In this document: positions 1-42,262 of the stretch, piece after piece
Numbering within the stretch: position 1 is the stretch's first letter
Layout of the letters: each line of letters begins with the position of its first letter
Notes under the pieces: model-generated
Databases searched by the model: none
The model's input: the letters and a program-made list of their open reading frames with translations, nothing else
What the model was told of the DNA's origin: nothing
Origin: Nanobdellota archaeon
GTDB taxonomy: Archaea > Nanobdellota > Nanobdellia > Pacearchaeales > GW2011-AR1
Length of the DNA: 42,262 nt
NCBI GenBank assembly: GCA_030647095.1
Contig: JAUSKH010000063.1
Coordinates: forward strand, 1 to 42,262
Direction: 5' to 3'
Made by a program: the position numbers and the translations under genes

Positions 1-294
1 CAGTATGAAAAGAAACTCTCTTTAGTTGTTGAAGAATTAATTGATTTAGAGACGCAGAGGTTGTATGTACTTAAGTTTACTTCCGAGAGCAAAAGATTGA
101 AGTTAGAACGACAGAGAGTTACAGAGTTAATAAGGGAATTGCAAAGGGATTATTTGCAGAGAGGCAAACTAGAAACAAAATCTTATCAGTTAAAGCTTGA
201 AAGTTATACTAGGCGCTTAGGAGAAATTGATCAAAGGTTGGCTACGCTGGAAGCGAAGGCTGCTTTGAAGAACCTGGGGCAGGGGCTGAAGTAG
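1..294 (+). CDS. C-terminal part of a coiled-coil protein (5' end lies outside the window)
   Basis: Frame 1 is open from base 1 to the TAG at 292-294. The sequence is charged and Leu-rich with a heptad-like pattern (KLERQRVTELIRELQRDYLQRGKLE). No catalytic motif seen. Confidence 0.4.
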   Translation, partial: QYEKKLSLVVEELIDLETQRLYVLKFTSESKRLKLERQRVTELIRELQRDYLQRGKLETKSYQLKLESYTRRLGEIDQRLATLEAKAALKNLGQGLK

Positions 295-408
295 AATGAT
301 AGTTGAATTTTATAGAGAGTTTTGAAAGAAGGGAGAAACAGTAGTTATTCAAAGTCATCTATAGTGGTGGGTGGTAAATGTTAAATATCATGTTTTCTTT
401 GTGCGGGG

Positions 409-2121
409 ATGGGAGAGATGTATTATTCTGAGTTTGTAGATGTTTATGATAAATTATTTGCAACTACAAAAAGACTTGAAAAAGAGGCAATTTTAGCTGA
501 ATTTATAAAGACATTAGCTAAAAAAGATGAAAGTGAGTGGATATATTTATTAAAAGGTAAAATTTTTCCTGATTATGATGAAAGAGAGTTTGGTATTTCA
601 GGTCAATTAACTTTGAAGGCACTCGCTTTTGCATTTGGAGTTCCTGAAAATAAAGTAACTGAGATGTATCGGAAAGTTGGAGATTGGGGGCAAATTGCTG
701 AGGAGTTAGCCGATAAGAAAAGGCAGACAACATTATTTTCTTCTAAATTAATTGTTAAGAAGGTTTTTGAAAATTTGAGAAAGGTTGTTAGTATAGAGGG
801 TAAAGGAACTGTTTCTAGGAAAATAGAATTGATTGCAGAGCTTTTGGGAAACGCTTCTGGAAGAGAGGCTAAATATATTGTTAGAACTTTATTACAGGAT
901 TTGAGAATTGGAGTAGCTGATGCTTTATTGAGAGATTCTATTACAGATGCCTTTTATCATGATGATAAGAAGGAGATGGTATCTCTTGTTGGTGAGGCTT
1001 ACGATTTAGCTAATGATTTTGCAGTTGTTTTTGAAGCTGCGCAGAAAGGCAAGAAGGAATTAGAGAAAATAAGCATAATACCTGGAAAGCCAATAAATGC
1101 TATGCTTGCGATTAAGGTTGAAGATATAGATGAAGCTTTTGAGGTTTGTGGCGTGCCTGCTGCTGTAGAAGATAAGTATGATGGTTTTAGAGTTTTGATA
1201 CATAAGAATAAGGATAAAATCTGGCTTTTTACAAGACGTTTAGAAAATGTAACAAAACAGTTTCCTGATGTTGTTGAGGCTGTGAAAAAATATGTAAAAG
1301 GAGAGAGTTTTATTTTGGATTCTGAAGTAGTGGGGTATGATTCTAAGACTAAAATTTACCGACCTTTTGAGGCAATCAGCCAGAGAATAAAAAGAAAATA
1401 TGATATTGAAAAGATTGCAGGACAGTTACCTGTTGAGGTAAATGTTTTTGATGTGCTTTATTATCAAGGGGAAAGTTTTTTGAAGAAAGAATTTAAAGAA
1501 AGAAGAAAATTATTAGAAAAAATCATTAAGAATGAAAAATGGAAACTTGTTTCTGCTAGGCAAATAATTACTTCAAGTAAAGAGGAAGCTATGAGGTTTT
1601 ATGAGAATGCTTTAAGCAGAGGGGAAGAAGGAATAATGGTTAAGAAGCTGGATGCTCCCTATCAGCAGGGTAGGCGTGTGGGTTATATGGTAAAGTTGAA
1701 GCCAACTGTTAATGATTTGGACTTGGTTGTTATTGGAGCTGAATATGGAAGTGGAAAAAGAGGTGGAATGTTAACTAGTTATATTTTAGGCTGTCGTACT
1801 GAAAAAGATTTTGTGGAGGTTGGAAAAGTTTCTTCTGGATTTAAGGAAAAAGAATCAGAGGGTGTAACTTATGACCAAATTACTGAATTATTGAAGCCTT
1901 TGATTATTGAGGAAAAAGGAAATGTTGTGAGGGTTTCTCCTAAGATGGTTGTTTCAGTTACTTATCAGAATATACAGAAAAGTCCATCATATAGTTCTGG
2001 ATATGCTTTGCGGTTCCCTAGAATAAGCCATTATAGGCCTGATAGAGGAATAAAAGATATAGCTACTTTGAAGGATATTGAAAAAGAATTTGTGAGGATG
2101 CAGAGGAAGGCGGAGAAGTAG
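409..2121 (+). CDS. lig: ATP-dependent DNA ligase (archaeal/eukaryotic type)
   Basis: 570 aa. Adenylation motif I is EDKYDGFR (KxDG). Other ligase motifs seen: ILDSEVVG, EGIMVKK and YMVKLKP. The C-terminal OB region ends in RFPR. Confidence 0.95.
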   Translation: MGEMYYSEFVDVYDKLFATTKRLEKEAILAEFIKTLAKKDESEWIYLLKGKIFPDYDEREFGISGQLTLKALAFAFGVPENKVTEMYRKVGDWGQIAEELADKKRQTTLFSSKLIVKKVFENLRKVVSIEGKGTVSRKIELIAELLGNASGREAKYIVRTLLQDLRIGVADALLRDSITDAFYHDDKKEMVSLVGEAYDLANDFAVVFEAAQKGKKELEKISIIPGKPINAMLAIKVEDIDEAFEVCGVPAAVEDKYDGFRVLIHKNKDKIWLFTRRLENVTKQFPDVVEAVKKYVKGESFILDSEVVGYDSKTKIYRPFEAISQRIKRKYDIEKIAGQLPVEVNVFDVLYYQGESFLKKEFKERRKLLEKIIKNEKWKLVSARQIITSSKEEAMRFYENALSRGEEGIMVKKLDAPYQQGRRVGYMVKLKPTVNDLDLVVIGAEYGSGKRGGMLTSYILGCRTEKDFVEVGKVSSGFKEKESEGVTYDQITELLKPLIIEEKGNVVRVSPKMVVSVTYQNIQKSPSYSSGYALRFPRISHYRPDRGIKDIATLKDIEKEFVRMQRKAEK

Positions 2122-2314
2122 ATAACTTTATATGTATTATATTTTATTATGCAGGATGATCAAGAAAAGGTTGGAAGATATTAAGCAGTTCATGAGCATT
2201 AAGCCATTTGATTTTGGAGAAGGAGTGAAAAACTAGTATGGAAGTAGACGAAATAGTTTATAGGTACAAGAGAGTTGCTAAAATTAAGGGGAAAATGAAG
2301 GAGGGAGTTATCCT

Positions 2315-2545
2315 TTATAATAAATCTAAGAGCTGTTCAAGTGTCACATCTGTTTGTCGCATAATGCTTTTTAGCGTTCCTTTTGCAAGTTCTTTATGAA
2401 GCGGTACAGGAACTGTTATTTTTCCTTTAATTGGATCTTGTTTAGTGAGAATTGCATGACTTCCATGAGTTCTTATATGATTAAAACCAATCTTTGAGAG
2501 CGCTTTAACAACATCTTTACCCGAGACTATGGGCAATTTTGGCAT
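2315..2545 (-). CDS. hicA: HicA-family mRNA interferase toxin
   Basis: 76 aa. PKLPIVSGKDVVKALSKIGFNHIRTHGSHAIL is a typical HicA/YcfA signature. The gene overlaps the upstream HicB-like gene. Confidence 0.8.
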   Translation of the reverse strand: MPKLPIVSGKDVVKALSKIGFNHIRTHGSHAILTKQDPIKGKITVPVPLHKELAKGTLKSIMRQTDVTLEQLLDLL

Positions 2546-2786
2546 CTCTTTTTACCTCGATTACTGAAAATAAAGAAGGTTCTTCTGTAAGACCCAATTC
2601 ATCATATTTTTCTGGTTGCTCTTCTAAATATAATTCTATCGCTTCCTTTATGTTTTTAAGGGCTTCTTCCGTTGTTAATCCCTGACTTGCTATTCCCAGA
2701 CTTGTGCAGTGTGCGACAAATACTTTCTCTTCGGTGCTTAAATGCTCCTTATTAATAACAATATCAGCAAAGTATTTTCTTTCCAT
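2517..2786 (-). CDS. hicB: HicB-family antitoxin (UPF0150-type)
   Basis: FVAHCTSLGIASQGLTTEEALKNIKEAIELYLEE matches the HicB N-terminal fold signature. I place the start at the internal Met (MERKYFADIV) rather than the track start at 2846. The 3' end overlaps hicA by 29 nt. Confidence 0.7.
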   Translation of the reverse strand: MERKYFADIVINKEHLSTEEKVFVAHCTSLGIASQGLTTEEALKNIKEAIELYLEEQPEKYDELGLTEEPSLFSVIEVKRDAKIAHSLG

Positions 2787-2874
2787 AAAGATACATAATG
2801 CTGAGCTTTTTAATACTTTCTTTCTATTATGAAAGAGATTATTCATTATAATTAAATATTTAGGTGATTTTTAA

Positions 2875-3495
2875 TCATTCTTCTTCTGGGAGTTCATCTA
2901 ATTCTATATTATCGCCTGTTATCTCGTCTTTTTCTGAGCCTATAGGGGAAGATTTGGATAGAGAATATTTATGTGATGGACGAGTAGGGAAAATATCTTT
3001 TTTATCGGATTGAGGAAGAGATTGAAGACTTGGAGCAGGAGTTGCTTTTGCAAAATTCTTCCCATCTTTCCTTAGATTTACTCCAAATACATCTTGTATT
3101 TTATTTACTAAGATGAAATCATCACTAGGAAGAGTTCCATATTCAATGGCTTTTATGGAAGATTCTGATTCATGAATCATTAAAGATAGTTGCTTTCTTG
3201 ATAAGTTCCTTTTTAGTCTTTCTTTCTTAATATACCAGTGGAAATTATCAATTAGTTCAGAAGCCACATTATTTCCTTTCCATTTAATAGGTGTATGGAA
3301 GTTGGTAAGAAGTTCTTCTTTTTCTTTATTTGCTTTTTGTTTTGCCTTCATTTTACCTATATTCTCAACATTCTCTTTTAGTTGGAATATTCTTGACTTT
3401 TTAATTATAGGAAGGCCTTCTTCTTTAGCAAACGATTCTGGAACTCTTACAATACGCCCTTCATAAATAACTTCTACTTTTTTATCTTCGTCCAT
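2875..3495 (-). CDS. XRE-type helix-turn-helix domain protein
   Basis: The central segment RLKRNLSRKQLSLMIHESESSIKAIEYGTLPSD looks like a Cro/C1-type HTH. The C-terminal tail is acidic. No other domain recognised. Confidence 0.55.
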   Translation of the reverse strand: MDEDKKVEVIYEGRIVRVPESFAKEEGLPIIKKSRIFQLKENVENIGKMKAKQKANKEKEELLTNFHTPIKWKGNNVASELIDNFHWYIKKERLKRNLSRKQLSLMIHESESSIKAIEYGTLPSDDFILVNKIQDVFGVNLRKDGKNFAKATPAPSLQSLPQSDKKDIFPTRPSHKYSLSKSSPIGSEKDEITGDNIELDELPEEE

Positions 3496-3677
3496 AAGTG
3501 AAATAGGTGTATTAGTGGTTTTTATTCTTTGTGGAGGTGAAGTAGATACTTTATTACGGGTTTTAAGAGCTTTTAGGCTATTTTCTGGTTAAACTTTGGA
3601 AAAATAAGTTTAGTTACACATTCTAAATTTGAATTAGAATATCTTTATAAGTTTCTGTTTTGTTAGAATTATATAGA

Positions 3678-4085
3678 ATGATAAAAATATTAAATTTTCA
3701 TGTGACTGAGGAATTTATTAAATTTGTAGCGGTTGGGGTTGTAAACACGGTTATTAACTTATTTGTTCTTTATATTTTAACAGAGTTTTTTTCGGTGTGG
3801 TATATTCTATCTTCACTTTTAGCTTTTTTATTAGCTGTAACTAACAGTTTTATAATGAACACTATATGGACTTTTAAGAGTAATATTAAACATAAGACTG
3901 CAATTAGATATACTAAATTTTTTATAGTTAGTATTATAACGGCATTATTTAATTTACTTTTCCTTTATGTTTTTACCGAATTTGTTGGTTTATGGTATAT
4001 GTTATCACAACTTATAGCAATTGCGTTAACCTTAATGATAAATTTTGTTGGAAATAAATTCTGGACTTATAAGGAAAAGGAATAA
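3678..4085 (+). CDS. GtrA-family membrane protein
   Basis: Four predicted TM helices. FIKFVAVGVVNTVINLFVLYILTEF and the C-terminal NFVGNKFWTY are GtrA-like signatures. The ATG at 3678 is preferred over the TTG at 3660. Confidence 0.8.
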   Translation: MIKILNFHVTEEFIKFVAVGVVNTVINLFVLYILTEFFSVWYILSSLLAFLLAVTNSFIMNTIWTFKSNIKHKTAIRYTKFFIVSIITALFNLLFLYVFTEFVGLWYMLSQLIAIALTLMINFVGNKFWTYKEKE

Positions 4086-4109
4086 AAACTATTTGTTGAT
4101 CAGTTATAG

Positions 4110-4230
4110 TTATGTCAAGATACTTGACAGAAAACTCCATACTTTAGTGTGGAGTAGTATCTTGAGCATCCAAAAGTCCTGAACAAACCTCGGCTTTTAA
4201 GCTGAGGTACACGCAAGGACTTTTTGATTT
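4110..4230 (+). repeat. Structured intergenic repeat, copy A (full length)
   Basis: Contains palindrome TGTCAAG-ATA-CTTGACA (4113-4129) and hairpin CTCCATA/TGTGGAG (4135-4154), the latter enclosed by CAAGATACT/AGTATCTTG (4116-4124/4156-4164). The core GAACAAACC-[CCTCGGC TTTTAA GCTGAGG]-TACACGCAAGGACTTTTTGATTT spans 4181-4230. Related copies lie at 11886-12008 and 33212-33303. Confidence 0.75.
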
Positions 4231-5632
4231 AGTGGATTTTTTTGAATATGGCATAAGTGCATCTGCCATTGTTATTTAGGTATGAAGAATTATAATTAAG
4301 ATTGTTGATTTCTTTTATATGAGAAGAACGATTTTGGTAGCAGGAAAAGTAAAATATACAGTCAGGTTTTTCTTTTAAGACACTAGCTGTAGTCCATTTT
4401 TCATTATATTCTTGGTAAGGATTTAATACTTTATAATTAATTGCACTACGGGCATCTGATGTAAGAACCTCTTTACAGCTTATTTCTATGTGAGGATTGA
4501 TAAAGAATTTTTGATAATCTACTTCGTCATATCTGATAAAGAAAGTTATTAAAATAACGGCTGGAATAAGAATATAAAATAATAAAATAAGGCTAATAAG
4601 TTTTTTAGTTTTTATTTTTGAGAGACCGTATGCCGCAAATATAGCTATAAATGGGAAAATTGGTAAAAGATACCTTTCTTGTTTTAAGTAAAAAATCTGA
4701 AAGAATATAAAAAATGTAATTAGGGGAGCAATGAGAAAGATTACTTTTTCTTTTACTAACGACTTTTCTTTAAGCATAAAATAGATTCCTAAGATTGCGA
4801 ATGGAATTAGGACATTTAAGAAGAGTAGAAGGGTATTGATGTATATCCAAGGAGTGTTTTTTAGTATGAGTTCTGGACCTGGGTACGCTTTTAAATCATA
4901 AGTATGACCTAAATTATCTTTATAGAAATTTTGAGAGAGGTTAAAAAGATATAAAGGATTGCCTGAGACTAGGTAATTAACTATAAAAAAAGGAGATATA
5001 AAAAGTATAACAGATAAGTTAAATATTATAATATTTTTAAGATTTCGTTCTTTTAGGTAATTTATTATTAGAAAAATATTTAGTATAGGAACTATTAAGG
5101 CATTTGGATATTTTGTAAGGAAAGCTAAAGCACAAAAAAGTGCAGAAAGGATAAGATACGATGAGGAGTGGCTTTTTGTGAATTTGACCATAAAAAATAT
5201 TGCTAATAAAATTGTTAAGAGAGAGAGCATTTCTGTATAAATTCTAAACATGAATAGAAAGAATAATGCATTTGAAAATAAGATTATTGTAGATATTATT
5301 GCGGTTTTATCATTTAAGAACTCTTTTGATATGAGGTAGGTTATATAAAGAGATAATAATGATAATGAAAGAATAAACAACTTTCCAAATATGGCTGGAT
5401 TGAGACCGATTTTCCATGCAAGACCGAGAATTAAAGGAAAAAAAGGAGGTCGCATATATTCAAAAATTCCCAATTGTCCGTGAGAAAAAAGGTATTTTCC
5501 AAAACCAATGTATGCTGCTTCATCCCACCAGATGTCTTTGAATTGATTAAAAACAATTGCGAAGATAATATAAATTGCAATGAAAACAAGAAGCAAGGAG
5601 AGAATTTTACTGGAGGGCTTTTTCAATTTCAT
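4229..5632 (-). CDS. GT-C fold membrane glycosyltransferase (PMT_2/ArnT-like, GT39/83 type)
   Basis: 467 aa and polytopic. A DE motif sits in the first loop (WWDEAAYIGFGKY), as in dolichyl/undecaprenyl-phosphate-sugar dependent transferases. Confidence 0.7.
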   Translation of the reverse strand: MKLKKPSSKILSLLLVFIAIYIIFAIVFNQFKDIWWDEAAYIGFGKYLFSHGQLGIFEYMRPPFFPLILGLAWKIGLNPAIFGKLFILSLSLLSLYITYLISKEFLNDKTAIISTIILFSNALFFLFMFRIYTEMLSLLTILLAIFFMVKFTKSHSSSYLILSALFCALAFLTKYPNALIVPILNIFLIINYLKERNLKNIIIFNLSVILFISPFFIVNYLVSGNPLYLFNLSQNFYKDNLGHTYDLKAYPGPELILKNTPWIYINTLLLFLNVLIPFAILGIYFMLKEKSLVKEKVIFLIAPLITFFIFFQIFYLKQERYLLPIFPFIAIFAAYGLSKIKTKKLISLILLFYILIPAVILITFFIRYDEVDYQKFFINPHIEISCKEVLTSDARSAINYKVLNPYQEYNEKWTTASVLKEKPDCIFYFSCYQNRSSHIKEINNLNYNSSYLNNNGRCTYAIFKKIH

Positions 5633-6272
5633 TTCTGTTCATAAATCCCCCGTATGATTTTCCATTTATGACTAAGTGGGGTAGAGATGAAATGTTGTAA
5701 GTTCCTGTTAGATAATCAGTTATATTGTTTTTACTTGACATATCAAATGTAAATATTCTTACTTTTTCATTATGGACATTGTAAATAGTATCTAGCACAT
5801 AACCTTGCTGTTCGCTTAGTTGATAGTCGCCACGAGGGTCGTTTTTGTTATTTGTGTAGAAGAATAGGATTATATTCCAGTTGTAATCACAATGAGCTTT
5901 AGTTTCTTCTGTAATATTTAGTATTTTTATTTGTATTTTATTATACGTGTCTTTTTGTTCCATGACTTTTTCGTCATTCTTTCCCAGTCTTGTCTCTAGC
6001 CTAGAGAGTATTTCTCCTATTTCTACTTTTTCTTTCCATACATCTTCCCATTTGAGATCACAATAACTTACGTTTTGTTTATTGATATTTGCTGTTTTTA
6101 AAATGAATAAGTCAAAAAGACTTCCAATTACTTTTTGAGAGGTCTTTATTTCATCTAATTTTTTGTAAGCTAGATAGTCTCCAACCAGAATACCTGATAA
6201 AAAGAGCAAAGCTGCTAAAACCACAGCCATCATGAAAATATTGAGATTCACCTTTCTTTTTATAGATTCCAT
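5607..6272 (-). CDS. N-terminally membrane-anchored hypothetical protein
   Basis: One N-terminal TM helix. The C-terminal half has a thioredoxin-like feel (IILFFYTNN ... LPHLVINGKSYGG) but lacks a CxxC. It sits in an operon between GT2 and the GT-C transferase. Confidence 0.45.
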   Translation of the reverse strand: MESIKRKVNLNIFMMAVVLAALLFLSGILVGDYLAYKKLDEIKTSQKVIGSLFDLFILKTANINKQNVSYCDLKWEDVWKEKVEIGEILSRLETRLGKNDEKVMEQKDTYNKIQIKILNITEETKAHCDYNWNIILFFYTNNKNDPRGDYQLSEQQGYVLDTIYNVHNEKVRIFTFDMSSKNNITDYLTGTYNISSLPHLVINGKSYGGFMNRNEIEKALQ

Positions 6273-6309
6273 AGGATGTGTTGTTTTATACTTTATTTAA
6301 GTTTAAGTG

Positions 6310-7530
6310 TTACCATTTTGGTTTTTTGTTTACTATAAAGTAAGCAAGAGTTATCACATAAACGAATGCCAAAATCCATAAATAGAAAAGTATGGTAAAT
6401 GCATAATCTTTTAGCTTCATTTTTTCTTTGAATTCCCATTTAGTTAAATAAAAGGTTATTAGACCTATAAAAATAGACATAATCAATAAAACAATTTTCA
6501 ATTCTGTAATTTCAATTAGTATCTTAGTAATATCTATAGAGACCGAAGGCAACCACCCCAGAATAAGAAGTTGGATATGTTTTACTATCCAAGAAAGAGC
6601 TATGTATACCTGTAATAAAAGCGAGAAAGATACTATCAAGATACTAATAAAACCAAAAGGCAGGAAAAATATTCCTAGGTCACCATATTTTTTACTGAAG
6701 AATAAATGTTTGTATTTCTTATAGTTATAGAATGTTCCGTAAGCCCATCTTACTCTTTGTTTTATTAATTTCTTTAGTGTATCTGGGACGATAGTTGACG
6801 CATAGGAATGTGAGACGTATCCTACATTGTAATGGTTGCTTTGAATTCTTAAACCCATTTCAAGATCTTCTGTTAGATTATTTGTATCAAAGTAGCCATG
6901 CTTTTTGAAAAATTCTCTCCTGAATATAGTAAATGCAGGAGCTACTGGAAGAGAGTTCGCATTGCTCATTATTGTTCTATAGAATCCTGCTAAAGTATAT
7001 TCTACATACTGCATTCTTTCTATTATTTTTCTATTATTCAGAGGTCTTAAACGAGAAGTTACAGCCATTGTAATATTGTCTGAGAAAAGAGGCATGGCTT
7101 TTTCCAGCATATCTTCTTTTAATAGTGTATCAGAATCAAGCACAGCTATTAGTTCTGTTTTTGCTTGTTTTATACCTGCATTTAGACTATCTGCTTTTCC
7201 TGTATTCTTTTTATTTATAACTTCTATTCTAGCGTATTGTTTTTCCAGTTTTTTTGCTACAGCAAGAGTATTGTCTGTTGAACCATCATTTACTATTATT
7301 ATTTGGATTTTATCTTGTGGATATTTTGTATTTTTTATAGAACTTACAGTCTTTTGTAATATCTCCTCACAATTATAAGAGGGAATAATAAAAGTTATCT
7401 CATAGTCTTTACTTTTTTGAGTGCTTTGTTTTTTTTGTGATATATAAAATATCAATAAGAAAAAAGCTATTAAAAATTCTATGAAAAATACAAAATATAC
7501 TGTGATCGGAGGCACTTCCCACATGTTCAC
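6310..7530 (-). CDS. Family 2 glycosyltransferase, processive synthase type
   Basis: Motifs DGSTDNT, VLDSDT and QRVRW (QxxRW), flanked by TM helices at the N- and C-termini. Confidence 0.85.
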   Translation of the reverse strand: MNMWEVPPITVYFVFFIEFLIAFFLLIFYISQKKQSTQKSKDYEITFIIPSYNCEEILQKTVSSIKNTKYPQDKIQIIIVNDGSTDNTLAVAKKLEKQYARIEVINKKNTGKADSLNAGIKQAKTELIAVLDSDTLLKEDMLEKAMPLFSDNITMAVTSRLRPLNNRKIIERMQYVEYTLAGFYRTIMSNANSLPVAPAFTIFRREFFKKHGYFDTNNLTEDLEMGLRIQSNHYNVGYVSHSYASTIVPDTLKKLIKQRVRWAYGTFYNYKKYKHLFFSKKYGDLGIFFLPFGFISILIVSFSLLLQVYIALSWIVKHIQLLILGWLPSVSIDITKILIEITELKIVLLIMSIFIGLITFYLTKWEFKEKMKLKDYAFTILFYLWILAFVYVITLAYFIVNKKPKW

Positions 7531-8051
7531 TCAGATATTTTTTCTCCCTTTATAAGATGGAAATATTCATAGAATTTTTCGCTTAATGTTAATTCTGCTG
7601 TATGACCTGTCTTTTTTTTGTTAACAAGACCTAGCTCTACAAAATGTTTAATATGATCGTAGCCTTTATTACCTCTGATTTTAATTAATACTGATTGTTT
7701 CATTGGTTGTTTGTAGGCAATCATTGCGAGTGTTTCCTGTTCTGCTTTTGTGAACTCTGTACTACCTGTTGCGAGTTTATTTACCATCCAAATAAAATCT
7801 TCTGATACATCCATTTTCCAGAGATTATCTTGCTGTATTACTGATATGCCTGCATCTTTGTATTTATCCTGTAAGTCTGCAAGAGATTTTTTAAGAATAA
7901 TAGGATTTACATCTGTTAATGCAACCAGTTCTTGAATAGTCATAAAACGCCCTGAAATAAAGAGGGCTGCTTCCACTTTCCTTAAACTTTCTATTTCTAT
8001 CTCTGCGTCCAGTTCTTCAATATTTTCTTTCGTTATATGTGGAGAGGTCAT
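7527..8051 (-). CDS. scpB: Segregation and condensation protein B (ScpB)
   Basis: EAALFISGRFMTIQELV and ETLAMIAYKQPMKQSVLIKIRGNKGYDHIKHFVELGLV form the tandem winged-helix ScpB pattern. Confidence 0.8.
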   Translation of the reverse strand: MTSPHITKENIEELDAEIEIESLRKVEAALFISGRFMTIQELVALTDVNPIILKKSLADLQDKYKDAGISVIQQDNLWKMDVSEDFIWMVNKLATGSTEFTKAEQETLAMIAYKQPMKQSVLIKIRGNKGYDHIKHFVELGLVNKKKTGHTAELTLSEKFYEYFHLIKGEKISE

Positions 8052-8095
8052 AAATAGCTATCGAATAGGGAGTTTAAAAATTATTTGTGTGATGG

Positions 8096-8707
8096 TTAAC
8101 CTAAATAGAATATTAAAAGAGCCTCTATAATTGCTGCTATTATAAGAAGAGGGATTACTATCATCAGGAAAACGTTGATAGAATTATAAAAGCGCCTTTT
8201 GAGTTCTTTTGGTTTATCTGCTTTTTTGGAGAAAATTGTAGCTCCTAGTTTTAGGCCTAAACCTAGGGCGATGAATACAGCAGGTATTTCAAATATACCG
8301 TGTGGAAAGAGTCTCCAGATAATAGAATATCCTTCTAAACTTATAACTTTGTTTAATACGTACCCTAAAACTGCACCATTCATTATTATATTCAAGACAG
8401 TGGGAATTCCTAGTAAAATACCTAATATTAAGCCATATAGGGTGCTTTGTATATTATTTTGAAGAATAAAGAAAATCATTTCAAGAGGATTAAGTCCTTG
8501 TGTTTTTTCTATTAATTGTTTTAAGAAGTTATCAAGAAATGTAAGATGAATGGCATAGAAATATCCGAACAAAACACTTAGAATAAACAAGATAATAACT
8601 ACATAAAAATAGGAAATAGATTCTTTTAGATATGATTTTGCTTCTTTGAACTGAGTTGAAATAGATAGTGGAGGACTCTTTTTTAGTTTAAGTGCTTTTT
8701 TTACCAT
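8096..8707 (-). CDS. SpoIIM/DUF95-like membrane protein
   Basis: Polytopic, with FPHGIFEIPAVFIALGLG typical of the SpoIIM family. Confidence 0.65.
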   Translation of the reverse strand: MVKKALKLKKSPPLSISTQFKEAKSYLKESISYFYVVIILFILSVLFGYFYAIHLTFLDNFLKQLIEKTQGLNPLEMIFFILQNNIQSTLYGLILGILLGIPTVLNIIMNGAVLGYVLNKVISLEGYSIIWRLFPHGIFEIPAVFIALGLGLKLGATIFSKKADKPKELKRRFYNSINVFLMIVIPLLIIAAIIEALLIFYLG

Positions 8708-9414
8708 TATCTGAACATTTTTTGAAGAAGATTTACCTTCTTTTTGTATTTAGTTCTAAGATATAAACCATATACAAGGCCAGCTATAAATCCGCCGAAA
8801 TGTGCCACGTTTCCAATTGGCCAACCTGCAAGTATAGAAATAATCCATACTCCAAATAACGCTAGCGGAATCATGATATAAGCCGGAAGAGAGAAGAAAG
8901 GAAGAAATATTATCATGAAACGTAAGTGGGGAAGAAGCAATACGTAAAGACCTGCTATGGCAAAAATAGCACCAGAGGCTCCAACCATGTAGATATCGGG
9001 CTGGCCAAAAATACGAGCTCCTAAAGAAGTATTTCCAAATAATCCAGAGAGCGCTACTGAAAGTATTCCTGCGAATACACCTGAAATGAGATAAAACCAG
9101 AAGAAGCGTTTTCTTCCTATAATCTTTTCACATAAACTTCCTAAGGAGAAAAGTACAAACATATTAATGAGAAGATGGAACGCTCCTGCATGTATGAATA
9201 TATGGGTAACAAGAGTCCAAAGGTATTTTCCTTGAATAATATTGCTTGGCATAAGTGCAAAATAGTTTATAGAATCTGGATAAACTTTTGTAAGTATGAA
9301 ACCTGTAATGGATATTATAGTCGTCACTATTATTAGCCATATAACTATTGAGAGTTCCTTGAGCCTTGTTCCAAAGCTCTTCTTATTGCCTATTCCATAG
9401 GTGTAAGAATTCAT
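8707..9414 (-). CDS. Rhomboid-family intramembrane serine protease
   Basis: HIFIHAGAFHLLINM (HxxxN) and GASGAIFAI (GxSG), plus a downstream His (NVAHFGGF), in a 6-7 TM protein. Confidence 0.85.
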   Translation of the reverse strand: MNSYTYGIGNKKSFGTRLKELSIVIWLIIVTTIISITGFILTKVYPDSINYFALMPSNIIQGKYLWTLVTHIFIHAGAFHLLINMFVLFSLGSLCEKIIGRKRFFWFYLISGVFAGILSVALSGLFGNTSLGARIFGQPDIYMVGASGAIFAIAGLYVLLLPHLRFMIIFLPFFSLPAYIMIPLALFGVWIISILAGWPIGNVAHFGGFIAGLVYGLYLRTKYKKKVNLLQKMFR

Positions 9415-10166
9415 TTCCTTTTTTTCTTTATTTTTTTATTAGATATTTTTTTCTTTTTTATAGTTACTTTTTTCTTTGACTTTTCCTTTACAGCTTTTTT
9501 ATTTTTTACTTTTGTAACTTTAATAGAATTCTTTGCTTTTTTAGATTCTTTCATTCTTTTTGCTCTCGCAAACTTTTTATCTTTATCTTTTTTCTTCATA
9601 TCTGCTTTAATTCTTCTCTCTTTTATTTTTTGTTCTTTTTGCTGGATTTCTTCTATTTCACTATTAAGTATGGCTTTTGTATTCTCCATTTTTTTTATTT
9701 CTTCTTTTATGTATGGAACTACTTCTTCTGGTTGTTTTACATCTAGAACTTCTCCACATTCTGGGCAAGTGTAATTGTTTGCTAGAGCTATTTCTTCAGT
9801 GTATTCAATATCACAATTTTTACAATAGAAAAATGATTTTGTTTGCCTTATATTAAGCTGGCTAGAAAGTTGATCTATTTTTTTATCTATTCGTTCTCTA
9901 TATTTTATTAAGCTTTTCTCTATATCCAGAGTCCAGAAATACGTATACCATCCACCTTTTTTCTTGTCTTTTTTTCTAATGAACCTGACTAAACCTTCTT
10001 CTCCAAGCTTATATAAAATATTTCTAGTTTGATTAATAGTCATAACCAATTTATTAGCAATGAGAAATTCATTTACATTTTTTTTCCCATAAAGTATATC
10101 GACCAGCTTTTCTGAGTTCTGGCCTGAGATTTCTTTTACAATATCTTTAAGAAGTTTTTCTTGCAT
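9411..10166 (-). CDS. tfe: Transcription factor E (TFE-alpha) with a long Lys-rich tail
   Basis: N-terminal winged helix (NEFLIANKLVMTINQTRNILYKLGEEGLV), zinc ribbon CKNC...CPEC, and about 70 aa of K-rich C-terminus. Confidence 0.75.
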   Translation of the reverse strand: MQEKLLKDIVKEISGQNSEKLVDILYGKKNVNEFLIANKLVMTINQTRNILYKLGEEGLVRFIRKKDKKKGGWYTYFWTLDIEKSLIKYRERIDKKIDQLSSQLNIRQTKSFFYCKNCDIEYTEEIALANNYTCPECGEVLDVKQPEEVVPYIKEEIKKMENTKAILNSEIEEIQQKEQKIKERRIKADMKKKDKDKKFARAKRMKESKKAKNSIKVTKVKNKKAVKEKSKKKVTIKKKKISNKKIKKKRK

Positions 10167-10299
10167 ATTATATTTAAAAGATATTGGTTTAAATAGGTTG
10201 TTGTCTGAATTTTTTTCTAGAGGGAAAAATCACTAGCTATGTTGTTACTATTTATTAGTTGATATAAATATATATAAATTAGTTTAAAAACCTATTATC

Positions 10300-10935
10300 A
10301 TGTTTTGGAGTAAAAAAGAGAGTGTAAAGAATTTGCCAGATTTTCCTCCTATCAGAACTCCTTTATCTACACTTGTTCCTAGACCTCCAGTTGAGATGTG
10401 GGATCAGGGTGAATTTCACTCATTGCCTTCTTTTCCTGATTCGCCTAAACATAATCAATTCTCACAGGCAGTAATAAAAGATGCTGTGAACGCAAGAGAA
10501 GAATCGCAGGAAGGGAATGAATTTCCTGATGATAATATGAAATCCAAGAGTTTTAAGGTTATGGAGATGGGCGGTTGGAATTCTACACCTGAACTAGGTG
10601 GAAATAGTTCTATGATGAGCAATGAAGCTGAATATCTTCCTGTTCAGAGTGTTTCTAAGGGTTCGGTTAGAGTACAAGAGGAGACTTCAAAGTTTTCTAG
10701 GCCACCACAATCAAGAGGTTCTGAAATATTTGTTAAAATAGATAAGTTCCATTCTGCTAAAAGAGCATTGGGAGATATAAAGTCAAAGGTTGAGGAAATT
10801 GATGAAATAATTAAGAAAATAAGGGAAACAAAATTGAGGGAAGAGCAGGAGCTTGCTGCTTGGGAAAAAGATATTTTACATGTAAAAACTAGGTTAAAAG
10901 ATGTAACTGAAAATATTTTTGAAAGAGTTGATTAA
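10300..10935 (+). CDS. Hypothetical protein (disordered N-terminus, coiled-coil C-terminus)
   Basis: ORF only. The N-terminal half is Pro/Ser-rich. The C-terminus (EIDEIIKKIRETKLREEQELAAWEKDI) is coiled-coil-like. Confidence 0.4.
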   Translation: MFWSKKESVKNLPDFPPIRTPLSTLVPRPPVEMWDQGEFHSLPSFPDSPKHNQFSQAVIKDAVNAREESQEGNEFPDDNMKSKSFKVMEMGGWNSTPELGGNSSMMSNEAEYLPVQSVSKGSVRVQEETSKFSRPPQSRGSEIFVKIDKFHSAKRALGDIKSKVEEIDEIIKKIRETKLREEQELAAWEKDILHVKTRLKDVTENIFERVD

Positions 10936-10936
10936 A

Positions 10937-11272
10937 ATGGACTCAGAATATGTACTGCTTTCTTCCGATACAAGAAGATATTGTGAACATGAACTTTTAC
11001 AGGCGCAGCTTGAAGCGCTTAAGTCTGTGAAAAGACTTGATAATTATAAGAAATGTAGATTAGAAGAATTGAATTTAAAGATTAAATTTAAATCAAAGAC
11101 GGATGAATTGCTTTCTTTAATTTCTTCTTTTGAAAAGATGTTTCCTAAAACTGAATATAAGCCGCAAATAGAGTTTAAAGAGCAACAAATGGTGGAGAAG
11201 AAAAAGAAGGTTTTATCTATTGAGGAAGAAATTGATGAGATTCAGAATAAGTTAAGTCAGTTAAGGGTGTAG
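10937..11272 (+). CDS. Hypothetical coiled-coil protein
   Basis: The ATG at 10937 lies directly after the stop of the upstream gene. The sequence is heptad-like. Its last 8 codons plus the stop are duplicated at 13147-13170. Confidence 0.4.
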   Translation: MDSEYVLLSSDTRRYCEHELLQAQLEALKSVKRLDNYKKCRLEELNLKIKFKSKTDELLSLISSFEKMFPKTEYKPQIEFKEQQMVEKKKKVLSIEEEIDEIQNKLSQLRV

Positions 11273-11290
11273 TTATTAGATTAAAAAAGT
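11251..11290 (+). repeat. Direct repeat DR1, left copy (includes the native 3' end of the 10937-11272 gene)
   Basis: GTTAAGTCAGTTAAGGGTGTAGTTATTAGATTAAAAAAGT. It matches 13147-13184 with one mismatch and a 2-nt indel. Confidence 0.85.
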
Positions 11291-11488
11291 GCCTTGATAA
11301 GTAGGGAATGTTCTGTCTGGAGGTTCGTTATGACCTCGTTCACTTTGAATATATTTTGCTGATGCTACCAGAAATCTTCCAGAATGTTCTCTGAGTAGGG
11401 TTTTTACTTCATCTATATCTCTTTTAACTTGTTTAGGAGTGTATTCTCTTTTTACTTCTGTATTATAATCTTGCCTTTCTTCAGTCAT
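11276..11488 (-). CDS. Hypothetical 70-aa protein
   Basis: ORF only. Its 3' end lies inside DR1-left. Confidence 0.3.
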   Translation of the reverse strand: MTEERQDYNTEVKREYTPKQVKRDIDEVKTLLREHSGRFLVASAKYIQSERGHNEPPDRTFPTYQGTFLI

Positions 11489-11655
11489 GTTTGTATTAGT
11501 CTATTATTGCTTTTATAGTTTGTTGTGCTGAAGATTTAAATACTACATGTGCTCTTTGTATTATATGGAAGAAGTAGAAATAATTGATAGTGAAAAAGCT
11601 CTTAGAGCAGCAAAGATCATGGATGAATTGAAAAAATAAGGAGATATAAATAAAA

Positions 11656-11877
11656 ATGTTAATTAAAAGTTTAGAAATGGCAAAACGTGCTATTAAAATT
11701 GTATTTGGATTCACGTTTCTGTTTATAGGAATTGCTTTGCTTGTTTTACCGGGACCTGGAATAGTAATAATTATTTTTGGGTTGATTATTCTTGCTACAG
11801 AGTATATTTGGGCACGAAATTTATTGGAAAAAGCAAAATTCGGACTTAATAAGCTCAAAATACGAAAGTATAGATAA
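11656..11877 (+). CDS. PGPGW-family small membrane protein
   Basis: Two TM helices joined by LVLPGPGIVI. A GGAG lies 12 nt upstream of the ATG. Confidence 0.65.
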   Translation: MLIKSLEMAKRAIKIVFGFTFLFIGIALLVLPGPGIVIIIFGLIILATEYIWARNLLEKAKFGLNKLKIRKYR

Positions 11878-11885
11878 TTCTGTTA

Positions 11886-12008
11886 ACCCTCGTGAAATCC
11901 TCTACATTCAGGTAGAGGTTAGCAGGTTACGTGGATTTCCCAGGTCTCACAAAACCACGAACAAACCTTGGCTTTTAAGCCAAGGTACACGAAAGGGCTT
12001 TTTGATTT
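11886..12008 (+). repeat. Structured intergenic repeat, copy B
   Basis: Hairpin CCTCTAC-ATTCAG-GTAGAGG (11899-11918). The core GAACAAACC-[CCTTGGC TTTTAA GCCAAGG]-TACACGAAAGGGCTTTTTGATTT spans 11959-12008. The stem differs from copy A by compensatory substitutions. Confidence 0.75.
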
Positions 12009-12043
12009 TAAAATGTCCTTGATTATAATTACCCAAATTCTCT

Positions 12044-12664
12044 TTAATAAATATTTTCATCTGTCCAGAGATCGAAGATTTTTGGGGCAATTCTTTTTTC
12101 ATGAAAGAATTGTTTTAAGTCGTTTGCATGCTCTATCGGGACTAAAAGCGCACCTTTAGCAATTTTCTTTGCTTTTATTTTATTTGCCAGACCAGGATAG
12201 TCTTTTTTATTCATCTTAAAACCATATAGTTTTCTGAATATTGAAACTCTTTTTTTATCTGGTTTTATATTTTCAAATGAGAATAATACGTACTGCTTTG
12301 ATTTTTCTATATCCGAATGATATTTTCCGTATAGAGTCACACCTGTGTTCATTACTGCTCTTTTAAGGTCTTTCCATTCTTCACTCTCTATATCTCCCAC
12401 TATTATTGAAAATTGTTTTTGAATTCCTTTTAGTTTCCATTCTTTATATCGTGATGTTCGCCGATATTCTTCTAATATTTTATCTATTTTTTTTGGTAGG
12501 TTTTTATCTAAGGACTCAATAAATAAGTCTATATCCGAAGATTCGTCAAAATCACCTCTGGCAACCGAGCCATATAGGATTATTTTATTTATATTTTTAA
12601 CTCTTAAAATTAAGAACGAAACAAAATCTATTACATAGGCAGTTAGCTCGTCTTTATTTGCCAT
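12044..12664 (-). CDS. Nucleotidyltransferase-domain protein (MNT-like N-terminus plus an extra ~90-aa C-terminal domain)
   Basis: GSVARGDFDESSDIDLFI is the pol-beta-superfamily NTase motif (GS...DxD). The C-terminal region YVLFSFENIKPDKKRVSIFRKLYGF...GALLVPIE resembles a Cas2/PaaX-C-like ferredoxin-fold pattern. That resemblance is a low-confidence inference. Confidence 0.75.
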   Translation of the reverse strand: MANKDELTAYVIDFVSFLILRVKNINKIILYGSVARGDFDESSDIDLFIESLDKNLPKKIDKILEEYRRTSRYKEWKLKGIQKQFSIIVGDIESEEWKDLKRAVMNTGVTLYGKYHSDIEKSKQYVLFSFENIKPDKKRVSIFRKLYGFKMNKKDYPGLANKIKAKKIAKGALLVPIEHANDLKQFFHEKRIAPKIFDLWTDENIY

Positions 12665-13055
12665 TTTTTAGGTTTTGATTTATTATTTCTCTTAATTCAT
12701 TGAAGTTTTTTATTGCTTTTTCTATTCTTTCTTTTGTTTTTCTATTCCCGTAACAAAGCGCTATTCTTTCTTCTTCTATATTTTTCATTAATTCCAAAAT
12801 CTTAATTCTTTTTGGAAACTCTGGAGGAACTTTCTCCCGTATTAGATTTTGGTTTTTAAAAACGCGATGATCGAATTGGTCACCAGAGCCTTGTATTAAG
12901 TGTAATTTGTGCAGATAAATTGCAAATAATTCTATAGAACCTTGTGAAACATTGTATCCAATATTCCTCTGATTTTCTTCAATTCCTTCATCTATAAGTC
13001 TCTTTATATTATTAAGATGTTCTTTATATGCTTCTTCATGCTGTTCTAATTTCAT
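12654..13055 (-). CDS. All-helical partner protein of the NTase (possible HEPN-like)
   Basis: Overlaps the NTase start by 11 nt. I place the start at ATG 13055 (MKLEQHEE), directly abutting the third operator-like palindrome. No clean Rx4-6H motif is visible. Confidence 0.45.
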   Translation of the reverse strand: MKLEQHEEAYKEHLNNIKRLIDEGIEENQRNIGYNVSQGSIELFAIYLHKLHLIQGSGDQFDHRVFKNQNLIREKVPPEFPKRIKILELMKNIEEERIALCYGNRKTKERIEKAIKNFNELREIINQNLKNGK

Positions 13056-13123
13056 GTTACATTTGTAATATTCTTTTGTTACATTTGTAATATTTAAACT
13101 TTTCGTTTTGTTACATTTGTAAT
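13056..13123 (-). promoter_or_regulatory. Three operator-like palindromes plus a TATA-like box upstream of the 13055-12044 operon
   Basis: GTTACATTTGTAAT (inverted repeat TTACA-N2-TGTAA) occurs at 13056-13069, 13078-13091 and 13110-13123. On the minus strand, TTTAAATA lies between copies 2 and 3, and copy 1 abuts the ATG. Confidence 0.6.
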
Positions 13124-13146
13124 TATGTATGAACAAAGACCGGTTA

Positions 13147-13184
13147 GTTAAGTCAGTTAAGGGGGTAGTTAGATTAAAAAAGTT
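13147..13184 (+). repeat. Direct repeat DR1, right copy
   Basis: GTTAAGTCAGTTAAGGGGGTAGTTAGATTAAAAAAGT. It duplicates the 3' end and stop of the gene ending at 11272. Confidence 0.85.
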
Positions 13185-13203
13185 GGGTGTTAAAATTAGA
13201 ACA

Positions 13204-13247
13204 AGTTAAACTCTGCAAAAATGAGCAGTTAAGTGCTCCCGGGACCT
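13204..13247 (+). repeat. Direct repeat DR2, left copy
   Basis: AGTTAAACTCTGCAAAAATGAGCAGTTAAGTGCTCCCGGGACCT. The 21-nt core AGTTAAGTGCTCCCGGGACCT recurs at 14109-14129 with one mismatch. Confidence 0.75.
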
Positions 13248-14007
13248 ACTTCTTAAGTTTGAATATAATAAACAAGGGAATTTTATTTGCTTTTATCCAA
13301 AAATTCAAATCTAATTTTTTAACACTGGCTAAGGGCTTAGGTTCTATGCAATCTTCAATTTTAAAACTAGATTTTAGGATATCTTTCAATAATAGTGAAA
13401 TGGGTCTGTGATAGTAAGTTACTTTAAAATTATTAAACCAAATATCATTTATTTTTCTAGAATTTAAGTAATCTCCATGAGTAACATAAACTCCATCTTT
13501 TTCTGAATAACCGAGAAATTGTGATTTTCCAGATTTATCTTTTTTTCTTTCAGCACCCCAGTAAACGGGATTATGTGTTGAGAATAAGAATATTCCATTA
13601 CTTTTTAAAACTCTTTTTACTTCTTTTAATACCTTAGTCCAATCTTTAACATAGTGCATTACTAAACTGGAATAAATAAAATCAAAAGATTCATTTTTAA
13701 ATTTCAATTTCTCCATATCCATAACATAGAAATCTATTGTTGGATAATTCTTCTTAGCTATATCGATTAACTCTTTAGAAATATCAATTCCTATTACTTT
13801 TTTAGCACCTAATGAGTTTATATGTTCACATTCTTCACCAGCTCCACAACCAATACACAAAACAGATTTTCCATTTAAGTTTGGAAGTTCTTTATACATT
13901 GCAGGTTTTTCTAAATGCGAATGCCCCAAACCCTTACCTTTTAACCACTCATTATTATTTTTATTATACTCTTCAATTGTTTTTTTGTCAGTAGGCATGA
14001 TAACCAT
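13246..14007 (-). CDS. Class I SAM-dependent methyltransferase
   Basis: Motif I is VLCIGCGAGE. Also seen: an acidic residue after beta-2 (IGIDIS), and FDFIYSSLVMHYV plus GIFLFSTHNP typical of Methyltransf_11/25-type enzymes. Confidence 0.85.
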   Translation of the reverse strand: MVIMPTDKKTIEEYNKNNNEWLKGKGLGHSHLEKPAMYKELPNLNGKSVLCIGCGAGEECEHINSLGAKKVIGIDISKELIDIAKKNYPTIDFYVMDMEKLKFKNESFDFIYSSLVMHYVKDWTKVLKEVKRVLKSNGIFLFSTHNPVYWGAERKKDKSGKSQFLGYSEKDGVYVTHGDYLNSRKINDIWFNNFKVTYYHRPISLLLKDILKSSFKIEDCIEPKPLASVKKLDLNFWIKANKIPLFIIFKLKK

Positions 14008-14039
14008 AATTAAATGCTTATTAAAAGGCTTTCTAATCT

Positions 14040-14129
14040 AGTTAAACGCTCCCCAAAAAATAACCAAAATTTTCACAAAATAAGGTGTTAATGCTCCCCA
14101 AAACAGCTAGTTAAGTGCTCCCGAGACCT
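14040..14129 (+). repeat. Direct repeat DR2, right copy (expanded, three GTTAA-NGCTCCC submotifs)
   Basis: Submotifs are AGTTAAACGCTCCCCAAAAAA (14040-), GTGTTAATGCTCCCCAAAAC (14086-) and AGTTAAGTGCTCCCGAGACCT (14109-14129). Confidence 0.7.
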
Positions 14130-14292
14130 CAGCTTCGATGAGAATGTGGGATTATTAACCTAAGGGTTCGAGGACCCCACGAGGAACATAACCTAAAACT
14201 TAACTTTTTCACAAGATTAGCTTAAGATACTTAGAACTTGTGTGCGAGAGGTTTATCCAAATTTTTATATATCCTCTTTTCTGTATGAAGAC

Positions 14293-16365
14293 ATGAAAAC
14301 AGAGATAAAGAGATTTCCTAAGCCTTCGCTATCCCCACAGCAAGCTGATGGGGTATTACGCTCGGCTTCAGGACGGAAATCTCTAATTGTCAAATCGGAC
14401 GACGTAGCAAAGCTGTGGGGTATTAAACCCAATTTGACAATAAAGACTAGAGAGGAGCTAATTAAGAAGTATACTGAATTTTTTAGAAGTAAAGGGCATA
14501 AAGAGATTCCTTCTTCTTCACTGATTCCTGAAAATGATCCTACTGTGCTCTTTACCACAGCTGGAATGCATCCACTTGTTCCTTTTCTTCTTGGGCAGAA
14601 ACATCCTCTGGGGAAGAGGTTGGTAGATGTGCAGAAGTGTATAAGGACTGGGGATATTGATGAGGTCGGAGATGAAGTTCATCATACTTTTTTTGAGATG
14701 CTTGGGAATTGGAGTTTAGGAGATTACTTTAAGAAAGAAGCTATTGAATGGAGTTTCGAATTCTTGACAAGCAAAGAGTGGTTGGGAATTTCGATGAACA
14801 AACTAGCAATAAGTTGTTTTGCAGGAGATAAAGATGCTCCTAAGGATGATTATTCTTCAAAAATTTGGATGTCTTCGGGAATTCCAAAAGAAAGAATTGC
14901 TTTTTTGCCTAAAGGAAAAAATTGGTGGGGACCGGCTGGAGAGACTGGTCCATGTGGACCAGATACTGAAATGTTTTATTGGGTTGGAAAGGAAAAAACA
15001 CCAAAAGAATTTGATCCTGAAGATAAGAGGTGGGTTGAAATTTGGAATGATGTTTTTATGGAGTATATTAAAACTAAGGAATGCAAATATGAGAAGGCTA
15101 AGCAACAGAATGTTGATACTGGAATGGGTGTTGAGAGAACGCTTGCTGTTTTGCAAGGTAAAAGCGATAACTATCAGACTTCTATATTCTTGCCTGTGAT
15201 AACTGACATAGAGAATATTTCTAAAAAGAGATATAAGGGAAATGAGAGGCAGATGAGGATAATCGCGGATCATTTGAGGGCTGTAACTTTTATTCTTGGA
15301 GATTCAAAAGGAATAAAACCAAGCAATTTGGGTCAAGGATATGTATTAAGAAGATTGATTAGAAGAGCAATAAGATACGGAAAAGAATTAGGAATCAGTA
15401 ATAAATTTTGTGTTAATATTGCGGGAGTGGTGATAAATAGTTTTAAGAATTCTTATCCAGAGCTTGAAAGGAACAAAGATTTTATTTACAAAGAATTAGG
15501 TGAAGAGGAATTAAAGTTTGAGGTTACTCTGAAAGAGGGTCTAAGAGTTAGTGAGAAATTATTTAGTTCAAAAAAGCCTATAAAAAAGGAAAAATTTCTG
15601 AAGCTGATGAACCTTGACAGCAAGAAAAATATTCTTCGGGAAATTTTTAATAATAAGAGAAACGGCAAGAAATATGAAATTAAGGAGGCTGGTATTTCTG
15701 AAGAGGAAATTAATAGAGCGACTGTATCTGGAAAGGAGGCTTTTGATTTATATCAATCTTTTGGATTTCCTATTGAAATGATAGTTGAATTAGTCAGAGA
15801 AAGGAAAAATTTGGTGGATATAGATGGTTTTGATGAGGAATTTAAAAAACATCAAGATTTAAGCAGAAGCGTTTCTTCTGGGATGTTTAAATCTGGACTG
15901 GCTGATTATTCTGATAAAACTAAGAGATTACATACTGCAACTCATTTGTTGAATGAGGTTTTGAGAAGACTATTGGGCAGGGATATAAAACAGAAGGGAT
16001 CTAATATTACCTCAGAAAGATTAAGGTTTGATTTTAATTTTCCAAGAAAATTAACAGAAGAGGAAATTAAGAAGATTGAAGAATTAGTAAATAAAAAAAT
16101 TAATGAAGAGTTAAAAGTTAAGAGGGAAGAAATTCTTTTGCAGAAAGCTATAGACTCTGGGGCACAAGCTGAATTTGGTGCTAAGTACCCTGATATTGTT
16201 TCTGTTTATACTATTGAGGATTCAAACGAGAAGAATGGATGGTTTAGCAAGGAGATTTGTACAGGGCCACATGTTGAAAATACAAAAGACATAGGAAAAT
16301 TTAAGATTATAAAAGAAGAGAGCGTTGCTGCTGGAATTAGAAGGATAAAGGCAAGTGTGGAATAA
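14293..16365 (+). CDS. alaS: Alanine--tRNA ligase (catalytic and editing domains, no C-Ala domain)
   Basis: Motifs FTTAGMHP, WGPAGETGPCGPDTE and VDTGMGVER. Editing-site motifs are HTATHLL and CTGPHV. The start is uncertain: GTG 14242, ATG 14293 or TTG 14434. Recognisable AlaRS sequence begins at about 14446 (TREELIKKYTEFFRSKGH). Confidence 0.9.
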   Translation: MKTEIKRFPKPSLSPQQADGVLRSASGRKSLIVKSDDVAKLWGIKPNLTIKTREELIKKYTEFFRSKGHKEIPSSSLIPENDPTVLFTTAGMHPLVPFLLGQKHPLGKRLVDVQKCIRTGDIDEVGDEVHHTFFEMLGNWSLGDYFKKEAIEWSFEFLTSKEWLGISMNKLAISCFAGDKDAPKDDYSSKIWMSSGIPKERIAFLPKGKNWWGPAGETGPCGPDTEMFYWVGKEKTPKEFDPEDKRWVEIWNDVFMEYIKTKECKYEKAKQQNVDTGMGVERTLAVLQGKSDNYQTSIFLPVITDIENISKKRYKGNERQMRIIADHLRAVTFILGDSKGIKPSNLGQGYVLRRLIRRAIRYGKELGISNKFCVNIAGVVINSFKNSYPELERNKDFIYKELGEEELKFEVTLKEGLRVSEKLFSSKKPIKKEKFLKLMNLDSKKNILREIFNNKRNGKKYEIKEAGISEEEINRATVSGKEAFDLYQSFGFPIEMIVELVRERKNLVDIDGFDEEFKKHQDLSRSVSSGMFKSGLADYSDKTKRLHTATHLLNEVLRRLLGRDIKQKGSNITSERLRFDFNFPRKLTEEEIKKIEELVNKKINEELKVKREEILLQKAIDSGAQAEFGAKYPDIVSVYTIEDSNEKNGWFSKEICTGPHVENTKDIGKFKIIKEESVAAGIRRIKASVE

Positions 16366-16416
16366 TAATATTTATAAGCCTTCTTTTATAATTAATATGT
16401 GTAGAGAAGAGGAAAT

Positions 16417-16869
16417 ATGAACCAACAAGGAAAGACAAAAGAATTTTTTATGCATCTTGGAGGAGCTATTTTAGTTGCGATATTAGCTATTGGAATTCTC
16501 GCCTATTTTGGTATCTTTAGTTCTGGGAAGTATATTACAGGTTCAGCTGTTGTGAACCCTCCTTTTTATGTGGACGCTTGGAATGTGCAAGCGGATACTG
16601 GTTCTGGTAAGGCAGGCATAGTACTTGAGTTGAAAAATAATGGAAAAGAGGATTATAATATAGAGAGTGTAAGCGTTTCTGGGTGCGGATCTTATAGTAG
16701 GGCGATTCCTATTACTAAGGATTCTTTATTAACAATTAGCATTGATTGTGGCACATCCTTAGTTGTAGATGAGATATTTAAGGGAGATGTAATGGTGGTT
16801 TATAGAAAGATTGGTAGTTCTATTGATTTGACTTCTCTAGGAGAAATAGATGAGAAGATTACGTCGTAA
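16417..16869 (+). CDS. Membrane-anchored or secreted hypothetical protein
   Basis: One N-terminal hydrophobic helix (LGGAILVAILAIGILAYFGIF), then a beta-rich domain. No motif recognised. Confidence 0.45.
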   Translation: MNQQGKTKEFFMHLGGAILVAILAIGILAYFGIFSSGKYITGSAVVNPPFYVDAWNVQADTGSGKAGIVLELKNNGKEDYNIESVSVSGCGSYSRAIPITKDSLLTISIDCGTSLVVDEIFKGDVMVVYRKIGSSIDLTSLGEIDEKITS

Positions 16870-17009
16870 AAGTAAAACTTATTTTTTATTTTATTGTAAA
16901 TTATATTGCGCAGAAAGGGAGATTTTATTCTCCGTAATACTCTAAGGTAAGACCTTGGGGGTTTCACAGAAGGCAAAAGAATTAAAAACATATTCTCTTT
17001 TATTTTGGG

Positions 17010-17348
17010 ATGGAAGAAAAAGTATCATTTAAGGATTTTCAGAAGCTTGATTTGAGAGTTGGGAAAATTATTTCTGTGGAGGATCATCCAAATGCTGATA
17101 ATCTTTATGTTCTAAAGGTAGATTTTGGCAATGAAAGAAGAGAGATAGTGGCTGGATTAAGGAAACACTATTCTAAGAATGATCTGGAAGGTAAGAAAGC
17201 TGTTTTTGCTGTTAATTTAGAGCCCGTAACTTTGCGAGGGGTGAAAAGTGAAGGTATGATTCTTGCTGCTGTAAGTGGAGATGAATCACAGGTTGTTTTT
17301 ATTGCACCTGAAAATCAAGATATTGGGGAAGGAAGCGAGATACGGTAG
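17010..17348 (+). CDS. tRNA-binding domain protein (Trbp111/CsaA/EMAP-like OB fold)
   Basis: FQKLDLRVGKIISVEDHPNADNLYVLKVDFG...VAGLRKHY...RGVKSEGMILAA is the classical tRNA_bind signature. Confidence 0.85.
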   Translation: MEEKVSFKDFQKLDLRVGKIISVEDHPNADNLYVLKVDFGNERREIVAGLRKHYSKNDLEGKKAVFAVNLEPVTLRGVKSEGMILAAVSGDESQVVFIAPENQDIGEGSEIR

Positions 17349-17595
17349 AATAAGTATTATATAATATGTATTGCTTTATGTGGTAAGTGATATAATATTT
17401 GTATCACTTTAGAAAGGTTTTTTGGAGGCGACTATTTTTAAATGGAGTTTAATCTTTCTATGGTTGTGAAAATACTAAACACTATTTAATAATTTTTTTT
17501 TGGGCTCATTTAAATTTTATAGGATAGAGACTTTTTTTCTCATTTGTTATTTTTAATTAGATAAGTTTTATAATGGTTGTAGTATTATCTAACGT

Positions 17596-17973
17596 ATGAA
17601 AAAAATATTAGATTTACCCTATAATGATTTCAAAACAGAATTTTTTGTGTTGCCTAAAATAGATGAATTTCTAAGAGATAATAATGTCAAATATAAAGAA
17701 TTTCTTCCTGATGAACATTACTTTTATGAAGTTCTATTATTTGAAATTATAGATTGGGATAAAGATGGTAAACCTGATAAAAAATTTGGCAATTCCTTCA
17801 GAGTACTTTATTATGGAATAATTGAGCAATGGAAAGACAAAATTCCAGAGGGTTTCAATGATAATTTTAAGCATAATAAGAAAGACATTTTAGGAGATAG
17901 GCGGCAAATAGTATCGGAGACAAGGAATCACCCAGCATTTAGTATAAAATATAAAATACTAAGAGAAAATTAA
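17596..17973 (+). CDS. Hypothetical protein
   Basis: ORF only. It follows a 250-nt AT-rich intergenic region. Confidence 0.35.
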   Translation: MKKILDLPYNDFKTEFFVLPKIDEFLRDNNVKYKEFLPDEHYFYEVLLFEIIDWDKDGKPDKKFGNSFRVLYYGIIEQWKDKIPEGFNDNFKHNKKDILGDRRQIVSETRNHPAFSIKYKILREN

Positions 17974-17999
17974 GATAAATGACAAAATTTTCAACCTAT

Positions 18000-18495
18000 T
18001 TATAAATCTATAATTTCAATAATCTTGCTAACTATATAATTTTCATTTAAATTACCATCAATATTAATGATAAAATCAGCATATTTAACATATAGTGATT
18101 GTCTTTGTGCGTAAACTGATTTTAAGTTGCCTTTCTTAAGACCTATAATTCCTCTGCTTGGTTTATTATTCATCCTCTTTTCTATATTTTCTAATGAATC
18201 GTAAAGGAAAATTATCGGAGGTCTTTTTAAGGAAGTTCATTGCTTTATCGGAGTATATTGCGCTTCCTCCTGGCGCTATAACAGTATTTTTTACTTTTAG
18301 GTTAAGGGTTTGATTTTCTTCTTTTTTTAACAATTCCTTCTCACCAAAATTATCTATTATAGATTGGATGCTCATACACTTAGATTCTTCTATTAATTTA
18401 TCTATATCTATAAAATTATATTTTATTTTTTCTGCTAATGCTTTTCCAAAGAAACTTTTTCCTACAGCAGGCATCCCTATCAATGTAATGTTCAT
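18000..18495 (-). pseudogene. AroK-like (shikimate-kinase family) P-loop kinase gene interrupted by a +1 frameshift
   Basis: The N-terminal frame gives MNITLIGMPAVGKSFFGKALAEKIKYNFIDIDKLIEE ... VIAPGGSAIY. After about 18205-18235 (a T5/A5 run lies at 18224-18228) the homologous sequence continues in another frame: IIFLYDSLENIEKRMNNKPSRGIIGLKKGNLKSVYAQRQSLYVKYADFIINIDG...*. The stop is at 18000-18002. Confidence 0.6.
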
Positions 18496-18500
18496 ATTAT

Positions 18501-19256
18501 TTATCTATAAAATAACCTGTCAAGAAAAGAAGATTCTTTTTTGTATGTTGTATTGCTAATTATTCTGGAGGCAATGTTTTTGTAAGCTAAGGCTGCCTTA
18601 CTTTTTGGATACGCATCAATTATGGAGCTTTTAGATACTAAAGCGTATTGTACTTTTGCGTCGTCTGGAACAACGCCAATTATTGGAAGTTCGAGCATGT
18701 CTCTTATATTTGATATAGGCATTTCTATTTTTGATCTTTTGACTTTTGTTACTATAACTCCTCTAATAGGTTTGCCCATTTGTTCAGCAAGTTTTACTGT
18801 TTTTAGAGCATCAGTTACAGCAGGAATTTCAGGATTTGTAACAATTATTAATTCGTCTGCTGCTTCGATTGCAGCGATGGCTTCTTCACCTAGACCTGCA
18901 GCTGAATCGTAAATAATGTATTCAGCCATTTTTCTGAGTTTTTTCCCAACATCTTTTAATTTTCCATGATTTATTTTGCGAAGTTCGTTTATTGATAGAG
19001 AGCTTGGTATAATTTTAGTTCCTGATTCATGTTCATACATTGCATCTGCTATTGTTGCTTTTCCTGATAATACATGATTAAGACTTATAGGGACTATAGG
19101 GGCGCCTAGATGCAAGCCAATATTTGGAGTTGTAAGATTTGCATCAACAATAATTACTTCTTTTCCGAATGAGTTTAACGCTATGCCTAGATTGATTGCT
19201 GTAGTTGTTTTACCTACTCCACCTTTTCCCGACGTAATAGTTATTAGTTTGCTCAT
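18501..19256 (-). CDS. minD: MinD/ParA-family ATPase (archaeal MinD type)
   Basis: Deviant Walker A motif SGKGGVGKTT, a Walker B-like IIYDSAAG, and about 250 aa in length. Confidence 0.9.
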   Translation of the reverse strand: MSKLITITSGKGGVGKTTTAINLGIALNSFGKEVIIVDANLTTPNIGLHLGAPIVPISLNHVLSGKATIADAMYEHESGTKIIPSSLSINELRKINHGKLKDVGKKLRKMAEYIIYDSAAGLGEEAIAAIEAADELIIVTNPEIPAVTDALKTVKLAEQMGKPIRGVIVTKVKRSKIEMPISNIRDMLELPIIGVVPDDAKVQYALVSKSSIIDAYPKSKAALAYKNIASRIISNTTYKKESSFLDRLFYR

Positions 19257-19367
19257 TTTTTATTTGAATTTTCCCTTTTTTCATATGATATTTATAGTGA
19301 AAGACTTTTGTCTTTCCCTAAATGTCAAGAACTTTCAGTTCTTGAGCATAGGTAGATGTAAAAGAAA

Positions 19368-19793
19368 TTATTTTATAGAGCTTATAAATCTTTCTAGTAA
19401 AGAAGCATATTCTTTTAGTTTATCTAGATTTATATTTATTATTTGATTTTTGTAAAATACTTTTAGATTAACTCCTTTCCTAAATTCGTTTTCACGTACC
19501 TTGTCTAATTTGTCTATATCTCTAAAAAATTCATAGAGATTAAGAGTTTCGCTGATTATCTGATTATTTATATAAATCCTCTTTAGTTGTATTAATTTTG
19601 CTCTTGGAGCGTTTGGTACAGGTTTCCACTTTCTTTCTTTCTTTGCTCTTTCTACAAGTCTGTCTATGCCTTTTTCAATCATGTTTTTCCATCTGGACAG
19701 AAGATTAATAATGACGTCACAAGTCTTCGTATACTTAAGGCTTACGTAAAGAAGATGGTCTGCACTAATTTTCTCTTTTATTATGTCTTCCAT
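19368..19793 (-). CDS. Hypothetical protein
   Basis: ORF only. Helical and basic. It lies upstream of minD on the same strand. Confidence 0.45.
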   Translation of the reverse strand: MEDIIKEKISADHLLYVSLKYTKTCDVIINLLSRWKNMIEKGIDRLVERAKKERKWKPVPNAPRAKLIQLKRIYINNQIISETLNLYEFFRDIDKLDKVRENEFRKGVNLKVFYKNQIININLDKLKEYASLLERFISSIK

Positions 19794-19873
19794 TAATAAA
19801 TATAAAATACCGAATGGATGTTTAAAGGGTCATCCTATTTAAATACCTTTCTGAATTTAACGAGGATTAGTGT

Positions 19874-20209
19874 TTATGAGAGTTTCAAGATTGCTTCTGC
19901 TATATCTCCTGATTCTTCAAGAGCTTTTTTTGCTTCTTTCTCTGTTGCCCCTGTTTTTTCTATAATCAGTTTAATATCTTCTTCATTAGTTCTTTCTTCC
20001 GAAGGTTCTTCAGTGGCATCGCCAGCGATCTGCCAGGTTTCCTGTCCTGACATTGTGACTCTTTGTATAGATGGATTTTCAATTATAATTTTTGAATCTT
20101 GCTTTTCTATTATAACACGAGTTGCTTCTATCTCTTCCTGCGAGATTCCCATCTGTCGCATCATTGCCTGCATTTTTTTAGGATCTATTTTACCCATTCC
20201 TGGAAACAT
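19874..20209 (-). CDS. nac: Nascent polypeptide-associated complex protein (archaeal NAC)
   Basis: N-terminal KKMQAMMRQMGI, then the NAC beta-barrel region, then a C-terminal UBA-like segment (EEDIKLIIEKTGATEKEAKKALEESGDIAEAI). Confidence 0.85.
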   Translation of the reverse strand: MFPGMGKIDPKKMQAMMRQMGISQEEIEATRVIIEKQDSKIIIENPSIQRVTMSGQETWQIAGDATEEPSEERTNEEDIKLIIEKTGATEKEAKKALEESGDIAEAILKLS

Positions 20210-20255
20210 GTAATATTCTAAGAAGGTTATTATTTATAGTTTTGCAATTTATATT

Positions 20256-20558
20256 TTATTCTCTATAATCTTTTTTTACTGTAAATTCAGGTTCTCCAGC
20301 TACTTCGTATATTTCAGCTAATCTTTTTGCATCTTTTAGATATGTTGGGGATTCGATAGTAATCCTGTTTTTTATAAGATCTACATTACAAACCTTATTT
20401 TCCATATTTCCTTCCCTACGTCTAACAGTTATACTATATGGAAATATATTATCCTCGCTAAAGAAATAGTCGCCTAACTGTTTAACCCTTCCACTTAGTT
20501 TTCCTGCACTATCTTCTTCTGCTATTTCTTCTCTGGTTTTTCCTACTATTTTTACCAT
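20256..20558 (-). CDS. Hypothetical protein
   Basis: ORF only. Confidence 0.4.
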   Translation of the reverse strand: MVKIVGKTREEIAEEDSAGKLSGRVKQLGDYFFSEDNIFPYSITVRRREGNMENKVCNVDLIKNRITIESPTYLKDAKRLAEIYEVAGEPEFTVKKDYRE

Positions 20559-20615
20559 TTTGATACGAATGGTAGCTTATTTATAAGAATTGTTGTTATG
20601 ATAAGATACTTATTA

Positions 20616-20783
20616 TTAAACAACAATAGGCCAGAATAGTTTAAAGAGAAGCACAAGTAAGATTATTGCTACTACAAAACCTATTACTTGTATAGGCGTT
20701 ATAACGAATTTGCTTCTATATTCTTCATCATATCTAACAATTCCGCCAAAGCCTTGTAAGTGAATTTTGCTGCTTTCTGCCAT
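20616..20783 (-). CDS. secG: Sec61-beta/SecG-type preprotein translocase subunit (55 aa, absent from the ORF track)
   Basis: My own translation is MAESSKIHLQGFGGIVRYDEEYRSKFVITPIQVIGFVVAIILLVLLFKLFWPIVV*. A G(L/I)xRY(F)DE box followed by one C-terminal TM helix is the archaeal Sec61-beta pattern. Confidence 0.65.
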   Translation of the reverse strand: MAESSKIHLQGFGGIVRYDEEYRSKFVITPIQVIGFVVAIILLVLLFKLFWPIVV

Positions 20784-20872
20784 GATTTATTTATTGAAAG
20801 ATGGTATAAAAAGTTATCTTTTTTGTTTTTATTTATGAGAAAGGTTTAAAAGTGGTAAAACTAGAGATTTTT

Positions 20873-21178
20873 ATGAATATAAAATACACTGTTGATGGGT
20901 TGCCGATTGTATCACGAGAAACTATAGATGTATTTCAAAGAGATATGCTGCGAAGATGTACAGAAGGGAATGATTCAGAGTTTTCTTTAGAAATCGTTAA
21001 AAGAATCGTTAAAGAAAATCCATATTTAGCAAACGCGGCTGAGGAATTTTACGGGCAGACAAACCAAAGAGACGGAAAGCCGTTGGAACCCTCAGAGGAT
21101 TATTATTTTGGGATTGGAGTAACGTACGAGCTTTTGAGAAAACAGGCGGAATCTAATAATTTAGAAAGAAAAGAATAG
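20873..21178 (+). CDS. Hypothetical protein
   Basis: ORF only. The ATG at 20873 is preferred over the GTG at 20852. Confidence 0.4.
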   Translation: MNIKYTVDGLPIVSRETIDVFQRDMLRRCTEGNDSEFSLEIVKRIVKENPYLANAAEEFYGQTNQRDGKPLEPSEDYYFGIGVTYELLRKQAESNNLERKE

Positions 21179-21195
21179 AAGTCTATTTATTATTC

Positions 21196-21831
21196 TCACT
21201 TTTCTTCTAATCTTTTTAGAAATCTTTTCTTATCCTTTCCTGGAACGTCTTTGCCCCAAAGAACAAATATTCTGTTTATTTTACTCCAGTATTTTTTTGG
21301 AGCTATTTTCATCATTTCCATTTCTGTTTCACGCGGCGTTTTTGTATTAACTATATTTAAGACGTTAAGTAAACGATGGCAATGTGTATCTATAGTTATA
21401 GAGTCTTTATTATAAACCTCTGATAAAACGAGGTTTGCTGTTTTTCTGCCAACACCTGGAATTTCTACAAGCGATTTTATGCTATCTGGAATTTTTCCAT
21501 TGTGGTTTTTTATTAGATATTGGGCTGCTGCAACAACATTCTTTGCTTTTGTTTTATTATAATTAAGAGATTTGAAGATTTTTAGAACGTCTTTGTTATC
21601 AGCTTTTGCAAGAGATTTTAGTGTTGGGTATTTTTTGAACAGGTTTTCCGCTATTGGAATTGTTGTTTCATCTCTGGATTGAGCTGACATGATTGTGGTT
21701 ATTAGCGTTTGCCAATCGTGCTGCCAGCCTTCACCTGCAAGACGTTTTTCACTTTTACTATATTTTTTCTCTGCTGCTTTGAAAATTTTGAGGAAGTATT
21801 CTTTTTTATTCATAAATGAATAATGAAACAC
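21196..21831 (-). CDS. nth: Endonuclease III-like HhH-GPD DNA glycosylase, apparently without the 4Fe-4S cluster loop
   Basis: Helix-hairpin-helix LVEIPGVGRKTANLVL, followed by an Asp region (ITIDTHCHRL). No C-terminal Cx6Cx2Cx5C cluster is visible. Confidence 0.75.
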   Translation of the reverse strand: MFHYSFMNKKEYFLKIFKAAEKKYSKSEKRLAGEGWQHDWQTLITTIMSAQSRDETTIPIAENLFKKYPTLKSLAKADNKDVLKIFKSLNYNKTKAKNVVAAAQYLIKNHNGKIPDSIKSLVEIPGVGRKTANLVLSEVYNKDSITIDTHCHRLLNVLNIVNTKTPRETEMEMMKIAPKKYWSKINRIFVLWGKDVPGKDKKRFLKRLEEK

Positions 21832-21863
21832 AACTTTAAATATGTTATATCCTTTTTCTTTTA

Positions 21864-22550
21864 ATGGTTAATAATTCTTTAAAAGGCAAAGTTGTTTTTA
21901 TAACTGGGGCTAGTTTGGGCATTGGAAAAGAAACTGCTTTTGCATTCGCCCGTGAGGGATGCAAGTTAGCACTGACTTACTATAAAGACGAAAAAGAAGG
22001 AAAAGAAGTTTTGGCAAAATGTAAAGAATTAGGTGCTGAGGATGTTTTGTTTGTCAAGCTTAATTTGATGGAAGATCTAAGTATCAAAGAGGTTGTAAAG
22101 AAAGTCGTTGCAAAATATAGGTATATTGATATTCTTATCAATAACGCAGGTATTGTTGTTTGGAAGAAATTGGCTGAACAGAGTTTTCAAGAGATTGAGC
22201 AGCAGTTAAGAATAAATCTAGAAGGGCTTATAAAAATGACTCGTGAGTCTCTTCCATTTATACATGAGATGGTTATTAATCTTGCGAGTGCAGCTGGTCT
22301 TGAAGGTTATGAAGAAATAACTACATATTGTGCTACTAAATTTGGGGTTAGGGGATTTACAAAGGCATGTGCTGCTGAAATGTCAAATATTAAATCTTAT
22401 TCTATAAATCCAGGAGTTATTGCAACAAGGATGAATGACTTTCAGGGGATGCCTCCAGAGAAAGTAGCAGAGGTTATTTTGAATGTTGTTAGAGGAGAGT
22501 ATATCCTTGAGTCAGGAGATGACGTTAATATTTGGGATTATGTTAGTTAG
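21864..22550 (+). CDS. Short-chain dehydrogenase/reductase (SDR)
   Basis: ITGASLGIG (TGxxxGxG), NNAG and YCATK (YxxxK). Confidence 0.85.
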   Translation: MVNNSLKGKVVFITGASLGIGKETAFAFAREGCKLALTYYKDEKEGKEVLAKCKELGAEDVLFVKLNLMEDLSIKEVVKKVVAKYRYIDILINNAGIVVWKKLAEQSFQEIEQQLRINLEGLIKMTRESLPFIHEMVINLASAAGLEGYEEITTYCATKFGVRGFTKACAAEMSNIKSYSINPGVIATRMNDFQGMPPEKVAEVILNVVRGEYILESGDDVNIWDYVS

Positions 22551-22607
22551 ATTTTGGATAAATCTAACAACCAATAATCTTTTAATGTCTTTTTTCTATA
22601 GCTTTTA

Positions 22608-25049
22608 ATGGTTGAATTAGGTATAAATGCTATTGAAGAAAAATGGAGGAGATATTGGGAGAAAGAAGGAATTTATTCTTTTAATCCAAAGAGTAAGAAG
22701 AAAGTTTATTCTATAGATACTCCTCCTCCAACTGTTTCTGGAGAGATGCATATAGGGCATGCTTGTTCTTATTCTCAGCAGGATTTTATTGTACGTTATA
22801 AGAGAATGAAAGGATTTGAAGTTTTTTATCCTTTCGGGACAGATGATAATGGACTACCTACAGAAAGACTTGTTGAAAAAAGGAAAGGAGTAAAAGCAAG
22901 AGACATGTCTAGAGAGAAATTTATTGAATTATGCATGGAATTTTTGAAAGAAGAGAGGCCAAAATATATTCAGGATTGGAAGAATATTGGGATAAGTTGT
23001 GATTGGAATATTCTTTATTCTACTATTGATAGTCATTCTAGAAGAATTTCTCAATGGTCTTTTCTTGATTTGCATAAGAAGAAAAGAGTTTATAGAAAAG
23101 ACGCGCCTTCTATGTGGTGTCCGGAGTGTAAGACTGGAGTTGCGCAAGTAGAAATTAAGGATAAAGAAGTAGATTCTACTTTTAACGATATTGTTTTTAA
23201 AGTAGAAGGAAAAACTTTAATTATTGCTACAACAAGACCAGAGTTATTGCCTGCTTGTGTTGCAGTATTTTATCATCCTTCTGATAAGAGATATAAAAAA
23301 TTGAAAGGTAAAATGGCTAAGGTTCCGTTATTTGATATGGAAGTTCCAATAATGGAAGATGAAAGAGCTGATCCTGAAAAAGGAACTGGAATAGTTATGT
23401 GCTGCACTTTTGGCGATCAGACAGATATGGAGTGGCAGAAAGCACATAACTTGTCTATAAAAATGGCTATTTCTGAAGAGGGTAGGATGACTGAACTTGC
23501 TGGAAAATATAAAGGAATGTCAATTAAGGAAGCTCGTAAAAATATCATAAATGATTTGAAAGAAGAAGGACTTTTGATTAAGCAAGAGCCAATAAAACAT
23601 TTTGTTAATGTACATGAGAGATGTGGTACACCTATAGAATTTATTAAGAGTAAGCAGTGGTTTGTTAAATATCTTGACCTGAAAAAAGATATGTTAAAAT
23701 GGGGTGAAGAGTTAGAATGGCATCCTAAATTTATGAAGCATAGATATGATAACTGGGTTAAGGGTTTACAATGGGATTGGTTGATATCTAATCAAAGATA
23801 TTTTGGAGTTCCTTTTCCTGTTTGGTATTGCAAGAAATGTGACGAACCTATTATTGCAGAGGAGAAACAATTACCTGTAGATCCTATGAAAGACAAACCT
23901 TTTGCGAAGAAATGTTCTAAATGTGGAAGTAGTGAATTTGTTCCTGAGACAGATGTTTTGAATACATGGTTTACCTCTTCTATGACACCTCAACTTTCTA
24001 CTTATTTGATTAAGGATAAGGAAGTGCAAAAAAAGATTTTCCCTATGGATTTGAGACCGCAGGCACACGACATTATTACTTTTTGGCTTTTCAATACAAT
24101 GGTAAAATCAAGGTTGCATTTTGGTAAAAATCCTTGGAAACATACAGCTATTTCTGGTTTTGTTACTTTAGAAGGTGAGAAGATGTCGAAGTCTAAAGGA
24201 AATGTTGTTAGACCTAGAGAAGTTATTGAAAAGTATGGTGGAGATGCTGTAAGATATTGGGCTTCATCTTCAAAATTAGGAGAAGATATAAATTATCAAG
24301 AGAAGGATGTTTTATCAGGGAAGAAATTTGTCGTCAAGATGCTTAATGCTGCTAATTTTGTTTTTATGACTTCAAGATTTTTGAAGCCAGATGGAAATCT
24401 TGAGGGTGCTCAAGAATCTACTAAATCAGATAAGATTCTTGACAATTTGAAATATGAAAAAAAGATGCCTAAAATTTTAGAGAGCGATAGATTATTTTTG
24501 AAAGAGTTGAATAAAGTAATAACTAGTACGACTGAGGCTTTTGAAGATTTTAATTATTCAAAAGCAAAGCTAGAGGCTGATGGTTTCTTTTGGAAGACGT
24601 TTGCTGATAATTATTTAGAAATTGTCAAATATAGAATATATAATGGAACTACGGAAGAAAAGGCTTCTGCTGGTTATGCGCTTTATCAAGGTTTGTTGGC
24701 GATTCTAAAAATGATGGCTCCATTCACACCATATATTACTGAAGAGATTTACCAGCAGCATTTTAGTAAAAATGAAGGTAAGAAATCAATACATATAGAG
24801 GAATGGCCTATTCCTTTGAAAATAAAGGAGAATAAGACTGATGATGAAGTTTGGGATAAATTAATTGAAGTAATGACTTTAACTAGGCAAAAGAAGTCTG
24901 AAGCTAAGAAGTCTGTTAAAGTTGAGATTATTTTGAGTTTGCCAAAAAAGGATTTGGAATTATTGGATAAAGTTCTAGGAGATTTGAAGAGTGTTTTGAA
25001 TGCACGGGAAATTAGAGAGAGTAAGGAATTGGAAGTTGAGTTTGTTTAG
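22608..25049 (+). CDS. valS: Valine--tRNA ligase
   Basis: Class I motifs are PPPTVSGEMHIGHA (HIGH) and KMSKSKGN (KMSKS). ATTRPELLPACVAV, the CP1 editing insertion and the WCPECKTGVAQVE zinc knuckle fit archaeal ValRS. Confidence 0.85.
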   Translation: MVELGINAIEEKWRRYWEKEGIYSFNPKSKKKVYSIDTPPPTVSGEMHIGHACSYSQQDFIVRYKRMKGFEVFYPFGTDDNGLPTERLVEKRKGVKARDMSREKFIELCMEFLKEERPKYIQDWKNIGISCDWNILYSTIDSHSRRISQWSFLDLHKKKRVYRKDAPSMWCPECKTGVAQVEIKDKEVDSTFNDIVFKVEGKTLIIATTRPELLPACVAVFYHPSDKRYKKLKGKMAKVPLFDMEVPIMEDERADPEKGTGIVMCCTFGDQTDMEWQKAHNLSIKMAISEEGRMTELAGKYKGMSIKEARKNIINDLKEEGLLIKQEPIKHFVNVHERCGTPIEFIKSKQWFVKYLDLKKDMLKWGEELEWHPKFMKHRYDNWVKGLQWDWLISNQRYFGVPFPVWYCKKCDEPIIAEEKQLPVDPMKDKPFAKKCSKCGSSEFVPETDVLNTWFTSSMTPQLSTYLIKDKEVQKKIFPMDLRPQAHDIITFWLFNTMVKSRLHFGKNPWKHTAISGFVTLEGEKMSKSKGNVVRPREVIEKYGGDAVRYWASSSKLGEDINYQEKDVLSGKKFVVKMLNAANFVFMTSRFLKPDGNLEGAQESTKSDKILDNLKYEKKMPKILESDRLFLKELNKVITSTTEAFEDFNYSKAKLEADGFFWKTFADNYLEIVKYRIYNGTTEEKASAGYALYQGLLAILKMMAPFTPYITEEIYQQHFSKNEGKKSIHIEEWPIPLKIKENKTDDEVWDKLIEVMTLTRQKKSEAKKSVKVEIILSLPKKDLELLDKVLGDLKSVLNAREIRESKELEVEFV

Positions 25050-25084
25050 ATTAGTTTTATAAACATATAAATCTATTATTATAT

Positions 25085-25285
25085 ATGAACCAAAGAGGAG
25101 AGAGGTATTCTTCTGAAAATAGACCACATAATGAAAGTTCAGATATTAGTCAGAATATTGGGTATAAACAACTTACTTTTTATTTTGCTGATAAAAAGCA
25201 GAAGAATTTATTTGAAGATGTGAAAAAAGAAGAAGTTGTGGAACATCCGAGACATATTCCTGGACAGTTGGAATTGTTTAATTAG
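25085..25285 (+). CDS. Hypothetical small protein
   Basis: ORF only. Confidence 0.3.
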   Translation: MNQRGERYSSENRPHNESSDISQNIGYKQLTFYFADKKQKNLFEDVKKEEVVEHPRHIPGQLELFN

Positions 25286-25344
25286 CGAGTATGATGTTGG
25301 TATGATAAAGTTAATTTTATTAAGATGTGGTTTGGATTATATTC

Positions 25345-25509
25345 ATGAAACAGTCAATTATTATATCTTTAATTGGTTTAGCTTTTAGTTTTATTGGTAG
25401 TTTATTTTTAGTTTTTGCTGTAAAGATTATACCTCTAACTAATTATTCTACTCAAGAAGGATTATCTGTTAGCATTTATTTTGCAGACCTTCCTGCTACA
25501 ATAAGCTAA
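25345..25509 (+). CDS. Hypothetical small membrane protein
   Basis: ORF with one clear TM helix (IIISLIGLAFSFIGSLFLVFAV). Confidence 0.3.
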   Translation: MKQSIIISLIGLAFSFIGSLFLVFAVKIIPLTNYSTQEGLSVSIYFADLPATIS

Positions 25510-25636
25510 GTTAATATGAATATCTATATTTCTGGTATAATTCTACTTGCAGTAGGATTTGTTTTTCAATTTATAGGAATATTAAAGGAGAATTACAAGC
25601 ACTAACATTTATTAAGCTTCATTAGGTTTTTTTAAT

Positions 25637-27139
25637 ATGGAAATAGATCCTCATAAAAAGGCAGAATTGGAAGATTTAGTTGCTCTACTGGAAAGCATAA
25701 GAGGAAGACATACAGAGTTGGTAACTGTTATGATTCCTGCTGGTTCAAATATTTTCCCTGTTGTAAGACAGCTTGAGGCAGAGAGGTCTACTGCAGAAAA
25801 TATAAAATCAAAGCAGACTAGGTCTGCTGTTATTGATTCTATTGATATGATTATTAGAGAATTAAAGAATTATAAACAGACGCCTCCAAATGGTCTTGCA
25901 CTTTTTGCTGGAAATATTTCTGATAAAGAAGGTATGCAGGACATTAAGATTTGGGCTATTGAACCTCCTAAGCCACTTAATGTTAGAATATACAGATGTG
26001 ATCAGGTTTTTGTTGTTGATCCTCTGAAAGAAATACTTGATGTTGAAGAGATTTATGGTTTGTTAGTTATTGATAGGCAGGGAGCAACAATAGGAGTTTT
26101 GGAAGGAAGGAGAATAAAAGTTTTACAGAAATTGACTTCCGGAGTTCCGGGGAAGGTAAGGGCTGGGGGACAGTGTCTTGCTCCAGATACTTTTGTTGAG
26201 ACGCGGGAAGGAAATAAAAAAATAAAAGATTTGAAAATTGGTGATAAGATTAAAGCCTTAGATATAGAAAAGCAAAAGATAATTTATACGAAGTGTATTA
26301 ATAAATGGAATAACAATAAAAATGAATGCTTTGAATTTACTACAAATAGTAATAAAACAATTATCTGTTCTGGAGATCATTCATTGTTTTTATATGATAA
26401 TTATAAGTTATTAGAAATACCGGCGAGTATGATATTAAAAGGAACTGTTTTAATTAATGATAATCAAGAATTTGAAGAGATAAATAGAATAAAAAAGATT
26501 AGTAAAGACATTCAGCTGGTTGATATAGAAACTGAGAATAAAAACTTTTTTGCTAATGGAGTATTGGTTCATAATTCATCTCAGAGATACCATAGAGTTA
26601 CAGAAGGGCTTGCTAAGGAGTTTTACAGGAGAGTGGCTGAAGAGATGAAAAGAATATTTTTTGACATGCCTAAGTTGAAGGGACTTTTAGTGGGAGGACC
26701 AATACCAACAAAAGAAGATTTTTTGAAAGAAGGGGATTTGGTTACTGTTTTGAAAGAAAAAGTTATTGCTATAAAGGATTTAGGTTATACTGATGAACAT
26801 GGTTTGGAGTTATTAGTTGAAGACTCATGGGAGGATATTGCACAACAGGAATTGATAAAAGAGAAGAATATTTTGAATAAATTTTTCCAGACTTTAGGAA
26901 AGGATTCAAAAATGACTGCTTACGGCTTAGAAAGAGTAAAACTTGCCTTACAGCGAGGGTCTGTTGGATTGCTTATTGTTTCTAAGGAACTTCCTAAAGA
27001 AGAGATAGCTGAATTGGAAAAGATGGCTGAGAACATTGGGGCAGAAATGGTTGTTGTTTCTAGTGATCATCAAGATGGCGAGCAATTCTTTAATTTGACT
27101 AAAGGTGTTGGTGCTGTTTTGAGATTCGCGATGGAATAA
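25637..27139 (+). CDS. prf1: Peptide chain release factor aRF1, containing a mini-intein
   Basis: NIKS motif (AENIKSKQ). The GGQ motif at residues 177-179 is followed by the intein. The extein resumes SSQRYHRVTEG. The C-terminal domain is typical of aRF1/eRF1. Confidence 0.9.
   Translation: MEIDPHKKAELEDLVALLESIRGRHTELVTVMIPAGSNIFPVVRQLEAERSTAENIKSKQTRSAVIDSIDMIIRELKNYKQTPPNGLALFAGNISDKEGMQDIKIWAIEPPKPLNVRIYRCDQVFVVDPLKEILDVEEIYGLLVIDRQGATIGVLEGRRIKVLQKLTSGVPGKVRAGGQCLAPDTFVETREGNKKIKDLKIGDKIKALDIEKQKIIYTKCINKWNNNKNECFEFTTNSNKTIICSGDHSLFLYDNYKLLEIPASMILKGTVLINDNQEFEEINRIKKISKDIQLVDIETENKNFFANGVLVHNSSQRYHRVTEGLAKEFYRRVAEEMKRIFFDMPKLKGLLVGGPIPTKEDFLKEGDLVTVLKEKVIAIKDLGYTDEHGLELLVEDSWEDIAQQELIKEKNILNKFFQTLGKDSKMTAYGLERVKLALQRGSVGLLIVSKELPKEEIAELEKMAENIGAEMVVVSSDHQDGEQFFNLTKGVGAVLRFAME
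26174..26575 (+). mobile_element. 134-aa mini-intein (no homing-endonuclease domain) inserted after GGQ of aRF1
   Basis: It starts with Cys (CLAPDTFVETREG, block A). Block B is like CSGDHSLF. The C-terminus is VDIETENKNFFANGVLVHN, followed by the +1 Ser. Removing it restores GGQ-S. Confidence 0.85.
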
Positions 27140-27145
27140 GAATTA

Positions 27146-28732
27146 TTAGTTACCCTTTCTTACTTTTTGTAATTTAGGGTTTGGGAAGGCGGTTCCCCAG
27201 TGATATGTTGTTTGAACATCAGCTAGTTCTTTTGTCCATCTAATCATAAACTCTTCGATTTCTTTTGGTTCTAGATGTTCTGTTCTATCATGGGTTGTAA
27301 ATAACGAGAAGCCATAATAATCTATAGGATTAACAATATTATGACCGTTAGTTTTATACCATTCTGTTCCTGGAAGCATTGTGGCAGATAAGCACAATGC
27401 CGCATCTAAATAACCTTCTTGAATAAGTTTTCTATCTGTTGATAATTCTTCTTCAAAAGTTTTCTTTGTTTGTTCTGGTGTTCCAATTATCGCGCTAGTG
27501 AAAATATATATTCCTGCTTCTTCTCTTAACTTTTTTAAGTTGTCCAGTCTACTTTTATATTTATTAGACATAGAAGCAGAAGCACTAGAGTCTTTATTCC
27601 AGTTTCTGGGATTAAATGGTATGTACAGTGCAGTAACTCTACCTTCCCCATTTTTATTGTATTCTATGAATTGTTCTGCAACATCATCACTTAAAGATTC
27701 AAACTCAACTCCCCCATTATCTTGCCAATAAAATCCGTAGTTTTTCATTAATCTTAAGATTTCAGGTAAGTGTGTTTTTGGTTTCCATAAAAAGGCATCA
27801 TCTTGTACAACTATTTCTTCAATGCCTGCTTCCTTGAATATTCTTAATTGTTCATCTAATCTTTGATATTCTGATGCTGTAACTCTATCTCCAACTCCAT
27901 TTCCGGCCAAACAAAAGGCACAATCTCTAAAACAACCTTTAGTGAACATGAAATCTATTGTTTTTCTACCATTTGTTGGGGGAGTATATGTTGGAATAAT
28001 AGGATAATCATTTTTTTCTAATATTTTGGGATCTAAAAGAGGAAAATTTGCTAAAGATTGAGATCCGCCATTAATAATTCTGTCACCTATTCTTCCTTCA
28101 ACTATGTCTTCAATTACGCTGACTGCGTCTCCTATAACTATATGATCTACATAATCTTTATTCTCAGTAAAAAACTGTTCCGGTAGTGCGCTTATATGCT
28201 GTCCTCCAAAAATTATTTTAATCTTTGGAAAATTTTCTTTTATTGATCTTGCTAGAGACGTTGCGGGAATGTAGTTTGCAGTTGCTATAAGAGGTATACC
28301 GATAATATCAGGGTTTTCTTTTTCAATTTCCGATAGAGTATTTTCAAGAGAAGTTCCGGTTCTTACTAGAGTTCGTGAAACAATTGCTTTTTCTGGAAAA
28401 GCAGTATATTTATCAACAAATTCTTTTGGAGATAAACTCCAATAGTCAGACATTTTTTCTTTTTGAAAGTCCTGATTTTTAATATCTAAATCTTTCTCTG
28501 AAACTGACTCTTTATCTAATACCCTTTTAGATAAAGTTTGATTATATAATCCTCCATTCCGAACTACCTCATCTAAGTACCTTACATTATGTCCTTTATC
28601 TTTTAATCCTGAAGCTAAATATACAATACCCAAATAAGGACAAGTTCTAATCGGATCCCAGACTGCATCAGTCACCAATGGTGGTTTTATGAACATTATG
28701 TTCTTTTTCTTTCCAGTAGATATATTAATCAT
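27146..28732 (-). CDS. Radical SAM enzyme with an N-terminal B12-binding-like domain
   Basis: CFRDCAFC (Cx3Cx2C). The N-terminal Rossmann-like region (IIGIPLIATANY...IIFGGQH) is typical of class B radical SAM proteins. Confidence 0.8.
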   Translation of the reverse strand: MINISTGKKKNIMFIKPPLVTDAVWDPIRTCPYLGIVYLASGLKDKGHNVRYLDEVVRNGGLYNQTLSKRVLDKESVSEKDLDIKNQDFQKEKMSDYWSLSPKEFVDKYTAFPEKAIVSRTLVRTGTSLENTLSEIEKENPDIIGIPLIATANYIPATSLARSIKENFPKIKIIFGGQHISALPEQFFTENKDYVDHIVIGDAVSVIEDIVEGRIGDRIINGGSQSLANFPLLDPKILEKNDYPIIPTYTPPTNGRKTIDFMFTKGCFRDCAFCLAGNGVGDRVTASEYQRLDEQLRIFKEAGIEEIVVQDDAFLWKPKTHLPEILRLMKNYGFYWQDNGGVEFESLSDDVAEQFIEYNKNGEGRVTALYIPFNPRNWNKDSSASASMSNKYKSRLDNLKKLREEAGIYIFTSAIIGTPEQTKKTFEEELSTDRKLIQEGYLDAALCLSATMLPGTEWYKTNGHNIVNPIDYYGFSLFTTHDRTEHLEPKEIEEFMIRWTKELADVQTTYHWGTAFPNPKLQKVRKGN

Positions 28733-28847
28733 TTTATTCCTGTTATCTACTAATGAGTGATAATGAAAGTTAAATAAAACTTATTTTCTAATAATCTACA
28801 AAAAAGACAAGATTTAAATATAAAATGTAATTATTATAAATAATACC

Positions 28848-29819
28848 ATGGAAGAGAAGTTCAAGCTTGATTTAAAGGATAGAAAGATACTTTTTGAATT
28901 GGATAATAATTGCAGACAGTCTTGTTCACAGATTGGGAAGAAAGTTGGTTTATCTACAGAGGTTGTAAATTATAGGATTAAGAAACTTGAAGATGAGAAA
29001 ATAATAACACAGTACCAGTTAATTGCTAATTTATCAGGACTTGGAATAATACAGTTTAAGATTTGTTTAACTTTACAGCATATAAATTCTGAGAAACTAA
29101 ATTCTATAATAGATAAATTAAGGAAGAATAAGTCTGTTAAGTGGATAGTTTCTACAAAAGGAAACTGGGATTTATTAATTGCCTTGGAAACTGATAGAAT
29201 TGATAAGATCGACGAGTTGAAGAATGAAATATTGAGTCTATTTTCAGGATATGTTAGAAATAAAGCTCTTTCTATCCTTGTTGAAGCTTCCATTCATGGA
29301 AGAGGGTATTTAATCGAAGGAAAAAAGAATCTTAGGAAAGAAAAAGTTGTTATGGGGCAGGATAGGAAAATTAAGGTTGATGATACTGATATGAAAATAT
29401 TAAAACAATTAGCTGAAAATGCTCGAAAGCCAATTATTGATATTGCACATGAATTAAAAATCAGCGAGAGAATAGTGAATTATAGAATCAAACAGATGGT
29501 TAAGAATAAAATCGTCTTAGGTTTTAAGATAGCTTTAAATTATGAAAAGTTAGGACTTCACTTTTATAAGCTTTTTATTTATTTAGATTCACCTGAGAAA
29601 AATAGAATTGCTGATTTTATAAGTTATTTGGAAGTGCATAGAAATGTTATTCATCATGTTAGAGTGCTGGGAAATTGGGATTTGGAGCCAGAGTTCGAGA
29701 CTTATTCAGAGCGAGAATTTAATGAGCTTCTAAAGGAGATGAAAGATAAGTTTTCAGATATAATAGCAGGAATAGATATTATCACAATTGACAAAGAACA
29801 TAAGTTTGTTTACTTTTAA
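28848..29819 (+). CDS. Tandem Lrp/AsnC-type protein (two HTH plus RAM-like modules)
   Basis: Two repeats of LDxxDxKILxxLxxNxRxxxxxIxxxxxxSxxxVNYRIKxx (residues about 7-60 and about 175-230), each followed by a beta-alpha-beta-beta-alpha-beta-like region. Confidence 0.7.
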   Translation: MEEKFKLDLKDRKILFELDNNCRQSCSQIGKKVGLSTEVVNYRIKKLEDEKIITQYQLIANLSGLGIIQFKICLTLQHINSEKLNSIIDKLRKNKSVKWIVSTKGNWDLLIALETDRIDKIDELKNEILSLFSGYVRNKALSILVEASIHGRGYLIEGKKNLRKEKVVMGQDRKIKVDDTDMKILKQLAENARKPIIDIAHELKISERIVNYRIKQMVKNKIVLGFKIALNYEKLGLHFYKLFIYLDSPEKNRIADFISYLEVHRNVIHHVRVLGNWDLEPEFETYSEREFNELLKEMKDKFSDIIAGIDIITIDKEHKFVYF

Positions 29820-29951
29820 TTGCTAAGAAAGAAATTTTTAAAAAATAGTTAGTCTCTGTCATTTATCAAAGGTATATAACTAACTTTTAGGGGTGACTTT
29901 ATTTTCTAAGGTGGGGGCAAACCATATAAAGTTGGTGTTTGTTGTGGGAAG

Positions 29952-31982
29952 ATGGAGACAGAGCAGAAACAGAAACCTAAGCAGGAAGACCTTATTTTAG
30001 AGGCAAAGAAGTTTTTTGATACTCATAAGCAGGAGATAAGAGAGAGCGTTAGAAGCGGGTCCGGAGTTGTAAAACTTAGTTTCCCCTGGATTGCTGAATT
30101 CTCTCCCACTTTATCTGAGAATCTTTTGCAATTACCGGAGGAAACCATAGCAATTTTAGAAACTGCTTTGGAAGAATCTAATTTAATAGAAAGACCCAGA
30201 ATAAGACTTGTTGATTTGCCTGCTACTCAAGTTAAGATTAAAATTAGGGAGATAAGAGCAAGACATTTGGATCAGTTATTATGGATAGAAGGTATTGTAA
30301 GACAGGCTTCTGATGTTAGACCTCAAGTTGTTAATGCTAGATTTGAGTGTCCGAGTTGCGGAGCGATTTTATCTGTTCTTCAGATAGATAGGAAATTTAG
30401 GGAGCCAACCAGGTGTTCTTGTAATTGGCGCGGTGCTTTTAAGTTGCTTTCTAAGGAAATGGTTGATGCACAAAGACTTGTTCTTGAAGAATCACCAGAT
30501 ACACTTGAAGGAGGAGAACAGCCAAGAAGACTTAATGTGTTCTTGAAGGAAGATCTTGTTGATCCTAAAATGGAGGAAAGGACAACTCCAGGAAGTAGAG
30601 TGATGGTTTTTGGTGTGTTGAAGGAAGTACCTGTACCCTTACAGACAGGAGCTATTTCAACAAGATTTGATATTGCAATTGAAGCGAATAATATCGTTTC
30701 TAGAGAAGAATCTTTTGAAGATTTGGAAATTAACGAGGATGATATGAAGGAAATTAGGGAATTGTCTGCCGATCCTTATTTGTTTAAAAGATTGTCGCAA
30801 AGTCTTGCACCTAGTATATATGGGTTTGAGCAAATTAAAGAATCTGTTTTGTTACAGCTTTTTGGAGGTGTAAAGAAAGTTAAGTCAGATGGTGGAGCTA
30901 CTAGGGGGGATATTCATGTGTTGCTTGTTGGAGATCCAGGAGTCGCTAAATCTGTTCTGTTGAAGTATGTTTCAACTATTGCACCCAAAGGAAGATATGT
31001 TTCTGGTAAGGCTGTTACGGCCGCGGGATTGACTGCAGCTGTTGTGAAAGATGAATTCTTAAGAGGATGGGCGCTTGAGGCAGGAGCAATGGTTTTGGCT
31101 AATAAGGGAGTTCTTTGTGTTGATGAGATTGAAAAAATGGATGAACATGACAGAAGTACAATGCACGAATCTATGGAGCAGCAGTGTGTAACTATTTCTA
31201 AAGCTAATATTCATGCAACGCTTAGAGCTGAGACGACGGTACTTGCTGCTGGAAACCCTAAGCTTGGAAGATTTGATCCTTATACACCAATTCCTCAACA
31301 GATAGATATTTCTCCTGCTTTGTTGAGTAGATTTGACATCATTTTCATTATTAGGGACTTACCTAATAAGATACAGGATGAGGCAATTGCAACACATGTA
31401 CTAGAGGAACATAAGCAGGATGTTATTAGAGATGTAATTAATCCCAAGCTACTGAAAAAATATATTGCTTATGCAAAACAGAAAGTAAAACCTAAATTGA
31501 CTGATGGAGCTATTGAGGAAATAAAGAGTTTTTATATTAAACTTAGAAACCAGTCTGTGAAGTCTGATTCTGTAATAAAACCGATTCCTATTACTGCAAG
31601 ACAACTAGAAGGTATTATTAGATTGTCAGAAGCTCATGCTAAAATGCATTTGAGGGAAGAAGTAAACAGGGAAGATGCGAAGATTGCAATAAAACTTTTA
31701 AAATATTCTTTAATGCAAGTTGGTTCTGATGAGGAAACTAAGTCTTTTGATATTGACAAGATGACTACTGGAATTACTTCTTCTAAGAGGGGGAAGATAC
31801 TTTTAGTTAGAGAAGTAATTGCGCAGCTTGAATCTAAGTTAGGAAAATTGATTCCTATGGAAGAATTACATAAGGAAATTGCAGATAAAGTGACTGATAT
31901 TGAATTAGAAGATGCTTTGTCACATCTTTCAAAAAGCGGAGCAATTTTCATGCCTAAAAAGGGTTTTATACAGAGGATGTGA
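29952..31982 (+). CDS. mcm: MCM replicative helicase
   Basis: Zinc finger CPSCG...CSC, Walker A GDPGVAKS, Walker B CVDEIEKM and arginine finger SRFD. A C-terminal winged helix is present. No intein. Confidence 0.95.
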   Translation: METEQKQKPKQEDLILEAKKFFDTHKQEIRESVRSGSGVVKLSFPWIAEFSPTLSENLLQLPEETIAILETALEESNLIERPRIRLVDLPATQVKIKIREIRARHLDQLLWIEGIVRQASDVRPQVVNARFECPSCGAILSVLQIDRKFREPTRCSCNWRGAFKLLSKEMVDAQRLVLEESPDTLEGGEQPRRLNVFLKEDLVDPKMEERTTPGSRVMVFGVLKEVPVPLQTGAISTRFDIAIEANNIVSREESFEDLEINEDDMKEIRELSADPYLFKRLSQSLAPSIYGFEQIKESVLLQLFGGVKKVKSDGGATRGDIHVLLVGDPGVAKSVLLKYVSTIAPKGRYVSGKAVTAAGLTAAVVKDEFLRGWALEAGAMVLANKGVLCVDEIEKMDEHDRSTMHESMEQQCVTISKANIHATLRAETTVLAAGNPKLGRFDPYTPIPQQIDISPALLSRFDIIFIIRDLPNKIQDEAIATHVLEEHKQDVIRDVINPKLLKKYIAYAKQKVKPKLTDGAIEEIKSFYIKLRNQSVKSDSVIKPIPITARQLEGIIRLSEAHAKMHLREEVNREDAKIAIKLLKYSLMQVGSDEETKSFDIDKMTTGITSSKRGKILLVREVIAQLESKLGKLIPMEELHKEIADKVTDIELEDALSHLSKSGAIFMPKKGFIQRM

Positions 31983-32077
31983 TAGATATTATATTTTAAT
32001 AGATAAAAGCTTATAAGGGTATGTTTATAGAAAAGAATAAGCAAAATGGAAATTCTAAAAAAGAGAGAAGTTGAAAG

Positions 32078-32704
32078 ATGAATGAACAACTGACTAACCA
32101 ACCGATGAAGAGAAACGTGGCTTATAAGTTGCGTATTGGAAATGTTTTGGGTGGGAAAGTTATTCTTGATGGTGAGAGGTTTAAACATCTTGAAATAGAT
32201 GACAAGAAAGTTGTTAGAGTTAATATAATAGCAAATGTAGTTGATAAGTTTTTGCAAGAAGGTGAGAAGAAGTATGCTTCTTTAACTTTGGATGATGCTA
32301 CTGGACAGCTTAGAGTTAAATTGTTTGGAGAGGATGTTGAAAAAATAAATAAATTGAATCAGGGCGATACTGTTTTAGTAATTGGGCTTCTTAGAATTTG
32401 GAATAATGAGTTGTACGTAACGCCGGAAATTATGAAAAATAAAGAACCGAGTTATTTGCTTGTTAGAAAACTTGAAATTGAGTCAGAACAACCAAAGTCA
32501 ATAGGTAAAGAGGCAGTTGCAGTTTTGAAAGATAAAATAATTGCAATGGTTAAGGAAGCTGAGAAGGACGGGGGAGTAGATATTGGTAAAATGATTATGG
32601 AATTACACGAGCCTCCTGAAGTTATTAATCAAGAGGTTCGTAAGTTGCTGGAAGAAGGCATGGCTTATGAGCCTAGGCCAGGTAAATTGAGATATTTAGG
32701 ATAA
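32078..32704 (+). CDS. RPA32-like OB-fold plus winged-helix ssDNA-binding protein
   Basis: OB-fold pattern VRVNIIANVV...ASLTLDDATGQLRVKLFGE...GDTVLVIGLLRIWNNELYV. The C-terminal helical/winged-helix segment ends in EGMAYEPRPGKLRYL. The gene lies immediately downstream of mcm. Confidence 0.6.
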   Translation: MNEQLTNQPMKRNVAYKLRIGNVLGGKVILDGERFKHLEIDDKKVVRVNIIANVVDKFLQEGEKKYASLTLDDATGQLRVKLFGEDVEKINKLNQGDTVLVIGLLRIWNNELYVTPEIMKNKEPSYLLVRKLEIESEQPKSIGKEAVAVLKDKIIAMVKEAEKDGGVDIGKMIMELHEPPEVINQEVRKLLEEGMAYEPRPGKLRYLG

Positions 32705-33252
32705 TGGATTCAAGAAGATTTAACGGTTATCCAATGCCACAAGTCAACCACTTATGGGCAGCGAAAGTTCTAGGAATGGAATTAAATAATAACAAAGGTC
32801 CAGATTTGATAAATGCTTCAAATGATGTTGGAGTTGAATTAAAATTTATGTTGAGTAACAGATCCTCTAATGGGTGGACTGTTCAGAATCATCAATTAAG
32901 ATATAAAAATAATAATTTTACTTGTTATTGGGGTCTTGGAATTTATAATCTGGATAGAAATGTTAAAGAGATAGATACGGAGGATAAAGATCGATTAGAG
33001 GGGATGGTTGTTAAGCGTGAAATTTATATTGTTAATTATAACTGGATGAATCAATTTGCGCCTTCAAGAACCAGCGGTGGAACTGGTAGATCTAAATGGA
33101 ATTACGTCTTTAGATATGCAAAGTTTAAAAGTTTACCAAGAATAGTTGAAAGTTACGAAGTTGATAAGGGGATTGTCCATATCACTAGAGGTGTTAGAGA
33201 AGAAGATTTTTTTATGTCAAGATACTTGACAGAAAACTCCACACTTTACTAA
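32704..33252 (+). CDS. Hypothetical protein with a PD-(D/E)xK nuclease-like motif
   Basis: The start overlaps the upstream stop (TAATG). Residues E26, GPD34 and, 10 residues on, E45-L-K47 are arranged like a restriction-endonuclease/Hjc-type active site. The last 12 codons are supplied by repeat copy C. Confidence 0.4.
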   Translation: MDSRRFNGYPMPQVNHLWAAKVLGMELNNNKGPDLINASNDVGVELKFMLSNRSSNGWTVQNHQLRYKNNNFTCYWGLGIYNLDRNVKEIDTEDKDRLEGMVVKREIYIVNYNWMNQFAPSRTSGGTGRSKWNYVFRYAKFKSLPRIVESYEVDKGIVHITRGVREEDFFMSRYLTENSTLY

Positions 33253-33303
33253 TTATGGGACAGCCTGTTTAAGCTGAGGTATACGAAAGGGCTTTTTGAT
33301 TAG
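33212..33303 (+). repeat. Structured intergenic repeat, copy C (internally deleted)
   Basis: The first ~30 nt (TTATGTCAAGATACTTGACAGAAAACTCCA) are identical to copy A. The 3' part, TTTAAGCTGAGGTATACGAAAGGGCTTTTTGATTAG, matches the core. The middle, including the 5' strand of the core hairpin, is missing. Confidence 0.7.
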
Positions 33304-33332
33304 CCAATTAGAAGAAGCTGTACCTTTTTAGT

Positions 33333-33938
33333 TTATTTCTTTAATCCAAGTTTAGCCCAGAAGCCTTTCTTTTCTTTTGCAACGTTTAATCTTATTGCTA
33401 TCCAGATTAATAGGATTAGGGCTATGAAGAGAATTAAGAATCTCCAAATATTGCTGAAGTTTCTCCAATTAATGACTGTTCCGTAGAAGATTGCCCAGAT
33501 GGCTGAACCAATTAACGCTGAACCGACAGGTTCTATGCTGAGAATGAAGTAACCAATTATAAGTGTGACAATACCAGCAATAAGGGCAATCCAGAATACA
33601 TTTTTAGCATGCGTGTTTTGTTTATCATTAAATTGTTTGTTACAGAAATCACATTTTTTTAAAGAGGTTGTACAACCATTATCATCATAATCATAAATTG
33701 GTTGACCGCCATCAGCCGTGCATTGATTTGCTTGTTCTTGTAGCGTGCGTGAGAAAGTACAGTTTGGCGCTTCATAACTATAAGGTTTTACTGGATATGG
33801 TTCTGCATATGCATACATAGAAGAGTTGCAGAATTTATCGTATTGGGGACTTGGATAAAAAGCCTCTATTCCTTGCCAGAGGGCCAAAGCAAACACAATT
33901 ACTATCCCAATACCAAGTACAAAGTTTTTTACTTTCAC
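33333..33938 (-). CDS. Membrane protein with a Cys-rich extracytoplasmic domain
   Basis: N-terminal TM helix, 8 Cys in the middle domain, and 3 C-terminal TM helices. Confidence 0.5.
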   Translation of the reverse strand: MKVKNFVLGIGIVIVFALALWQGIEAFYPSPQYDKFCNSSMYAYAEPYPVKPYSYEAPNCTFSRTLQEQANQCTADGGQPIYDYDDNGCTTSLKKCDFCNKQFNDKQNTHAKNVFWIALIAGIVTLIIGYFILSIEPVGSALIGSAIWAIFYGTVINWRNFSNIWRFLILFIALILLIWIAIRLNVAKEKKGFWAKLGLKK

Positions 33939-34005
33939 TATAAAAATAGCAAGCTTATCTTTATAAACCCTTTTAATATCTTATATAAATATAAAGCAAT
34001 ACGGT

Positions 34006-35232
34006 TTATTGATTAATATAATAACGTACTTTTTTACCAATTTTCTCTTTTCTTATGGCTTCTGTTTTTACTAATTGAGTTAAATAGAGACTAATCATTT
34101 TATAAGATAAGTCTTTGGCTACTTCAGAAGGTCTTGAGCCAGGATTACATTTGAGATAATCTAATATCTGCTGGAATCTTTCTTCTTTAGTTTTTCCATT
34201 AAGTATTGGTGAGATTGATTTATACAAATTAATTGCTGATATAGTATACTCTCTGAAACTTTGGCTATTTACGAATAAATTATGAAATTTTTGCATTTCT
34301 TGTAAGGCGGGTCCATCACCAAGCGCTTCTTTTATGGGTTCAACAAAATTAGTTAAAAAATTTCTTCCTTTTTCAAGAATATTTACTTCGGACTGTTCTT
34401 CACCACCTTTCCAACGCTTTCTTCTTGCGAACTCCTGTTTTACAAGTTCAGATAGAACCATAGAAATATCTTTTCTCTTTAAAAGACCAAGCGCTTTTTT
34501 TACTTCAGCACCAGTAACACTTCCTCTTTGATGTAATAGTTGAGATATGTCTTTTGTGAGGTGCGAATTACTAATAATCGGTTTAACTTCATTAGGGCTC
34601 TTTTTTGATATCCATTCGTAAGTTATGTATCCTTCTCCTTTTCGCGTTTCTCCAATAGATTCATATTGCAAAAATCCTATACTAGAAAGAGATCTTATAG
34701 AGTTTAAAATAGTCACACGATTTATAGAGGTTATTTTTTCTAAATCAACTATGCTTTTTTTGTTTCCGCTTTTCAGAGCTTCAAGAGTTTTTATTATATT
34801 TAAGGGGGCTCTTGTTTCTCCTTTGGGACTAGTTTTCCTAAGAATTTTAAACATACTTTTTTGATTTTGTACTACGTAATTTAAAGAAAAAGCAGATATT
34901 GGTAATCCATAATCCTTCCCTGCCGTTGTTAAACAGTAACCAAAATACGAATTTTTATCTTCATCTTTTATAATCTCTTCTTCTGCTACAGTACCAGTAG
35001 AAAAAAGTGTGTTGCAGCAGTAATTCCTAAAACTTTTTTTAAGTGGAAGGTAAGTGCTCTTTCCAACAGTCCTTTTTACTTTAGCTCGTATCTCAGATTC
35101 ATTTGTTGGTATATTATTTAGATGCAAGAGAGTGATCATTTTAAACTCAGTATTTACTATGTTTAGAACTACATTTAATCTTCCTTCTAAGTCGTCTGGA
35201 AATGGAACTTCTTTGTGTGAAATAATTCTCAT
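34006..35232 (-). CDS. Uncharacterised protein built from about four winged-helix-like modules
   Basis: There are no enzymatic motifs. MarR/ArsR/PadR-like wHTH patterns recur, for example KSIVDLEKITSINRVTILNSIRSLSSIGFL, VTGAEVKKALGLLKRKDISMVLSELVKQEF and RPSEVAKDLSYKMISLYLTQLVKTEAI. Confidence 0.45.
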   Translation of the reverse strand: MRIISHKEVPFPDDLEGRLNVVLNIVNTEFKMITLLHLNNIPTNESEIRAKVKRTVGKSTYLPLKKSFRNYCCNTLFSTGTVAEEEIIKDEDKNSYFGYCLTTAGKDYGLPISAFSLNYVVQNQKSMFKILRKTSPKGETRAPLNIIKTLEALKSGNKKSIVDLEKITSINRVTILNSIRSLSSIGFLQYESIGETRKGEGYITYEWISKKSPNEVKPIISNSHLTKDISQLLHQRGSVTGAEVKKALGLLKRKDISMVLSELVKQEFARRKRWKGGEEQSEVNILEKGRNFLTNFVEPIKEALGDGPALQEMQKFHNLFVNSQSFREYTISAINLYKSISPILNGKTKEERFQQILDYLKCNPGSRPSEVAKDLSYKMISLYLTQLVKTEAIRKEKIGKKVRYYINQ

Positions 35233-35323
35233 AAGGGCGCATTGAGGCAGCGGTTTAAAAATGTTAGTGTTTGCATTAAGTTTTTTTAGGAATGTTTAAA
35301 AAGCAGCTTTGTAAAACATAGTT

Positions 35324-35734
35324 ATGGAATCTTACGAATTATTATTGAAAAACGCCTATGAAAAAGTGAAGGTAGTTGACAAAGGATCTGAAAGATTTGA
35401 AATACCTAAAGTTACAGGCCAAGTTTCTGGGAATAATACTTTTATTACTAATATAACTCAGATTGCAAGTTATTCAAGGAGACCTGTAGAGCATATTGTT
35501 AAATTTCTGCAGAAAGAGTTGGCTGTTTCCGGTAGACTTGAAGGTTCAAGATTGGTTTTGAATACTGTTTTGAATTCAGAAAGGGTAAATGAAAAAATAC
35601 AACTTTATGCAAAGTATTTTATAGTATGTAATGTGTGCGGAAAACCCGATACAGAATTACTGTCCGAAAAAGGTATAAAATATAAGCATTGTCTTGCGTG
35701 TGGGGCGAAATCACCTATAAAGTACCATCTTTAA
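35324..35734 (+). CDS. eif2b: Translation initiation factor aIF2 beta subunit
   Basis: eIF2-beta/eIF5 core (NITQIASYSRRPVEHIVKFLQKELAVSG) and a C4 zinc ribbon CNVCGKPDT...CLACG. Confidence 0.85.
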   Translation: MESYELLLKNAYEKVKVVDKGSERFEIPKVTGQVSGNNTFITNITQIASYSRRPVEHIVKFLQKELAVSGRLEGSRLVLNTVLNSERVNEKIQLYAKYFIVCNVCGKPDTELLSEKGIKYKHCLACGAKSPIKYHL

Positions 35735-35739
35735 TAAAA

Positions 35740-36036
35740 ATGTACGTTAAAATTCATAAGTCTTATAGAAGTGTTGTTGCTGTGTGTGATGTAGATCTTA
35801 TTGGCAAACTGTTTGAAGAAGGAAAGAAACAGTTGCATGCCAGGGAAAGCTTTTATAAAGGAGAGGATTTGAATTATGAAGAGGTTGTAAAAGTTCTTAA
35901 AATACAAAGCAGAGAGGATGCAACTTTTAATATAATTGGAGAGAAGTCTGTGAAGGCTGCCATTGATGCAGAAATTATTACTGAAGACGAGGTTGCATAT
36001 GTACAGGGCATACCTTTTTTAATTGTTCTCTTATAA
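35740..36036 (+). CDS. DUF424-like small archaeal protein
   Basis: MYVKIHKSYRSVVAVCDVDLIGK...IIGEKSVKAAIDAEII pattern. It sits in the conserved position between aIF2-beta and a KH-domain protein. The ATG at 35740 is preferred. Confidence 0.55.
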   Translation: MYVKIHKSYRSVVAVCDVDLIGKLFEEGKKQLHARESFYKGEDLNYEEVVKVLKIQSREDATFNIIGEKSVKAAIDAEIITEDEVAYVQGIPFLIVLL

Positions 36037-36052
36037 TTCTTTATTTTTGTCT

Positions 36053-36098
36053 ACAGAGAATTTGGGTAATTAAGTTATATCTAGTTCAAATTCTCTGT
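36053..36098. repeat. Perfect 12-bp inverted repeat (hairpin/terminator-like)
   Basis: ACAGAGAATTTG (36053-36064), 22 nt, CAAATTCTCTGT (36087-36098). The 18-mer AGAGAATTTGGGTAATTA (36055-36072) recurs reverse-complemented at 12026-12043. Confidence 0.7.
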
Positions 36099-36184
36099 CT
36101 GGAAAATTCGAATAAACGGCATTATAATCAATCGAATTATCCATAAACCTACATTTAAAAACGCTTCTTTTTTAGATATACAGT

Positions 36185-36682
36185 ATGGAAAAAATATATA
36201 TGAAGCGATTAAAAGAAGTTCAGAATGATAAGAAAGAACTAGAAGAGAAATTAAATGTTTCTATCAAGATTATTGGAAGGAATGTTGTTTTTGAAGGACC
36301 TTCTATTGATGAGTACGAAGCAACTTTAATTTTTGAAGCTATTGAGTTTGGATTTAGTGTTAAGAAAGCCTTACAATTAAAGAATGAGGAGATGATGTTC
36401 AAGAAGATTCATATTAAAGAACATACAAAAAGAAATTTGACTGATATACTTTCACGTTTGATAGGTACTGAAGGTAAAACTAAAAGAATTATTGAAGATA
36501 TTTCTGGATGCTTTTTAGTTATAAAGGAGGGAGAGGTTGGAATAATCGGAGATGGCGAAGCTATAGAGGCAGCCACGATGGCAATTATAAACTTAATTAA
36601 AGGATCAAAGCAGTCAAATATATACAGATATCTTGAGAGATCAAATAGTGATAAGAAAGAGATAAGCAGAGAATTAAAATAA
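36185..36682 (+). CDS. KH-domain RNA-binding protein (Dim2/Pno1-like)
   Basis: Two KH-like modules (IIGRNVVFEG... and LIGTEGKTKRIIEDISGC...IGD). Gene order with aIF2-beta is typical for archaea. Confidence 0.65.
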   Translation: MEKIYMKRLKEVQNDKKELEEKLNVSIKIIGRNVVFEGPSIDEYEATLIFEAIEFGFSVKKALQLKNEEMMFKKIHIKEHTKRNLTDILSRLIGTEGKTKRIIEDISGCFLVIKEGEVGIIGDGEAIEAATMAIINLIKGSKQSNIYRYLERSNSDKKEISRELK

Positions 36683-37110
36683 TATTAAAAAAGAAAAATT
36701 AAAATAATAAATCTTTGTTAGATTATCTTCTTTTCTTTTTCTTAGCTGCCTTTTTTTTCTTTGCCATTGTGATTTCACTCCTTTTATCTTGTTATACTTA
36801 GAACATTTTTGTTTATAAATTTATCTAAAACTTTATTTTAAATAAAATTATTTTCATTTTAGATAAATTGCAGATTAATTTTTATCGAAGGCAATTTATT
36901 TTTAAGAATAATTCATAAATTTTATAATATCCTTATACTTTTATTTTCTTAAGATTTGATGATTATTCGAATTATTTTTGGTTTTTTGCTACAAAAAATA
37001 GCTGCTATAAATTTATGAGGCGCGAAGCGCCGAATGCGCAAGGTTGTTTTGAGCGCGTAAATCAAACGTTTGAGATGTTTATATTTAATATTATTAGTAT
37101 GAGAGCAAGA

Positions 37111-37118
37111 TTTATATA
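37111..37118 (+). promoter_or_regulatory. Archaeal TATA box for the tRNA gene
   Basis: TTTATATA ends 23 nt upstream of tRNA position 1 (37142), preceded by purine-rich AGCAAGA. Confidence 0.5.
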
Positions 37119-37176
37119 ACGTGTTTATCTGAATTTTTCAAGTCCCGGTAGCTCAGTTGGTAGAGCACATGGCTGT

Positions 37177-37533
37177 AGTACGGAGTTTAAACGTGAAGAA
37201 AGAACACGAACTTACAAAGACCGACGTAGATATAATATAGATGCAGTAACTAAACGTAGGAAAAAAATCCGCTTAAAGGCGATTGCATATTCGGGCGGGA
37301 AATGTACTAAGTGTGGATACTGCAAATATCCTGAAGTCTTGGAGTTCCATCACAAAGATCCTTCGCAGAAGGATTTTAATGTCTCAAGTAAGGGGCATTG
37401 TAGGAGCTGGGAAAGAGTTCGTAATGAGATAGAGAAATGTGATTTGCTATGCGCAAATTGTCATAGAGAACTTCACGTTGAACTAAATAAAGTAGCAGCT
37501 TCCAAAGGAAACTTTGGAATGAAAAGCGAGTAA
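37177..37533 (+). CDS. Intron-encoded HNH homing endonuclease (no canonical start codon; track ORF starts at TTG 37339)
   Basis: The frame is open from 37120 to the TAA at 37531-33. KAIAYSGGKCTKCGYCKYPEVLEFHHKDPSQKDF...CDLLCANCHRELH is a complete HNH/zinc-finger motif. The first CxxC lies upstream of the only ATG/GTG/TTG candidate. Confidence 0.55.
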   Translation, partial: STEFKREERTRTYKDRRRYNIDAVTKRRKKIRLKAIAYSGGKCTKCGYCKYPEVLEFHHKDPSQKDFNVSSKGHCRSWERVRNEIEKCDLLCANCHRELHVELNKVAASKGNFGMKSE

Positions 37534-37681
37534 ATTCAGGGAAACCCTACAATTAAGTTGAGGGCAATCCTGAGCCAAGCCCGAAAGGGAAGGTGCAGAG
37601 ACTAGACACTCGCCTCCTAAGACTTAGCAATAAGTTATGGAGATGGTATAGTCCTACCCTCCAAGAGATTGGAAAAGGTCG
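37177..37681 (+). mobile_element. Group I intron inserted between anticodon positions 35 and 36
   Basis: The 5' exon ends in U and the intron ends in G. P1-P9 pairings and P/Q/R/S-like conserved elements are readable; coordinates are given in the findings. GNRA loops GAAA, GAAA, GCAA and GAGA are present. Confidence 0.8.
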
Positions 37682-37719
37682 TAACCATGGGGTCAGAGGT
37701 TCGAGTCCTCTCCGGGACG

Positions 37720-37730
37720 TTTTATTTTTT
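37720..37730 (+). terminator. Oligo-T archaeal terminator after the tRNA
   Basis: TTTTATTTTTT lies directly after the discriminator base. Confidence 0.5.
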
Positions 37731-37767
37731 GAGAAACATTTTTAAGCATAAAAAATATACTGTATAG

Positions 37768-38112
37768 ATGATAATCTATAAGGGATACTATCATTTTAGG
37801 AAAGGAAATGGTTCTATAGCTGCCTGTTCTTGTGAGGGTGTTAATGGTTATCGTAATGCCAATTTAATGATTGTTTTTATGCAACCTAGGAAATATTATA
37901 TAGGTGTTAATAATAAAGATTCTCTTGAAGAGCAAGTAAAATCAGTTTTACATGAATTTGCACATATTGGATTGGAACATCCCTTTATTAAACTAGATTC
38001 AGAAACTCCTGAGATGAATGCAAGAGCTGAAGACGAAGCGATTAGATTCTATAATAAAAATTCTCCTTTAGTTGGTAGAATAAGAGAAATATTAGTAGAT
38101 AAAAAATGTTAA
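37768..38112 (+). CDS. Small HExxH metallopeptidase-like protein
   Basis: LHEFAHIGLEH contains HExxH followed by a further His/Glu, in an ImmA/IrrE- or DUF955-like arrangement. No other evidence. Confidence 0.4.
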   Translation: MIIYKGYYHFRKGNGSIAACSCEGVNGYRNANLMIVFMQPRKYYIGVNNKDSLEEQVKSVLHEFAHIGLEHPFIKLDSETPEMNARAEDEAIRFYNKNSPLVGRIREILVDKKC

Positions 38113-38118
38113 GGATTA

Positions 38119-38343
38119 TTATTTGTTGAATAATAAATAAATTCCTATTCCTAAAAGTATTAAGGCTATAATTATTGAAATTGATATGATTATCCTTTTT
38201 CTTTTAGATTTTGTTTTTTTTCTTTCATAATAAGCGTCGTAAGCTCCACTAATTTCCTTTTTATCTTCTGGGTCTAATTCAGGGTTTTGTTGTTTTTTAT
38301 ACTGGAAGGTCATTAGACCACCTGTTGATACTTGTTCTGGCAT
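38119..38343 (-). CDS. Small C-terminally membrane-anchored protein
   Basis: ORF with a basic stretch followed by one TM helix (IIISISIIIALILLGIGIYLLF). Confidence 0.35.
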   Translation of the reverse strand: MPEQVSTGGLMTFQYKKQQNPELDPEDKKEISGAYDAYYERKKTKSKRKRIIISISIIIALILLGIGIYLLFNK

Positions 38344-38635
38344 GTTATTTAATTGATAAAAAGTTTTAAATATGTTCTTATTATATCTAAAAGAAGGGTT
38401 GGTATAAAAAGTGGTGGATATGGGTGATCGTTTTTATTACCTTGATAGTAGCAGGATTTATTTTATATCGGTATATGTTTATTGATAGTTCTAATGATAT
38501 AGTTTTTAATGAGCAGGTAAAGGGGCAAATCAAAGATTTATTTAATAGTACCAATACAAATAATACAATCGGAGCATAAATCGTTATTATTTTTTTAGAG
38601 TACAGGTTTTTATAGGGAGAATTTCTATTTAATAG

Positions 38636-39736
38636 ATGATAAAGGAAAAGAAAACAGTATTATTGGGTATGTCTGGAGGTGTAGATTCAAGTGTAGCAGC
38701 GCTTATTTTAAAAAAAGAAGGTTATAGAGTTATAGGCGCTTTTATGAAGAATTTTTCTGATACAAAGAATAAACTTACAGGAGAGTGTGCTTGGCAGGAA
38801 GAGAAAGCGATGGCACAGAAAATCGCTGCTATGCTTGAAATTCCTTTGATTATAATAGATTCTGAGGAAGAGTATAAGAAAGAGGTTGTTGACCCTATGT
38901 TTAAAGCTTATGCTAAAGGATTTACACCTAATCCTGATGTTTTATGCAATAAATTAATAAAATTTCCTGTTCTTTGGAAGAAAGCTCAAGAGTTGGGAGT
39001 TGATTATATTGCAACAGGGCATTACGTTAGGATTAGAAAGAGTTCTAAGGGATATGAAATGTTAAGAGGCAAAGATGATTATAAGGATCAATCTTATTTC
39101 TTGTATGAGTTGAATGAAAAAGATTTGGAGCATACACTTTTTCTTATGGGAGAGTATACTAAAGAGGAAGTAAGAAAGATTGCTAAAAAGAATGGATTTT
39201 ACAATTGGGATAAGAAAGGAACTAGTGGAGTTTGTTTTATCGGGAAGATAGACATGAAACATTTTCTTAAGCAGAGGATAAAAGAAAAAAAAGGCAATGT
39301 TGTTAATATGGAAGGGGAAGTTGTAGGGACACATCCAGGAAGTATGTTCTTTACAATCGGAGAAAGAGTTGGGAGTAAATATGGAATAGAAATAGATAGG
39401 AAAATTAGAAATATGACTGGGAAGAAATTGTATATAGCTGATAAAAGAAAAGGAAATGTGTTGGTTGTCGCTCCTTCTGGACATAAGGCTTTGAAAAGAA
39501 ATAAGGTTTTTATCAGGGAATTACATCTAATAAATAAGAAAGAGAAAATTAATGGGAAGGGTTTAAGAGCAAGAATTAGGCATTTAGGGAGTTTGAATAA
39601 AGGCATTTTAAAGAAAAATAAAGGAAGATGGATATTTACATTTGCTAAGCCTATAGAAGGAATTGCAGAAGGTCAGTCAATAGTCTTTTACAAAGGCGAA
39701 AAGGTTATTGGTGGGGGTGAGATGCGGGTGAAATAG
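38636..39736 (+). CDS. mnmA: tRNA-specific 2-thiouridylase MnmA
   Basis: PP-loop GMSGGVDSSVAA, catalytic Cys regions (NPDVLCN, GVCFIG) and a length of about 366 aa. Confidence 0.9.
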   Translation: MIKEKKTVLLGMSGGVDSSVAALILKKEGYRVIGAFMKNFSDTKNKLTGECAWQEEKAMAQKIAAMLEIPLIIIDSEEEYKKEVVDPMFKAYAKGFTPNPDVLCNKLIKFPVLWKKAQELGVDYIATGHYVRIRKSSKGYEMLRGKDDYKDQSYFLYELNEKDLEHTLFLMGEYTKEEVRKIAKKNGFYNWDKKGTSGVCFIGKIDMKHFLKQRIKEKKGNVVNMEGEVVGTHPGSMFFTIGERVGSKYGIEIDRKIRNMTGKKLYIADKRKGNVLVVAPSGHKALKRNKVFIRELHLINKKEKINGKGLRARIRHLGSLNKGILKKNKGRWIFTFAKPIEGIAEGQSIVFYKGEKVIGGGEMRVK

Positions 39737-40631
39737 TGGTTTGTAAATATTCTTCTAGAGTTTCTGGTATTATTTCTATAAGTGAGAATTTTTCTTCAGG
39801 ATGACTTTTGTTCCATTCAGATATATTATCTTTTAATGGAAAACGATATTTTAGACAGTAAGCTTTTCCACAAGATTCTTGGCCGCCGAAGGCGTGTTTT
39901 GCTCCAAAGACGGTTATAGTCTCTGTATCAAAATTATCTTTTATTAATTTAAGAAGGTAGTCTTCTCTTTGATCAGAATTATTGTATAAATCAATGTATA
40001 ATTTTTCTATCTGTTCTCTTTTTCTATCTCTTTCTTCTTTTGAATTTGTAGCTAGCATATCAGTGTATAATTTATCTATTTTATTTAATAATACTAAAGA
40101 TTTTTTATGTAGCTCTGGTTTTTCTGTTTTTTTTATTTCCCTTATTTTTTGTTCTTTGTACATTACTAATGCAGCACCTTCTTCTATCTTTGGAAGTTTT
40201 TCATTACCATCTTTATTAGAATATGTTTTTATATCTCCTTCGTAATCAGAGGGATATATGCCTTCTGGGTATACGGCAATGTTTGGATAAATAGAAGTTA
40301 AATAATCTAAGATAAGGTAGATATTGTTTTGTATTTCAGCCACTCTTTCAAGGCATTCTGTATTGCATTCATCATATGGCGGGAGATGCCTTTGAAGTAT
40401 GTGTACTAGGTTATATTTTGTATTATCGGTTTTATATTTCCTTACTTCTGCTGCCCCTGGAATGTAACTTGGAAAATAATCTAAGAATCTATTTTCAGAA
40501 TTTTCTTCTTTAACTATGGGTTGTTGAGAAATTGTTTGTATTGTTTTTTGTTGTAAGTTACAGGCAGGAATATTTAGAAGAGTTACTAGAGACAGACTTT
40601 TTATTATAGTTCTTGATAGTCTTCCTTGCAT
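39705..40631 (-). CDS. Secreted or lipoprotein-like hypothetical protein
   Basis: N-terminal signal-like segment with a lipobox-like LNIPAC. No motif recognised. The 3' end overlaps mnmA convergently by 32 nt. Confidence 0.45.
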   Translation of the reverse strand: MQGRLSRTIIKSLSLVTLLNIPACNLQQKTIQTISQQPIVKEENSENRFLDYFPSYIPGAAEVRKYKTDNTKYNLVHILQRHLPPYDECNTECLERVAEIQNNIYLILDYLTSIYPNIAVYPEGIYPSDYEGDIKTYSNKDGNEKLPKIEEGAALVMYKEQKIREIKKTEKPELHKKSLVLLNKIDKLYTDMLATNSKEERDRKREQIEKLYIDLYNNSDQREDYLLKLIKDNFDTETITVFGAKHAFGGQESCGKAYCLKYRFPLKDNISEWNKSHPEEKFSLIEIIPETLEEYLQTTISPASHPHQ

Positions 40632-40730
40632 TGTTCTTAATTCAATATTGACAAAATTAGGGAATATCAGTGTTGTTGACTATAAATAAGTTTACGACAG
40701 CTTTTTATATATCTCTTTCTTATAAGTAAA

Positions 40731-41330
40731 ATGGAATTTGATAGTACTGTTAAAGATAGGAAATCTGTAAGAGATTTTGATAGCACTAAAAAAGTAAGTT
40801 GGAAAATGGTTCTTGATGCTATTGACGCAGCTATACAAGGTCCATTTGCAGGCAATAATAATTATCTTAGATTTTTGATTATTGAGGATTCTAAAACGAT
40901 TGGGGATGTTGCTAAGTTGTGCGAGCAGACTTGGGTTTCTGAAGCACCGATGCTTGTGCTTGTTTGTTCTGATGATACGCATTTGGAGAATTTATATGGA
41001 GAGAGAGGAAGAGTTTATTCAAGGCAACAAGCAGGAGCAGCAATACAAACTTTATTGTTTAAACTTACTGATTTGGGACTTGGTTCTTGTTGGGTGGGTT
41101 CGTATACAGATGAATCTTTAAAAAAGAAATTAAAAATTCCTCAACATATTCAGATAGAGGCAGTTGTTCCTGTTGGATACGAAAAGAAAATGCCTGGAGA
41201 TAAAAGTCCTGTAAAGAAGTCGCTTGAAAATTCTCTTTTCTGGGAAACTTGGGGACAGGATAGAAGACCGACTTTATTTGAAGAAGAGAAAGAAGATTAT
41301 AGACCTGGTAAAGGGGATTTGGTTGCTTAG
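40731..41330 (+). CDS. Nitroreductase-family protein
   Basis: DRKSVRDF near the N-terminus, then NNYLRFLIIED and GLGSCWVG, typical of the FMN nitroreductase fold. Confidence 0.8.
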   Translation: MEFDSTVKDRKSVRDFDSTKKVSWKMVLDAIDAAIQGPFAGNNNYLRFLIIEDSKTIGDVAKLCEQTWVSEAPMLVLVCSDDTHLENLYGERGRVYSRQQAGAAIQTLLFKLTDLGLGSCWVGSYTDESLKKKLKIPQHIQIEAVVPVGYEKKMPGDKSPVKKSLENSLFWETWGQDRRPTLFEEEKEDYRPGKGDLVA

Positions 41331-41419
41331 TTTAGATTGTAAATATAATAATTCTTATGAAAAGAGAATTGTTCTCTAAAGAACAAAGAAAATAAAAAAA
41401 TAAATATTTATCCCAGAAA

Positions 41420-42262
41420 TTAAACTATTTCCTTTAGAAATTCCCAAATATATTTTCCTCTCTTTTCTCCTTTAAGCCCGATTATTACTGTTTTACATTT
41501 GTATTCTTGAGAAAAAAACTTTAAACTGCTATTATCTGCATTTTGGAAGTTATATTTCACTTCTATCGCATATAGCTCTTTATTTTTTATTATAAAATCA
41601 ACTTCTTGTTTGTTCGTAGTTCTCCAAAAGTTTATCTTTTTGTTTAATTTCATTAACTCCAAAAAAACAAAGGTTTCAAACACATTTCCTAGCACAACCT
41701 TAGGAAACTCTTTTAACCATAGAAGATGCATCATTCCAGTATCTAAAAAGAAAATCTTAGGATTTTTTGAAAGCTCGCTTCTTAAATTCTTATGAAAAGG
41801 AGTTATTCTCTTTATTATGAAAGTATTTTCTAATAAATCAAGATATTCCAAAATCGTCTCTCTGTTAATCTTGAGAGTGTTTGATAATTCTAGAACGTTA
41901 ACAAGCTGACCAGATTGAGAAGCTAAAATTTCAAGAAGTTTATTGAATGAGGCAATGTTTCTTATATTTCCTATATCCCTTATATCTTTTCTTACATAGG
42001 TGCTAATTATCTGTGAAAGATAAGTTTGTTTTTTTTCTTCTGAATTTTCCAGAACAATCTTTGGATAACCACCAAATTTTATATATTCTTCTGCTAATTT
42101 AATTAGCTCAACATTTATCGCATCTGTATTCTCCTTATATAGCTTATAATTTCTTCCCTTAAACATTAAAAATTCCTCAAAGCTTAGTGGATAAACTTCA
42201 AAATTAACCGTTCTCCCTACGAGGCTTTCCTTAAACTTCTTTTTTATCTCGAATGTTGAAGA
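41420..42262 (-). CDS. AAA_14/DUF4143-family ATPase, N-terminus outside the window
   Basis: The frame stays open to the window edge (…ESLVGRTVNFEVYPLSFEEFLMFKG…). YLSQIISTYVRKDI and the C-terminal QEVDFII...AIEVK (PD-(D/E)xK-like DUF4143) are characteristic. Confidence 0.7.
   Translation of the reverse strand, partial: SSTFEIKKKFKESLVGRTVNFEVYPLSFEEFLMFKGRNYKLYKENTDAINVELIKLAEEYIKFGGYPKIVLENSEEKKQTYLSQIISTYVRKDIRDIGNIRNIASFNKLLEILASQSGQLVNVLELSNTLKINRETILEYLDLLENTFIIKRITPFHKNLRSELSKNPKIFFLDTGMMHLLWLKEFPKVVLGNVFETFVFLELMKLNKKINFWRTTNKQEVDFIIKNKELYAIEVKYNFQNADNSSLKFFSQEYKCKTVIIGLKGEKRGKYIWEFLKEIV

Follow-up and report, generated by a model that had tools for sequence, protein, structure and literature searches.

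The stretch of DNA analysed here (the window, 42,262 nucleotides) very probably carries a genuine class 1 mini-intein, most likely splicing-competent, in the gene of release factor aRF1, between Gln179 and Ser314 of the precursor. Its location exactly between the GGQ motif and the following Ser is supported by sequence, profile, fold and comparative evidence, and its splicing competence is judged most likely from the intact catalytic residues. The element itself is of an ordinary kind; what is new is release factor aRF1 as an intein host and GGQ/S as an insertion site. The aRF1 intein is common across DPANN archaea, rather than peculiar to the organism of the window, and its sequences are already in public databases.

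The aRF1 gene and its insert

With the insert left in, the host open reading frame (ORF; Table 1) reaches 362.5 bits with the TIGR03676 aRF1_eRF1 equivalog (cut-off 234.7). A profile search also matched all three Pfam domains, eRF1_1 (residues 19-133 of the precursor), eRF1_2 and eRF1_3. This equivalog score, the three eRF1 domains and the NIKS, YxCxxxF and GGQ motifs identify the host as aRF1. It is the single aRF1 of the 42-kb window, where neither a paralogue nor another intein is found.

Table 1. Features of the aRF1 gene and of its intein (positions in the window).
Feature	Position	Strand	Remarks
aRF1 precursor gene	25637..27139	+	500 codons + stop; 56.6-kDa precursor; ORF list, TIGR03676, Pfam eRF1_1/2/3
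N-extein, residues 1-179	25637..26173	+	aRF1 domain N and start of domain M, to GGQ
NIKS motif of N-extein	25799-25810	+	
YRCDQVF (YxCxxxF) of N-extein	25991-26011	+	
GGQ codons, Gly177-Gly178-Gln179	26165..26173	+	aligns to the GGQ of aRF1/eRF1 structures; -1 extein residue: Gln179
Mini-intein, class 1	26174..26575	+	134 aa / 402 nt; 15.5 kDa; no homing endonuclease; profiles, fold, alignment
Cys1 (precursor Cys180; TGT)	26174..26176	+	block A nucleophile; identical in all 89 aRF1 inteins
Block B S-G-D-H, intein Ser66..His69	26369..26380	+	TxxH equivalent; Ser66 and His69 invariant in 89/89
Block F Asp117, in LVDIETENKNFFANG	26522..26524	+	invariant in 89/89 aRF1 inteins
Block G His133-Asn134 (CAT AAT)	26570..26575	+	penultimate His and terminal Asn; invariant in 89/89
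+1 Ser (precursor Ser314; TCA)	26576..26578	+	C-extein nucleophile; natural Ser of GGQS
C-extein	26576..27139	+	remainder of domain M and domain C; 187 aa + stop; eRF1_2, eRF1_3 matches

The insert is in frame and separates Gln179, the last residue of GGQ, from the Ser that completes GGQS. When it is removed, the sequence reads ...KVRAGGQSSQRYHR... and aligns without a gap with the aRF1 of structure 4af1 (RKGGQSAQRFARL) and with eRF1 structures (alignments to 4af1, 3agk and 1dt9; 4af1 match at 5e-62). The Pfam eRF1_2 match, which comes in two stretches and 91 bits with the insert, becomes one stretch of 110 bits. Once spliced in silico, the protein is a complete aRF1 that possesses NIKS, YxCxxxF and GGQS.

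The insert scores above the curated cut-offs of three intein profiles, Pfam Intein_splicing (PF14890; 54.0 bits, cut-off 35.8), TIGR01445 (36.5, cut-off 24.5) and TIGR01443 (21.7, cut-off 15.6), which excludes a chance resemblance. Together with these profiles and the HINT fold, the residues Cys1, SxxH, block F Asp, His-Asn and +1 Ser are those of a class 1 intein, as is an in-frame position in a conserved host protein, the orthologues of which run uninterrupted through the site. With 134 aa, the insert falls within the range of mini-inteins (about 130-200 aa) and has no endonuclease domain between the splicing halves. The profile search returned intein/HINT matches only, and neither a LAGLIDADG nor an HNH domain; a short linker is found where the endonuclease of full-size alleles maps (positions ~94 to ~116 of the mini-intein). 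A class 3 intein, with its WCT triplet, was set aside, since block F (LVDIETENKNFFANG) lacks Cys, block G reads VLVHN and Cys1 is canonical.

An AlphaFold (AF2) model of the insert is all-beta (pLDDT 96.7, pTM 0.89). Its top Foldseek matches are inteins, BIL domains and Hedgehog HINT domains, with TM values up to 0.89; the intein matches (TM 0.8-0.89) include gp41-1, NpuDnaB, SspDnaB and RecA. The best fold match is the gp41-1 intein (TM 0.82-0.88, 26% identity), which is also the closest solved sequence in a sequence search of the PDB (3e-7).

Residues Asn124, Phe125 and Ala127 are as invariant among the 89 aRF1 inteins compared as the splicing residues of Table 1, and the +1 Ser is present in the 89 intein-bearing and in all 31 empty alleles of the comparison. 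Outside the splicing residues, the mini-inteins have a mean identity of just 49%. Thus, selection preserves the splicing residues. It may be noted that block B has Ser where Thr is usual in inteins, the active gp41-1 intein likewise having SxxH, and that the -1 residue is Gln. The GC content of the insert is 25.4%, versus 37% for the exteins; such a low value is compatible with relaxed constraint too.

The original prediction had placed a mini-intein directly after the GGQ of aRF1. Its coordinates proved exact, GGQ being followed by the TGT codon of Cys. The description of an insert that starts with Cys, carries GDH and ends in HN before Ser was borne out by the codon positions and by the invariance of these residues, and the predicted lack of LAGLIDADG and HNH domains by the profile matches. 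Restoration of GGQS upon deletion, also foreseen, agrees with the gap-free structural alignments and the rejoined eRF1_2 match. The proposed alignment of the spliced extein with orthologues was gap-free as well, syntenic empty alleles differing by the length of the insert. As for its statement that aRF1 is the only recognisable class I release factor, the 42 kb of the window contain one aRF1 and no paralogue.

Distribution of the intein in DPANN archaea

The 120 best aRF1 relatives, chosen by total similarity to the intein-bearing query, comprise 57 proteins with a mini-intein, 32 with a LAGLIDADG intein and 31 empty ones, all at the GGQ/S site. In the empty alleles, GGQS is contiguous across the site. 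DNA alignment with the syntenic intein-free loci L105 and L106 leaves a clean 402-nt gap between the Gln and Ser codons. In the window and in the relatives, intein-free alleles included, aRF1 is placed in a conserved ValRS-aRF1-MCM neighbourhood. Moreover, a GTDB search with the junction pattern detected the intein in 101 representatives of archaeal species, nearly all labelled DPANN; an assembly artefact is discarded because the junction is identical in more than 100 species assembled independently. As for viral carriage, the junction pattern had no match in IMG/VR contigs.

Full-size aRF1 inteins contain LAGLIDADG_3 and, in some cases, HTH_3. Half an endonuclease is left in a 275-aa form, and a 163-aa intein from Micrarchaeota is a deletion derivative of a 512-aa form. 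The DPANN site is thus polymorphic, and its empty, full-size, partly degraded and mini alleles are what a homing cycle would be expected to produce. The intein of the window has no endonuclease and therefore cannot home alone.

With regard to vertical inheritance or transfer, the pairwise distances of inteins show no correlation with those of exteins (rho -0.04 for the mini-inteins, 0.03 for the full-size ones), in a set whose selection by similarity to the intein-bearing query biases the comparison. No co-conversion tract is visible in two pairs whose exteins are 96-97% identical and whose intein state or sequence differs, the mismatches being evenly distributed along the exteins without excess near the junction. 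The extein DNA of these pairs is only 84-90% identical, so that the intein differences are not recent events; that of the L002/L033 pair is 90-91% identical. The codon family of the +1 Ser was considered as an indicator of intein state or of immunity to the endonuclease, and was not retained: intein-bearing alleles have 68 TCN and 19 AGY codons and empty ones 3 TCN and 4 AGY, a non-significant difference (Fisher p = 0.058) with 7 empty alleles only.

Three contigs labelled 'Methanosarcinales' also carry the aRF1 intein, L002 and L075, where aRF1 is complete, and L061, where it is cut. Presence outside DPANN was not accepted on this basis, the label of L002 and L075 being doubtful because their aRF1 are 98% and 67% identical, respectively, to Woesearchaeota aRF1. 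When 1.84 billion representatives were searched with an intein profile, 13,069 matches were obtained. The top ranks are mostly occupied by multi-HINT proteins, in which the scores of several HINT domains sum; with aRF1 accounting for only 23 of the best 150 matches, this ranking did not identify a donor host.

Proposed splicing reaction and alternative readings

By applying standard class 1 chemistry to the residues present in the insert, the following pathway can be proposed. The HINT domain would fold within the 56.6-kDa precursor, and Cys180 would attack the carbonyl of Gln179 (N-S acyl shift). Then, the N-extein would pass to the hydroxyl of Ser314 by transesterification, and cyclisation of Asn313, aided by His312 and Asp296, would release the 15.5-kDa intein. 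Finally, an O-N shift would give an ordinary Gln-Ser bond in an aRF1 of 41.1 kDa whose GGQS loop is intact. GGQ is the catalytic motif of peptidyl-tRNA hydrolysis, and its loop must reach the peptidyl-transferase centre. It is therefore expected that a precursor with a 134-aa domain in this loop would not release peptides, and that active aRF1 would be obtained from this gene only through splicing.

This raises the question of whether splicing could be conditional. The aRF1 GGQ intein could be a widespread post-translational gate on termination in DPANN archaea, perhaps dependent on redox or other conditions via Cys1 and Cys41: it would splice under certain states of redox, temperature or host contact, and thereby control the supply of active aRF1 and termination efficiency. 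As the intein occupies the catalytic loop of an essential protein, the rate of splicing would necessarily set the level of active aRF1. Cys41, found in 44 of the 57 mini-inteins and absent from the full-size ones, could in principle form a disulfide bond with Cys1, and a case for regulatory splicing has been made with the RadA inteins of archaea (PMC11409957). However, Cys41 is not invariant and no sequence feature demonstrates conditionality. The persistence of mini-inteins without endonuclease at the aRF1 site in many lineages, which would suit a regulatory role, is equally explained if imprecise deletion is impossible in an essential catalytic loop. Moreover, close relatives have empty alleles, indicating that the intein is dispensable. 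Regulation of this kind is considered unlikely. If it did operate, unspliced aRF1 might also enter into competition for the A site of the ribosome, and the usefulness of the mini-inteins might lead to their being kept and exchanged between near-identical aRF1 genes.

It is less probable still, and would be surprising, that the insertion is dead, with an intein unable to splice, a non-functional aRF1 in the window and termination ensured by a copy elsewhere in the genome. Although the GC content of the insert is markedly below that of the exteins and the count of aRF1 genes covers the 42-kb window alone, the ORF is intact, all catalytic residues are in place and invariant over the 89 alleles, and no second aRF1 is present in the window. 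In addition, the exteins retain NIKS, YxCxxxF and GGQS and score far over the aRF1 equivalog cut-off, and the gene stands in the neighbourhood where the aRF1 of relatives is also found. Hardly credible, finally, is a HINT domain other than an intein (BIL or Hedgehog-type), or a lineage-specific aRF1 insertion, that would be retained or only cleave. Foldseek does match BIL2, a Clostridium BIL domain and a Hedgehog autoprocessing domain (TM 0.85-0.89), but this is expected because the HINT fold is common to all. The scores for Pfam Hint (28.9 vs 29.7), PT-HINT (24.8 vs 27.7) and Hint_2 (22.8 vs 28.4) remain below their cut-offs, whereas Intein_splicing exceeds its own and Cys1, His-Asn and +1 Ser are all present. 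The insert also sits in a universally conserved catalytic motif and is precisely lacking in orthologues. An ordinary lineage-specific insertion devoid of intein blocks, envisaged at the outset as the finding that would contradict the original prediction, does not fit with the full set of blocks and the curated profiles. Altogether, a mini-intein able to splice is the reading that we favour.

Significance and comparison with known inteins

Inteins are concentrated in proteins of replication and repair. The text of a 2016 survey of archaeal and bacterial inteins presents the core translation machinery as poor in these elements (PMC4760082). By splitting the GGQ loop, the aRF1 intein would put termination under the dependence of protein splicing, and a translation-termination factor joins the list of intein hosts. 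Full-text literature searches retrieved no paper on a release-factor intein, the main text of the 2016 survey mentions aIF2 and no release factor (PMC4760082), and NCBIfam has no model for an intein-containing aRF1. These sources agree with the initial suspicion of a non-standard intein allele. A paper on Bodo saltans virus contains both search words, in unrelated passages.

The co-existence of empty, mini, degraded and full-size alleles at one site across DPANN provides a natural data set for the homing cycle. Mini-inteins of 131-147 aa with Cys1 and Ser+1, related to the fast gp41-1 intein, could serve as compact splicing tools. Since most of these essential genes are labelled 'hypothetical protein' at NCBI (one JGI entry bears the name 'eRF1/intein/homing endonuclease'), intein-aware annotation of DPANN genomes would be useful and would recover aRF1 as a core marker.

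The gp41-1 intein also has Ser as its +1 residue. Like the aRF1 mini-intein, it starts with Cys1, has SxxH in block B, ends in His-Asn and is compact, at about 125-135 aa (PDB 6qaz, 6riz). However, gp41-1 is naturally split and belongs to a phage helicase (metagenomic cyanophage-like gp41), whereas the aRF1 intein is contiguous and located in a cellular translation factor. The full-size DPANN aRF1 inteins have the same GGQ/S site, the same invariant splicing residues and a homologous splicing domain, with an identity of only about 36% to that of the mini-inteins. They differ by the LAGLIDADG_3 endonuclease, to which the class of roughly 500 aa (L006, L013 and L038, 500-512 aa) adds HTH_3; the class of ~431 aa (P0032, L001) forms a tight clade with 72-74% identity. 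Archaeal aIF2/IF-2 (eIF5B-type) inteins, as presented in the survey text, similarly have an archaeal translation factor as host (PMC4760082), and NCBIfam PRK14845 weakly matches the C-terminal splicing region of the insert. In contrast to aRF1, the host of these aIF2 inteins is an initiation GTPase, their site is the P-loop region and an endonuclease is usual. The Mth RIR1 intein is a natural archaeal mini-intein of 134 aa. Like that of aRF1, it is contiguous, of about 134 aa, devoid of endonuclease and lodged in an essential archaeal protein, but its host is a ribonucleotide reductase.

The aRF1 gene and its insert

The aRF1 ORF of the window is unbroken and its exteins are well conserved. 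The whole protein scores 362.5 bits against the NCBIfam aRF1 equivalog TIGR03676 (cut-off 234.7) and matches Pfam eRF1_1, eRF1_2 and eRF1_3. The DNA reading and the motif positions fix the borders of the insert exactly where they had been proposed, at 26174-26575, since TGT follows GGQ and 134 codons end in CAT AAT before TCA. The GC content of the intein is 25.4%, versus ~37% in both exteins and 32% in the window; weaker constraint under AT pressure could account for this, as could a foreign origin, and the figure is not decisive. An A/T-rich TATA-like element, ATTTATTAAG, at 25607-25616 precedes the aRF1 start codon (25637) by ~25 nt, as would suit an archaeal promoter whose leader is very short or missing.

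Features of the aRF1 gene and of its surroundings in the window
Feature	Position	Strand	Remark
aRF1 precursor ORF	25637..27139	+	encodes 500 aa
NIKS	residues 55-58 of aRF1		stop-codon recognition motif
YxCxxxF (YRCDQVF)	residues 119-125 of aRF1		stop-codon recognition motif
GGQ, codons 177-179	26165-26173	+	motif located by DNA reading
Cys codon TGT	26174-26176	+	directly after GGQ
His-Asn, CAT AAT	26570-26575	+	end of 134-codon segment
C-extein start, TCA TCT CAG AGA		+	Ser-Ser-Gln-Arg, after His-Asn
MCM helicase gene	29952-31982	+	676 aa, complete, intein-free
DNA ligase, glycosyltransferases, ScpB, TFE-alpha			neighbours of aRF1
AlaRS, endonuclease III-like glycosylase, ValRS			neighbours; ValRS directly upstream of aRF1
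B12-binding radical SAM protein		opposite	neighbour
AsnC-type regulator, aIF2-beta, MnmA-like tRNA thiolase			neighbours of aRF1
Six ORFs, 131-408 aa	32704-33252, 33333-33938, 34006-35232, 39705-40631, 19368-19793, 19818-20213		no Pfam match at E <= 0.001

The genes around aRF1 have housekeeping functions in archaea. Judged by gene content and by how its nearest aRF1 relatives are named, the organism belongs to DPANN archaea of the Nanoarchaeota, Pacearchaeota or Woesearchaeota type. MCM is among the commonest archaeal intein hosts; within these 42 kb, aRF1 is the sole one. A six-frame search of the window found no second aRF1, pelota or other intein, and neither a tRNA gene nor an Rfam family at gathering threshold was detected in 1-42262.

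Identity of the insert and expected consequence for termination

Removal of the 134 residues yields a 366-aa protein that aligns end to end with the solved aRF1 structures 4af1 (5e-62) and 3agk, and also with eRF1 (1dt9 and many ribosome complexes). The spliced junction RAGGQSSQRYHRV stands opposite RKGGQSAQRFARL without a gap in the alignment to solved structures, and Pfam eRF1_2, matched in two stretches before deletion, becomes a single stretch of 110 bits. Deletion thus does restore the GGQS context, as had been noted. The segment might alternatively be a lineage-specific loop of aRF1. This reading is rejected by two intein-free close relatives, P0025 and P0030, which share 81% and 80% extein identity with the window gene. 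As in the window, ValRS lies upstream of aRF1 in both loci, and MCM downstream in that of P0025. Aligned at the DNA level, the window gene and these two differ by a clean 402 nt between the Gln and Ser codons, as is typical of an intein allele.

Profile searches with the 134-aa segment alone plus the following Ser point the same way. The isolated insert scores 54.0 bits against Pfam Intein_splicing (cut-off 35.8), 36.5 bits against TIGR01445 (intein N-terminal region; cut-off 24.5) and 21.7 bits against TIGR01443 (intein C-terminal region; cut-off 15.6); it stays under the cut-offs of the Pfam models Hint, PT-HINT and Hint_2. LAGLIDADG, HNH and other endonuclease models of Pfam and NCBIfam give no match, in line with the claim that the insert carries neither LAGLIDADG nor HNH. 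An AlphaFold2 model built on an alignment of 50 homologous mini-inteins is all-beta (mean pLDDT 96.7, pTM 0.89). The insert holds the class-1 motif set, namely Cys1, block B S-G-D-H, block F Asp117, block G His133-Asn134 and the +1 Ser, so that the initial Cys, the GDH and the terminal HN followed by Ser noted earlier are all present. A class-3 intein was rejected, the WCT signature being absent. Profiles, fold model, motifs and intein-free relatives together support the original reading of a mini-intein at the GGQ of aRF1.

Cys1, Trp45, Ser66, His69, Asp117, Asn124, Phe125, Ala127, His133-Asn134 and the +1 Ser do not vary in 89 aRF1 inteins, and the splicing domains of the mini-inteins have a mean identity of only 49%. 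Fixed splicing residues in so divergent a domain are the pattern that would be expected if splicing were under selection. The element is real and is most probably an active mini-intein. The splicing chemistry of class-1 inteins is established. In the window protein, it would proceed through an N-S acyl shift at Gln179-Cys180, transesterification onto Ser314, cyclisation of Asn313 and an O-N shift regenerating GGQS. In eRF1 and aRF1, the GGQ loop must enter the peptidyl-transferase centre; a precursor carrying a 15.5-kDa domain at GGQ should therefore be inactive in release, and we infer that the window gene would provide release activity only once its product is spliced.

Distribution and dynamics of the allele

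Of the candidates scored in a search of 5.8 billion proteins, 1,902 are aRF1 relatives, with source names pointing to Nanoarchaeota, Pacearchaeota and Woesearchaeota. Among the best 120, 57 carry a mini-intein (131-144 aa), 32 a LAGLIDADG-bearing intein (430-501 aa) and 31 are empty; the insertion point is GGQ/S in every intein-bearing one. Most of the relatives are 'hypothetical protein' at NCBI, including the intein-containing P0005, P0016, P0021, P0022, P0054, P0067 and P0072; intein-free relatives receive 'peptide chain release factor aRF-1', and JGI names one relative 'eRF1/intein/homing endonuclease'. The intein apparently keeps automatic annotation from naming a gene that is an essential marker.

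A degenerate junction DNA pattern (K-x3-G-G-Q-C-L-x-P-D-T, ~39 bits, ~2 chance matches expected) was found at 104 loci in 185,579 species-representative genomes, comprising 101 aRF1 junctions and 3 bacterial chance matches; these counts are lower bounds because alleles without P-D-T escape the pattern. The aRF1 junctions are labelled Woesearchaeota (43), Nanoarchaeota (15), Micrarchaeota (10), Pacearchaeota (9), Aenigmatarchaeota (8), unspecified archaea (7), Nanohaloarchaea (4), 'Methanosarcinales' (3) and Diapherotrites/Iainarchaeum (2). Loci L002, L061 and L075, all with the intein, lie on GTDB representative contigs that bear the title 'uncultured Methanosarcinales archaeon'. Judged from the two with a complete aRF1 gene (that of L061 is cut), this label looks wrong: the L002 extein is 98% identical to that of L033, a Woesearchaeota MAG, and the best matches of the L075 extein are Woesearchaeota (67% identical).

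The inteins fall into size classes of ~130-147, 163, 275, ~430 and ~500-512 aa. The ~430-aa class carries LAGLIDADG_3 and the ~500-aa class HTH_3 plus LAGLIDADG_3; the 275-aa form keeps one LAGLIDADG half, and the 163-aa form of Micrarchaeota derives by deletion from the local 512-aa form. A neighbour-joining tree built from the exteins mixes empty, mini and full-size alleles, with one deep group that has mini-inteins only. The exteins nearest to those of the window (78-81% identity) all come from empty alleles, and the nearest intein is only 64% identical. Relatives P0012 and P0039 have mini-inteins 37% identical despite 97% identical exteins; extein identity is 96% between P0003 (mini) and P0097 (empty) and 94% between P0008 (mini) and P0035 (full-size), and the inteins of L002 (500 aa) and L033 (275 aa) are 47% identical. 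In P0012/P0039, P0003/P0097 and L002/L033, the pairs measured, no co-conversion tract is visible. These events are not recent, because the extein DNA is only 84-91% identical, with differences evenly spread and no excess at the junctions.

The ~431-aa LAGLIDADG class forms a tight clade (72-74% identity) and the mini-inteins are far more diverse, which fits an endonuclease-bearing lineage now spreading beside older mini-inteins. The +1 Ser codon (26576-26578 in the window) belongs to the TCN family in 68 of the 87 alleles that bear an intein and to AGY in four of the seven empty ones (Fisher p = 0.058); on so few empty alleles, the skew may at most suggest that empty sites resist the endonuclease, or that co-conversion took place.

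Comparison with known inteins

A 2016 survey of inteins in bacteria and archaea names aIF2 among the archaeal hosts and reports few inteins in the core machinery of transcription and translation; its main text makes no mention of a release factor as host (PMC4760082). A full-text literature search turned up no description of an intein in aRF1 or eRF1, and the exception models that NCBIfam labels 'intein-containing' concern other proteins, none of them aRF1; this agrees with the suspicion that the GGQ of aRF1 is not a standard intein site. The allele appears to be undescribed yet widespread, and it occupies the catalytic loop of a factor for translation termination.

A profile search with the mini-intein in 1.84 billion representative proteins gave 13,069 HINT/intein relatives. 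Of the best 150 matches, 23 are aRF1 and the others mostly proteins with several HINT domains; as the latter fill these matches, no donor host can be named. Among such proteins (P0121-P0124), a T4-like portal protein has five stretches of intein splicing domain and a subtilase-PKD protein has four PT-HINT repeats; HINT domains number four in Tim44-like proteins and several in a B12-binding radical SAM protein.

The aRF1-intein sequences are already public, in hundreds, and the mechanism is ordinary, so that the element type is a known one; what is new, and unusual about the window intein, is its host and site (aRF1, GGQ/S). Among solved structures, the gp41-1 intein is its nearest match both in sequence (E 3e-7, nearly full-length alignment) and in fold, ranking first in Foldseek against the PDB (TM 0.82-0.88) ahead of BIL, Hedgehog and many intein splicing domains (TM 0.8-0.89). 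The insert is an ordinary mini-intein in mechanism, with gp41-1 as its closest characterised relative.

Follow-up and report, generated by a model that had tools for sequence, protein, structure and literature searches.

To our knowledge, reviews up to 2014 treated the archaea as having no group I introns. Since then, 39 archaeal group I introns have been described, all of them in rRNA genes and of subtypes IA3 and IB4, with none in a tRNA and no accepted IC3 member (Nawrocki, Jones and Eddy 2018, PMC6125680). In bacteria, the class 'Asn.4Ug' occupies tRNA-Asn, where it is inserted after the fourth nucleotide of the anticodon loop; the one archaeal (Pacearchaeota) case encountered in that work was doubted, as mis-binning (Williams 2020, bioRxiv 10.1101/2020.01.27.920355; seed Pam37.Asn.4Ug). 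Here we describe a 42,262-nt stretch of DNA (the window) from a DPANN archaeon of Pacearchaeota/Woesearchaeota type. Its sequence makes it very likely that the window carries a functional tRNA-Asn(GUU) gene of this archaeon, with a TATA-box promoter, whose anticodon is split by a group I intron of IC3 type, 505 nt long and predicted to be self-splicing, that lies between U35 and U36. What is new is that the host tRNA is archaeal; group I introns in archaea and the Asn.4Ug site class are both already known.

Run without introns, ARAGORN detected no tRNA anywhere in the window. With introns allowed, it called tRNA-Asn(gtt) at 37142-37719, the sole tRNA gene of the window, with the 505-nt intron (37177-37681) between nucleotides 35 and 36 (Table 1). 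Once the intron is removed, the 73-nt product is a clean tRNA-Asn(GUU) cloverleaf with a G1-C72 pair and without an encoded CCA. The preliminary description of this DNA had proposed such a cloverleaf, with the joined loop CUGUUAA and anticodon GUU, and ARAGORN bears this out; the G1-C72 pair and G73 that it reported are both present, and its single tRNA gene in the window stands. The TTTAWAWA motif is found at -32 to -24 in 56 distinct archaeal-type upstream regions and is absent from all 20 bacterial-type upstream regions compared. The oligo-T run directly 3' of the gene likely functions as an archaeal transcription terminator; TTTT is the most frequent 3' trailer among the related loci. The spliced archaeal-type tRNAs (54 distinct sequences) are 99.7% paired and show compensatory changes at 14 of 21 pairs. 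The tRNA thus appears to be functional, which requires that splicing be precise. Were the gene instead a dead pseudogene broken by a decaying intron, with asparagine decoded via another gene, the frameshift in the intron-borne endonuclease gene of the present copy (discussed below) would fit. However, purifying selection and compensatory changes are evident in both the exons (54 distinct) and the intron core (76 distinct), the promoter motif is conserved, and the position of the locus is kept across many genomes; we consider a pseudogene very unlikely.

Table 1. Coordinates of the tRNA-Asn(GUU) gene, its intron and associated elements in the window
Feature	Position	Strand	Remarks
TATA box TTTATATA, archaeal promoter	37111..37118	+	24-31 nt upstream of tRNA position 1
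tRNA-Asn exon 1 (nucleotides 1-35)	37142..37176	+	ARAGORN -i; 3' end CAUGG-CUGU, U35 = -1 U of 5' splice site
P1 5' strand GGCUGU (tRNA nucleotides 30-35)	37171..37176	+	pairs with GCAGCU 37495-37500; U37176-G37495 at cleavage site
Group I intron, 505 nt, IC3-like	37177..37681	+	RF00028, covariation on 76 cores; omega-G at 37681
Putative HNH-like homing-endonuclease ORF	37193..37533	+	fills 318-nt P1 loop, runs into ribozyme core
Internal guide sequence UA-GCAGCU (UAGCAGCU)	37493..37500	+	UA with exon 2 U36-A37 (P10); GCAGCU with exon 1 (P1)
P2 hairpin, GAAA loop	37500..37519	+	8/8 pairs changed on both sides; 96.9% of cells paired
P3	37526-30 with 37609-13	+	encloses P4, P5, P6, P6a and P7 5' strand; 100% paired
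P4	37536-41 with 37568-73	+	100% paired, invariant
P5	37545-48 with 37561-64	+	covaries
P6 (GCC with GGU)	37574-76 with 37592-94	+	100% paired, invariant
P6a (CCC-GAAA-GGG)	37580-82 with 37587-89	+	covaries
P7 5' strand	G37598, bulged A37599, 37600-04	+	pairs with UAGUCC 37649-54
P8	37614-17 with 37639-42	+	99.7% paired, 2 covarying pairs
P8a, GCAA loop	37621-26 with 37631-36	+	5 covarying pairs
P7 3' strand UAGUCC	37649..37654	+	guanosine-binding helix; 6/6 pairs invariant, 100% paired in 76 cores
P9.0	37656-58 with 37677-79	+	P9.0 and P9 together: 6/9 pairs covary, 96.5% of cells paired
P9, GAGA loop	37659-64 with 37669-74	+	counted jointly with P9.0
tRNA-Asn exon 2 (nucleotides 36-73)	37682..37719	+	ARAGORN -i; discriminator G73 at 37719, CCA not encoded
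Oligo-T run TTTTATTTTTT	37720..37730	+	read from sequence; directly 3' of tRNA

The Rfam model RF00028 (Intron_gpI) matches 37435-37675 on the + strand over its full positions 1-253, with 77.0 bits against a gathering score of 50 (E=1e-19). This match was obtained by searching 37000-37850 alone; a scan of the whole window against Rfam at the gathering threshold gave no match, presumably owing to the speed filters. Relatives of the intron score 71-85 bits on the same model. The junction reads CTGT/...G/TAA in 100/100 directly called loci and CUGU/...G/UAA in 125/125 family members located inside a called tRNA. Exon CUGU and guide GCAG are both kept in every one of the 100 directly called loci, and the guide UAGCAGC is invariant across all 76 aligned cores. 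In an alignment of these 76 distinct homologous cores, 96.0% of the P2-P9 cells are paired, compared to 28-48% after shifting the partners by 1-3 columns; double-sided changes occur in 27 of 54 pairs, and the covariation score was reached by none of 500 shuffles. As P7, P4, and P6 never vary, these helices themselves provide no covariation support. The assignment to IC3 was made by comparing motifs and architecture with the published seed alignment: P2 and P9 have GNRA loops, P5abc is missing, and J3/4-P4 carries AAAUUCAGGGAAA, P6 AAUCCUGAGCCAAG, and P7 GCAGAGACUA, motifs that are shared with the seed and conserved in the 76 cores. Read from the sequence, CCUAAG (37616-21) and UAUGG (37636-40) in P8/P8a constitute the canonical 11-nt GAAA-tetraloop receptor. 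The preliminary description had claimed that a complete group I intron splits the anticodon at 35/36 and had proposed a comparison with RF00028; the significant match to that model, ARAGORN, and the covariation all uphold the claim. Every helix that it listed from P1 to P9 is complementary at the positions given, and the terminal G at 37681 is retained. Its pairings therefore stand, but the label P6 for CCC-GAAA-GGG does not; this hairpin is better called P6a, P6 proper being the GCC-GGU helix.

We suggest that splicing would proceed as follows. P1 would arise when the guide UAGCAGCU pairs with G30-U35 of exon 1, placing a U-G wobble where cleavage is to occur, and P10 when it pairs with U36-A37 of exon 2. 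The P3-P9 core would fold, with the GAAA loop of P2 probably docked into the 11-nt receptor of P8, as knowledge of IC3 introns leads us to expect. An external guanosine held in P7 would attack 3' of U37176; omega-G37681 would next occupy the guanosine site, and joining of the exons would produce the mature anticodon loop. Alternatively, the insert could be removed by the archaeal splicing endonuclease and an RNA ligase, leaving the group I-like core as a relic. This would accord with the takeover hypothesis of Tocchini-Valentini et al., as far as it is cited in PMC6125680, and protein-spliced introns do occur in archaea of this group: among the related loci, a bulge-helix-bulge-like intron of 24 nt lies at 37/38 in the orthologous tRNA-Asn of L016, and a tRNA-Ile of L004 contains an intron of 89 nt. 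Here, however, the junction is at 35/36, not 37/38, and no bulge-helix-bulge motif (two 3-nt bulges, 4-bp helix) can be formed at the junctions, a result that is the same over 100 loci, where placing the motif on the junctions gives 3/4 central pairs and mostly 0-2 flanking pairs. Such a placement would also disrupt the anticodon stem. Conservation or covariation is seen in the ribozyme core, its guide sequence, U-1, and omega-G, which is expected only under selection for RNA catalysis. We regard excision by proteins as extremely unlikely and prefer the ribozyme pathway.

The loop of P1 holds the ORF of a putative HNH-like homing endonuclease, a feature overlooked in the preliminary description, and the final 13 codons of the ORF overlap the internal guide sequence, P2, and P3. 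GGAG (37182-85) and a 7-nt spacer precede GTG 37193, which we rejected as an in-frame start for the endonuclease, as a stop follows after 15 codons. Relative to intact homologues (L005, L119, and L004), the ORF lacks 1 nt at codon 4, near 37203, a deletion that shifts its frame; after the frameshift, 110 codons are open up to TAA 37531-33, which lies in J3/4. The deletion may be an assembly error instead of a real frameshift. There are 768 homologues of the endonuclease, the best 120 of which are 64-84% identical to it, and the intact homologues retrieved mostly begin M(K)KETRTY. The assignment to HNH is tentative: the motif CxxC...HH...N...CxxCH is present, and the Pfam HNH family PF01844 scores 17.6 bits, below its cut-off of 21.4. 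The AlphaFold2 model has a pLDDT of 81; its top 16 Foldseek matches are all HNH nucleases but are non-significant (E above 0.4), and a profile search against PDB sequences returned nothing. The preliminary description had called the intron mobile. For the present copy this is doubtful because the frame of the endonuclease is broken, and the intron as it stands is probably a resident splicing element that is no longer homing.

It could be argued that the chemistry is that of a group I intron but that, in vivo, a protein encoded by the host or the intron (maturase or chaperone) is needed. The small IC3 tRNA introns of Azoarcus and Anabaena are efficient self-splicers, and 56 related tRNA-Asn copies have ORF-less introns of only 189-337 nt that keep the same core. 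Nor has the frameshift of the endonuclease here affected the tRNA and the core, both of which are intact. On the other hand, P1 is a helix of only 4-6 bp that must form across a 318-nt loop, and many group I introns require proteins in vivo (Hausner 2014, PMC3984707). On balance, we consider a protein requirement unlikely and continue to favour self-splicing.

The preliminary description had assigned the DNA to an archaeal genome, and gene content, the TATA box, G1-C72, and the lack of an encoded CCA all agree with this. The window encodes MCM, aRF1, eIF2-beta, and ATP-dependent DNA ligase and has a GC content of about 31%. A rival reading takes the tRNA with its intron for bacterial DNA that came to lie in an archaeal contig through mis-binning or a chimeric join. 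In its favour, introns of this type are typically bacterial, and 0.9 kb downstream the tRNA is followed by a bacterial-type MnmA gene. Mis-binning was the explanation given for the single Pacearchaeota case (Williams 2020, bioRxiv 10.1101/2020.01.27.920355), and two IC3 matches were put aside as possible contamination by Nawrocki 2018 (PMC6125680). However, the tRNA sits inside the 42-kb window with archaeal genes upstream, and its neighbours recur beside the same tRNA: among 163 related loci, we found the KH gene (upstream) at 69, and MnmA and a nitroreductase (both downstream) at 18 and 40, respectively, as well as eIF2-beta at 37 and MCM at 11. The same arrangement is seen in MAGs named as DPANN archaea, on contigs that are 857, 272, and 192 kb long; the 857-kb contig is JBAZWF010000001.1 of GCA_041660485.1. 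Loci with G1-C72 and no CCA have archaeal neighbours in 60 of 73 cases, whereas those with U1-A72, with or without CCA, have them in 0 of 26. The G1-C72 pair, lack of CCA, and archaeal TATA box found here are set against U1-A72, mostly with CCA, and no TATA box in the bacterial copies. At least 60 independent contigs, among them DPANN contigs of up to 857 kb, carry the same intron at the identical site beside the KH gene and have archaeal neighbours, and we therefore judge mis-binning so improbable as to be excluded.

ARAGORN also suggested tRNA-Thr, tRNA-His, and tRNA-Tyr as hosts of the same core; on re-parsing, all of these proved to be tRNA-Asn with the boundary misplaced by 2 nt, such that tRNA-Asn is the only host of the family among the re-parsed relatives. 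A sister set of the family is located in bacterial tRNA-Asn genes, which have U1-A72, mostly encode CCA, and have no TATA box; one U1-A72 copy adjoins dnaX and PEP carboxylase. In a neighbour-joining tree, the archaeal introns form one clade, suggesting a single bacteria-to-archaea transfer; the archaeal lineage most likely acquired the intron family once, from bacteria. The related loci were gathered by a protein pattern and an exact 25-mer of the core, so the sample leans to close relatives and the single-transfer tree is provisional.

Our broadest reading is a tentative one, to which we give somewhat less than an even chance: that across a DPANN lineage the maturation of tRNA-Asn, and hence the decoding of all Asn codons, relies on a bacterial-derived, predicted self-splicing ribozyme that crossed domains once and has since stayed at one chromosomal position alongside archaeal protein-based intron machinery, with the locus in different genomes preserving each stage of mobile-intron assembly, from a free-standing endonuclease gene to one fused into the P1 loop and reading into the ribozyme. 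If the interrupted gene is the only tRNA-Asn gene of the genome, a condition that the preliminary description had also set, Asn decoding would depend on the ribozyme. In one relative, this tRNA holds a bulge-helix-bulge-type intron. Because ribozyme and protein-spliced introns coexist in one tRNA gene family, the proposed replacement of group I by bulge-helix-bulge introns becomes directly testable. The related loci also offer a natural series for how endonuclease genes join introns, and the family illustrates clearly that a homing intron can be common to bacteria and archaea. In practical terms, standard archaeal tRNA annotation will list tRNA-Asn as missing in these genomes, which can distort inferences of completeness and codon usage. 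The literature we searched, with most subscription journals outside its coverage, contained no report of group I introns in archaeal tRNA genes; as far as that literature goes, this is the first solid case, in which a bacterial-type IC3 intron resides in archaeal tRNA genes, behind archaeal promoters and under selection.

The closest described relative is Asn.4Ug, with which the present intron has in common the tRNA-Asn GUU host, the 35/36 site, U at -1, and omega-G, as well as the IC3-like core motifs AAUCCUGAGCCAAG and GGUGCAGAGACUAGA of the published seed. It differs from that class as described in having an archaeal rather than a bacterial or organellar host, and the archaeal clade is without the P7.1/P7.2 insertion present in Pam37 and L023. 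Like the introns of cyanobacterial and plastid tRNA-Leu(UAA) and Azoarcus tRNA-Ile(CAU), it is a small IC3 intron with GNRA-looped P2 and P9 and no P5abc, and in common with the classical IC3 tRNA introns it has an anticodon-loop site and an exon paired to the guide sequence. Its stretch GGGCAAUCCUGAGCCAA, a motif also seen in the Asn.4Ug seed alignment, is identical to a conserved segment of the trnL intron. The classical IC3 introns, however, sit at 34/35 (Leu) or 36/37 (Ile), normally carry no ORF, and belong to bacteria or organelles. The resemblance to the archaeal rRNA introns (PMC6125680) is that these too are group I ribozymes of DPANN and other archaea, many with homing-endonuclease genes. 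The related loci show three states: in the first, an intron-less tRNA-Asn is followed directly by the endonuclease gene; in the second, the gene follows a tRNA whose intron has no ORF; in the third, it lies within the intron. These states resemble collaborative (trans) homing and free-standing homing endonucleases (Hausner, Hafez and Edgell 2014, PMC3984707), although the cases reviewed there concern phages and bacteria with protein-coding targets. Finally, the intron shares with the archaeal bulge-helix-bulge introns its place within the anticodon loop of tRNA genes in archaea; those introns are short, usually at 37/38, and removed by a protein endonuclease, whereas the present one lacks their motif, lies at 35/36, and is a full ribozyme.

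When introns are allowed, ARAGORN calls a tRNA-Asn(gtt) with an insertion between nucleotides 35 and 36, and the spliced 73-mer folds into a clean cloverleaf; with default settings (without introns), 37142-37719 is not called as a tRNA. The Rfam model RF00028 (Intron_gpI), run against 37000-37850 alone, matches 37435-37675 over the full model with 77.0 bits (E=1e-19), compared to a gathering score of 50. Both results bear out the preliminary description, which had a group I intron splitting this tRNA-Asn(GUU) at 35/36. All the helices it listed are complementary at their coordinates; only the label of CCC-GAAA-GGG ("P6") should be P6a, P6 proper being formed by GCC (37574-76) and GGU (37592-94). 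With the whole 42-kb window as query and the gathering threshold as cut-off, Rfam gave no match, missing the intron as well. This miss (27 bits above threshold in the short region) is a filter artefact and bears on automated annotation. Since default ARAGORN and the full-window Rfam scan are both blank, routine annotation would overlook the tRNA and the intron.

Coordinates of the interrupted tRNA gene, and related loci (L-numbers) with a free-standing endonuclease gene
Feature	Location	Strand	Basis or setting
TATA-type box TTTATATA	37111-18		upstream of tRNA-Asn; TTTAWAWA of archaeal-type set
tRNA-Asn exon 1	37142-37176	+	ARAGORN with introns
Group I intron, 505 nt	37177-37681	+	ARAGORN with introns; RF00028
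tRNA-Asn exon 2	37682-37719	+	ARAGORN with introns
Free-standing gene	L015, L017, L018, L046, L070, L091, L106, L154, L157		beside ORF-less 205-227-nt intron
Free-standing gene	L019, L020		downstream of intron-less tRNA-Asn
Free-standing gene	L016		beside tRNA-Asn with short bulge-helix-bulge-like intron at 37/38

For the ribozyme, 76 distinct cores were aligned over the stretch between guide sequence and exon 2, both included, and pairs were counted on the window-derived structure. Standard pairs occupy 96.0% of the cells; shifting the 3' partners by 1-3 columns brings this down to 28-48%. Changes on both sides occur in 27 of the 54 pairs, and the observed covariation score was reached by none of 500 shuffles. 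The covarying helices are P2, P5, P6a, P8, P8a and P9. P4, P6 and P7 are invariant, which we regard as neutral evidence, but as what would be expected of a catalytic centre. UAGCAGC, unchanged in 76/76 cores, is complementary to the ligated exons (G31-CUGU/UA), spanning P1 and P10. P8 of the window holds CCUAAG and UAUGG, which make up the canonical 11-nt GAAA-tetraloop receptor; L2 is GAAA and, by analogy with IC3 introns such as that of Azoarcus, would dock to P8. Selection acts on the exons too: in 54 distinct spliced tRNAs of archaeal type, pairing stands at 99.7% and 14 of 21 pairs show compensatory changes; a precise 35/36 join must therefore be made in vivo. We infer that the intron is self-splicing, and it is plausible that Asn decoding would depend on the ribozyme.

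All 125 core-pattern matches inside called tRNAs are in tRNA-Asn, with the junction CUGU/...G/UAA. The tRNA-Thr, tRNA-His and tRNA-Tyr hosts named by ARAGORN (25 copies, including L043, L047, L053, L068, L088, L096 and L113) proved to be the tRNA-Asn junction misplaced by 2 nt. Removal by the archaeal protein route, at a bulge-helix-bulge motif on the two junctions, has precedent in related organisms: a bulge-helix-bulge-like intron of 24 nt interrupts the orthologous tRNA-Asn of L016 at 37/38, and tRNA-Ile(gat) at L004 7249-7413 has an 89-nt intron, probably protein-spliced, on the same Woesearchaeota contig as a group I intron in tRNA-Asn (if so, both types coexist in one genome). Over 100 loci, however, the fit to this motif is 3/4 central pairs with mostly 0-2 flanking pairs, and the motif would break up the anticodon stem. 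We reject this route in favour of the proposed group I splicing.

A chimeric join or mis-binning could also place such an intron among archaeal genes. The window (GC ~31%) encodes an ATP-dependent DNA ligase, MCM, aRF1, an eIF2-beta homologue, a Pno1-like KH protein and an RPA-like OB protein. Close endonuclease homologues lie on three long contigs, of 857 kb (MAG named Candidatus Pacearchaeota), 272 kb (assembly GCA_040961665.1) and 192 kb (MAG named Candidatus Woesearchaeota); all have tRNA-Asn(gtt) with a ~500-nt intron at the identical site, immediately after the KH gene and near eIF1A, and in some aRF1 or eIF2-beta is also near. Loci were gathered by a genome scan with the endonuclease (37) and a metagenome scan with a core 25-mer (at least 120). 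Across 163 loci the window's neighbours, from both sides of tRNA-Asn, adjoin the tRNA repeatedly (KH 69, eIF2-beta 37, MCM 11, MnmA 18, nitroreductase 40). Among 100 directly called relatives, 73 have G1-C72 without encoded CCA (archaeal neighbours in 60) and 26 have U1-A72 (encoded CCA in 19, archaeal neighbours in none); dnaX and PEP carboxylase adjoin one U1-A72 locus, so that these hosts are true bacteria. A TTTAWAWA box at -32 to -24 is common to 56 distinct archaeal-type upstream regions and lacking in bacterial-type ones, and an oligo-T run lies directly 3' of the discriminator base. Together, gene content, recurring neighbours on both sides, tRNA type, upstream box and oligo-T rule out mis-binning or a chimeric join. 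A bacterial-type MnmA (tRNA 2-thiouridylase, PF03054) lies at 38636-39736, 0.9 kb downstream of the tRNA; its recurrence in related loci marks it as a resident gene of the archaeal lineage, not contamination. We note that the aRF1 gene (25637-27139) contains a 134-residue mini-intein at ~26174-26575 (Cys1 ... His-Asn, then Ser), directly after the catalytic GGQ motif (...RAGGQ/CLAPD...LVHN/SSQRY...). Without it aRF1 is 366 aa; the 365-aa aRF1 of L002, a related contig, has no intein domain match.

The preliminary description omitted an endonuclease ORF, present here and frameshifted. A protein-coding insert takes up the intron's first 318 nt, between the two P1 strands; frame 1 is stop-free from intron nucleotide 1 to TAA 37531-33, and the guide sequence, P2 and P3 supply its last 13 codons (KVAASKGNFGMKSE). 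Homologues outside introns align only up to residue ~96-103. There are 768 homologues, several of them named as Candidatus Pacearchaeota proteins, the best 120 of 768 at 64-84% identity; M(K)KETRTY.DRR.Y opens most of the intact ones retrieved. GGAG (37182-85), a 7-nt spacer and GTG 37193 stand where the homologues start; GTG 37193 is rejected as a working start, being one base out of frame with a stop after 15 codons. Aligned to L005 and L119, and compared with the start of the L004 intron, the gene shows a 1-nt deletion in GAAAGA-ACACGAAC, so that it is frameshifted at codon 4. Beyond this deletion (within 37193-37210), the ORF is stop-free and ~80% identical to intact homologues. The frameshift is either real, and then very recent, or an assembly error. 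An HNH assignment is plausible but weak: the translation encodes CxxC...HH...N...CxxCH, Pfam HNH scores 17.6 bits (cut-off 21.4), a PDB sequence search gave no match, and Foldseek with the AlphaFold2 model (pLDDT 81) returned HNH nucleases as its top 16, but every E was above 0.4.

In 100 directly called tRNA-Asn loci the introns measure 189-337 nt without an ORF and 423-574 nt with one. Among archaeal-type loci the endonuclease gene is within the intron in 37, 55-70 nt downstream of a tRNA with an ORF-less intron in 9, and not nearby in 28. The free-standing-gene loci, all with the gene 55-70 nt downstream of tRNA-Asn, look like a stepwise series towards the intron-borne gene. Distant homologues (38-50% identity) occur near other intron-containing bacterial tRNA genes (L030 and L035, tRNA-Gln ctg; L032, tRNA-Leu taa; L029, tRNA-Cys gca); the L032 match runs antisense to the tRNA-Leu(UAA) gene, which has a 625-nt intron. 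The bacterial-type metagenome contig L111 has two inverted tRNA-Asn copies (1996-2362, +; 5691-6057, -), each with a 291-nt intron. L163 (IMG/VR UViG_3300035537_000177), classed as viral, has at 823-1464 a bacterial-type tRNA-Asn with encoded CCA and a 566-nt family intron including the endonuclease gene; such a contig could be a vehicle for spread.

The 76 cores, a sample biased because an exact 25-mer was used to collect it, were placed on a neighbour-joining tree: the 57 introns of archaeal hosts group in one clade and the 19 of bacterial hosts fall outside, and thus one host switch is required. The window core shares 91% identity with the closest archaeal relatives and 80% with the closest intron of a bacterial host. 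Core comparison favours a single bacteria-to-archaea transfer.

Archaea were stated to be without any known group I intron (Hausner 2014, PMC3984707). Nawrocki et al. 2018 (PMC6125680) then described 39, of subtypes IA3 and IB4 and without exception in rRNA genes, setting aside two IC3 matches as possible contamination, and Williams 2020 (bioRxiv 10.1101/2020.01.27.920355) expanded the bacterial tRNA introns to 21 classes, Asn.4Ug included, dismissing one Pacearchaeota MAG match as mis-binned. In later papers and a full-text literature search, group I introns in archaeal tRNA genes are not reported. The observation holds and the initial interpretation is supported, with the endonuclease ORF and the known bacterial site class as corrections. 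The splicing mechanism and site class are already known, the insertion site being that of bacterial Asn.4Ug; we see no earlier description of the archaeal tRNA host, of the prevalence in this DPANN lineage or of the cross-domain distribution, and archaea are a new host domain for a known kind of tRNA intron. The layouts of tRNA-Asn and the putative homing-endonuclease gene match the free-standing and collaborative homing routes set out by Hausner 2014 (PMC3984707).
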